From Mobula hypostoma (Eukaryota): a DNA stretch of 64,000 nucleotides. Both the position numbers and the translations under genes were made by a program. Positions 1-64,000 of this stretch are shown here, in pieces; within the stretch, counting starts at the first letter, position 1; each line of letters starts with the position of its first letter. The stretch is taken from NCBI RefSeq assembly GCF_963921235.1, contig NC_086108.1:53384001-53448000 (forward strand). Direction: 5' to 3'. The notes beneath the pieces are model-generated. The model was not told where the DNA came from and did not search any database. It saw only the letters and a program-made list of their open reading frames with translations.

Positions 1-790
1 ATGAGAACGCTCAGTCCTCTTTTATTATCATTTAGAAATGCATACGTGCATTAAGAAATGATACAATGTTTCTCCGGCGTGATATCACAGAAAACAAGAC
101 AGACCAAAGACTAACACTGACAAAACCACATAATTATACCATATAGTTACAGCAGTGCAAAGTAATGCCATAATTTGATGAAGAACAGTCCATAAGCATA
201 GTAAAAAAAATAGTCTCAAAGTCCCGAGTAGATCGGCTCCCGAGTCCCCGATAGCGGCGGCAAAAGGGAGAAACTCCCTGCCATAAACCTCCAGGCACCA
301 TCACCTTGCCGATACCTTGAAAGCAGCGGACTCTGAGTCCATCCATCTGAAAACTCCGAGCTTCCGAGCAGCCTCTCCGATACAGCGTCCTGAGCGCCAT
401 CCTCTGCCGACCGCCTTTGACCTCTCCCCGGCCGCTGAAACACGCAAAGCCGAGGATTTTGAGGCCTTCAGATCCAGAGATTCCGGTTACCACACAGTAG
501 CAGCGGTAGCAAAGCAGACATTTCAGCAATTTTCCAGATGTTCCACTATGTACTCACGTCCGTCTCCATCAAATCAGGATTGTGCACGATCCCCTACTTG
601 ACAGATAACAGATATTCATCACCGGAGAGGCTGCGCGTGCTGTCATTAGATAGAGCTCTTAAAGATAGTGGAGTCAAGGGATATGGGGAGAAGGCAGGAA
701 AGTTTGTGGATGATCAGCCATGATCACAGTGAATGGCGGTGCTGGCTCCAAGGGCCGAATAGCCTACTCCTGGACCTATTGTCTATTATG
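1..790. repeat. Retroelement 3' end (minus, ~1-645) joined to a CR1 3' tail (plus, ~645-790)
   Basis: 645-790 matches the CR1 tail repeated elsewhere in the window (ggatatggggagaaggcagg...gggccgaatagcctactcc). 1-645 is CpG-rich, with an AATAAA on the minus strand near its left end. Confidence 0.5.
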
Positions 791-3700
791 TGTAGTTTCA
801 TCCTCTGACCACATTATATTTTTATTTTAATCACTATTTGAGTTTTGACTTTTTTTTTGTCTGAAGGAAAAGGAATTGTGAACAATGCCAAAGAAATAGT
901 AAAAGTCTGTCCTTTGTGCTTGTGCTGCACTCAATCAGATCAAGGCCGATCTTGTGTTTCAGTCCCACTTTCATTCACTAATCTTACATTACTCAAGTAC
1001 TTAAATATTCAAAAATCTCTCAATCTGTTCATCTCCATAGCCCTTTTGGATATAGGATTCGAAAGATTCACTACCATTTGAGGTAGTGAATTCTGAATGG
1101 ATGATCCTTTAGTTTGATACTGTGACCTTTAGATCCCAGACATCTCAACAAGTGAATACATGTATGTGAGCTTTGTATTTTTTTTGCTGCAAAAGTTAAG
1201 GCCCATGGGCACTTAAAAAAGGATTAAACACGAACATAATTTCATTACTACTGCACTAAGTTTTGAAGATTTGTGTTAAATCCAAATTACTAGGATATAT
1301 AAATCTCGCACTTACAAACTGCAGTGAGTTATTTGTCTTATCTAATGCCTGTTACAATTTTGCCCCTATTTTCAGAAATAACTGAATATGATCTGCTTAA
1401 TTCTGCACTTTCACTAGTGGGAGAATCTAAAAGGATGGCTACGTTAACATAATTGCAGTTGTTTCCTTGTTCATACTGAGATGAATCAAGGTGAGAACTA
1501 ATTACAAATGCGCATATTAGTTAATGAAAGTTAATGTTTCCTCTGAGATACAACAATTTAAATGATTTGAGCTTGGCCTCATTCCATAGTGTTTCATTCC
1601 ACCCTAGAAAAAGAATGAAGAAATGTTCTGGCAGACATAGCAGGTTCAGATCACAAGAGGGTGCTATGGTTACACCATCAGTGATGCTGTAGTAAAATTA
1701 GTTGATGAGCAGCGTACACGCACTTTCCTATCTTCAAAAAAGATTTTGTTATCCTTTCAACTACTACTTCCATTCCAACATCCAATTCCCTTTGAAATTC
1801 TTTAATTTGTCATTTTGTCTCCCAAAACATCCTTTTGGGCTTCCCCCAGCCTGTATTCTTCTGCACTGGAACAATCCTTGCCATATTCACAAATTACATC
1901 ATTAGTGACTGCAGCTAAGTGGTTTTTCTCTACCATCAAACTGGATGGGCCTATTTGCAGGGTTCCATTACTACCTATCTGAATGCAAGAAGTGCAGCTC
2001 GAGCAATGAATTTCTTCCATATACTGACCAATACTTATATTTTCAGATTCTTGCATGATAGTATATCCTATTAAAAACTGAAAATAAATTAAGCTGAAAA
2101 AAATTGGAAAGTAATTTGATCTTCCATTTTATTGTCAGTTGAGAAATAAAATAGCATTTTCTTGTTTGATTTTTTTTTTGCTTTTCTCATTCTTTTGCTA
2201 ATACATTTGTCTTTATCCTTTCCTTTCTATTTTTTGTTTGGCTGTGGTCTGTTTATCTTTGTGATGTTTGTATTTGGTTACCTCCAATTGTTAATTTTGC
2301 TTTCAATTTTTTTTTCACCTTAAAATTTATTCTTCACTATACATATTCCACTTTAGTTATTAAGTGGCTTTTTTAAAACTGAATGTCTCAATTTTAATTT
2401 ACTTTGAATCAGCAGATTTGGAGCCAACTTGTGGTGAAGTGCTACATTGTGTGCAGGTGATTGAAAGAAATTGATGTTTGAAGGGGATGAGAATGGGAGA
2501 TTAGCAATGATGGGGATAGGAGAAAGCATTGAAGAGGCTTGGCATATGGCAGGAAGTCAGAGAAGGAAGCAATTACAGGAGGGAATGATAGCAGCTGAAA
2601 ACAGTGGGGACATAGAATGTTCATGTGGTCACAGGAGGAATCATGATATGGATGTTGGAAGCACTTTTGCAGAAGCTTGAAGGTGAGGTGGTGTTGGATG
2701 ATTTGTGGAAATTCTTAGCTCTTGTATAATCGCTGGCCTGCTGAAAGCAGTTGCCTGTATATCGAACGTCTTCAACTTTTTGATGCTGTCATTCCATCAT
2801 TCAAAGTCGATAACAAAACATTGTACAATACCAACCCAATTTCATAATAGATACGTTAATATTATCAAAAAAAAACACCTTTGGATGTCTCAGTTCCATT
2901 AAGTGCAAAATTAAATTTTTAGTGATCACACTTAAATAACATTTGAACCACTGTGCATTTTGCCAGGCAGGTACTGGAACTTGATAAAAATGCTTAGCTT
3001 TTGTTTTTGTATTTTAAAGCTTTCTTTTAGAAAGTACACACTACAGCTGAAAAATGTGCAGTTCATTTTAAGCATCAAAAGTTAGAAGGCTCTCTTTAGC
3101 CTAAATAGGCAGTAATTTCACCATGGAACATTCAGTTTTATAAATTTTATTATTAATTTGATCCAGTCCACATTCTGATTCATATTGAGGCTACAAACCT
3201 ATTGTGGGAGAGACTGCCTTCAAACTGAACCATTCTTCATATTACAGTTTAGCAAGAGTCAACATATTATTTGACATAGGAGTTATGCATCTCATAACTG
3301 AGAACCATCACTTCATATTTATGTGTGTATTTATCAACAAGATCAATATTTCCCCCTTAACATGGGGGCAACAGTTTGAGTACCTAGCACCTCAGCCGAG
3401 ACCAGCTGATTCAGCACAAATCTAGGATCGGAACTGGAATCCCTGCTTTATATGGCTCACTGCCACACCACACCACATGATACATTTACTGAGTTGTTGG
3501 GGAAGATTGTTAATACAATTTGAAATATCACTTGTGGTAGTTGGAGGGAAATCAAGAATTTGAGTTCTGTTTTTGAAGTTTGTTCAAATTTTGAACATAT
3601 TTCCCACTTTTAGATCTAAAACCTGAAAATCCTTTATAGATTCGTCTCAGGTCTCCTCATTTTGACAGATGAACACATTATATTATACTCAGAACTAAAA

Positions 3701-4769
3701 CAGACTTGCTGCAGGTTATTTTAAAGTGTGCCTTAATTGCCTTAGATATGTTGGCAATGAGGAGTCTTCAAAGGCTATCTTTAACCTACTAGTGATTCCT
3801 TTGCTCTATGACTTTTTGCACTGTAATTGTAACCCAGTACTGTAAATGTCAGCTAACACATAACCCGTACTGCTCTTACAAGCACCCACTTTTAGTTTGA
3901 TACTAAACATAGAAATATACATTTTTTTAAAAATTTTGTACGATGTTTAATTTTAAGTAAGTAACTCTTTAAAGTTTAATGGTAGTGTTTTGTAAGTAAT
4001 ATCAAACAAACTCTATTTTGTGTTGAGTTTATCCCCAAGAAACATAATGATACTTTAGTTTTTGAATTATGAGTAACTCATCCACTGACCCCTTGAATAT
4101 CATTTCCTTCTTCATGTCACCAGTTTCCTTGTGAAATGCTTCTCAATATGCTTTTATTGAATTTGTTTTTATAAATGGAAGTTGTTATTAAATATGCCAA
4201 GGATAGTATGACTCAATGTCTTATTTTTCACTGCACCAATCTGGTATTGCAATGTGATCTCCCCTGAACCACAGGTGAGATACCAAGTGCAGGCCAAAGG
4301 TAATTTTTAGTTCAAGTGCAAATAGCAATAAAAGGAATGACAGCACTCCTGCTTTGAGCCTTGTCGATGATGGAAAGCCCTGCAGGGGTAAGAAAGTAAG
4401 GCAATCATCATCTGCCACGTTAATATGGTTGGTTCGAGTAAGGTTCTAGTTATTGGTAAGCTCCATTCCAAAGCCTCACCATAATGGTAGAGGGGTCAGC
4501 TAAGATGGTATTGCTGGTCATCAAGAGAAGATGAATGGGCATTCTTTAACTCAAATCTAGGACCTCTGTGGCAAGAATGCTACTTGCCACTTGCCGTGAA
4601 ACTGTGCCTGATAATTTGACTTAGCCGTATTCCCATCAGGCTTTGTTGAGATCATAACGCAAGATTAGGAGTATGAGTATTCCGTGTGGCTCCTCAATGA
4701 ATAGAGTTGTGGCTAGTCTGGGCCTAAATACTAGTTTCTTGCTTGACACATAACTCTGGATCAGTCGTA

Positions 4770-5860
4770 GCATCATAGAGTAGTACAACACAGATAAAGG
4801 TTCATCAGCCCAATAAGTCCACACCAAACATATTGCCAACCCATCTAGTTTCAGTTTCCTGCATTCAGCCCAAATCCCTCTAAGCCCTGTCTGTTGATGT
4901 ACCTGTCCAAGTGCTTCTTAAATGATACTATTGTAACTGGCTTACAACTTCCTCCAGCAGCCCGTTCCATTTATTAACCACCCTCTACATGGAAAAAGTT
5001 GCCCCTCGAATCCCTTTTAAATCCTTCTCCTCTCACCGTAATTCGTTGACCCCTAATTTCAGAATCCCTACCCTGGGGGACAGGTTGCTACTATCTACTT
5101 TAATACCACTCATGATTTTATAAACCTCTATAAGATGACCTCATCATTATCCTACATCCCAAAGAATAAAGACCTATCCTGGTCAAACTCTGCCTATTAC
5201 ACAGGTCCTCTTGTATTGGCAGCTTCCTCAAAAATCTTTACTGTATTTGCTCCAGTTTAGCAAGGTGGTAGAAACTGTACAGCGTACTCTAAAGGCTGAT
5301 TTATACTTGTACGTGCAGGCTATGCCGTAGGTCTGATTTATACTTTTGTGTAGCCCTACGCTGTAGTAAGCATGCATAGTTGTGCCTGCGTCGCTCTGCA
5401 ATTCACCGCCAAAACGCTAGTTTTCAGATGTCGGCAGGTAGGTTTGACGATTTGGTTCATCGTCTCCAACCATTTGTTTTGCATCAGTGTACAGACATGG
5501 CGGAGAGAAGCAACCGGAAATGCATATGAGGAAATGTGATGCTTCCAAGTGGACCAGTCACAGTTGTTGCGGTCTGCGTTGCCACGATGCATGAGTTACA
5601 TTTTTAGGGAGGTGCACGTCACCCTACGGCGTAGGGTACACGTTACCTACAGTGTACATTTGACGCACAAGTATAAATCAGCCTTTACAGTGCCCTCACC
5701 AACAAGTTATACAACTGCAACATAACATCCCAAAATGATACTCACTGCCCTGACTAACAAAGGCCAGCATGCTAAACACCTTTTTCACCACTCTGTCTTC
5801 CAGTGACATCACTTTCAACAACTATACACTTGTATTCCTAGGTCTGCCGATCCATTATTC
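4770..5860 (-). mobile_element. Decayed CR1 LINE 3' fragment interrupted by a MITE
   Basis: Similar to other CR1 ORF2 3' ends in the window (e.g. 32210-32700). Confidence 0.65.
5293..5684. mobile_element. MITE with terminal inverted repeats (PIF/Harbinger-like)
   Basis: TIRs aggctgatttatacttgt ... acaagtataaatcagcct, flanked by taa / tta, with an internal extra TIR-like copy at ~5334. Confidence 0.75.
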
Positions 5861-6869
5861 TATGTGTCCCATCATTTCCCATCTTTTCCCAAAAAATGTT
5901 TTGTAGTAGGATACACTTTCAGGTCTCTCTTGCTTACTCTGCCTGGTGGCCATCTACTCCTTCTCTGACCATCTTTCTGAAGCTATAGGGCAAGCACTTC
6001 TTAAAGTGTCCTACCCTGATAATCCTCAGTGTATCATAGATGCACTGTGAAAGGAGAAAATGTCCTACAATTCATGGTACAAATCTTACTCTGACTTTAA
6101 ATTAGCTTGGAATAGATTCCACAATCTACTGCTGCTATCTGGTTTAGGATATTCCAATGATTCACTGATTTTGAAACAAAACAAGGTTCCCCTTCATCCT
6201 ATCGAATGGTTGAACTCTAAACCTTAAACTATGGGCCTCAGTTGTAAACTCTCCCACTAGGATGCCCTCAGGGCAATCAGCCTGTCAAGCCCTTTCTGAA
6301 TGTGTAAGGTTTCAGTGAGATCACAGAATTGCCAGAGATAAAGGCGTTTCCTCCACTCAGTTTGCATCTCTGAGGTTGAGAGTTATCAAGGTAGCACATT
6401 TTAAGAAGTGTTTGTCTCATAGATGAGGAAAGGTAGTGAGAGAAGGATTAGATAACCATCAGACAGATTTAGGAAGGGAGACTGCTAGGAAAACCTCACA
6501 GTGTATCCCACTCCCAAAATATTTTCTCTATATTGAGGAATGATGGGACTAAGTGCATCTTTGGAGCACCCAGCCAGATGAATGATCATGGCATTGTAGG
6601 TGGCTCAGATGCACGTGGGGTAGCAAGAGTCAAAGGGGAATAGTGACAGAAGACTCAATCGGGGAAAGAAGGACATTTCTGAAGATTTGATGTGAATTCA
6701 GGATGGTGTGTTAGCTCCTAATTGAAAGAGTAAAGGGTGCCATAAAACTGCATACTGGACTCAAGATATCTAATACCTCCCATTTTAATGTTAACTCATT
6801 CTAAAATTTCACCATCCATCTCCCAGACTTTTCCCTAAATGAACAGAAGAGTATTTATTTAAAATATGA

Positions 6870-7430
6870 CTATAAGATATAGGAGCAGAATTAGGCCATG
6901 TGGCCCATCAAGTCTGCTCCGCCATTTCATCATGGCTGATCCAATTTTCCTCTCGGCCCCAATTTCCTGCCTTTTTCTCGTATCGCTTAATGCCCTGACC
7001 AATCAAGAACCTATCAACCTCTGCCTTAAATATACATAAAGGCTTGGCCTCCACAGCTGCCTGAGGCATATAATTCCACAGATTCACCAATCTCTGGCTA
7101 AAGAAGCTTCTCCTTATCTCCATTCTAAAAGGGTGCCCTTCTATTCTGAGGTTGTGTCCTCTGGTCTTAGACTCTCCCCGCATAGGAAACTTACTCTCCA
7201 CATCCACTCTTTCAAGCCCTATCACTATTCGATAGGTTTCAATGAGATCAGCCCTCATTCTTCTAAATTCTAGTGAATACAGGCCCAGAGGCATCTAACA
7301 CTCTTCACGTGATAAGCCATTCAATCCTGGAATCATTTTTGTGAACTTCCTTTGAACCTTCTGCAGTTCTAGCACGTCCTTTCTAAGATAAGGGACCCAG
7401 AACTGCTCACAATACTCCAAGTGAAGCCTC
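6870..7430 (-). mobile_element. CR1 LINE 3' fragment
   Basis: ORF 6908-7294 LGLYSLEFRRMRADLIETYRI...FFSQRLVNLWN is the CR1 ORF2 C-terminus. Confidence 0.85.
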
Positions 7431-7924
7431 CACATTCACCATGTTCTTTGACTGCATGTGTAGATTACCCTTTTATCCCTAATTAGCCCTATTCTTAATT
7501 ATCCTTTCCCCCTAAGTACTCTTGTAAATATTTGACATTTACCTTAATCTTACCTGCCAATGATATTTTATGCCTAATCTGCTACCTTTTTTTTGTACTC
7601 CAACTGCGCTGTCTCTATTCTTCTCAAACTGCCCCATTTTCCCTTCATTATACCTGTCTTCCTCTTCTTCATTCAGCTAACAATATAACTTGACCTCCAG
7701 CGTTCTTGAGCGTTATTATTTTCACCCCTACAAGAGCACTTTGGTATTGTACTCTATTTCACTTTTCATTTACTACCACTTGCTGAATATAAATGTGTCT
7801 GCAGATACTGTTTCCACTCTGCTTTTGCCAAATTTTGTCTTGCTATATTCCTCCAATTGTAGGCCTTAATTTCCAGTTTATCCTTATCCTTTTCCATCAG
7901 TATTTTGAAACTTGTTTTTGGTCA

Positions 7925-8047
7925 CCACACAACATGCTGGAGGAACTCAGTATCTGGCAACATCCGAAAATGGCTCCCAATTTGCTGAGTTCCTCCAGCA
8001 TTTTGTGTGTGTTGCTCAAGATTTCCAGCATTCTTTAGAATCTCTTG
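7925..8047. repeat. Penelope-type terminal repeat fragments in inverted arrangement
   Basis: acacacaacatgctggaggaactcag ... ctgagttcctccagcattttgtgtgt inverted pair, same family as 48826-48978 and 49773-49895. Confidence 0.65.
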
Positions 8048-11000
8048 TGGCTTTGCTTTTGGTCATTATCTCCCAAGTGCTCTCCCATTGACATGTCAGC
8101 TATTTGCACAGCTCCATTCACTAAGAACAGGTCTGGTACGTCCCTCTCTGAAGGACTATCTAAACGCCTGCTTAAGTCAGGTCAAGTGTCAAGTGAAGTT
8201 TACCGTCATTTAACTACATACATGTATGTAATGTATATAACCACATAATGTATAAAGAAACTAGATGATGTTTCTCTGAACCAGGGTGTAAAGCACAATA
8301 GTACACATAACACACGATAACTTATGAAGGTGAGGATAAAATCTACAGATGAATCACACATAAACAACAAACTAAAGTACATTAATATTAAATATTGTAA
8401 GGTATGGAACAGGTTAACCAGTGACACTTAAATATGATGCGGCCGGGAGTTCAGAAGCCTGAACTTGGGGAAGAAACCGTTTCTCATCCAGACCATTGTT
8501 GTTTTTTTATGCACCATAGTCTCCTGCCTTAAAGGATTCCCTTTGATGCACATGAAAAATTCCATTTCTATTTCTTTTACACAAAGGTGATCACAGTTAG
8601 GATGGTGACATCCCCTAGTACTACATACCTATTAGTCTTACACCGCTGTGTTTCGCGAATATATCTGCTTCTCTAGGTTTTGCTGCCTATTAGGACTTAT
8701 GTGGCATACCCAGCAAAGTGATAGCTTTGTGAAATAGAGTATGTGACATTCCCAGCAAAGTAATAGCTCCATTTTGTTTGTAGGTTTTAAAAGTCTGCAC
8801 TGCTCAGAAGAGCTTCTAGGCTATCCAGTCACATTGCTGCAGTAATAAACTTCTCAATCAATATTTCAATACCATCTCATCTTTTTCAACCTCCATCTAA
8901 AATGTCTGAAGAGAATTAGACATGGAGAAAGAGACTGGAGTTCTGGAGTTGAAGTCAAGCCAGATGAGAGAGATATTTTGACTTTATTTTAGCATGGTAA
9001 CAGACCACTCCAACCCAATGAGCCCACACTGCTTTAATTCTCTTTCTTTCTTATTGCAGTTGGAGCAGTGGGCATAGTGGAATCCATCTCTTGTGGGATG
9101 TGGGAAGGGAGGGATGAATTTGTCATTATTTCACACCAGTTGTGTTTGAAGAGACTAGATTTTAGACACCAGCAGAATCAAAGGATATGGGCTTTAGAAG
9201 AGAAAACAACTTTAGAAGATCAGTGGATCAACTTCGTAAGGTTTGAGTGTTCTATCCCAGCTCTACTTCATATGTTCTATTTTTTTGTGTTTTTTATGCA
9301 TTCTTCTACTTGCTCATTTCTTCTGATTGTCTGGAGTGTATCCTGCAGTGCATTATCAACACCTTTTTTTTGAAAATCCAGTTATACTACATCTACCTCA
9401 GTAGCTATTTGTCACTACCCTTTCCTGCTAGTTTAATAATTCAATAAAGCTGGCCAGGCATGAGCTTCCCTTTTGAAATCCATATTAATGTCTCCCACTG
9501 TATTTTTAATATCTGGATGCTTCTCGCTGACATCTTTGATTCTATTATCTTTTCTACAATTGAGATAGCTGATCTATCATTTTGTGAAATTGTTCTTTCT
9601 TAAAGAAATCATTGACTTCGAGTCATTTGGTACAACATTTCCTGAAGCACCTATGACTGTGTAATCTTGGCTGCTGAGAATAACTAAAAATTGAGGGGCA
9701 ATTACCCTTGCTACCTAGAAACTGGTACCCTAATTTCTTTTAACATGGTGGGAGATGATAAAAGATAGGGTATCAGTTGTAGGTAGCAAACTATCTGACC
9801 AAGCCAGAGATTTTGTCTTTCATAAATATGATTAATTTATCATTTATTTACCCCTTTCTATCTTGTATATTCTTGTATATTTTTGATCCCTTTTTTCTAA
9901 TATCCTGTTCACAATGTGGATTCCTTGATAAGAATAGAGGGAATGTAATTTATAAATATTTTGGGCATTTTTATCATGTGTGAGTTTATCATATGTATTA
10001 TTTGGTGACTCTATCCCTATCCTAATTTTACTTTTGTTTTTTATGTGTCTGTGAAATACAACTTTTATTCCTTCACACTTGTATTTCTCCGGACATTGTG
10101 ATATTGATCACAAATTTAGTTCTTATAATTTCAACAACTTATTTCTTTGGGGAATAAAGAAATGATTAGACCTGGACTGGTGAACTAAATCCTGTTCAAA
10201 TCCTACCACAACAGATGAGCTATTAAAAATTAGTTGATTAAATAACCTGCAGCAAAAAGCCAGTATACCTGGTGATCAGAAAATTATGAAGTCGTAGTAA
10301 AAACCCTTGTTCAGTTAGGTCATTCAGGGAATCTGTACTCCTTATCTTTATAGCCTATCTAAGATTCTTAACTGTTCTTTGAAATGACTCAGCAAGGCAC
10401 TCCATTGAAACAAACAAAGTACAGTGAAATGGGTTGGACCATTTGACGTCAATACAGATAATGGATCTGGAGATGACAAAGGTACATTCAGCCCAACGAC
10501 TCCTGCAGTATTTTCTTCACAAATCAGTTTAGGGAGTTGATGGCTGAAACAAAGAAACTCGAAACATCAAATTTTACAACAATTGTTTAGATTCTACAGG
10601 TACATTTTGTTCCATTTCCGAGACAGCTATCAGGATTGGTATCACAAAGGAAGACTTGAATATGATGAACTTCTTGTGAAAAAAAAACACAAGCACAGGC
10701 AGATCCTTCTGTTTATCACCGTAACCTCACAGTCTTGTTTTCCCTCATTCTACCAAAACCAGTCCTAGTTATGTGAGTAAAGTGAAGAGCAGACTAAGAT
10801 AACCTAACAATGAAGTGCTGACCAAGTGAATCGATCTGTAACGCAGGACTACATGTACCCTGCTATAGCCAGACTCAATTAATCCCATCAGCATTGAATA
10901 AGACCAAACCTCTTCCTTCCTTTCACATGATGAAGGACAATGGAAAATTAAACAGCCAGCTGGAGAAAATAATTCAATATTCATCCCTGTCATCAAGAAT

Positions 11001-11521
11001 GTAAAAACACTGCTTGTGAGTTTAAGATTGAAACATCTGCAGTTAGTTGCAGCCACAAGTGCAGAACTGATTCTTCATCCCAGCATCTTTTCAAAGCCCT
11101 TATCATCAATAAAATTGACCTTCAACCAATTCAATGCACTCTATGTGAAATGAAGAGTTGTCTGATGTTCAGGATACAATGGAGGCAATATCACAGTCAA
11201 GAATATTCAAGATTTAACTTTAGACTCACCTTTAACCAAGTTATTCTAACAGAGCTACAACATTGGTATCTAGCAGCGGTATAGCAAATTCTTCAAAAAT
11301 GTCCTTTCCACAAAAAAATAAAATTTAGTCAGGCCATTTATTGCTCCATCAGTCAACTTTCAACTGTAAATGCAATCCTGCTGAGTATTGTAAGCTCTAT
11401 GCTGATTGTATTGACTTTTCATTGTCAGTAGTTCAAAATTCTACCAATCAGCAGCGTAGAGGTGGAAGACCCTTCACCACACAACTGCAATGGCTCACTG
11501 GTGCCATCCCTGGAAAACTAA

Positions 11522-12113
11522 CATAACGCGCTGTAAGGTTTCACTGCTAATGTAGTGGCCTCTCTGTAATGTTTCACTGCTAATGTAAATCGTTTCTCTG
11601 TAGCAGCAATGTTTGGGTTATGACTAGAGATAACGGGGGCTATGGTGTGTGCACCATCCAATGAGAGGCTTGTTGTTTCTTTCTTGTGGTCTGAGAGAAG
11701 GTATTCACGGTCTTTTGTCGGCGAGAGATGAGGAGAGAAGACGCGAGTGGAGAGAGTTGGTAGACTGCCGGATGGAGTGGACTTGGAGTGAGGGTCCGAG
11801 GATTGGCGATGCTCAGAGGAAGTCGATGGGGAACGAATGGATAGAACCATGAGCTTCAATGTGCACATTAGACTGTCTCATTAAAATGGGCCCTTTTTCT
11901 TTTTATTTTCTTTACTAACCCTATAGTCAGATTAAGAATTATAATGTTCAATCATTTAATTGCATATGGTATACTGTCCGATATTTTGTGTAACGGATTT
12001 GTAACCGGGCAACATATCATGTACCATCCACACAAACGAGATTTCTCAGTTTGGCTGGGCCAGAGGCTGTCTTCCCCTGGACAAACACATGCTAGTCGAA
12101 CATGAGGGTTACA
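11522..12113 (+). mobile_element. Probable solo LTR
   Basis: Ends ...gagggttaca, has a degenerate tgtaac-like start and a ~33-bp tandem repeat (tgtaa.gtttcactgctaatgta) near the 5' end. GC/CpG-richer than flanks. No TSD seen. Confidence 0.4.
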
Positions 12114-13844
12114 TTAGGGACTACCAGTAAACATTGATATGAGTGTTGCTGACATTGCTAATGTTAATTTTGCTTCATGTATGATCATTTATTGATAACT
12201 GTTTAAACAAGCATACTTTGATTTAAGCATCTCTCGGATATCTGTTAAGGACTGAATTTCTTGTGAACTGTTCACATTCCAAAAAAAGAACAAAATTCAT
12301 TTAGGATGCTAATTAGATCTAATATGCAGGATACAAATAAACTACATGATAGAACTAAGTATATTCGCAATATAATTAGAAAATGGAGGGACTAGAACAA
12401 ATTTCATAGATGCTTGCACCTCTGAAGCAAAATTTTCATTCACAAGGTATAGCAAAATACTTTGCAAAGGGCCATTCGCATGATAGATTGGAACTGCTCA
12501 GTTAGTAAGGTATTGTGAGACAATTTTCAAAACATTTTATAAGGATATTAACAGATTGAAAGCGGTTCAGAGAAACTTTACTAGTGTCCAGTCTAGTAAA
12601 CCTCTGAACTGCTTCAAATGTATTAGCATCATTAAATAAATAAATACACAGATGTGGCTTTGTCAATGAATGCATCAAATAACAGCAGCATAACCTCACT
12701 ACTTTTGTATTCAATTTCTCCAGCAATAAACAATGGAGTTCTGTTATCATCCTTAATTACATGCTGTGCCTTAATACGAGTCTTTTGGGATCAATTTTCC
12801 GGGTCACTCAGATTCCTTTGCATCTTAAAGTTCTAGAAGTATAACTCATGTCTGATTCAAATTCAGTGTAAAGTACCATTCTGAGGAGTTTCACCATGCT
12901 GGAATATGTGGGTTGTCTTACAAAAAGAGGTAAATAGGCTAGACTTATATCTGCTGATGTTTTGAAGAATGAAATGATGCAGTTGAAACATATTAGATCT
13001 GAAGGGGTTTTGATAAGGTGGGAATAAGTTTCTTGTTCTGGAAAATTGATAGTAATGGGATTACTGTCTATAACAACACATTATCCATTTAAGAAAGAGG
13101 AAGTGATTTTTTTTCTCTCAGAGAATCACATGAATTTGTAATCACCTTAAAGGGCAGTGGAAGCAGAGCCTTTGAATATTTTTAAGGTAGATATGGAGTG
13201 ACTCTTGTTAACAAGTTGTGATAGGTTACCATAGATAAACAGGAAGGTGGAGTTGAAATTGAAATTGATTAGCTGTGCAAAGTCCAGAGTGTTCCACTGC
13301 AAATAATTAGTAAGTTTGTATGTATTCCAACATTGAGCAATGTCATTTGTACAATATTTATGTCAGAGGACTAAACTTCAAGCTTTAAAAATTTGATGTG
13401 TAGTTTTTTTTATCAGCTCAGATAATAAAGATAACATGCACATTAATCCAGTTTGTTGACCTACCACTGACACCATTCTCACCAAAATTAAGTCCACATG
13501 CCAAAATATAGCAGAAATGCACACTGCTTCAGCCCTTAAATCATCCTATTGTTTAATCTGATGGTTGTTGTAAAGGTGCTTAGAGATCCAGGCAAGAATA
13601 AGTTCTGACTATGACAGAGCATTCGTACTCTTCTAAGTATGATAATGAGGCCACCTCTTTAGCTTTATCATAAAGTTTTTATTTCTTGAGTTTTTGTGAA
13701 CAAAAGTTGAAATGGTATTACAATGTATATGAAATACTGAATATTTAGGGTTTTTATCTTGGTTAAGAATGACTGTTAAGAAACCAGACCAGATGGAAGG
13801 TATACTCTGTAAATGATTGGCTGTGTTAATAGGGAGATCTAGAT

Positions 13845-15168
13845 CACTGTTCCCTCTAAGCTGCATAGGTGTGTGGATGCTTAATACCTGAAATAGCCCT
13901 TGTTGCCATGCAGCTGGAATTTTCTTTTATATAATACTAATATAATTTTGAAATTATGCTAATCTGATTTTTAAATCTATGTAAATATAATTGTGCTACC
14001 CTGTAATTAATTATGTTAATGAGTATAATCCATAAATTTTCTAAATAATAAGCATACCACAACCTTTACTTTGAAACATGTTAGAGCTTCAACGTTTTAA
14101 CATTGTTAGTGTTTCAAGTTACAACACTATTACAAATTGACACAGTAATTTGCAACAATAAACACAGAATAGAAATTGGTTGTCAAATGTTAATAATCCA
14201 CTGGCCCACTGAACACCAACACCATCTAGTCAAAATATATCACTTTTGACGTTGTGCCTGTCAGTTGTTTTGACTCCCTGACATCATTTACTTGTGTTGT
14301 GAGTTATGAATTGTGTTTGATGTGAAAACTTACATATTCTGATTTTTTTTGGTAGGTAATCTTTCAAAGGATTATAATCTAATAAGAATATTTTAATTAA
14401 AAATTGTTAGAACAAGGTAAATTTTGTGTCTATAAAATTGTCGCATGACTGCATTCCATTCATTTAATAGGTGTGTAATCACTTGGACAGCAGATTTCCT
14501 GACAATGAGTTAACAGAATGGCAAGCCTTTGACCGTGTTGCTATTGCAAATGCAGCCACCATTTTGAATTTGGAAAAGAAACTATTGTACGACAGACAAA
14601 AAATACTCAGCTACTGTTATGAACTACAATGAAAGCAAATTTGTTTTGTCTGAGAAATTTAAGACAGGTTCAATTCAGACATTCACCGCAATGTTGAATG
14701 ATGTGCTTAGAAACAGAATTTGAAGAACTGTCAATTCTTGTTGACATCGTTGGAACATTTCAAGCTTCTTGTGCCGACTGAAAATGTGGATTCAGTATTA
14801 TGAATTCAATCAAATGTAAATTCAGAACAGACTGAAGTGGAATATTTGGAAGATCTAACGAGGATTAAGGCATATCTTTCAACTGGATGCAAAATCAATC
14901 TGGACAGTGTTTATAGACAATGGATTGTAATAAAGACAGATGAGAGAAAGTTTACGAAATGTGTAACATTGCCTTTGTTATTTTGTATTTCATTATACTC
15001 TTCACTTAATAAATAAAATGAAAAGTATGTGATTTTTCAATTTTCATTCTAAATATTCATAATATGAAAATATTTAAAGTTCTGCACAGTTTTTGGGCCA
15101 TGTAAAAATTTACTGCTCAGAGCAATGATTGGTCCATGCAGATGTAAAAATAATGACAGGGAATGTTG
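13845..15168 (+). mobile_element. Fossil hAT (Tip100-like) DNA transposon with transposase remnant
   Basis: Left end cactgttccctctaagctgc and right end agggaatgttg (imperfect TIR). ~14720-14870 translates EELSILVDIVGTFQASCAD*KCGFSIMNSIKCKFR, resembling the hAT C-terminal dimerisation domain (SA.CERGFS.MN.IK). No 8-bp TSD seen. Confidence 0.65.
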
Positions 15169-15639
15169 AAAAATCAACTTAAAAATTTGGTAGGTAGGGC
15201 CTAACAGATAAACAACAAAAAGCATGACCACAGCATACCGGTCAGCAAGCAAGTAGGATACCAGAAGTTCAGTGCAACAGTGCCCTGGGATAACAGCTAC
15301 CTTCTAAAAGCACCTCAAGTATAAGCACCATGGAAGTTATAAGTAGGCACCTGGAATGGAAAGTGAAGACACAAAAACAATATTAGTTGTACCATTGTGA
15401 AGATGTAAAGGTGTCAGGGAAAGTGCCACTAGGAAGGTTGAAAAGGGCTTCAAGTGATTAAATGAGCAAGTGCAAGAGAAACTATGAGATAAAAGCTAAG
15501 AATAAAGTGCAATAGCTGTGTGGAACAAGAGACAAATCCAATTCATGGTGAGATGGTTGAAAAGAGTAGTGAAAGTGTGAGTGTGAAGAAACAGCAGTGG
15601 TGAATGGCTTAACATGCATATAATAAACTGTAATATAGG

Positions 15640-16640
15640 ACATAGGAGCAGAATTAGACTTCCACAATCTTTTCAGCTAACTCCTTCAGAACCCTGGGGT
15701 GTAGTTCACTTGGTCCAGATGACTTAGCTACCTTAAGACTTTTCAGCTTCCTAAGCACCTTCTGAGTAATAATGATTACATTCACTTTTGCCCTCTGACA
15801 CTCTCAAATTTCTGGTATGCTACTGGTGTCTTCCACAGTGAAGCTAGACACAAAATACTTATTAATTTTGTCACTGTTTCTTTGACCCCCATCTCTACCT
15901 CTTCAGTAACTTTTTCCAGCAGTCCAATGTCCACACATGCCTCCCTTTTACTCTTTATATATCTGAAAAAAACTTTTGGTATCCTCTTTTATATTATTGG
16001 CTAGCTTATCTTCATATTTCATCTTTTCTGTTCTTATTACTTCTGTTGTTTTTTTTTACCTTAAGCTCCCTTTTTTGCTTTATCTTAAGTTTACTAATCA
16101 AATATAAGAACAGAATTGGCCCTTTTGAACAATTAAGTTTGTTCCACTATTCAATCACTTTTTATTTTTCCACCTTCTCCCCATAATCCTTAAACCTCTT
16201 ACCAATCAAGAACCTATCAATCTCTGCCTTAAATACACCCAACAACTTGGCCTCCTTAGTCCTTTGAGGCAATGGCTAATTTTCTACTCTCTGGCTGAAG
16301 GTATTCCTCCTCATCTCAGTTTTGAAAGGATTCCCCTTTATTTTGAAATTGTGCCCTTGGATCTGAGGCTCTCCTACTAATGGAAACAACCTCTCCAAGT
16401 CTACTGTATCCAGGTTTCAATTAAATAACATCCCCCACCCCTCCACCACCACCATCCTTCTGAACTCCATTTAATATAGGCCCAGAGACATAAACACTCC
16501 TCATATGTTAAACCTTTCATTCCCGGGATCATATTGTGAATATCCTCTGGATCCTCTCCAGGTTCAGCACATCCTTCCTTCCATATAACGTCCAAAATTG
16601 CTTAGAATATTCCAAGTGCTTCACCTTATAAAGCCTCAGT
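15640..16640 (-). mobile_element. Rearranged CR1 LINE fragments
   Basis: ORF 16401-16595 MIPGMKGLTYEE...LIET and a CR1-type 3' tail. Confidence 0.7.
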
Positions 16641-16984
16641 TATAACTCCCTAGCTGCCAAAAAATTATAGAGTGAAACGGAGCCTAGTAAAGAGTTTGTG
16701 AAGATATCATATTTCAACACAAGTGTTATCATGCTGACTACATTAATTTTGAGGGGAAGTAAAAAAACAAATGAGGCACAAATAGAAAGCAATATGACAA
16801 AGAAGAGAAAAGTTGGAGAGGGCCCACAGCTGAAGGATTACAGGAGCCACATAGGAAAATTTCAAAATTGGGGATTGTACAGACCTTATTTGTTGCACCC
16901 CCATTTGATTCATGGAAATCTGAATTTTAGTCCAGTTCTTGTCCTTCACATGTGGCTCAGCTACTGACAAGAGAAGGGGCAAAG

Positions 16985-17410
16985 GCAGACCACTGGTGCC
17001 TCAAAACCAGTTGCTTTGTGCAGGTGGGGCTCGTCAGCCTTGGACGGCAGCCCACTTAGAAGAAGGGAAACTCTGATTTTAAACTTCCACTGCCTTCCGG
17101 CCATACCCACCCATGGGAAAGGCTTCGGGAGTAAACCTGGAGGAAGAAATCCGGAGCCAGGGTCTCTAAGGCAGCTTTTTTGTCATCTATAATTTCACTC
17201 TGGCAACCTGTGTGATGACACTGGTGCCAAGCTGTATCAGTGCTTGCCCTTCCCTTGGACTACAACAGTGACATGGAGAGAGGGAACCTACTGCATGGGC
17301 AACAGCTGGTTCTTCAAATCTTCTTGCCCAGCCTTACGCCCTGGAGGGGACACAGTCCACCAGAGGTGTAAACCCATAATCCCCTGGGATCGACGGCTGC
17401 CTACTATGAC
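16985..17410 (+). mobile_element. Probable RTE-derived non-autonomous retroelement
   Basis: GC-rich ~420-bp insert with ggcagcccacttagaagaagggaaactctg, resembling fish RTE 5'-UTR motifs from memory; ends in a cta-type tail. Confidence 0.4.
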
Positions 17411-18890
17411 TGCTTACATGTCAGAACAGAGTAGTATGCTGGATTTGATTTAATCTATGAAATGAGACAGGCCAAGAAGACCAGAAGGGAAACATCCAGA
17501 AATAATTATCATAATATCATAAGCTTCAGGATAGCTAGGGAAAAGCTGCAAATTTCGAAGTGTGTATCTGTCACCATAGATTCATTTTCTTGTGAGCCTT
17601 CAAAGAAACACAATGAAAAGTACACACTAAGATGGACAAACAACCAATGTGCATAAGGAGAAAAAAAACAAATAATAATAATAATAATAAAATAAGTAAT
17701 AAATAATATTGAGAACATGAGTTGTAGAGTCCTTGAAAGTGAGTCCATAGTTTGGGGAACAGTTGAGTGTTGAGGTGAGTGAAGTTATCCATGTTGTTTC
17801 AGGAGCCTGATGGTTGTTTCAAAGTTTCAAAGTACATTTATTATCCAAGTATGTACACAGTACACAACCCTGAGAGTTGTCTTTCCCCAGGCAGCCAGGA
17901 AACAAAGAAAAGAATGGAATCCATTCGAAGAGAACATTAAATGCTCAACATGTAAAAATAGAACAATCATGCAAATAGCAAAAAGTGAGTAAATAACACA
18001 TAGAACATCATACAACGATGTCCTTGACACGGTCTAAGAGTATTCAGTTTAGTTCAGTTCATTCTGTTAGCACTGTGTCACTCATTGACTGCAGGCTGTA
18101 GAGCCAATGCACACTGAAGCGCCCCAATCAAATTGTGTAAAATATCAAAAAAAAATTAACCAGAACCAGAAACCCATGTATCAGGAGCCGCAGAGTCCTC
18201 CAAAAATGCGTACACAGATGGTCAAACCTTGCAGTGTGGGGCCCAAAATTCCTGCACATTTCTCTGGTAACAACAACCGAGAGGAAAAGGGACACTGGTC
18301 AAACACAGACAGATAGTGCTCTCACCATGTCGATTTCAATCTTGCTCGATGCTTTAATTGGTGAGATTGGCAAGGAGTAAAGGAGCCGATCATGGGTTCA
18401 CACTCCACTATTAGGCTGCACACTTTGCTCTCAACCTTGTTGAATTCTCCTATAAACAGCAAAAACTCCAGAACACTCAGTTGGCCCAAAAACACATCAT
18501 CAAAATGTAAATTGTAGGCTCCAATCACATGCAGTTTAGTCATGGAAGCGTATTTAAGAGGGGAAATAGTAGTTTCATGAACTGTCTGCGGCACATCAGC
18601 ATTGGTTGCTAGTGCCATCTTGAAAGCTAATTACTCACCATGGACATGCTGGTGTGGGACCTAAGGCTCCTATACCTCCTCGCAGGTAGCAGCAGCAAGA
18701 AGAAAGCACGGCCTGGATGGTGGGGATCTTTGATGAGCAATGCTGCTTTCTTGTGGCAGCACTACTTGCAGATGTGCTCAGTGGTGGGGGAGGGCTTTTC
18801 CTGTGATGGACTGGGTTGTAGTCATTACTTCTTGTCAGCTTTTTCTGTTCTTGGGCATTGGTGTTTCCATACCAAGCCATGATGCAGCCA

Positions 18891-19625
18891 TGAGGAAATC
18901 TGCAGATCCTGGAATTTCAAGCAACACACATCAAAATTGCTGGTGAATGCAGCAGGCCAGGCAGCATCTCTAGGAAGCGGTACAGTCGATGTTTCGGGCT
19001 GAGAACCTTCGTCAGGACTAATTGAAAGAAGAGCTAGTACGAGATTTGAAAGGGAGAGGGGGAGGGGGAGGGGGAGATCTGAAATGATAGGAGAAGACAG
19101 GAGGGGGAGGGATGGAGCCAGGAGCCAGACAGTTGATTGGCAAAAGGGATATGAGAGGATCTTGGGACGGGAGGCCTAGGGAGAAAGAAAGGGGGAGGGG
19201 GGAAGCCCAGAGGATGGGCAAGGGGTATAGTGAGAGGGACAGAGGGAGAAAAAGGAGAGAGAGAAAAAGAATATATATATATACACACACAAAAAACGGA
19301 TGGGGTACGCGGGGGAGGTGGGGCATTAACGGAAGTTAGAGAAGTCAATGTTCATGCTATCAGGTTGGAGGCTACCATGATCCTGTCCCATGATCCTCTC
19401 ATACCCCTTTTGCCAATCAACTGTCCAGCTCTTGGCTCCATCCCTCCCCCTCCTGTCTTCTCCTATCATTTCGGATCTCCCCCTCCCCCTCTCACTTTCA
19501 AATCTCTTACTAGCTCTTCTTTCAGTTAGTCCTGATGAAGGGTCTGGGCCCAAAACGTCGACTGTACCTCTTCCTAGAGATGCTGCCTGGTCTGCTGCGT
19601 TCACCAGCAACTTTTATGTGTATTG
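18891..19625. mobile_element. Penelope-like element insertion: inverted pair of pseudo-LTRs, each with a degenerate hammerhead motif
   Basis: Minus copy ~18895-19376 includes the PLE ORF end GSLQPDSMNIDFSNFR; the plus copy ~19378-19625 is its reverse complement. Flanks catgatgcagcca (18878-18890) / catgattcaacca (19626-19638) look like a decayed TSD. Confidence 0.8.
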
Positions 19626-19689
19626 CATGATTCAACCAGTCAGGATACACTCCACCATGCATCTATAGAAGTTTGTCAAAGTTTTAGGT

Positions 19690-20250
19690 TGTTGTGGGAT
19701 GGATGAAATCACCGGAGAGACAGAGTCACTGGTAGATACAAAGCAGCTTCTTTATTCGACACAACAAGGTACAGCAGGCATCATACGGATGGAGACGCTT
19801 TCGGTAGAAAGGTCTGCTAGCCCAATGTGGGCTCGATATTTATATGTTAAACACAAAGGTAATCGCTACTTAAAAAGTTATAGACAATGCTTCCTTTTGA
19901 AGCTACGTACGAAACATCACACCTCCTAACTTCATCCTTTCCTTTCGACGCCCACATGTCTGGGTTGGTATCCACAGCCTTTAGGAATGCAAGTTAAATC
20001 CACGATACATTTATTTGGCATTTTACGTGCTGACATAGAAGACAATAAAAATATTTATAAAGTATAGATAATACTGTCTTCGAAACTACAGCATCTGGTC
20101 AAACTACAGTGCCAGAAGCATCTGGTATTCACACCTTTTTAGGAAGCGCATTGTTGTGGACTCAATCCACAGTACTTTGTCAAATAGAAATCTGGTGACC
20201 AAAGTCACTTAAGTGTAAATGAATCATCTACCCAAAAACTCACTCTAACA
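19690..20250 (-). mobile_element. Solo LTR
   Basis: TGTTG...TAACA termini, near 4-bp TSD aggt/aggc, AATAAA on the minus strand at ~19751; interrupts the host LINE cleanly. Confidence 0.7.
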
Positions 20251-22040
20251 AGGCGAGGTGCTGAATCTATGCAAACTTCTCAGAAAGTAGAGGCACTGCC
20301 ATGCCTTCTTTATCATGGTACTTACATGCTGGCCCCAGGACAGTACTGTCTCATAGACCTCCAGTTTTCTCCTCCTGTTATCAATACTCAGCTCTCTTGT
20401 TTTGCTGACATTGAGTGAGAGGTTGTTATTGTGGAATCATTCAACTACATTTTCAGTCTCTGTCCCATATGCCAATTCATCATCAACTTTGATTCAGCCA
20501 ACAACAATGATTTTGACAGCAAACTTGGAACATGGCATTGGAGCTGTACTTAGTCTCAAAGTCATAAGTATAAAGTGAGTAGAGCAGGGCGCTAAGCACA
20601 CAGCCTTGTGGTGCACTTGTGCTGATGGTGATCGTAGAGGAGATGTTATTGTCGATCCAAACTGACTGAGGCCTGCAATTGAGGAAATCAAGGATTCAAT
20701 TCCACAAGGAGGTATTGAGGCCTAGGTCTTGGAGCTTACTGATTAGTTTTGAGGGGATGTTAGTGTTGACTGTAGTGCTGCAGTCAATGAAGAGCATCCT
20801 GACCATAACCAATTAACTCCTCAGGCGGGAGATGATTTGTTTCATGACCAACCTCTCAAAACACTTCATCACAGTGGATGTAAATGCTACTGGATGGAAG
20901 TCATTGTGGCAGGTTACCACATTCTTCTTGGGCACTGGTATGACTGCAGACTGCCTGAAGCAGCTTAGACTGCCAGTCAGAAGTTAGTTGGAGAAGGAGC
21001 CCTGTTAAACGAAGCAAATGTAATTTAAATATGTAAGGTGTTTCAGATATATTTCAGCTGTGGGAGAAGGGCTGAAAAATTAAAGCCAAAACTCCCTGGA
21101 TGACCAAAAAGGGAGAGAATGAACAGAGCAGATTTGTGAGGATACCATTTTTAACATTGTTGCGTACATAAAGTTTGCGGGAAAGTAAAAGGAAAATGAT
21201 GGCTAGATAGAAAGCAAGAGAAAAGGCAGGTGTTACCTTCATGCAATTCAAAAATAATAATTGGGAAAATGAAGAACAAAAGACTCCTACAAAGGGAGGT
21301 GGCCAATCAAACACTAAGATGAAAATCTGCTGGTGACAGAGTGGAATGATACTATTCAATCTTCACCAAGGAAGATGATGCTGTTGGAGTATCAACATGA
21401 AATTCTGGACTGGATCAATAATTGACATTTATAGCCACACTGAACGTAGATAAAACATCTGGGTCATTGGATCTAAGGTTGCTAATGGATGAAAGAAAAT
21501 TGCCAAGGCCTTGGTCATAATTTTGCATATATCTATAGTATTGGGAGAGGTGCCTAAGGACTGGAAAAGTTGCAATATTACATCTTTATAAATAAAACAG
21601 TGTAGAAATAAACTCAAATACCTACTTGGTGATAAGGAGAGTTTGAGAAACAAAATCTGGGACAGACTTAGAAGTCATGTGAACATGTATGGATCAATGA
21701 GATAGAGCCAGCATAGTGACACAAGAAACTGCAGATGCTGGACCAGCTCTGATGCAGGCTTCAACATAAAATGTTGACAATTGCTCCCAGATATGCTGCT
21801 CGAGTTCCTCCAGCAGATTGTTGCTAAAACCAGCATGGTTTTGTTTAAGGCAAGTAATCTTCAGCTGGTAGAGTTTGGAGATGAAGGAACAGAGGATTGA
21901 TGTGGTAAATATTATTGTTGTATTTTATATTGAAGTAATGTAAAATAAATGTTGTGAGGGTTGTTTTTGGTTGTAAAGAGAGATTGGAGGACCAGCTGGA
22001 GCTCTTTTACATAAACTTCGTAAGACTCAATGGGTTAAAT

Positions 22041-23607
22041 GTCATAGTCATAGTCATAGTCATAGTCATACTTTATTGATCCCGGGGGAAATTGGTTTTC
22101 GTTACAGTTGCATCATAAATAATTAAATAGTAATAAAACCATAAATAGTTAAATAGTAATATGTAAATTATGCCAGGAAATAAGTCCAGGACCAGCCTAT
22201 TGGCTCAGGGTGTCTGACCCTCCAAGGGAGGAGTTGTAAAGTTTGATGGCCACAGACAGGAATGACTTCCTATGATGCTCTGTGTTGCATCTCGGTGGAA
22301 TGAGTCTCTGGCTGAATGTACTCCTGTGCCCAACCAGTACATTATGTAGTGGATGGGAGACATTTTGTCCAAGATGGCATGCAACTTGGACAGCATCCTC
22401 TTTTCAGACACCGCCGTCAGAGAGTCCAGTTCCATCCCCACAACATCACTGGCCTTACGAATGAGTTTGTTGATTCTGTTGGTGTCTGCTACCCTCAGCC
22501 TGCTGCCCCAGCACACAACAGCAAACATGATCGCACTGGCCACCACAGACTCGTAGAACATCCTCAGCATCGTCCGGCAGATGTTAAAGGACCTTAGTCT
22601 CTCAGGAAATAGAGCCGGCTCTGACCCTTCTTGTAGACAGCCTCAATGTTCTTTGACCAGTCCAGTTTATTGTCAATTCGTGTCCCCAGGTATTTGTAAT
22701 CCTCCACCATGTCCACACTGACCCCCCGGATGGAAACAGGGGTCACCGGTACCTTAGCTCTCCTCAGGTCTACCACCAGCTCCTTAGTCTTTTTCACATT
22801 AAGCTGCAGATAATTCTGCTCACACCATGTGACAAAGTTTCCTACCGTAGCCCTGTACTCAGCCTCATCTCCCTTGCTGATGCATCCAACTATGGCAGAG
22901 TCATCCGAAAACTTCTGAAGATGACAAGACTCTGTGCAGTAGTTGAAGTCCGAGGTGTAAATGGTGAAGAGAAAGGGAGACAAGACAGTCCCCTGTGGAG
23001 CCCCAGTGCTGCTGATCACTCTGTTGGACACACAGTGTTGCAAGCACACGTACTGTGGTCTGCCAGTCAGGTAATGAAGAATCCATGACACCAGGGAAGT
23101 ATCCATCTGCATCGCTGTCAGCTTCTCCCCCAGCAGAGCAGGGCGGATGGTGTTGAACGCACTGGAGAAGTCAAAAAACATGACCCTCACAGTGCTTGCT
23201 GGCTTGTCCAGGTGGGCGTAGACACGGTTCAGCAGGTAGACGATGGCATCCTCAACTCCTAGTCGGGGCTGGTAGGTGAACTGGAGGGGATCTAAGTGTG
23301 GCCTGACCATAGGCCGGAGCAGCTCCAGAACAAGTCTCTCCAGGGTCTTCATGATGTGGGAGGTCAATGCCACCAGTCTGTAGTCATTGAGGCCGCTGGG
23401 GCGAGGCGTCTTCGGCACAGGGATGAGGCAGGACGTCTTCCATAGCACAGGAACCTTCCGGAGCCTCAGGCTCAGGTTGAAGACATGGCGACGTACTCCA
23501 CATAGCTGAGGGGCACAGGTTTTGAGCACCCTGGTACTGACACCATCCGGTCCTGCAGCCTTGCTTGGGTTGAGACATTTTAGCTGTCTTCTCACCTGTT
23601 CAGCTGT
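22041..23607 (-). mobile_element. 5'-truncated Rex1/Babar-like non-LTR retrotransposon, relatively young
   Basis: RT ORF 22594-23595 (KAAGPDG, YRLVALTS, FFDFSSAFNTI, GAPQGTVLSPFLF, KFSDD) continues after a frameshift in 22205-22570. (GTCATA)5 microsatellite tail at 22041-22070. Confidence 0.88.
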
Positions 23608-24289
23608 ACATACTGCACACTAACCATTCTGTAAATCCGTGATCATTTGCAGTTAACAAGCTTTCTCTACTCTGTCTTAACCAACATATCATGACTTATG
23701 TGGTTCAAAATTTCATGGTCTCCACTCCATCACAAACCTTTCTCTTTTCTGCAGAACAAAAATGGAAGCAGGAGAAGGTCATTCAGCTTTGTACCCACAC
23801 CATCATTAAGTAAGAATGTGGTTGATCTTTTTCCTCAGTATGATTAGTCTGCATTCAACTCCCATCCATTTTGATTTCTGCCTTAAATATACAGAGCAAC
23901 TGAGACTCTTATTTCCCCGTCGGGTTGAGAAGTCTAAGAGTTGTCTTATGAAGACATTTCTTTCCATCCTGTCCTTAATGGACACCACCTTATTTGTGAG
24001 GCTGTAATACCCCAGGCAGGGAAAGCATCAGCTTTGTATCTACTTTGTGTAGTATTATAAAGAATGTGTGTGTTTTAAAGAGATTGCCTCTCAAACTCTG
24101 CAGAGTATAGGCCCAATCTGCTTAATCATTCATAATGATAAACCCTTCATTCCAGGGGTGAGACTGGTAAACCCTCTTAGCACTCCCACAACTGTAGATA
24201 TATTCTGTAGGGAGACCTGACCTGACCTGAACACAATGTTACATTTCTGGTTTTGTCAGGGCCCTATGTGATTGGAGAAGTTTGCAAAG

Positions 24290-25090
<801 letters not shown>

Positions 25091-25829
25091 TGAATGTGGT
25101 CGCAATGAGTAACATTGTAGCTCAAAGTATAAATTAGGTGAAGAGGCAGCAAGCATATATTACGTTTAAGTCGCTGCTTTGTAATGGTCAAGTATTTAAA
25201 TTCAGAAAGTTGAGTACTTTTAGTTTTAGATAGCTGTTGAGAGTCTTTCTTGGCTTGTTTGATCTTTTTTCGTTGCTGCCCTTTAGAAGCTCGGTAACTT
25301 GTTCCTGACCGTTTGCCCTCTGACATTTTCTTATTTGTAATACGATACTGGTGAATATTCCAGCCATATAGGGTACTTGGTGTGTCTGGTAGCAATTTTA
25401 TTTTTTTTTTGGCTTGGTGTTCTTGTTAATGTATTTGTCCCCCAGTTTATCTTGTCAGGCTGCCTTTGATTTAGTAGGCCTGGTTGCTATGGTTACGGAT
25501 GGGCTGTGTTCATAGCGAGGGGAAGAGCTTCCTTATTTCACGAGGATCTAATACTGAACAGTGGTGAGCAAAACTTTTGAAAGGGGAACAACGAGTCATC
25601 TGTCAGAAACAAAAAGTCAAATGTCGTTTTAGGGCAAAGGTGAGATGAAAGATGGAGTTCAAAAATTAAAATGTGAAATTCTAACATAGGTTGAGTGCAA
25701 AAAGTGCAAAAAATTCAATACAGACTTAGCCATCATTTGGAAAACAAAATGTTTCAAAAAGAGGAAGCATAATTTCGAGTAGCTCTGAATTTTCATTTTC
25801 ATGAAGTTAATGAAATATGCTCTATAAGC

Positions 25830-27310
25830 TTGTATGCTGCCTGTGACTAGTGATGTAATGCCACGATCTGCTCTGGGACCTCTGCTGTCTGTGATATATA
25901 TAGATGACCTGGACGATATTGTAGAGTTGGATGGGTTAATAAGTTTGCAAATGAAACAAAGAGTGGACATTACAGACAGTGTAGAAGATTGCCAAAGGTT
26001 ACTACAGTGGGATACAGTTCAATTGCTGATATGGGTGGAGAAATGGCAGATGCAGTTTAATCTGGCCAGATATGAAGTATTGTACTTTGGGAGATCACAT
26101 GTAAAGAGACAGTCTACTGTTAATGGCAAGACCCTTAATAGTGTTGATGTACAAAGGAATTCTGAGGTCCAGGTCCATAGTTCCCTGAAAGTGGCTGCAC
26201 AGGTTGACAGGGTGGTAAAGAAGGCACATGGCATGCTTGCCTTTATTATTTAAGGAAAGGAGGTAGGGATTCAGGGTAAAGTGTGCGAATGGGTGCAGGA
26301 TTGGCTCAAAAACAGAAAACAAGTTATGGGGGAGAGGATCATTTCCATACCAAGATGAGTTAAAAGTGGGGTTCCGCAGGGATCAGTTTTGGGGTTGCTG
26401 CTGTTTTTAATTTACATGAATGATTTGGATAAGCACATAACAAGTAAACTAGTAAAGTTTGCAGATGACACAAAATTAGGGGATAGGTTGATAACATTCA
26501 GGCAGCAGAAGCAATACGGTTAGGTCTAAACAAAATCCAGATGTGGATAGATAAATGGCAGATGAAATTTAATCTAAGTAAATGTAAAGTATTACATACA
26601 GGAATAGAAATATTAGATATAAATATACAGTGAAGGGGTCTTGAGTTAGAAAGCACACTGTATGAGAAGGATTTGGATGTCCTGGTAGACTCATCACTAT
26701 CAACATCTAGACAATGCACAGAAGTGCATTGGACACTGATTCTGATTCTGAAGTTATTTGGAAGGCTAATAGAATGTTGGTCTATATCGTGTGCTCAGTG
26801 GAGTTACAGTCCAGAGACACTTGTTTTAAGCTGTATAATGCGCTTGTGAGGCCACACCTTGAGTACTGTGTACATATTTTGTGAGGGATGTGAAGGCACT
26901 GGAGAGAGTTCAGAGAAGGGTGACAAGACTCATTCCAGGTCTACAGGGTATGAGCTATGAAGAAAGATTGAAATAATTATATCTTTTTAGCCTACGTAGA
27001 CATAGAATGAGAGGATATATGATAGAAGTGTTCAAAATCATTAAGGTTATAAGTAAGGTGGATGCCAGATGCTAATTCAAAATTAATCCATCAACGAGGA
27101 CACGGGGCCATAGTCAGAGACTGGTTAAAGGGAGATTTCAGACTAACATCAGGGAGCATTTCTTTACGCAGCAAGTTGTGGACACGTGGAACAAACTACC
27201 TAGTTGTGTAGTTAAGATAGTTATTTCAACGCACTATATAAATAGGAATTTGGCAAACTTTGTTGATCCGAATGGCCTGATCTCGCCAAAAATTTTCTAA
27301 TGTTCTAATC
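25830..27310 (+). mobile_element. Two adjacent CR1 LINE RT fragments
   Basis: ORF 25834-26253 (SALGPLL...YIDDLD...WVEKWQMQFN). A second fragment from ~26255 has GVPQGSVLG and KFADDTK at DNA level and ends in a ttctaatgttctaat tail at ~27300. Confidence 0.8.
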
Positions 27311-27753
27311 TCCGTGTTAACTGCATGAGTTTCTCCGAGTTCTCCAGTTTCCTCCCATATACAGTGAAATAATGGGAATTTTTGATGGAATGCTTTTAGC
27401 AGCTAGTGTACACCTTGGTCTAAATAGCCTCTTTTGTCATATGAATTGTGAAATATTGCGTTTGAATATATAATAGCATACGTCTCCATACAAACTTTCA
27501 ATATACTAGAGAAGCTGGGATCCTGGGAATCTGTGCAGTGCCTTTGTTGGGAATTGTGTGCTCGCTTCAGCTGGATAGGTATTGATGTTATAAGAAGGAT
27601 AGCAATGAAAACTGGAGCTATAACCAAACTATTCACAGCATAGAAAAGCAAAAATCTTAGCATTGGCACCAAAATCAGACTATGTAATAGTTCGGTGAGC
27701 AGCCTTTTCTTATGCATCTTGATGACATTCACACAGGAATGATAAACATTTGA

Positions 27754-30700
27754 TGTAGATTACAGATAATTCTATTCTTTATTACTTGCAAGGGATAAAT
27801 TCACCTCCACTCCAACCAGGGATGGTAGGGCACTTCCAATGCATTGTTTACAAAGCATTCTTTTTATACAAAAGAACAAGACAGGTTTACTATTTCCAGC
27901 TAGCTCAGTCCTTCTGACACATTTGTTGTAGTCTGCCATCTGCGGTTGACTCATCTCTGCTACTTACTTATTCTTGCACAATGTTCATTACCATGGGTTC
28001 TCACAGTGACGTATTCCTTTAGTAAGCCCGTTTCTTGTAGTCATATTCATATATTGCAACCTATTAGTTTAGCATTCTCCTCCATTTTTTTTGCATCAAA
28101 TGGTTACAAAGGAAAAAGAAGTTCAATACACATTTCCACATTCTCTCCTTGTCACCCCATGACAACATACAGTCAATATTATCAGGATTTACAAAGCAAA
28201 TTATGCCTTTAAGGACACAATGATTCAGCTCTCAGGGCTTTCTTTTACCTTTTATCTCATCCCTTACCAGCGAATTCCCAAAAGCCTAATACCCCCTCTT
28301 TTTCGAGCCCACTACTGAGCACAAGAATCACAATCAGAACATTGCCATTATTATTAAACAAATGGTTATTCCATAATTTAAGACAGTAGCCCCCTCTATC
28401 CTGCCAGCATCCCAAATGGCCACCAGCTTCCTGGGGATTTATAATTGTTGAACTGTTTGCTCACATTTCTAGTTCTATCTGCAGCCTCTCAAATATAATC
28501 TGTCAGATGAGTTATGTTTTCAGATTCGTCCGGTATGTAGGTGCCCAATTAAAGCACGTGTGCCTCCTTTTTCAGCTAATTTATAGTCTAGGGCCATTTG
28601 GTTTTGCAGAACTACAGTTTGTGCTGCCACTAACTCTGCCAATATTTCAGAAGTTGCTTTTTGTCCCTCATCAAGGGAGCCAGATGTGTCATTTGCCAAT
28701 TTCTCAAGGGTGAAAGTTATGTTAATCAATTCCCAAGCAGCTTTTCCCGTCCAATATTGAGGGAACGCTATCATCCAGAACCTTTCGGCTTCAGTTATGT
28801 GTCACTACCTCCTTTTTATATGATGCTGTTTATGTCCCAAATCATACGTATGATGCATGAAAGGTACCACATATCCTAAATAACAGCAGCCCTTCCAACT
28901 CCAAGGGAACCATAGATAAGCTCGCTCACCGCTTATCCAGTATGTGCCAGTTAATGTCTAAGGCACCTGTTGTTCCAACCCATGAACTGACTTCTGTCTT
29001 CCCTCTTACACCAGCACTGATCAACTGTCTGCAGGATAACATGCAATGCAAGGGGTCTTAATTTTGTCAAATTGTATTTGGGGAACCACCAACCCTTGAA
29101 ACATTTATTCCACGTAAAATTAATTTTTCCGACATTATTCAGTGATCCCTTTGGTTCCTCTCGTTACTACTTAAATGGTCTGGGGATGTTCAGCCATCTG
29201 AACAATTCCACTACTAGGGTTAAGTTATTTTCCAAAGAACCGGGAGTTGAATGATGACAGCTAAGGGAGTTATAAGCTTCTGCCTCTTCATTATCGAATG
29301 GTGCTGGTAGAAAGGGTACTCTAATCTCTGCATGTAATGGGACTACTATACAGACCCAACAGCTTAATACATTAATTCTGTTGGCATATTCACGTGACAT
29401 GTGTAAAAAGGATTTCTGGGCATTTTCCTCTGTCAGGAAGAGGGTAACCACCATCACCAATTTAGTTAGCTGCTTCATCATGGTGTTATGTCATCAGACA
29501 CCTTTTTACAATGAGGTGTGAATCCAGGTTGGTTTGTCTCTTACCTTGATGGCAGCATTGGTGACTGACAGCATTAGTGACCGACAGCATTAGTGACCAA
29601 CAGCACCTGAAATGGCCCCCTCAGAGCGGGGTTCCAGACAAGTTTTTTCTTTTAAATGTCTATACCACTACATGGTCTCCAGCCTCAGTATTGTGGCATT
29701 TAATGTTTACTGTAGTTTGCTGGGCTTCTTTCACCTGTTGATGAGATTTGGTAAGGCTCTTTGTTAAGGCAATGCAATCATTCAGCATATTCTCGTCCAG
29801 ATTATTTACATCCAGTTGCTTAATCCCTAGGGGTTAATCAGTTGGCAAGCACAGAGGTCTGCCCATTATTTCATGTGGGGATAGACCCATGGTTCTATTG
29901 GCAGCAGCTTGAATGGTCATCTGAGCCAAAGGTAATACCTTAACCCTGTTTCCTCACATGATTTTCTTAGTTTGTTCTTAATTGTTCCATTCATTCTTTC
30001 TATTAAACCTGCTGATCGAGAATGGTAGCTACAATGAAAATGCTGATCTATCTGTAAAGCTTTATGTAATTCCTTAATTAGCTTGTCAGTAAAATGGTAC
30101 CATTGTCACTGGATAGTTTCCAAGGAATCCCAAATCGTGGGATTATTACCTTTAACAAACATTTTGCTTCTGTAACTGCATCATTTTCCTATAAGAAAAT
30201 GCTTCAACCCACAGCGAAAATACATCAATAAATACTAATACATATTTATATCCTTCCCATGGCGATAGCTCAATAAAATCCATCTATAATTGCACAGACT
30301 GTCCATTGCCAGCGGGGTACCAGCTTTCCGGGATTTTATAAGGCACATATCATACCTACTTACTTACTGCCCATTACTCTGCTGGCATTTAGGGCAGCAG
30401 TGAAGCTCCTCCATTTCTGGCGGTGTTCAGGGCTTCCTTCATCATGTTAGTAGCTTTCTCTCAGATTTCACTACTGTCAGTCATGCAAGTCGTGGGTGAA
30501 GACTCCGGAATATTGTTGCACTCGGATGTAGAAGGATTCTTCATTGCTGTTTCTGTAACAATTTTGTTTTACCAGTCAGTGTTGTTAGCCCTGAGCTGAA
30601 TCCCTGAACCTGAAGGACTAATGGACCACTCTTAGTCTGGCCTCTACCCTTTGACCTGTTTGGCATGGGTGACCCTACCAAGAGCCAAAGCATAAAGCCC

Positions 30701-31927
30701 TGACTCCAGCCAACGTACTCTCCGGATCATTGAGGCACACAAGCCACCAAACCATGACAAGGTTGTGGGCCTCTTGGAGGCACATATCATACATTGCCTA
30801 CATATTTATCCTTTTACCTCATATGCCTGGAGTGTACCAGGCCTGATATGTTTGATCAATTATCCCCCTTTTTCCCATTTGTGTGAATTTGTGAATGCAG
30901 CAGGCAATTCGTGGTATCAATTCTACTGGGGCAGCCAGACATCCATCTGAGTGCTGTCACAAGCCGTAATGTTGCTGACAACCCATCCTTTCCCATTTTC
31001 TTTTCTCATCCAATGGTGCCTCAGACTGGTACTTTTGCACACCTGCCAACTGCACTATTTGCAACTTTTGTTTTGAACCTTGTGTCCTTTTGCAGCTTAT
31101 TTGTGCAGTAGATGAAAGGAGTCGTGCTCAAAGGTTTCCTTGTTTGGGAAGGTCAACAGAAGATCATTCATGTACTGTATTAGAGTAGAGCTCCTGGTGA
31201 TATTCTTTACCTTTTTCTGTTTTCACTTCACATGACAAAACACTGATTGCATCAAAACTATTTTCCAAGTGATCTCAAACTCTAAATCAGTATATCAAAG
31301 GAGTCACGCAATACCTTTTATGTTCTGTCTGGAATATCCGGAATACAGATGCAGGAATTTCCGGTTTACTTAACCTGAATTTTACTTGGCCAGTGCGGAA
31401 TCAGAGTTTCTCTAAAATAAGCTCCATGGAAACAAATAAAGAAACACAAACCAAAAAAGCACAGACAAGACAAAACTAAAATCCATACTTGTACTGGTCT
31501 TCCTTGCAAGTCACTTCAAAACTTAGAATAAACAGATAATTCTGACCGTGAAAACTTTCACACATTTTACAAAGTACCAAGGAGAGGAAAAACTGCTACA
31601 TGGGACCCTGACACATGAACCACGTGAACACATTTTAAAACACAAAAGTGAAACCATACCAGAGTAAAATATTTGGTGTAAGGCAGAAGATTAATTTGAT
31701 CCTCCCATTATTAATTGAGCAAACAAAAATCATCATCTCCGTCTCCGAATCTGTCTCCATCTTCTCTCTGTCCCCCCGTTACGATCAGACAAATTTGAGA
31801 AAATTAAGATTTTTTAAGCACATTTCTTTTACATATGACATATTAGATTACCACTCTGGGATTGTCTACTCCATTTTGTCACATCAAATGGTTACAGAAA
31901 ATACAAAGTTCGATACATATTTTCACA
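27754..31927 (-). mobile_element. Decayed endogenous retrovirus (class I-like: pol and env remnants, LTR-like ends)
   Basis: Env TM LQNQMALDYKLAEKGGTRALIG (28520-28774; immunosuppressive domain), SU CWVC motif (29167-29481), integrase core (~29500-30300: DFIELS, IDVFSLWVEAF, SSDNG, SAGLIERMNGTIK) and RT LIQYMNDLLL (~31160-31190). 3' LTR candidate 27754-28140 (TG..CA, PPT aaggagagaa, AATAAA). 31868-31927 resembles 28078-28140. Confidence 0.85.
30356..30777 (-). mobile_element. Bipartite RTE-derived non-autonomous retroelement inserted in ERV pol
   Basis: Perfect 15-bp TSD aggcacatatcatac (30341-30355 and 30778-30792) and a (TAAG)n-type tail. The 5' part resembles an RTE/Expander 5'-UTR; the 3' part reads RQKWRSFTAALNA like an RTE ORF end. 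Confidence 0.75.
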
Positions 31928-32204
31928 ATACCCTACCCGCTACTGAAACCAAGAAGTTTCCAGAAAAATAGACTGCAACCGCTGGAAAACTCACTGAACA
32001 ATTATGTGTATATACATGATTTTCTATATATATTTTCTTTTAATTCAAGCATAAGAATGTTAAACTACAAGAAAAATAAGAATACTACACTCCAATCTAA
32101 CAAAGGCAAACAGTGGAAATAAATGGATCATTCTCAGTTCACAGGCTGGGACTGGTTGGGTAATGCAGGGATTTGTACTTGGACCCCATTTATTCATACT
32201 CTGA

Positions 32205-35200
32205 TATAGAACATAAAACATGGAATAGTACAGCACAGTACAGGCCCTTGGGCTCACAATGTTGTGCCAACCCTTAAATTCTGCCTCCCATATAACCCCC
32301 ACCTTAAATTCCTCCATATACCTGTCTAGTAGTCTCTTAAATTTCACTAGTGTATCTGCCTCCACCACTGACTCAGGCAGTGCATTCCACGCACCAACCA
32401 CTTTCTGAGTAAAAAACCTTCCTCTAATATACCCCTTGAACTTCCCACCCCTTACCTTAAAGCCGTGTCCTCTTATACTGAGCAGTGGTGCCCTGGGGAA
32501 GAGGCGCTGGCTGTCCACTCTATCTATTCTTCTTAATATCTTGTATACTTGTATATCATGTCTCCTCTCATCCTCCTTCTCTCCAAAGAGTAAAGCCCTA
32601 GCTTCCTTAATCTCTGATCATAATGCATACTCTCTAAACCAGGCAGCAACCCGGTAAATCTCCTCTGTACCCTTTCCAATGCTTCCACATCCTTCCTATA
32701 GTGAGGCGACCGGAACTGGACACAGTATTCCAAGTATGGCCTAACCAGAGTTTTATAGAGCTGCATCATTACATCGCGACTCTTAAACGCTATCCCTCGA
32801 CTTACGAAAACTAACATCCCATAAACTTTCTTAACCACCTTTCTATCCACCTGTGAGGCAACTTTCAGGGATCTGTGGACATGTATCCCCAGATCCCTCT
32901 GCTCCTCCACACTACCATGTATCCTGGCATTTACTTTGTACTCTGCCTTGGAGTTTGTCCTTCCAAAGTGTACCACCTCACACTTCTCTGAGTTGAACTT
33001 CATCTGCCACTTCTCAGCCCACTTCGGCATCCTATCAATGTCTCTCTGCGATCTTCGATAGTCCTCTACACTATCCACGACACCACCAACCTTTGTGTCA
33101 TCTGCAAACTTGCCAACCCATCCTTCTACCTTGACATCCAGGTCGTTAATAAAAATCACGAAAAGTAGAGGTCCCAGAACAGATCCTTGTAGGACACCAC
33201 TAGTCACAACCCTCCAATCCCAATGTACTCCCTCCACCAGGCAAGCCAATTCTGAATCCACCAAACTTCCCTGGATCCCATGCTTTCTGACTTTCTGAAT
33301 AAGCCTACTGTGTGGAACCTTGTCAAATGCCTTACAAAAATCCATGTAGATCACATCCACTGCATTACCCTCATCCATATGCCTGGTCACCTCCTCAAAG
33401 AACTCTATTAGGCTTGTTAGACACGATCTGCCCTTCACAAAGCCATGCTGACTGTCCCTGATCAGACCATAATTCTCTAAATGCTCATAGATACTATCTC
33501 TAAGAATCTTTTCCAACAGCTTTCCCACCACAGATGTAAGGCTCACTGGTCTATAATTACCCGGACTATCTCTACTACCTTTTTTGAACAAGGGGACAAC
33601 ATTCGCCTCCCTCCAATCCTCCGGTGCCATTCCTACGGACAATGAGGACATAAAGATCCTAGCCAGAGGTTCAGCAATCTCTTCCCTTGCCTCGTGGAGC
33701 AGCCTGGGGAATATTCCGTCAGGCCCCGGGGACTTACATAGTCATTGTCATATTTTATTGATCCCGAGGGAAATTGGTTTTCGTTACAGTTGCACCTTAA
33801 GTAATTAAATAGTGATAAAACTATAAATAATTAAATAGTAATATGTAAATTATGCCAGGAAATAAGTCCAGGACCAGCCTATTGGCTCAGGGTGTCTGAC
33901 CCTCCAAGGGAGGAGTTGTAAAGTTTGATGGCCACAGGCAGGAATGACTTCCTATGACGCTCTGTGTTGCATCTCAGTGGAATGAGTCTCTGGCTGAATG
34001 TACTCCTGTGCCCAACCAGTCCATTATGTAGTGGATGGGAGACATTGTCCAAGATGTATTTTACCTGTCCTAATGTATTTTAACAACTCCAACACCTCCT
34101 CTCCCTTAGTAGCAACATGCTCCAGAACATCAACCTCACTCATATTGTCCTCACCGTCATCAAGTTCCCTCTCATAGGTGAATACCGAAGAGAAGTATTC
34201 ATTGAGGACCTCACTGACTTCCACAGCCTCCGGGCACATCTTCCCACCTTTATCTCTAATCAGTCCTACCTTCACTCCTGTCATCCTTTTGTTCTTCACA
34301 TAATTGAAGAATGCCTTGGGGTTTTCCTTTACCCTCCTCGCCAAGGCCTTCTCTTACCTCCTTCTTGCTTTCCTCAGCCCCTTAAGCTCCTTTCTTGCTA
34401 CCCTATATTCCTCAATAGACCCATCTGATCCTTGCTTCCTAAACCTCATGTATGCTGCCTTCTTCCACCTGACTAGAATTTCCACCTCACTTGTCACCTA
34501 TGGTTCCTTCACCCTACCATTCTTTATCTTCCTCACTGGGACAAATTTATCCCTGACATTCTGCAAGAGAGCCCTAAACATCGACCACATGTCCATAGTA
34601 TATTTCCCTGCAAAAACATCATCCCAATTCACACCTACAAGTTCTAGCCTTGTAGCCTCCTAATTTGCCCTTCCCCAATTAAAAATTTTTCTGTCCTCTC
34701 TGATTCTATCCTTTTCCATGATAAGGTTAAAGGCCAGGGAACAGTGGTCACTGTCCCCCAGATGCTCACCCACTGAGAGATCTGTGACCTGACCCAGATT
34801 CGTTACCTAATACTAGATCTAGTATGGCATTCCCCCTAGTCGGCCTGTCAACATACTGTGACAGGAATTCATTCTGGACACACTTAACAAACTCTTGCCC
34901 CGTCTAAACTATTGGAACTAATCAGGTGCCAATCAATATTAGGGAAGTTAAAGTCACCCATGATAACAACCCTGTTATTTTTGCACCTTTCCAAAATCTG
35001 CCTCCCAATCTGCTCCTCGGTATCTCTGCTGCTACCAGGGGGCCTACAGAATATCCCCAATAGAGTAACTGCGCCCTTCCTGTTCCTGACTTCTACCCAT
35101 ATTGACTCAAAGAATGTAGGATCCTGCTACATTACCCACCCTTTCTGTAGCTGTAATAGTATCCCTGACCAGTAATGCCACCACTCCTCCCCTTTCCCCC

Positions 35201-36750
35201 CTCTCTATCCCTTTTAAAGCACTGAAATCCAGGAGTATTGAGAATCCAATTTATTCCTGCCCTGGTGCCAGCCAAGTCTCTGTAATGGCCACTACATCAT
35301 AATTCCATGTATGTATCCAAGCTCTCAGTTCATCACCTTTGTTCCTGATGCTTCTTGCATTGAGGTACACACACTTCAGCCCTTCTGCCTTACTACCTTT
35401 ACATCCTTTGTTCTGCTTTCTTTCCTCAAAGCCTGTTTATATGTTAGATCTGGCTTTACTTCATGCGCTATACTTGCGGTTCTTGCATGACCTTTATCCT
35501 CCTCCACCTCACTATCTGCTCTAACACTTTGGTTCCCCTCCCCCTGCAAATCTAATTTAAACCCCCCGGAGCAGCACCAGTAAACCTTCCTGCAAGGATG
35601 GTAGTCCCCCTCCAGTTCAGGTGCAACCCATCCCGTCGGAACAGGTCCCACCTTCCCTGGAACAAGGCCCAATTGTCCAGAAACATGAAGCCCTCTGTCC
35701 TGCACCAACTTCTTGGCCACGTATTTAGATTTTAGCTGTATTATCTTCCTATTTCTAACCTCACTAGCACGTGGCACGGGTAGCAGTCCTGAGATGGCAA
35801 CCCTGGAGGTCCTGTCCTTCAACTTTGCACCTAACTCCCTAAGCTCCCTTTGCAGGACTCCACCTCCTTCCTATACATGTCATTGGTCCCTACATGGATC
35901 ATGACATCTGACTGCTCACCCTCCTTCCTCAGAATACTGAGAACTCGATCCGAGATATCGCGGACCCTGTTACCAAGGAGGCAACAGACCATCTGGGATT
36001 CTCGATCTCTCCCACAGAACCTCTTATCTGTCCCCCTAACTATCGAATCCCCTATCACTACTGCTCTCCTCTTTTCCCTCCTTCCCTTCTGAGCTGGGGG
36101 TCCAGTCTCAGTGCCAGAGATGCGACCACTGCAATTTGTCCCTGGTAGGTCATCCCCACCAACAGTATCCAAAACAGTATACTTATTGTTGATGGGAATG
36201 GCCACAGGGGTGCTCTGCTCTTTCTGTCTATTCCCCTTCCCTCTCCTGATAGTCACGCAGCTACGTGTCTCCTGACTTTTAGGGGTGACTATCTCCCTGA
36301 AACTCCTGTCTATTTCTGCCTCTGCCTCACAAATGATCCGAAGTTCATCCAGCTCCAGCTCCCTAACTCGGTTTGTCAGGAGCTGAAGCTGGATGCACCT
36401 TTTACAGGTGTAATCATCAGGGACAATTGTGCTTGCCCTGACTTCCCACGTACTGCAAATGGAGCACTCGACTGCTCTAACTGCTACCTCCATTACCTAC
36501 TCCTAAATTAATTAGATTAATTACAGGAACTTACCCGGCCTTACCTCACTTGGAGTGGAGCTCATCCTCAGCCTCTGCTCGCCGAACCCTCTTGAGCCAA
36601 AGCCTTCCTACTCGGTCTCCCTCTACTCTGTCGCCCACTCTGTTAATCTGCTTGCTTTTTAAACTCTCCCGCCGTTCCACAGGCCAACCTTCACGCACTT
36701 GTGCAGTTGTGCCCCGTTCAAACTGCCGAAGAAATGACCTTCCCCTTCTC
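32205..36750 (-). mobile_element. Near full-length CR1 LINE (ORF1 zinc finger + SGNH esterase; ORF2 APE-RT), disrupted
   Basis: ORF1 35831-36493 and 35376-35822 (CxxC..CxxC, coiled coil, VVIGDSIVRG, IHVGTND; frameshift). Endonuclease region ~34850-35350. RT 32533-33651 (YRPVSLTS, YMDFCKAFDKV, QGSVLGPLLF, KFADDTK). C-terminus 32060-32518. Confidence 0.92.
33737..34056 (-). mobile_element. Short 3' fragment of the Rex1/Babar-like family nested in CR1 ORF2
   Basis: Near-identical to 22055-22376 including the gtcata tail; ttac is present on both sides. Confidence 0.88.
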
Positions 36751-39009
36751 AGTCTGCACGCTATATTTCCAGGGTTAGATAATGAGATAACATCAGATGA
36801 AATGGTGATAGGGAGAATGATGTAAGGAAGTTTCAAGGGGATATAGATCAGCTGAGTGAGCAAAAACATGCTTAATACAAAAGACATACTTTGATAATAA
36901 ATGTACTTTGAATCCTTTGGGGAAAAAGTTATGGATTTTGACTAACAAAATAGAGAAAACAAAGTGATTATTATATTGCAGGTGATTGAATAACATTTAT
37001 GTCCAAAATGGAAAAAAATGTTCATTTACACAAGTCAATGAAAGTCAACTTCTGGTGAAGGAAGCAATTAAGGTACTGAATGATATTTGCCATTTGTTAC
37101 AAGGGGATTTGAGCATAAGACTAAAGATATCTTAATGAAATTATAAGTTCACACCTGTCCCTTTTGTGAACAGTTTGATTTCACTAAAGAGGGAATATTG
37201 TGTACCAGCCATAGAATTCAGCAAAGGCTGCTTCCCACAATGATGGATTTGACTTGTAAGGATGAATAGGCCTGTATTCCCTGGAGTTTAGAAAAATGAA
37301 ATGAGATCCCTTTAAAACTACAAAGCTTGATTGGCTAAATGTAGAATGGATGGTTCATAGAAACATAGAAAATAGGTGTAGGAGTAGGCCATTCAGCCCT
37401 TCGAGCCTGCACCGTCATTTATTATGATCATGGCTGATCATCCAACTCAGAACCCTGCACCAGCCTTCCCTCCATACCCCCTGATCCCCGTAGCCACAAG
37501 GGCCATATCTAACTCCCTCTCCCCGTAGCCACAAGGGCCATATCTAATCCCCAGCTGAAAAGTCTAAAGTCATGGATCACAGACTCAGAGTAAGGGATCA
37601 GCCATGTATGAATGTGATAAGGAGAAATATTTTTATGCAGCAGAATCTTTGAGTTTCTCCACCATGGGGGGCTCTGGAGACTTGGTTATTCAGTTGCTCA
37701 AAATAGAGATCCAAAAAATTCCTGGAAATTTCGGGAATTTAGGGAAATGGCTATATTGCAGGAAAATGGTATTAAGATAGAAGGTTGGCTATGATCGAAG
37801 GAAATGGAGCAGCAGGCTGAAAATGCTAAATAGCATACTCCTGTTTCTGTATCTTAAGTTTTTCCTTCTCCTACCCCATCCCTTGCTTACATGAATCTAT
37901 TTATCAGAGTCTGTTTCCATCACTCTTTGAGGAAGCATTCAAAAAAAAATTAGAACATTCTGAGAGGAAAATCTCACATTATCACTATCTTACCATACTT
38001 TTAAACAGTACCCTTAGATGTAGGTGCCTCACAAGAAGTAGCATTCTTTGCATCCACCTTGCCAAGACCTCTCAGAAGCTAATACCTTCTAGTCAAATCT
38101 CCTGATATTCTTTGAAAATTCAGTGTATACAGGTCTATCCTATTAAAGTTTTGCCTCCTGCAGCAGCCCTTCCATTCTAGGTATTAGTCTAGTACACTTC
38201 TAAATTACTTTTATCAACGTCCTTCCAGAGATGTAGAAATCAATTCTTTGCACTGTAATCTTGACAGTCTTATCAATGTCCATTTTACACTGAAACATAA
38301 ATTTCCTACTTTTGTATTTGATTCTTCCAGCAAAAAACAGCAACTTACTTTCAACTTTCCACATTACTTGCAACTGCATGCAACCCTTTTGTGACTCGTT
38401 CTAGGGAATCTAGATACCTCTGCATTTTGGAATTCTGCATTCTCTTATCGTTTAGTTACATTCTTTAAGGAGGATCATACATGGTATTAATTATTTTTTC
38501 ATATTCTGGGCATTTCTGGAAGTATCTCCTTGTAACAAATGCTAGCATAGGATTTAATTTCTTAACTTCTTGCTATACCTACTGTACACATGGATTTGCA
38601 GTGTCTTTGTGTACAAGGACAACTGGTTCCTTTTGAATACCATAAAACAAAATACTGTATCAGATGGTTTGATTTTTAAAAAAAAGGATTTGTTTGAAAA
38701 ACTCATTTTGTATTTAATATTTCTTGTCAAAGTAATATGTTTTACAATTACCTCTTTATAAACTTTGCCCACTTGCTTATTTTTTTGTAACCTTCTTGCC
38801 TGTGTCAAGCAGCAATACTCTACAGATAGAGACTGAGTCAGAATTTTATACACGTGCTTTATTTATCCTTCTCTTAATGCACAGCTAATAACACTTAAGA
38901 CTACTAAAGCAAGTTGGTTAGGATAGCACCAAAACCAGATGACTGGCTTGATACATGATTTCAAGCTTATCCACTTACAATCTCCTCATCCCAAACATAA
39001 GGGCTTCCT

Positions 39010-39655
39010 CTTGATGCTTAGCATTCAATTCTAGAGGTATAGAATATAAGAGTAGGGATGTGATGTTGAGGCTCTGTAAGGCACTTGTGAGACCACACTT
39101 AGAGTATTGTGTGCAGTTTTGGGCTCTTTATTTTAGAAAAGATACACTGACGTTGGAGAGGGTTCAGAAAAGATTCATGAGAATGATTCCAGGAATGAAA
39201 CGGTTACCATATGAGGAACATCTGACAGCTCTTGGGCTGTATTCCCTGGAGTTCAGGAGAGTGAGGGAGGATCTCATAGAAATATTCCGAATGTTAAAAG
39301 GCCTGAACAGATTAGATATGGCAAAATTATTTCCCATGCTGAGGAGTCCAGGACAAGAGGGCACAACTTCCAGAAGAACGTCCATTTAGAACAGAGATGC
39401 AGAGAAATTACTGTAGTCAGAGAGTGGTAAATCTGTGGAATTTGTTGCCATGAGCGGCTGTGGAGGCCAAGTCACTGGGTGTATTTAAGACTGAGATAGA
39501 TAGGTTCTTGATTAGCCAAGGCATCAAAGGGTATGGGGAGAAGGCAGGGGAGTGGGGATGACTGGAAATTGGATCAGCCCATGATTGAATGGTGGAGCAG
39601 ACTTGATGGGCTAAATGGCCTACTTCTGCTCCTATATCTTATGGTCTTATGGTTC
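39010..39655 (+). mobile_element. CR1 LINE 3' fragment
   Basis: ORF 39060-39389 LVRPHLEYCVQFW...LGLYSLEFRR, with a tcttatggtcttatgg tail. Confidence 0.85.
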
Positions 39656-40039
39656 CTAGAGGGCCTTCAGTCTACGAAGGCTGGTCTCTGCAGAGATGTT
39701 GTGCAAGTATGGACTTTCCATCCCTCCTCATGTCCTTGGTGAGTTGTTTATTAGTTTGATGTATTTGATTGTTTGATCATTTGCACTGTGGGCATTGTTG
39801 ATCGTTTCAGTATGCCTTGGTTATACATTTGTAACATATCAGCATCAAACATTTTCAGCTGTCTACTGATTTGATCATACTTTGCTTCATAACCTTATGG
39901 TTTTCCAGCTGGGAAGGCACCGTAGCAAATTGCATTGAATAGCTTGAGAAGATGAACACAAACCCCTGCAAATCCAGATCTGGGCACTGGTCTTTGATTT
40001 GTGAATCCATCTTCTAGAAGCCTTTGGCTACATCTTTAT

Positions 40040-40705
40040 TGTATCAAAGTTCAAAATAATTTTATTATTGAAGTACACATATGTTACCATATACTACCTT
40101 GAGATTCATTTTCTTGCAGGCATTTACGGGGGGAAGTAATACAATAAAATTATGAAAACTTTACATAAACAGAAACAAAAAATAACAATAAACCAATTTG
40201 CTAAAATAGATAAACTGCACGTAAAAAGTAATACTGAGAACATGAGTTGTTAAAAGTCCTTGAAGGTGAGTCTGTAGATCATAGAATCAGTTCAGAGTAA
40301 CGGTGATTGAAGTTATCCATGCAGGTTCAGGAGCCTAATGGTTGTAGGGTAATAACTGTTCCTCAACCTGCTGGTGTGGGACCTAAAGCTTCTGTACCTC
40401 ATGCCTGTTGGCAATAGTGACAAGAGGTCATGGCGTGCGCATGGGTGGTGGGCATATTTGATTAATGTTGATTTTTTTGGTAGCAGTGCTCCATGTAAAT
40501 GTACTCAGTGATGGGGACGGCTTTGCCTGTGATAGACTGAGCTGTGCCCATCACTTTATGTAACCTTTTCCATTTGTGGGCACTGATGTTTCCCTATCAG
40601 GCCATGATACAAACAGTTAGGATTCTCTCCACTATACATCTACATAAGTTTGTCAAAGTTTTGGTGACATGCCAAATCTACACAAACTTCTAAGAAAATA
40701 GAGGC
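40040..40705 (-). mobile_element. Old LINE 3' fragment (same family as 17545-18890 and 51570-52260)
   Basis: Shares sequence blocks such as gagaacatgagttgt, gaagttatccat and gtgatggactgg with those copies. Confidence 0.6.
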
Positions 40706-41882
40706 AAATTTAGCAACTACACTGTAGCAGTTACTTGAAAACAAACCAAAACCACTGAGAGACTCAGTGTGGGAGTTGACACCGTATGATGCGCGTCCAA
40801 ATAACTAAATTCCAAGTCAGGAAAGTTATGCTCAATCCTTTATTATGAAACCTGCAAGGATGAACGATCCTATAGTGATTTTAAAAAAACTAACAGAACT
40901 AAATTTGAGATATAGCAAAAGTAACAAAATAAGTGTTCCAATTAGTGTAACTAAGTGAAGATCATACAATAGTGTAATTAACATTCAACAAAAAAAATCA
41001 CCCTCAACTCTCTACCTCTCAACTAGATTGACTAACCAAGACAAAGCGTGAATATGTAACTTTACTCATTTGCTTCTACCACACCCCAACCCTCATGACA
41101 CATTACCCATAATTACAAATGACCTACACAAATTACAATACAGATAGAAAATAGATACATGGCTCCTACTTCCCGAATTATTTAACTCTAGTAATTACAG
41201 CTACATACTATTAAAAATAGGAGACATAAAATCTTCAAGGATAAACACCTTAACATTAATTGAGATGTTCTCTTTCTTCTTCAAGTCATCAATAATAAGT
41301 ACAATGTATCCGGGAAGGAAATTGCACTTTATACCTGACCATTTCTGAAGTTCCTGTAACTGTGGTAGGTACTCCTTGACCCACCATTTCCAGAACAAGT
41401 TTGACATGTATTGGACTTGCTTCCATCAATGAAGATGTCTTTGTTTTGGAACTCTCCTGGTGGTAAGGATGGTGCGGTTTTTAGAAGCAACAGATGGTTG
41501 GGTGTTAGTGCTTGCAAATCATTGAGATCAGAGGATGTTTCAGTAATTGGATGACCATTGATAATAGCCCCTAACTGCTGCTACTAAGTTAACAAATTTC
41601 GTGTCACATGCTGGTGATAATAAACCTGATTCTGATTCATAAAGGACTGTGTGGAAATTGTCTTGGTCAAGTTTCTGTACCTTCATGGTGGAATTGAGGA
41701 CCTTTCACACGGATCTAATCAATCTCTCCCATGTTCCTTCATGATGCTTGACATGCCCCCATCCCTCTTCACTGTACTGCTTCTGCACGGCACATCAAAA
41801 CTTCTAAAGTAGTCCACTCCTACATGTGTAGACAGTTCCATCTGGAAATCTTTCTTTGGCAAAACCCAATAACCTCCATTTC

Positions 41883-42016
41883 TGTCCTGTCCTGACGAAG
41901 GGTCTCGGCCTGAAACGTCGACTGCGCCTCTTCCTAGAGATGCTGCTTGGCCTGCTGCGTTCACCAGCAACTTTGTATGTTGCTTGAATTTCCAGCATCT
42001 GCAGAATTCCTGTTGT
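41883..42016 (+). mobile_element. Short Penelope-type repeat insertion with intact hammerhead core
   Basis: 13-bp TSD taacctccatttc (41870-41882 and 42017-42029); same family as 19526-19625. Confidence 0.85.
41889..41922 (+). ncRNA. Minimal type I hammerhead ribozyme motif (Penelope-associated)
   Basis: gtc-CTGACGA-agg gtctcgg cct-GAAA-cGTC-gac: stem I gtc/gac, conserved core, short stem II, palindromic ACGT stem III. Predicted cleavage after C41919. Activity is not shown. Confidence 0.7.
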
Positions 42017-45000
42017 TAACCTCCATTTCAGCTTTTTTGAACTCTTCCACCGCAAGTCAGCCTTGGTTGGTCTGATCTTTGGCCTTTTCAATCTCTCTCT
42101 CCAAAGAATGCCCTTGTTGTTCTTCATACAAGTCAAACTGAGCAAGAGTGAGGTTTAGTTGTTTTCTCTTCAGACTAAGAAACAAGAGCAGGTTCTTAAC
42201 TCTAAGAATCCAGGACACTGTCTTCCTCAAATGGAACCAGGACGAAAAGTGATGGATTATACGTGTTACTGCATCCATCTTCTTTTCAATCTTCATGGCA
42301 TTCATTGCAACACTTCTGTTGACATCCAGATCATCTAGCAGGAGTTCTGCAGAACAATCGGGATTCACAGGCCATTCACTTTCAGGCTGAAGAAGATACT
42401 GAGTCCCTGACACCCAATGTCCTACTCTTCAGGAACGCTTTCACCGTCAACCCTCTAGAGGTCACATCTGATGGGTTGCTTGAAGTATTTACATACTTCC
42501 ATTGAGATGCCTATGAACCTTAAGAAGTTCTGAAACTCCGTTTGCAACAAAGGTTCAGAATATGGATGTTTAATTCTTGATATACTTCAGCACAGAAGTA
42601 CTATCAGTCCAAAAAACTGAGTCATGAAGCTGTATGTGCAACTCCTTCCTGCACAATGTGTTCATAGGCCTTGCCATTGTAACCAGCAGTAAGCTCCATA
42701 CGAGGGATGGAAACTGACTTCAATGGAGCCACCCTAGATTTTCCCATTATAAAAGCACTGTGCACCTGAGAGCATGAGTTATGCAACAGTAGGTAGGTCA
42801 CTGCTCCATAGCCATCTGTAAAGTGGTTTTACTGTGCAGCAGCAACTTCTCCAAAATCCAAGGGCTTCAAACATCTAACAGCTTTGAAGTCTTCCAACTG
42901 GTAGAGTTCTTTCAGCCAGCTTGTCCACTCATAAGCAAGTGATGTTGATATAATGTCATCCTAGCCTAACCCTTTCTTGCATCTATTTTGTAGAATCTTC
43001 TTAGTAGATAGCACCATTGGACACAAGATTTATTAAGATCATTGATGGAACCAACTGTAGAGGGGATCTGGTGAGTGGTCTAGCTGGGACCGTGATCCTA
43101 AACTTGAAAGTATCAGACTCAATGCACCATTGCACACCCAGTACTCTCACCATAGAAGATGTACCTTGACCCAAATCCAAATCTTTCATGTCTTTCGTCC
43201 TTTGCTCTTCTGGTATCACTATGTCTGTTGATTATCCACTTTGTGAATTAAAAGCCGCCTTTAGCACAAATGGATACAAGGTCATGAGAGAGAGGGAGAT
43301 ACACCTCTTCTTTTGCAGAGGACACTGACACGAGGCAGTCATCAACATAGAGGCAATGCAAAACCTTATCCACCACCTCGCAGTTGAATATTCCTTCGTT
43401 GTCCTCTGTGCATTTCCTAGGGGCAAAGGTGGCGCAGCTCAGTGATGAAATTGCTTCAAAGAAATGTACCACTATTCTAAAATCCACCATATCGTGGCTA
43501 AGGTCAACATTAGGCCACCACAGAAACCTCAGCAGATCTGCATCTTCCACTGGTACTTAACCTGATGAAACATTGTTTCAATATCTGCCATTATCACCAG
43601 TGGTTCTTTTCTGAATCTGGTTAAGACTCCTATCAGTGAGCTGGTAAGAACCAGTCTGAACTGAGCATTAAGAGGTAGTCCCTGAAAAATCGCTCCACAA
43701 TCAAACACAACACAAAGTTTCTTTTTTCCAGGGTGATAAACACCATGATGTGGAATATACTAGACTTTCCCATTACTACGTTCCAGATCCTCTGCTGGCA
43801 CTCTTTCAACATAACCGTTGGAGATAATATCCTTCTTGAAAGCTGTTTAGTCAGTGTAAAATGACAAAGCCTTCATTAGATATAGAGTATGCTGTTCTTC
43901 AATTTTCCTGATATTTGGCATGTTTACGTGCTTTTTTCTTAAAAGTAAACTAATCTGGTAGTGACCATTGACCAATTTTGCAGAATTCGTAACTAACTCC
44001 AAAAACTTGTGGTCTTCTCTTGACAAACCAGGTTGTTCATCTTGATTGAATTCAGCGAACTCTGTCTTGAATTGCCACTGCCAAAGTTCATGTAAGTTAA
44101 CTGTCAGCTCAGGCTGTACACAGTCTCTCCTATCACCATTGTTTCCTTTTAGTTGTCCATGACTCTTACTGCATAAGCTCCATTATTAATGCTGTGAATT
44201 ACTTGCAACAGGACCAGTGCTTCAGACATATTCATCCCTATCAGCAACTCAATTTCTGAATCAATTTCTGGCAAATGGACGTTTCCCTGGAGATCCCCCT
44301 TATCATGGAATGTTCCCTTTGCGGACGGGCATACTTTTCTGTGTATAGATGTTGGATAATTCACAATAGTTTTTACCATCTAAGTCAGCGACTTCCACTT
44401 AAACAATGTAGCTGTCATGACCTCCTCTTGATTCGTGGTGCATGAGAGAATGTGTGTCCTTTTTCCTTTGAGTTTGAGCTTGAGCTTGTTCCTAAGGCCC
44501 ACTATACAGAGCATTGCTGTACTCCCTTGATTTAGGAAAGCATCTGTAACCACTTTCTTGTTACCCTTAGACTTCATTTGTACTGGAATTATGGGAAGTT
44601 TACAATGATCGTAAGATCATTAGATACCAGGGTCTCGGTGTGATTCTTTCACGGCTTGTTTAGATTCTGCACCCTTTCATAAGAGTGAATATAAAGTATG
44701 CTGGGATGCTTGCCACTGCATACCTTACATGAAAGGCATTTCCTGCAATCCTTGCTGATGTGTTCTGTACACACACAGCTAAAGCAGACACCATTTCCCT
44801 CTAGAAAGGCAATCTTCTCACTATGAGCCATTTTCTGCAGCTGAGGGAACGTGTGTCCACCCTCACAGAACAGACAAACACTTTGGCTGACAAGGCCATG
44901 TCCCTTCCATTAGCTCCTGGTTCAGTTTTAGCTTTACTTCTCACAGCAGCCACGTTTTGGCAAAGCTGCTTCCTTTATAGCTTTAGAACAAAGCTGTGAG

Positions 45001-48000
45001 TTTTGTTCACATCTTTGCTCATTGCCAGTGATGTAGCTAGCATCCTGTATATTCCCAAACACCAGGTCTGTAGCAATCTTTATTTGCCTTTCAATAAAAT
45101 CAACAATGTCAGTGAAAGTAGTCTTATGGATATGCCTTTCTTACAGTTCACAGACCACTGTTCTCCATTCATCCCTAGGCATACAGGGCAATTTCTGTAC
45201 GGCAGTTGACATATTCAGCTCACGTATGTGCTGCACTTCTTCCATGGCATTGCAACAGCCACTCAGAGATCGTAGTCTTGAAGAGCTTTCGTGTATTCAG
45301 ATTCGTTAGGTACCCTAAAAAGAACCTTTTGCATGTAGATGGAGGCAGTTTTCTGTTCCTTACCAAAATGTTCCTGTAAAGCCAAAGCCTTTACATATGT
45401 TTTCTTCCGGTCAACATGCTGGCAACTTCTGACAAGTTCACTAGGGCGACCCCTAGTGTACTGTTCAAGGAAACAGTAAATCACTATAGCTATCAGTCTT
45501 GCCTTCAACACTGTTTTCAAAAGCCTTTATGAATGCATGATACTGCAGTGATCACCATCAAAGATTTGTATCTCTCTTTTAAGCAAAGATGAAATGTATT
45601 GTTGTTGTGCCAATAAGATTGTAATTTCACTTTGCTTCCCCATAATGTCAGTAATATTATTTTGATCCCTCTTGTCTGAAACAAGAGTGTTTCCATGCTG
45701 TAAGCCCTTCAAGCTGTGAGATATGATATAGGTTCAGAGTCCCTCATAAGTGCAGGCTGAGAGTAAACACCCTGAACTACCTCACGAGTGTCTTGTTCAT
45801 GCATCCCAAACATTTGAGGAACAAATAAATCAACACTGAGATTGGAGTGTTTTTTGCTTTTCTCTCTGCCTTTCCAATATAGGAACTCATACCATAGGAC
45901 TGCCCTGCTGGAGCACTTTTAACACTTGCTATACTTGAAGCCCCCAGTCTACAACTTTGGTCATCTGTGCAACTATTTCTTCCTGCAACTTAGTCTGATC
46001 CTTCCTTTTCCATACATGTTCCTCTTGCTTTCTAGCACATGTTTGTCCTTCAATAATCGTTGACGTGAGATCAATGTAGCTAAATCAGCCTTTATTTTAA
46101 TGCGTGCAGAGGAGGTATTAGACATAGAAGATGTTCTTCCTGCAGCAGAATTTCAAGCACTGACATTTGACACATTGTCTTGTGGGACTACATTATCCTG
46201 TGGGTCCTCTGATATATGCGTAGTCAAAACATGCCTTGGAACGTACAAAACATCATATAATGGAAGGTGAGACACATATTCTCTTGTTGCAACAACATGA
46301 CCTTCATTGTAATATGTTTGGGTCAACCATTGTTTCATATCCTCAGTGAATACATAACTAAGGCTATCAATGTTTGAAAAACATCTATTTTGTTTTCTCT
46401 GTTTATCCTTGGGAAGTAATGAGATTTGTATGTGATATTGCTTATCAACAGCTTCATAGAGATTAGTTAAGTCCTCAAGATAAGATTGCACTTTGTAAGA
46501 CATTTTCCTTATTTTCCATAAGGTCCTTAATTGATGGTATTATACTTTTAGTTTTGTTAACATTTCTTTTATACTTATTTTGAAGACTTTCGATTCTACC
46601 CACTGAAGCTTTCAAAGTTAAATTTCTCTTTTGATCCCGAATTCAAGGTCGCTGATGTCAGTTCCATACTTCAATTCACTTGTGTTACTTTCTCCTTTTT
46701 GTGCCACTTACAATTAACTCCTTGTTTGCCTGCAATAAGTTCGCATAATGCATTGGCGATATTCCATTCGGTAAATGTAGGCAACGAACAAACTGTCCGT
46801 GCAGCCACAAGTGCTTAAACCAGACAAAGCAAACAATGTTTAGTTCAAACATCAGTAAGAGGAAGAATATTTCAGCATTTCAGTGAAACGAAGCAACGGA
46901 CCCTCAAGCAAACACCACACAATTGAGCAACGGTCCCCAATGGATGGGCAGCGCTGACCACTCAAATTGTGTTCAAACCACAAATACACAGCATGAGTCA
47001 ACAAAAGGTCGTGGACAATCCCACCACAAACTGCTGTTTCAATTTCACCAACAGTTCCGAGGAAGTCCTTTGCTGTAAACTCGTGTTTGTTTGGTATAAC
47101 TATATTTTTGTTGATGAAGTGTAGCGGTTCCTTGAAATTAAATCAAAACCGCTGAGAGACTATAGGAGTTGACACTGTATGATGCGCTTCTAAGTAAATA
47201 AATTCCAATTCTTAAAAAAAAGTTTGATCCTTTATTACAAAGCCAGCAAAGATGAATGATCTTATAGTGATTTTTAAAAAAAGTAACAAAACTAAATTAG
47301 TGATATACTGAAATTAACAGAATAAGCGTTCCAGTTAGTGTAACTAAGTGAAGATCATAAAATAGCATAATTAGGGTCAACAAAAAAAAAATCATCCCCC
47401 AACTCACTGCCCCTCAACTAGACTGACTGACTAACCAAGACAAAGCGTGACTATGTAATTATACTCACACCCGACCCGCGTGACAAATTACCCATAATGA
47501 TGTGTGCAACACAAATTACAATATAGACAGACAGAAAATACACTTCCTACACACCTTCGATATCGTCATCCAAGTCACCTATATAACAAATGTAGAAAAT
47601 TCAGCACAGCAGCGTTTGCTTTAGCAGAGCGCTCATTACATGTTGCCAACCCACAAAAGATCCATTTATGCCACTTTCCTTTTACTGTTCTATAAACCTT
47701 ATATGCATGCCAATGTGTTAGATGTACATAATGAGCTTATATTTTTCATAATAACCTTAATGCAGCACCTTATCATAGGCCTTTTGGAAATCTGAGTGCA
47801 GTACATTGGTGTTTTTTTTCTTTTATCCACAGCACATATTAGTTACTTCTCCACAGAACTCCAATAAATTTATCAAACAAAATATTTTTATGAAAAGTAA
47901 ATCTTGTTTTACCTGATTATTTCACATTTTAAGTGTCCTTAAGAACTTGAAGGGAGAATATCTAATTCTTCCGAACTTGAGCACAGACCTAGTTAAGTTA

Positions 48001-48149
48001 TTCTTTCCCCATGAAGAGAAGAGAATGTAGGATCTGTAAAATGGAGGGTAGGAAAATGTGACCTGCAGATCAGCCTGGCATGTTTTCTACTTCCAAGGGG
48101 TATATTAATAAATTGTTTTGTTGTCACATGTACTGAGATACAGTGGAAA

Positions 48150-48380
48150 AACTACAGAGACAAATACAGTGAAGAAGTATAGTCGAGATAGCTGTGAGAG
48201 TTGGTATGTTTATGAAACGTATTGGTAGACAGTTTTTTCCCAGAGATTGAGTCAGAGAGATTGAAACAGGGTAGAGAGGTGTCAAAAATGGATGTAGTAA
48301 ATTTAGAGGCAGGGTGAAAGCTGGAGGCAAAGTTGATTAAATTGACAAGCTCAGCATGGATGCAAGAAGCAGTGCCAATT
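48150..48380 (-). mobile_element. Penelope-like RT fragment
   Basis: ELVNLINFASSFHPASKFTTSI...SLPCFNLS...LSTNTFHKHTNSHSYLDYTSS resembles the PLE RT C-terminal region (FH..L.FT, LPFLD, KPT....YL.Y.S). Confidence 0.7.
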
Positions 48381-49171
48381 TGGTTGTTGATGCAGCACTG
48401 AACGGGTTGGAGTGTTACCAGTGAAAGCTTGGAACATGGACTCTGGAATTTTGTATGTGTTACCCTAGATTTCCAGCATCTAAAGAATATCTTGTGTTTA
48501 TGATTTCCTGTCTGATCCTTGCTTTCTAACCCCGAAGTAAGCTTCTTTCTTTCACTTGACAAGATGTTCCACATCTCTTGTCAGCCATGGTTCATTCACC
48601 CTACTATCTTTTCCCTGCCTCAGTTGGACAAACCTATCCAGAACCCTGTGCAAATGTTCCTTAAAGCTCCCCATTTGTGTTGTGCAGTTTCCTGAGTACA
48701 TCCATTCCCAATTTAAGCATTATTTATGCCTAATAGTATAATAATTCTCCCTTCTCCAATTAAATACTTTCTCATACTGTCTGCTTCTAACCCACTCCAA
48801 TGCAATGTAAAGGTCAGGAAGCTGTAACACACACAAAATGCTGGAGGAACTCATTAAGGTTGGGCAACATCTTTGGACAGTTTTGAAGAAGAAGGGTCTC
48901 GGCCCAAAATGTTGATGGTATATTCCTCTCCCTGTGTGTACTCTGGATTTCCAGCATTTGCAGAATCTCTTGTGTTTATGGCCAGTTCTGGTATTGAGAA
49001 AGTATGGAAACAGAAACAATATTAACACTTCAGGTCAAGGGAACTTCAGAAGAATTGGGGAAAGGGAGAAAAGAAACAAAGTTCTAGAGAGAATGGGAGA
49101 AGAGATGGATAAGTTACTGATAAAGGGCAGTTGATTAGAAGAATGCTAGCAAGAGAGGACATATTGAAATA

Positions 49172-49365
49172 ATTAGTCCTGACGAAGGGTCTCGGCCTGA
49201 AACGTCGATTGCACCTCTTCCTACAGAAGTTAGTCCTGACGAAGGGTCTTGGCCTGAAACGTCGATTGCACCTCTTCCTACAGATGCTGCTTGGCCTGCT
49301 GTGTTCACCAGCAACTTTGATGTATGTTGCTTGAATTTCCAGCATCTGCAGAATTCCTGTTGTTT
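49172..49365 (+). mobile_element. Penelope-type repeat insertion with a tandemly duplicated hammerhead
   Basis: 13-bp TSD acatattgaaata (49159-49171 and 49366-49378); internal 57-bp tandem duplication starting at 49173 and 49230. Confidence 0.88.
49175..49267 (+). ncRNA. Tandem pair of minimal type I hammerhead ribozyme motifs
   Basis: agtc-CTGACGA-agggtct(c/t)ggcct-GAAA-cGTC-gatt occurs twice, with cores at 49179 and 49236 and predicted cleavage after 49206 and 49263. Confidence 0.7.
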
Positions 49366-50669
49366 ACATATTGAAATATATGTTTTCATTGAAGTTGAAA
49401 AATAACAACTTCATTTACCAATAAGTGGGCTTGTGGAAATGACTTTAGAGTTCTGCTTAAGTTTCTTAATATAAATGAAAGCAAGACAGAAATCAAGGTA
49501 ATCTTTTATGATAATTAATAAGTCTAATAGCTCTTGTTTTTCTAGTCCTCTTATATTGGATTTAAAGCTCACTACATCAATAATTTTAAATTACATTTTG
49601 ATGCAATAAAATCAGAGTCATTGTCTTGTACAAATTTCATTGGCTTCTTGAACTCAGTTATTTTATTTTACTAAAGAATAGTGTCCTATTCAACTTTAAA
49701 TAATTGTTTAGCTGGATGCAAGCAATTTAAGTGTCACAACAGTAAAGTAACCTTGCTCCTTCCGATGTTCCACAAACAAGAGAAAATCTGCAGATGCTGG
49801 AAATCAAAGTAATACACACAAAATGCTGGAGGAACTCAGCAGGCCAGGCAGCATCTGTGGAAAAGATTAAACAGTTGACCGAGACACCTTCATCAGTATT
49901 ACTTCTTCTGATGTTCCTTGTCATTAGAAGTACCATTTTAGGCCTGACATACATTTTGGTTATATTATTGGAGGCTTACTGGCTGGAATTCTCAAAACCA
50001 TAAAAGCAACTTTGAACAGTGAATTTGTATTTTTCCATCTGGAAAAAAAATCTGAATTATAGATGGAACAGATTTAGCAACTAAATTCAATATTTAATGT
50101 AATTATTCTGAAAGGCTAATTAAAAAGGTGTTCAAATCGAACACACACAACTTCTATGTAGGTGAAACTGATCAAAAATTACTAGTTTAATTTAATTGTT
50201 CCACCTTTTTTCCCCCTTTAAAGTTGGGAAGGACCCATGCATGCCATTTAAAGATCATGGTACTTCTTAAGGGGTATTAGAATTCTGATATTTCATAGTC
50301 AATTACCTGCATGGAATTAGGCCAATCAGTTTTTTTATTGTTCGCCATCAAGAGTAATTTATCACCCTGATGGAAATGGGTTCCAAATGTAAGAGTTATG
50401 GATGATGGATAACTATGTGTGAGTTATTAAGGAAACAAATGTCTTTTCTCTCACAGGGCACACCTGCGAATGAGACTGTGACCTCCTGTCAGATATTCAC
50501 CTAGATAAGAAAAAAGTAGAAACAACCCCTCCTTTTTCTTCAGATCAACAATATGCAGAAACTGTTCAAAATATGCTCATTTAGAATTTGATAGCAGATC
50601 CGCTTTTTTTAATAAACCAACATCCATGAATTTCTATTTTTCATGGATTGTACCTTGTCTATGTGGCAT

Positions 50670-53600
50670 ACAGAAAATTTCTGGAAATTAAAAAAAGTCC
50701 TGAGAGGTTCTGTAGATATATTAAGAAGGAAAAGGTGGTTAGGGAGAGAGTAAGTACTCTTAGAGATTATCAGGGCCACCTTGGTCTTGATTCACAGGAG
50801 ACAGGTGGGATTTTTAACAAATATTTCTCCTTTATGTTTGCAAATGAGAAATTCATGGTTGTGCAGGCAAACAAGTGGGAATGTTTCAGAGGACATTCAT
50901 ATTACCAGGGAGGATGTATTTGAAGCCCTAGAGTGCATTAAGGTGAATAAATCCCCAGCTCCTGACTGTGTGCATCCTCAAACTTTGTGGAAGGCTGGAG
51001 AAGAAATAGCAGATACCCTTGAGATACCCTTCATCATTATCCATCAATGAAGTTCCCAAAGTCTGGAAGGTGGCTAATGTTATTCTGTTGTTAGAGAAAC
51101 AAGAACAAGCTAGAGAACTACAAGCTGGTCAGCCTGACATAATTGGTGGGAAAGTCAGTGTAGGGAATTCTGAAGGACTTGGACCTACCTACATTGGATA
51201 TATGGGTTTGATTAGGAGGAGTCAGTGTTGTTTTGGGCATAGAAAGTTGTGTTTGATGAATCCTTTGAGTTTGTGAAGCAGTAACTAAAGATTGGATGAG
51301 GTAATGTTGTTGTCCATTTGGACTTTTAGAAGGTCTTCAAGGTCCCACGTGGCAGGCTTTTCTGGAAGGTTAGGTGCTGTGGAATCCATGGAAAGCCAGT
51401 TAGATGGATTCAAGATTGGTTTAGTGGTAGAAAGCAGAGGATGATGTTGTAAGTTATTTCTGGACATGAAAGCCGATGTCTAGTGAGGTACCACAGCAGT
51501 CGGTGTTGGGATGCTTACTATTCATTATTCATATAAGTGATTTGGACATGAATTCAGAAGGCTTGATCAAAATCAGAGTAAATTTATTATCAAAGTATAT
51601 GTATGTTACCATGAACTACCTTGAGATTCATTTTCTTACAAACTTTTACAGAGAAATAAAGAAATACAATATAATTTATGAAAAGTTATGTATAAAGATT
51701 GACAAGCAACCAATGTGCAAAAGAAGATAAATCATATAAACATAAAAGTAAGTAATACTGCAGACATGAGTTATGAAGTCTGTAGTTGTGAAATTAGTTC
51801 AGAGCCGTGGTGAGTGAGGTTATCCATTTTGATTCAGGAGTCTGATTGTTGTAGTATAATAACTGTTCCTGAACCTGGCAGTGTGGACCTATGGCTGTTG
51901 TACCTCCTGCCCGATGGTAGTAGTGAGAAGAGCATCTGACTTGTGTGGTAGGGGTCTTTGTTAGATTTGCTTCCTTGTGGCAGTGTCTGATGTTGGTCAG
52001 GGCTTTTCCTGTGATGGACTGGGCTGTATCCACCACTTTCTGGAGACCTTTACATTTCTAGGCATTGATGTTTCCATACCACAGAAGTTTGTTAAAGTTT
52101 TAGGTAACATGCCAAATATACACAAAACCCCTGGAAAAATTAGAGGTGCTATTGTGTCTTCTGTGTGATTGCACTTATGTTCTGGTCCCAGGACAGATCC
52201 TCTGATATGATAAAGCCAAGGAATTTAACATTATCGACCCTCTCCACCTCCGATTCTCTAATTGAAATGTAAATGCAACTTTGCTGGATCAAATAACGAC
52301 AGCACAAAAAGATCGTTACTTTTCACCCGTTTATTTCTTCGAGCTCAGCCGGCAAGTGAACTTAGACCCGACATCAGGGAGAGACCCTTTCTCATCTCCC
52401 CGGCAGTTCTACAAGTTCACTGCCCAATATCAGAATTGTCAGAAGTTATAAGGCCACCGATACAAAAGAATAATCAGTTTGATAACCATTCCGGTCAAGT
52501 CAATGGACTATTGATACAGAGAACAATCAGTTTGATAACTGATTGTTATCAAATCAGTCAGAGCATTGAGGATAGGAGTTGGGTCATTATGTTGCAGTTG
52601 TAAAAATCATTGGTGAGGCTATGCTTGAGAGTGCTCTGTACAGTTCTGGTGACTCTGTTATAGGAAAGATGTGATTAAGTTGGAAAGAGTTGCAGAAAAT
52701 ATTTATGAGATTATTGCCAAGACTTACATGGCCTGAATTGTAGAAGAGATTGGCCAAACAAGTTTGGTCTTTATTTCTTGGATCATAGGAGAATAACCGG
52801 TGATGTTATGAAAAATTTTAGAATTATGAGGACGTAAAGTGGATGTTAAATGTTTTTTCTTCGGCATACAGGAGCCTAAAATCAGGGTGCATTGATTGCT
52901 ATAATGAGGAATTGGGGATGTAAAAAAATCGTTTTGAACCTATGTAACCTCTGGTTAAAAGAATAATTGGAACTGAATAGGAATGTTTAAAACCAGCTTA
53001 TACTATTTCTCCTTTGGTTTGCAGAGAGACATTGAGAGTTTAATAACATTGTACATTGTACTCTTGTTTGAGTAGGAGAACGAGGACTTACCGATAAGGA
53101 CAGGAATGAATATCCATCTGTAATTAAGTCAGGGCCTAGCAAAGGGAATAACTAATAAGTGCTGGACAGCACATCCATCTGTAATTAAGCCTTGATCTAG
53201 CAGACTCTCTTATCTGTAACTAAGTTTCTTACCAACAGACTTGGTGGGCATATCAGTTCAAATGACATCTTGCAACAGTAATGTATGGGGCTTACTATGT
53301 ATAAATATACGGCTGTAACCGGAGAGAGTGGGCCCACTTGTCGGATGGTGGCAGTACTTACATGCCTTCCCTCTGACAACTGGGTCTCAAACTCCTGTGG
53401 GAGGGTGTGCAATAAACTGATGTAACTATAAGAAGCTGGTCTCCCGAGTTTTATTCAGATTCTACTCTAACAGTAGGGTGAGAGGGGAAAGATTTAAAAG
53501 GGACCGGAATGTAACCTTTTCGCGCAAAGGGTGGTGAGAATATGGACTGAGCTGCCAGAGGAAGTAGTTGATGCAAGTAAAATAGTACCATTTAAGAAGC

Positions 53601-53740
53601 ACTTGGATAATTATATGGAGGGGCAGGGATAGGCGGAATATGGGCCAAATGTAGGAAACTGGGACCAGGTGAGTGGACAATGTGATTGGCGTGGATGGTT
53701 GGACCAAAGAGCCTGTATCTGTGCTTTATTGCTCTTTGAC
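50670..53740 (+). mobile_element. Old CR1 LINE remnant with nested insertions
   Basis: Frameshifted ORF2 pieces (KSPAPDCVHP, WKVANV, SEVPQQSVLG). Interrupted by a minus-strand LINE fragment at ~51570-52260 and an LTR-like insert. Confidence 0.7.
52897..53472 (+). mobile_element. Probable solo LTR
   Basis: TG...TAACA ends, TATA-like tataaata (~53320), AATAAA (53411), duplicated atccatctgtaattaag (53112 and 53173); interrupts CR1. No TSD seen. Confidence 0.55.
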
Positions 53741-54859
53741 TTTGACCTAATTAAGACTTTTTTGGGATATTAACAATATTTTTAGCATAAGGGCCGTGTA
53801 AATTTGGACTAAGTGCTATCCATATTTTTGAAGTAATTTATAATGACCATAAACTAGCCAATAGATCTAAACGATGGTTCTGTTAACCTCAGTGATCTGG
53901 TATGATGATAGTTACTCATCCCAAATCATTCTTTGCTCTCTACTTTTCAAGTCTGCATGAATCTATCTCAGTAATTTGTTACCTGCCTCCTGAAATCGTC
54001 ATTGTAATATGGTTTACTTTTATCCATCAACTTTAACTTCCTCAAATAAATCTGCTAAATTAATCAAACTTGGCCCTTCTTTCTGAAATCATACTGGCCT
54101 TTTAGAATCAAACAAAGGCAATCTAGATGATTTTTATGTGATTTCTTAATTTCAAACACATAAATGAAACCATTTGTGAGAAATAAGTGTCTTGTGCACT
54201 AAGTTCTTGAATGAAATTTGTTATTGTCTTTCTTAGAAATTATTTATTTAAATATAAATAATTTCTGTCAGGCACAATGCCATAACTGTTAAACAGAAGT
54301 GTGGGTCATGCAGGAACTGTGTAACACAATCGACTCCTGGTAAGAATGCCTGCTGCTGTTTATGCCAGCAATCATTTCTAGTCCATTGTAATAATATTTT
54401 CATTCTTAATGTTTGGTAATTTGAGCATGCTTTGGTATTATCTTTAAGAGCTCTCATGTGTTCAGCCTCATTTGAGACCTCTTGAGAAAATTACTAATTG
54501 ATACATTTACTAGTTGCTCTTACATTAAAATACAGCCACTCACCAAATTTTAAAATGCAAATCTTAGAATCCAGTTACATCAAAATATTCTTTAAGTAGA
54601 CATTTGTATATTCGTGATAAATGAGGGAAATGCTTATTCCTGGCAGTACGTTTGTTTGCAACAGAAAACCTTCATAGCAGTTTCATAATTGTTGAGTTGG
54701 GATGTGAATGTGAAACGAAGCACTGGAGAAGTTAGAACAGCATGTTAAACCTACAGCGTGGCAATTTAAAATGCATGAAATCGGAGGGCCATAAAAAGGA
54801 TTGACTGCTAACCTCAACACCCTCTAACTTTTCGTGGCTGTGAATGAATTATTCTGCAC

Positions 54860-57200
<2,341 letters not shown>

Positions 57201-58289
57201 GAATTTAATTCTATTTGGATATGGGTAGATGGTAACATTACTGCCCATGCTTAAGAGAGGTCTGCCTGGTTTTGGAGTTGAATGTAACAGTGTATTTAAT
57301 TAATTCATTTTTAGCTCAGTTCTCTTTTGCAGTTGGGAGTATGAACAGATTATATTGGTTTAGTTGGATTACTTTTGCAGGGGTTCCCGACCTGGAGTCC
57401 ACTGACTTGATGGTTAGCGGTAGGGTCCATGGGATAAAAGGTTGGAAATCCCTGTAAGCTGTCATTTACTTTTCTAAGGGTATTGTCTTTAAGTATGTTT
57501 GTTTTGCTTTTGATGAAATGGTACTGAGCCAGTAGACTCAAAATGTGAAATCGTTCCACATTGTTTCTTTGCTTTTCCATTGACTTAACACAAAACGAAA
57601 ATATTTGACCATTCCAAGGACAAGCATTCTTTTTAACAATGTTTTGTCATTTTCGAAGTTGGTTATCCTGTTTGGAAGAAAGACTCTCGCTATTGTAAGA
57701 TATGGAAGATTTTCCTGTTTTAGGAGCTGTCTATTTTTATGCTATGATGTGGCTCACTGGTGCAAAGACAAAATACCTCTATTTTACCTGATGCTTTTTT
57801 CCCACTTAAATGTACAAAGAAATGTTACTTAATGTTTCACATATTTATCCTTGCCTGTCTAACATTGCAGATTATTTCCACTCCTTTGCTTCAAGCTAAG
57901 AACTGACTTAAGACTTAATCAACTCATTTCATGTGTACTGTTGCAGAGAAAATAAGAGGACGCTATCTGTTAAGGCTAGATCCAAAATCACCAGTGAATA
58001 AATGTTCCTTAATTTTCTGCATTTCTTAAGATGTTTGAAGAAGTTCATTAACCTTCCCAAGGAACTATGAACGGTATATTTTCTCATAATTTGGTGTCCT
58101 CCCTACATCTGATATCCTAGTAAAATATATAATTTAAGGACCATAGTGAAATATATTTCACCCGATTAAGCTGGACAGGAGATTCCAGGAGGACTACATC
58201 AAAGACATAATCTTAAACATTTTTCTATGGTGATGATGGTATATAACAGATATATTAAATATAAGATCTTCAAACCCATGAATACTTCC

Positions 58290-58985
58290 AGAGCCATGAG
58301 GTAATATTGCAGCTGTATAAAACTCTGTTAGGCCACACCTGGAATATTGTATATTCAGTTGCCTCATAGGAAGGATGTAGAAGCTTTAGAGATGGTGCAG
58401 AGGAAATTTTTCAGGATCTTGCCTGGCTTAGAGAGCATGGATCGACTAGGCTTATACTTGTTGGAATTTAGAAGATTGAGAGGGGATCTTATTGAAACAT
58501 ATAAAATCCTAAAGGGATTGGACAAGCTAGATGCAGGAAGATTGTTCCTAATGTTGGGAAGTCCAGAACGAGGGGTCACAGTTTGATGATAAAGGGGAAG
58601 CCTTTTAGGACCAAGATGAGGAAAAACTTCTTCACACAGAGAGTGGTGAATCTGTGGAATTCTCTGCCACAGGAAACAGTTGAGGCCAGTTCATTGGCTA
58701 TATTTAAGAGGGAGTTGGATATGGCCCTTGTGGCTAAAGGGATCAGGGGGTATGGAGAGAAGGCAGGTACAGGGTTCTGAGTTGGATGATCAGCCATGAT
58801 CATACTGAATGGCAGTGCAGGCTCGAAGGGCCGAATGGCCTACTCCTGCACCTGTTTTCTATGTTTCTATGTCTTATGAGGAAAAGTTAGTGAGATAGGG
58901 AGGATGAAGGAGAAGAAACTTTGGAGTGAAGCAGGATGAGAGGTAACGTGATAGAAATATATAAGATTATGAGAGGTATAGTTAG
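58290..58985 (+). mobile_element. CR1 3' fragments (younger copy inside an older one)
   Basis: ORFs 58347-58586 and 58583-58780 are the CR1 ORF2 C-terminus. After the ttctatgtttctatg tail (~58870) older CR1 sequence resumes. Confidence 0.8.
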
Positions 58986-59658
58986 TGTTGTGACTGCTTA
59001 GATTCTATTTAATGCCAGGCACTTTTCCTTTAAATAGTTTAATTGCTGAAAATGTTCAAGTAAATTCAGGAGTTAAATGCTGCTTGCAGTGTGAAACTGT
59101 CTACCAATTTTTTCTTGGACAGAATCAAAGAAGAAAGATGTTTGATAGGCACTAATTCCTTTCACGATATTATTTTACAGCATTTCTAATTTTACTTTTT
59201 TCAGATATTTCTAGGATCAAGTTTGCTCTAAGCTGTTCTCCTTAGTTATTGCACATACTCAATCCAGTGTGCTTTTCCTTCTTCCTTGTTTCTTATAGTA
59301 TTTGGAAATAAGATATGCCATTTTAACTTCACCCTTTTTCAGAGTCTTAAATTTGAGAAACTCCAATCTTCCTGGAATCATAATTTTAAAAGTCAAGTTT
59401 GCCGTCAGCTACTTGCCATTCCTTAGTTTTTATACCGTGCCTTTTTTAAAACTGATATAAGAATACAGCAAATAAGAGCTTGCTCCACTACTCATTTGCA
59501 TTATGGCTGAATTTCTACATCTCTATTCACCAATTCTAGCCACCTTGATTTTTTTTCAGGTACTAAGGGTATCATTTTCACTTAGTCTTGAATAAATAGT
59601 TATTCTTTGATTTACAAAGGGGCTTTGTTTCTGGGAAAAGTTTCATGAAACATCTTTA

Positions 59659-60108
59659 CGAGGGGTGATTGATAAGTTTGTGGCCTAAGGTAGACAGAGT
59701 CAATTTTAGAAAACCCAGCACATTTATTTTTCCTACATTCACACACTTAGTCCAGCGGTTGTGGAACATATGGATCCCTTCTTTGTAGAAGTCAACGTCT
59801 TGGACCTCCAGAAGTGGTCCACAGCATGGGGTGATTGATAAGTTTGTGGCTTAAGGTAGAAGGAGATAAGCTATTAACTTCAAACTTTCTGCATTTTCAC
59901 TCAAAAAGTTGAACTGCAAGTGCATGTAATGAGAGCTGTATAACTCATCTTCTTCTACCTTAGGCCACAAACTTATCAATTACCCTTGCTGTGGACCATC
60001 TGGAGGTCCAAGACGCTCTCATTGGGGACTATGTTGAAAAATAAATGTGCTAGGTTTTCTAAAATTGACTCCTTCTACCTTAGCCACGAACTTATCAATC
60101 ACCCCTGG
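59659..60108. mobile_element. Mariner-type MITE with nested inverted repeats
   Basis: TA|cgaggggtgattgataagttt...aacttatcaatcacccctgg|TA; the TIR recurs internally at ~59828 and, inverted, at ~59954-59986. Confidence 0.85.
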
Positions 60109-60814
60109 TAAAATTGAAGAATGGCATGCTATTGTTTTTAACAAAATTTAGGTCTATAAATCAAAGGGCATATCTCAAAGTTAAAGCTATTGTGAAGAAT
60201 ATCTACAATTAGAACAATTGAATATACCAGCTCCATGAGAGAGAATTTAAATGAACAAGCAGAAAAAATTAGCAAATTTAGGTTTAATACTCTGTAATTC
60301 ATTATAGTATTTGATACACATTTTGAATGTATGTTGGCTTTTATTGCAACGGCTGTGAACTTATGTAATTCTCAATGTTTTCAGGCTGTAGCTCAATTAA
60401 TGCATATAGTTACTGCACGATTCTTAAATGTTCCATTTACTGTCTTTGACTAATGCCATTAACAGTTTGGAATACATATCCTCATACTGTATTTAAGGAA
60501 GATAGTGCTTTCATTAGAAGTAGAGCAGTGAAGGTTACCTTGGTTGATTTTTCAGATGAAGCAGTTAATGCTTTAAGAGTAGTTGATTAAGCTTCCAGAC
60601 ATCAGAGTTTAGAAGAATGAAAGGTGATTTCATATTCATATTTTCAAAAGTTGTTGGAGGCTTTTTGCCTCATTGAGTCTGTGCCAACTCTCAGCATTCC
60701 CATCGGTCCCATTTTCCATTTGTTTCCCTGTAATCAGTTCTAGTGAGGTAAAAAAATAGTGAGGTAAATTACTTCTGTGCAGCTAAATGATTTGCCAGAC
60801 TACTTAAATCATTA

Positions 60815-62530
60815 CGTAGAACATAGAATGTCACGGCATGGGAACAGGCCCTTTGATTCACACTGTCTATGACAGGTTTGATGCAAATTAAACTAATCAC
60901 TTCTGCTTGCATATAATGTATATCCCTCCATCTCTTGATTATTCAAGTTACTATCTAAAAGCCTCTGGAATGTCGCTATCGTATCAGTTTCCCCTGGAAG
61001 CATGCTCCAGGCACCTATCACTCGGGGGAGGGGGTGGAAAGCAATTGCCTCTCAAGTGTTTGCTTAAAGTCCCTTGGCCCATCTAGTCCATGCCGAACCA
61101 TTTAAATTGCCTGCTCTCATTGACCTCATTAGCCCTTCATACACTTACCATTCATGTCCTTAGTTAAACTTTTCTTAAACATTGGAATCAGACGTGCACT
61201 ACTTGTGCCGGCAACTTACTCCACACTCTCACGACCCTCAAAGTGAAGAATTTTCCCCTCATATTCCCCTTAAACTTTTCACCTTTCACCCTTAACCCAC
61301 CATCTCTCATTGTTGTCCCACCCAACCTCCAGTGGAAAAAGCCTGCTTGCATTTACCCTATATATACCCTTCCATAATTTTGTATCCCTCTAACAAATCT
61401 CCTCTCAATCTTCTATGTTCCAAGGAATAAAGTTCTAACCTATTCAATCTTTCCTTATAACTTTGGTCGTCCAGACTCGGCGAAATCTTTGTAAATTTTC
61501 TCTGTACTCTTTAAATGTTCTTTACATTTCTCCTGTAGGAAGGTGACCAAAACTGCACGCAATACTACAAATTAGAACTCACCAATGTCTCATACAACTT
61601 CAACATAACATCCCATCTCCTGTAGTTAATACCTTGATTTATGAAGGCCAGTGTGCCAAAAGGTTTCTTTACGACCCTATCTACCTGTGACACTACTTTC
61701 AACGAATTATGGACCTGTACTGCCAGATCTGTGTTCTACCAGATTCCTCAGTGCCCTATCATTCACTATTTAAGACCTTCCCTAGTTGGTCCTACCGAAG
61801 TGCAACACCTCGCACTAGTCTGCATTGAACTCCATCTGCCCTTTCTCAGCCCATTTTTCCAGATCCCTCTGCAAGCCATGATAGCCTTTCTTGCTGCCCT
61901 ATATGCCCCCAATGTTGGTGTCATTTGCAAATTTACAGTTAACCACGTTATCATCCAGATCGATAATACAGATGACAAACAACAGACCCAGCAGTGATCC
62001 CTGCGGCACTCCACTAGTCACAGGCCTCCAGTCAGAGAGGCAGCTGTCTACTACCATTCTCTGGCTTCTCCCAAAAAGCCAATGTCTAATCCAATTCACT
62101 ATCTCATCTTGAATGCCGATCGACTGAGCCTTCTTGTTCAACCTGACATGTGGGACCTTGTCAAGTGCCTTACTAAAGTCCATGCAGACACCATCCACTC
62201 CCTCGCTTTCATCAACTTTCCTGGAAACTTCCTTGAAAAGCTTTATAAGATTAGTTAGACATGACCTACCGCACACTAAACCATGCTGACTATCCCTAAT
62301 CTGTCTATATCTATCCAAACACTCATATATCCTATCCTTTAGAATACCTTCCAATAACTTCCTCACTACTGATATTAGGCTCACTAGCCTATAATTTCTT
62401 GGTTTATTTTTAGAGCCTTGCTTGAACAGGTGAACAACGCTGGCTATCCTCCAATCCTCTGATACCTCACCTGTGGCTAATGGTGACTTACGTATCTCTG
62501 CTAAGGGCCTGCAATTTCTGCACTTGCCTC
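60815..62530 (-). mobile_element. CR1 LINE RT and 3' fragments
   Basis: ORF 61899-62591 (NYRLVSLIS, MDFSKALDKVPH, SGVPQGSLLG, KFANDT). Confidence 0.85.
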
Positions 62531-63286
62531 CTGCAGAGTCATTTGTCATATATACTTTGAAACAAGCAGTGAAATGCATAATTTGTGTCAAATCAAATCA
62601 AATGAGATTGTTGGGCAGCCTGCAAATTTTGCCATGCTTCTGACGCCAACATAGTATGCCCACATCTTCAGAACCCTACTTTGGTGTGGAACAAAGACAT
62701 AGTACCCAGTCATGGGAGAACTTGAACATACGAAACTTGTATAAACAATGACAAGAATTGAACCATGATGTTACAGCTACCCAAAGTAGCAGGAGCAACC
62801 TTCCCCAACTTTCTCATTATAGCTGAGGGGCATCACCAGATGGTATGGAGGGACCACTGCATAGGATCGGGAAAAAGCTAAAGAGAGTTGAACTCTCAGC
62901 CAGCTCCATCATGGCACTAGCCTCCCGAGCATACAGGAAATCTTCAACAGGTAATGCCTCAAAAAGGGTATCCATCATTAAAGATCCCTATCACCTAGAA
63001 CATCCCCTCTTCTCATTGTTACCATCAAGGAGAAGATACAGATGCCTGAAGATGCACATTCATCATTTCAAAATAGCCTGTTCTCCTTTGCCATGACAGT
63101 TCTGAATGTATAATGAACCCATGAACACTTCCTCTGTATTTTTCCTCTTTTTGCTCTACTTAATTTATTTTTTAATAGGTACTTATTGTAACTTGCAGTT
63201 TTTATTACTGTGTGTTGTGGTGTGCTGCTGCTGTGGAATGGCAAGTTTAATGATGTATGCCGGTGAAATTAAATCTGATTCTGATG

Positions 63287-63831
63287 CACTCGGTGACCAT
63301 TTTATTTGGTACAAGAGAAGAATTTGGTGTGCCCTTATGTTGCTGTAGCCTATCCACTTCAAGGTTCATTGTGTCATGAGTTCATCTATGCACTTCTGCA
63401 CACCCTGTTGCAATGCGTGGTTATTTCAGTTAGTGTCACCTTCCTGTCAGCTTGAACCAGCCTGGCCATTCTCCTCTGACCTCTCAGGAACAAGGTGTTT
63501 TCACCCACAGAACTGCTGCTCACTGGATTTTTTTTTGCTTTTCGCACCATTCTCTGTAAGCTCTAGAGACTGGTGTAAGTGAAGATCCCAGGAGATCAGT
63601 AGTTTCTGAAATACTCAAACCAGCCTGTCTGGCACCAACAATTTATTCTACAGTCAAAGTCACTTAGATCACAATTCTTCCCCATTCTGATATTTGGTCT
63701 GAACAACTGAACCTTTTAACCATGTCTGTATACTTTTAATGCATTGAGTTACTGCCACATGATTAGCTGATTAGGATTTTGTCATTAATGAGCAGGTGTA
63801 CAGGGGTACCTAATAAAGTGACTATTGAGTG
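63287..63831. mobile_element. Tc1-like non-autonomous DNA transposon
   Basis: Imperfect TIRs cactcggtgaccattttatttggtac ... gtacctaataaagtgactattgagtg followed by TA. Confidence 0.7.
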
Positions 63832-64000
63832 TATATTTCCTTCACTTTGTCCCTATACCAGAGGATAAGTGGAAAATGTTGCTGTACTAAACTGGCTAAG
63901 TTATTGACAATTTTGTTGCTAATGACAACAGTTGGAAATTTTTAAAAATCCCATAATGTGATTATTTCTCAATTTGCTATTCTGCTGTGCCAGGTATAGA

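What the first reader, a model, noticed from the sequence alone, without database searches (positions are those of the whole stretch)
49172..49365. Tandem double hammerhead ribozyme in sense orientation inside the PGM1 1A-1B intron
Seen: a TSD-bounded insertion with a 57-bp duplication; each unit has CTGACGA, a short stem II, GAAA, cGTC and stem I agtc/gatt. Known: Penelope-like elements carry minimal type I hammerheads whose loopless palindromic stem III (ACGU) makes them cleave mainly as dimers. Inference: the tandem arrangement could supply the dimer partner in cis. It would then cut PGM1 exon-1A pre-mRNA (not 1B transcripts) and might excise a 57-nt RNA.
Basis: partly seen in the sequence, partly recalled or inferred. 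Interest (0 to 1): 0.75.

Follow-up and report, generated by a model that had tools for sequence, protein, structure and literature searches.

The report
Stuttered Penelope hammerhead in PGM1 intron
Two copies of a tiny self-cutting RNA motif sit head to tail in an intron of the PGM1 gene of what is likely a shark or ray, left by a jumping-gene insertion that a close relative lacks; they are predicted to fold shut and so likely do not cut the gene's message, which makes this an ordinary by-product of a very common repeat.

Summary
In detail: a 194-bp insertion (49172-49365) with a 13-bp target duplication carries two 57-nt units, each with a complete minimal hammerhead core, sense to PGM1 between exons 1A and 1B. 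It is the 3' end of a Neptune-type Penelope-like element whose hammerhead has 47,929 exact matches in this genome. A relative about 2% diverged has the empty site. Similar short tandems occur at 52 loci, nearly all with different junctions; 29 of 30 examined sit at the insertion's 5' junction, so they likely arise by re-copying during integration. The cis dimer is topologically possible but predicted 14-24 kcal/mol above a shut fold (no active control folded). Published minimal dimers cleave weakly; 1 of 9 frog dimers cleaved. PGM1 holds three more sense cores. Cleavage of 1A pre-mRNA is unlikely and untested. Reads neither confirm nor refute the inner junction. The scan noted such tandems before on other DNA. 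Verdict: new member of a known kind, low interest.

The parts
49159..49171 (+). 5' copy of the 13-bp target-site duplication
   Evidence: single copy in organism B's empty site (X5 record 21)
49172..49365 (+). 5'-truncated 3' end (pseudo-LTR) of a Neptune-type Penelope-like element, with an internal re-copied stretch
   Evidence: 94% identical to positions -18..+129 of the pLTR of ORF-bearing copies, numbering from C3 of the hammerhead
49173..49227 (+). unit 1: element positions -6..+48 with the first hammerhead
49174..49211 (+). minimal type I hammerhead 1: stem I 5' strand 49174-49178, CUGACGA 49179-49185, extra A 49186, stem II 49187-49198, GAAA 49199-49202, CGUC 49203-49206, stem I 3' strand 49207-49211; predicted cut after 49206 if active
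   Evidence: sequence; activity untested
49228..49365 (+). unit 2 and tail: element positions -8..+129, ending at the family's usual 3' end
49231..49268 (+). minimal type I hammerhead 2 (core at 49236; predicted cut after 49263 if active); one CpG-type change in loop II at 49250
49366..49378 (+). 3' copy of the 13-bp target-site duplication
24692..24940 (+). host context: coding part of PGM1 first exon 1A
56079..56336 (+). host context: coding part of PGM1 alternative first exon 1B (start approximate)
41889..42020 (+). another young sense copy of the same element in the same intron, single hammerhead with intact core and family-type stem I

Best explanation
This is a species-limited insertion of the last 194 bases of a Penelope-like retrotransposon whose hammerhead motif is present twice, likely because the reverse transcriptase re-copied it during integration, and the pair is predicted to fold shut and likely has no effect on PGM1. 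Steps: (shown) the element family is Neptune-type, with RT and GIY-YIG ORF upstream of the hammerhead-bearing pseudo-LTR; (shown) it inserted with a 13-bp target duplication at a site that is empty in a close relative; (inferred) reverse transcription began at the usual +129 site, stopped at -8 near the hammerhead's 5' edge, where many copies end, jumped back to +48 and copied to -6 again; (predicted) in exon-1A pre-mRNA the GACG of each core pairs with the CGUC of the other unit, giving an inactive rod; (inferred) any residual cleavage is too slow to beat splicing to exon 2, 33.6 kb downstream, and the insertion drifts neutrally.
For: Parent ORF with YIDD and YIGET motifs upstream of the same pLTR in L019, L024, L026 (Pfam GIY-YIG E 7.5e-4, below the curated cut-off). 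47,929 exact core matches, one per 72.5 kb. Empty site in organism B, flanks 17 differences in 890 bases. 62 tandem junctions at 52 loci, the window's junction in 1 of 62 rows. Of 30 tandem loci examined, 24 abut an inverted 5' arm, 5 are at a plain 5' end and 1 is internal, against 15 of 26 unselected loci with an internal hammerhead (Fisher p 9e-6). 10 of 26 unselected loci end between -30 and +1. Unit 2 holds element bases (-8, -7) of which unit 1 lacks the G. Active double fold 23.3 and single site 14.2 kcal/mol above the ensemble at 37 C, worse at 25 C; all 27 natural pairs at 21 loci were also unfavourable. Literature: low cleavage of dimeric and trimeric minimal hammerheads (PMC4209133), protein needed (PMC11167929), 1 of 9 frog dimers cleaved (10.64898/2026.07.22.740005), slow intronic ribozymes do not block splicing (as reported in PMC2995048 and PMC10919898).
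Against: No known active ribozyme was folded as a control, and nearest-neighbour energies ignore the core's tertiary contacts and penalise junctions, so the size of the gap is uncertain. This locus is one of the few tandems (5 of 30) without a masking inverted arm. Family copies that start exactly at the predicted cut site (+28) are 3-5 times more frequent than at neighbouring positions (326 against 42, 64, 89 and 146 raw counts), so the family's hammerhead may cut in cells, though about half of these are explained by microhomology (54 of the first 100 rows). A later slippage duplication followed by one G-to-A change at 49172 would give the same sequence.
Confidence: 0.76

Rival explanations
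1. One reading: the two units form a cis double hammerhead, perhaps helped by the element's protein or other chaperones, that cuts exon-1A pre-mRNA fast enough to lower the 1A isoform while sparing 1B transcripts.
For: Both cores are intact and the double fold is nested and possible; no adjacent inverted arm; axolotl dimers cleave much better than monomers (PMC7229834); the anole PLE hammerhead cuts when its protein is present (PMC11167929); excess of family copies starting at +28; fast intronic ribozymes can block splicing.
Against: Predicted shut fold; weakened stems I and II; 8 of 9 tested frog dimers showed no cleavage; absent from a 2%-diverged relative, so no sign of retention by selection; three more sense cores in PGM1, two in introns shared by both isoforms.
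Confidence: 0.07
2. Same inert element, but the duplication arose after insertion by replication slippage or repair in the genomic copy.
For: Both units share a stem I change seen in about 1% of family reads (place 49266), which fits mutation followed by duplication; one further G-to-A change at 49172 would make the junction a perfect genomic duplication.
Against: Needs one more mutation; 29 of 30 family tandems lie at the 5' junction of the insertion although most copies have the hammerhead internally; re-copying one RNA also explains the shared change.
Confidence: 0.11
3. The duplication is an assembly artefact and the real allele has a single hammerhead.
For: No listed contig of runs X1 or X3 crossed the inner junction.
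Against: The units differ by a CpG-type change and the junction is unique in the genome; 51 other loci show the same kind of structure; the tool warns that a hole proves nothing, and short low-depth paths between very deep repeat nodes are expected to be dropped from such contigs (my own knowledge of assemblers).
Confidence: 0.03
4. A newborn retrozyme: double cleavage releases the 57-nt unit, which is circularised and can be copied elsewhere.
For: Meets the tandem part of the working definition in the 2026 preprint, where family lengths go down to 51 bp; some family loci have 3-6 units.
Against: Needs both cuts, the least favourable fold; the unit lacks the +95 and +129 sites where family copies begin reverse transcription (by analogy with PMC11167929); its junction occurs once in the genome; reported retrozyme circles are about 170-400 nt.
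Confidence: 0.03

Closest known systems
Minimal hammerheads (min-HHR) in pseudo-LTRs of metazoan Penelope-like elements (PMC4209133; reviewed in PMC6765202)
   Same: Core boxes, extra base between 9 and 10.1, palindromic loopless stem III, 4-5-pair stem I, position in the pLTR, thousands of dispersed truncated copies, dimer model for tandems.
   Different: Position 11.1 is U (G-U in place of the conserved G-C; 84 of the first 100 listed family copies share it); stem II only 3-4 pairs; two copies only 57 nt apart.
Neptune-clade endonuclease-positive Penelope-like elements (features as in PMC8557442)
   Same: C-terminal GIY-YIG with two cysteines inside it, a CX4CxxC linker motif, 5' truncation, inverted 5' arms, two 3' ends about 35 nt apart, target duplications of 8-15 bp.
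   Different: This copy has only the last 194 bases, no inverted arm, and a re-copied hammerhead. Clade was assigned by motif, not by a tree.
Non-LTR retrozymes of animals (PMC7229834; bioRxiv 10.64898/2026.07.22.740005)
   Same: Head-to-tail units each with a type I hammerhead; derived from a PLE pLTR; intronic location is common (42-44% in Xenopus).
   Different: Minimal, not canonical, hammerhead; 57-nt unit; a one-off junction, not a dispersed family; no RNA evidence.
Functional intronic self-cleaving ribozymes such as CPEB3 (PMC10919898)
   Same: Sense-strand ribozyme motif in a long intron ahead of the next exon.
   Different: CPEB3 is conserved and has a measured 2-3 min half-life; this insertion is absent from a close relative and is predicted to be shut.

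Membership tests
min-HHR of PLE pLTRs | Core CUGANGA, GAAA and UH with stem II between | tested here: met
   both units
min-HHR of PLE pLTRs | [quoted passage not shown] | tested here: met
   A at 49186/49243; ACGU at 49202-49205 and 49259-49262; feature list from PMC4209133
min-HHR of PLE pLTRs | Conserved G10.1-C11.1 pair | tested here: not met
   G-U in both units; a subfamily trait (84 of the first 100 rows), not damage to this copy
min-HHR of PLE pLTRs | Helix I of 4-5 pairs | tested here: met
   5 pairs, two G-U; the family has one G-U
min-HHR of PLE pLTRs | Lies in the pLTR of an element with RT and GIY-YIG ORF | tested here: met
   Pfam GIY-YIG 20.2 bits against a cut-off of 22.6; RT motif read by eye
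min-HHR of PLE pLTRs | Self-cleavage as a dimer | not testable with these tools
   folding predicts a shut state; family-level 5'-end excess at +28 is suggestive only
Neptune-clade PLE | CX2-5CxxC linker motif and cysteines inside GIY-YIG | tested here: met
   both seen in the parent ORF; definition from PMC8557442
Neptune-clade PLE | Groups with Neptune (not Nematis) in an RT tree | not tested
   no tree was built
Neptune-clade PLE | Target duplication, 5' truncation, inverted 5' arms, tail | tested here: met
   target duplications of 8-15 bp in 20 of the 22 tandem loci whose 3' end was located; inverted arms in 24 of 30
Non-LTR retrozyme | At least two consecutive tandem units with complete hammerheads | tested here: met
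   the preprint's folding-energy filter was not applied
Non-LTR retrozyme | Canonical type I hammerhead in units of about 150-450 bp | tested here: not met
   minimal motif, 57-nt unit against PMC7229834; the preprint allows down to 51 bp
Non-LTR retrozyme | Spreads as a unit (dispersed family) | tested here: not met
   the junction occurs in 1 of 62 rows
Non-LTR retrozyme | Expressed as linear and circular monomers | not testable with these tools
   only assembled contigs were on hand
Domesticated intronic ribozyme (CPEB3-like role) | Conserved at the orthologous site in relatives | tested here: not met
   empty site in organism B; one relative only

The most novel reading that the evidence does not exclude
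The Neptune reverse transcriptase of this genome stalls at the hammerhead's 5' edge and re-copies it, seeding dozens of independent cis-dimer ribozymes; the PGM1 copy, one of the few without a masking inverted arm, is switched on by protein, cuts exon-1A pre-mRNA and shifts the 1A/1B isoform ratio in this species relative to its insertion-free relative: a ribozyme switch caught at birth.
Probability: 0.06. Interest if true: 0.65.

Novelty: new member of a known kind. Interest (0 to 1): 0.2.

Why it matters
As it most likely stands it matters little: one of about 48,000 hammerhead-bearing Penelope ends and one of at least 52 short tandems. The useful by-product is genome-wide: tandem hammerheads here appear to be made at the 5' junction during integration, which offers a route to retrozyme birth other than later unequal crossover, and filled versus empty alleles in two close species make a ready natural control. 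If the pair did cut 1A pre-mRNA it would be a rare case of a newly inserted ribozyme tuning isoform choice.

Tried and rejected
Rfam scan of 48000-50500: no hammerhead family among 3 weak hits; not evidence against a minimal motif. Sequencing runs: no RNA holder listed; two guessed-RNA runs laid and two (X9 in both) are contigs and cannot show ends, strand or cleavage; X9 had one low-depth intronic contig at 48554-48851 and no unique cover around the insertion, which I do not use. Inner junction not bridged in X1 or X3: uninformative. A GATT-bearing source subfamily: only 16 exact matches, so none was shown. A fixed restart site (spliced 3' acceptor at -6) as the cause of the duplications: restart points range from about -3 to -33, so rejected as the general cause. 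An orientation-bias test in introns was planned on 400 kb downstream but only PGM1 was mapped (5 sense cores, 0 antisense intact cores), too few to test and with no control family. The bacterial promoter/terminator scan is irrelevant to this genome. The primary paper on dimeric cleavage of PLE hammerheads (Lunse et al., PMC5785218) is not held; I saw only its title and a review's summary. Searches for a paper on this family in sharks or rays found none: 'Penelope'+'hammerhead'+'elasmobranch' 0 papers, 'hammerhead'+'shark'+'retrotransposon' 15 papers, none on it by title or abstract start; most subscription journals and Repbase are not searched, and the preprint's supplementary tables, which cover one chondrichthyan, were not seen and may list this family.

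Full report
Observation. The sequence is as described. A 13-bp direct repeat (49159-49171, 49366-49378) brackets a 194-bp insert. Within it a 57-nt unit is present twice (49173-49284, 98% matches), the two copies differing at 49193/49250. Each copy has CUGACGA, an extra A, a 3-4-pair stem II, GAAA, CGUC and a 5-pair stem I with two G-U pairs; the would-be cut sites follow 49206 and 49263. The motif has 5 matches in the window and none in 100 shuffles. Two alternative first exons of PGM1 flank it on the same strand: 1A matches the main human isoform and 1B the second isoform, and a shark PGM1 (P0003) maps the remaining exons from 18.8 kb beyond the window. The closest PGM1 relatives are sharks, so the host is likely a cartilaginous fish.

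What it is. The insert is the 3' end of a Penelope-like element. Longer copies run upstream into an ORF with an RT YIDD motif, a CX4CxxC linker and a GIY-YIG domain (Pfam E 7.5e-4, below the cut-off), the layout given for Neptune and Nematis elements in PMC8557442 (passages); I built no tree. The 35-nt hammerhead pattern has 47,929 exact matches, one per 72.5 kb. A contig of organism B runs from 49158 straight to 49366 (X5 record 21): the empty site, with flanks differing at 17 of 890 bases. Contigs of the own species cross both outer junctions at flank depth. The insertion is therefore young and not shared with the one relative tested.

How the tandem arose. A strict pattern finds 62 short tandem junctions at 52 loci, and the window's junction in 1 of the 62; some of these have only a partial first unit. 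I examined 30 loci (7 and 23 from the first 30 rows after dropping 7 repeats of the same loci): 24 have the tandem directly against an inverted 5' arm, 5 (the window's among them) at a plain 5' end, 1 inside a long copy. In 26 unselected loci (30 rows, 4 being the second arm of one locus) the hammerhead is internal in 15, and 10 copies end between -30 and +1, at the hammerhead's 5' edge; Fisher p 9e-6 for 15 of 26 against 1 of 30. The simplest reading is inferred: reverse transcription often stops at this edge, and now and then jumps back 45-75 nt and copies again. In the window unit 2 begins at -8 and unit 1 at -6. A later genomic slippage plus one more mutation remains possible.

Would it cut? 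The cis double hammerhead is nested and thus possible. ViennaRNA puts it 23.3 kcal/mol, and a single active site 14.2 kcal/mol, above the ensemble at 37 C (27.0 and 15.9 at 25 C). The favoured fold is a rod in which each core's GACG pairs with the other unit's CGUC (probability 0.98-0.99; stem III about 1e-8), and it forms before the second GAAA is made. All 27 natural pairs at 21 loci were also unfavourable; a family-type tandem without inverted arm (L031) scored 20.1 against 23.9 here. The caveat is real: I folded no known active ribozyme, and these energies omit tertiary contacts. The literature points the same way. PMC4209133 (parts 1-2 of 4 read) found no cleavage of a single minimal motif and low cleavage of dimers and trimers. 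PMC11167929 (parts 1-2 of 4) found that a lizard PLE hammerhead cuts only with its protein, that uncleaved RNA is the main template, and no reads ending at the cut site. The preprint 10.64898/2026.07.22.740005 (parts 1-3 of 5) defines such tandems as non-LTR retrozymes, finds 42-44% of frog copies in introns, and saw cleavage in 1 of 9 dimers. PMC7229834 (passages) shows that canonical axolotl dimers do cleave well. PMC2995048 and PMC10919898 (passages) report that slow intronic ribozymes leave splicing intact and fast ones do not; exon 2 is 33.6 kb away, about 8-10 minutes at the mammalian rate quoted there. PMC6765202 (passages) already states that tandem layout may let neighbouring PLE hammerheads dimerise, so the idea itself is in print.

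Host context. PGM1 carries five sense cores with intact catalytic letters: 41892, 49179, 49236 and two beyond the window in introns shared by both isoforms. Sense copies are thus tolerated in this gene, and several potential partners share one pre-mRNA. Whether 1B transcripts start downstream of the insertion was not tested.

Evidence against my reading. Copies whose sense part starts exactly at the predicted cut site (+28) number 326, against 146 (+25), 42 (+27), 64 (+29) and 89 (+31); after correcting for pattern capture 1159 against 519, 224, 341 and 316. In 30 such loci most are inversion junctions, many with 3-5 nt of microhomology, but a few are not, and one has two units both starting at +28. 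By my count 54 of the first 100 rows fall in microhomology classes, leaving about a twofold excess. This hints that the family's hammerhead cuts a small share (about 2%) of templates in cells, likely with protein; it says nothing direct about this copy. The inner junction was not bridged in contigs.

Earlier notes. The scan recorded similar tandems in this genome and in other shark or ray genomes; nothing lay near this locus. These are unchecked and are not counted as support.

Verdict. Real, correctly described, and a new member of a known kind: a young Penelope end with a re-copied minimal hammerhead, likely inert. It works like a min-HHR tandem on paper and meets only the loosest retrozyme criterion. 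Interest 0.2; the bold case (an isoform-selective ribozyme caught at birth) has probability about 0.06.

Noticed in passing
genome-wide; L113-L142: 5' ends of this Penelope family pile up at the hammerhead's 5' edge: 10 of 26 unselected loci end between -30 and +1.
   Followed up: partly
genome-wide; L143-L172: Copies starting exactly at the predicted cut site are 3-5 times more common than at neighbouring positions, about half by microhomology; L151/L152 has two units both starting there.
   Followed up: partly
L019 reverse strand, just upstream of the hammerhead: The pLTR reads like a 3' splice site (branch-like motif, pyrimidine tract, CAG) ending at the start of helix I, as reported for Drosophila virilis Penelope in PMC4209133.
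   Followed up: no
L039 (G000:C5:27282267-27282561), G000:C91:20265617-20265807, L002: Arrays of 4 or more hammerhead units of 53-67 nt; candidates for young retrozyme-like satellites.
   Followed up: partly
window 49774-49865 (-): An older antisense family copy, 81% identical to the insertion's 3' part and 400 nt downstream, could pair with it in the pre-mRNA; it does not cover the hammerhead.
   Followed up: no
window 49216-49226 and 49273-49283 (+): Each unit has a pyrimidine run followed by CAG, a possible cryptic splice acceptor, common to all sense copies of the family.
   Followed up: no
window 18893-19630: Head-to-head inverted pair of the same element upstream of exon 1A, the typical Penelope insertion shape.
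   Followed up: no
window 22597-23619, 32536-33741 and about 41300-44900 (-): Open frames that look like LINE reverse transcriptases and decayed LTR-retrotransposon pieces; these labels are recalled, not tested.
   Followed up: no
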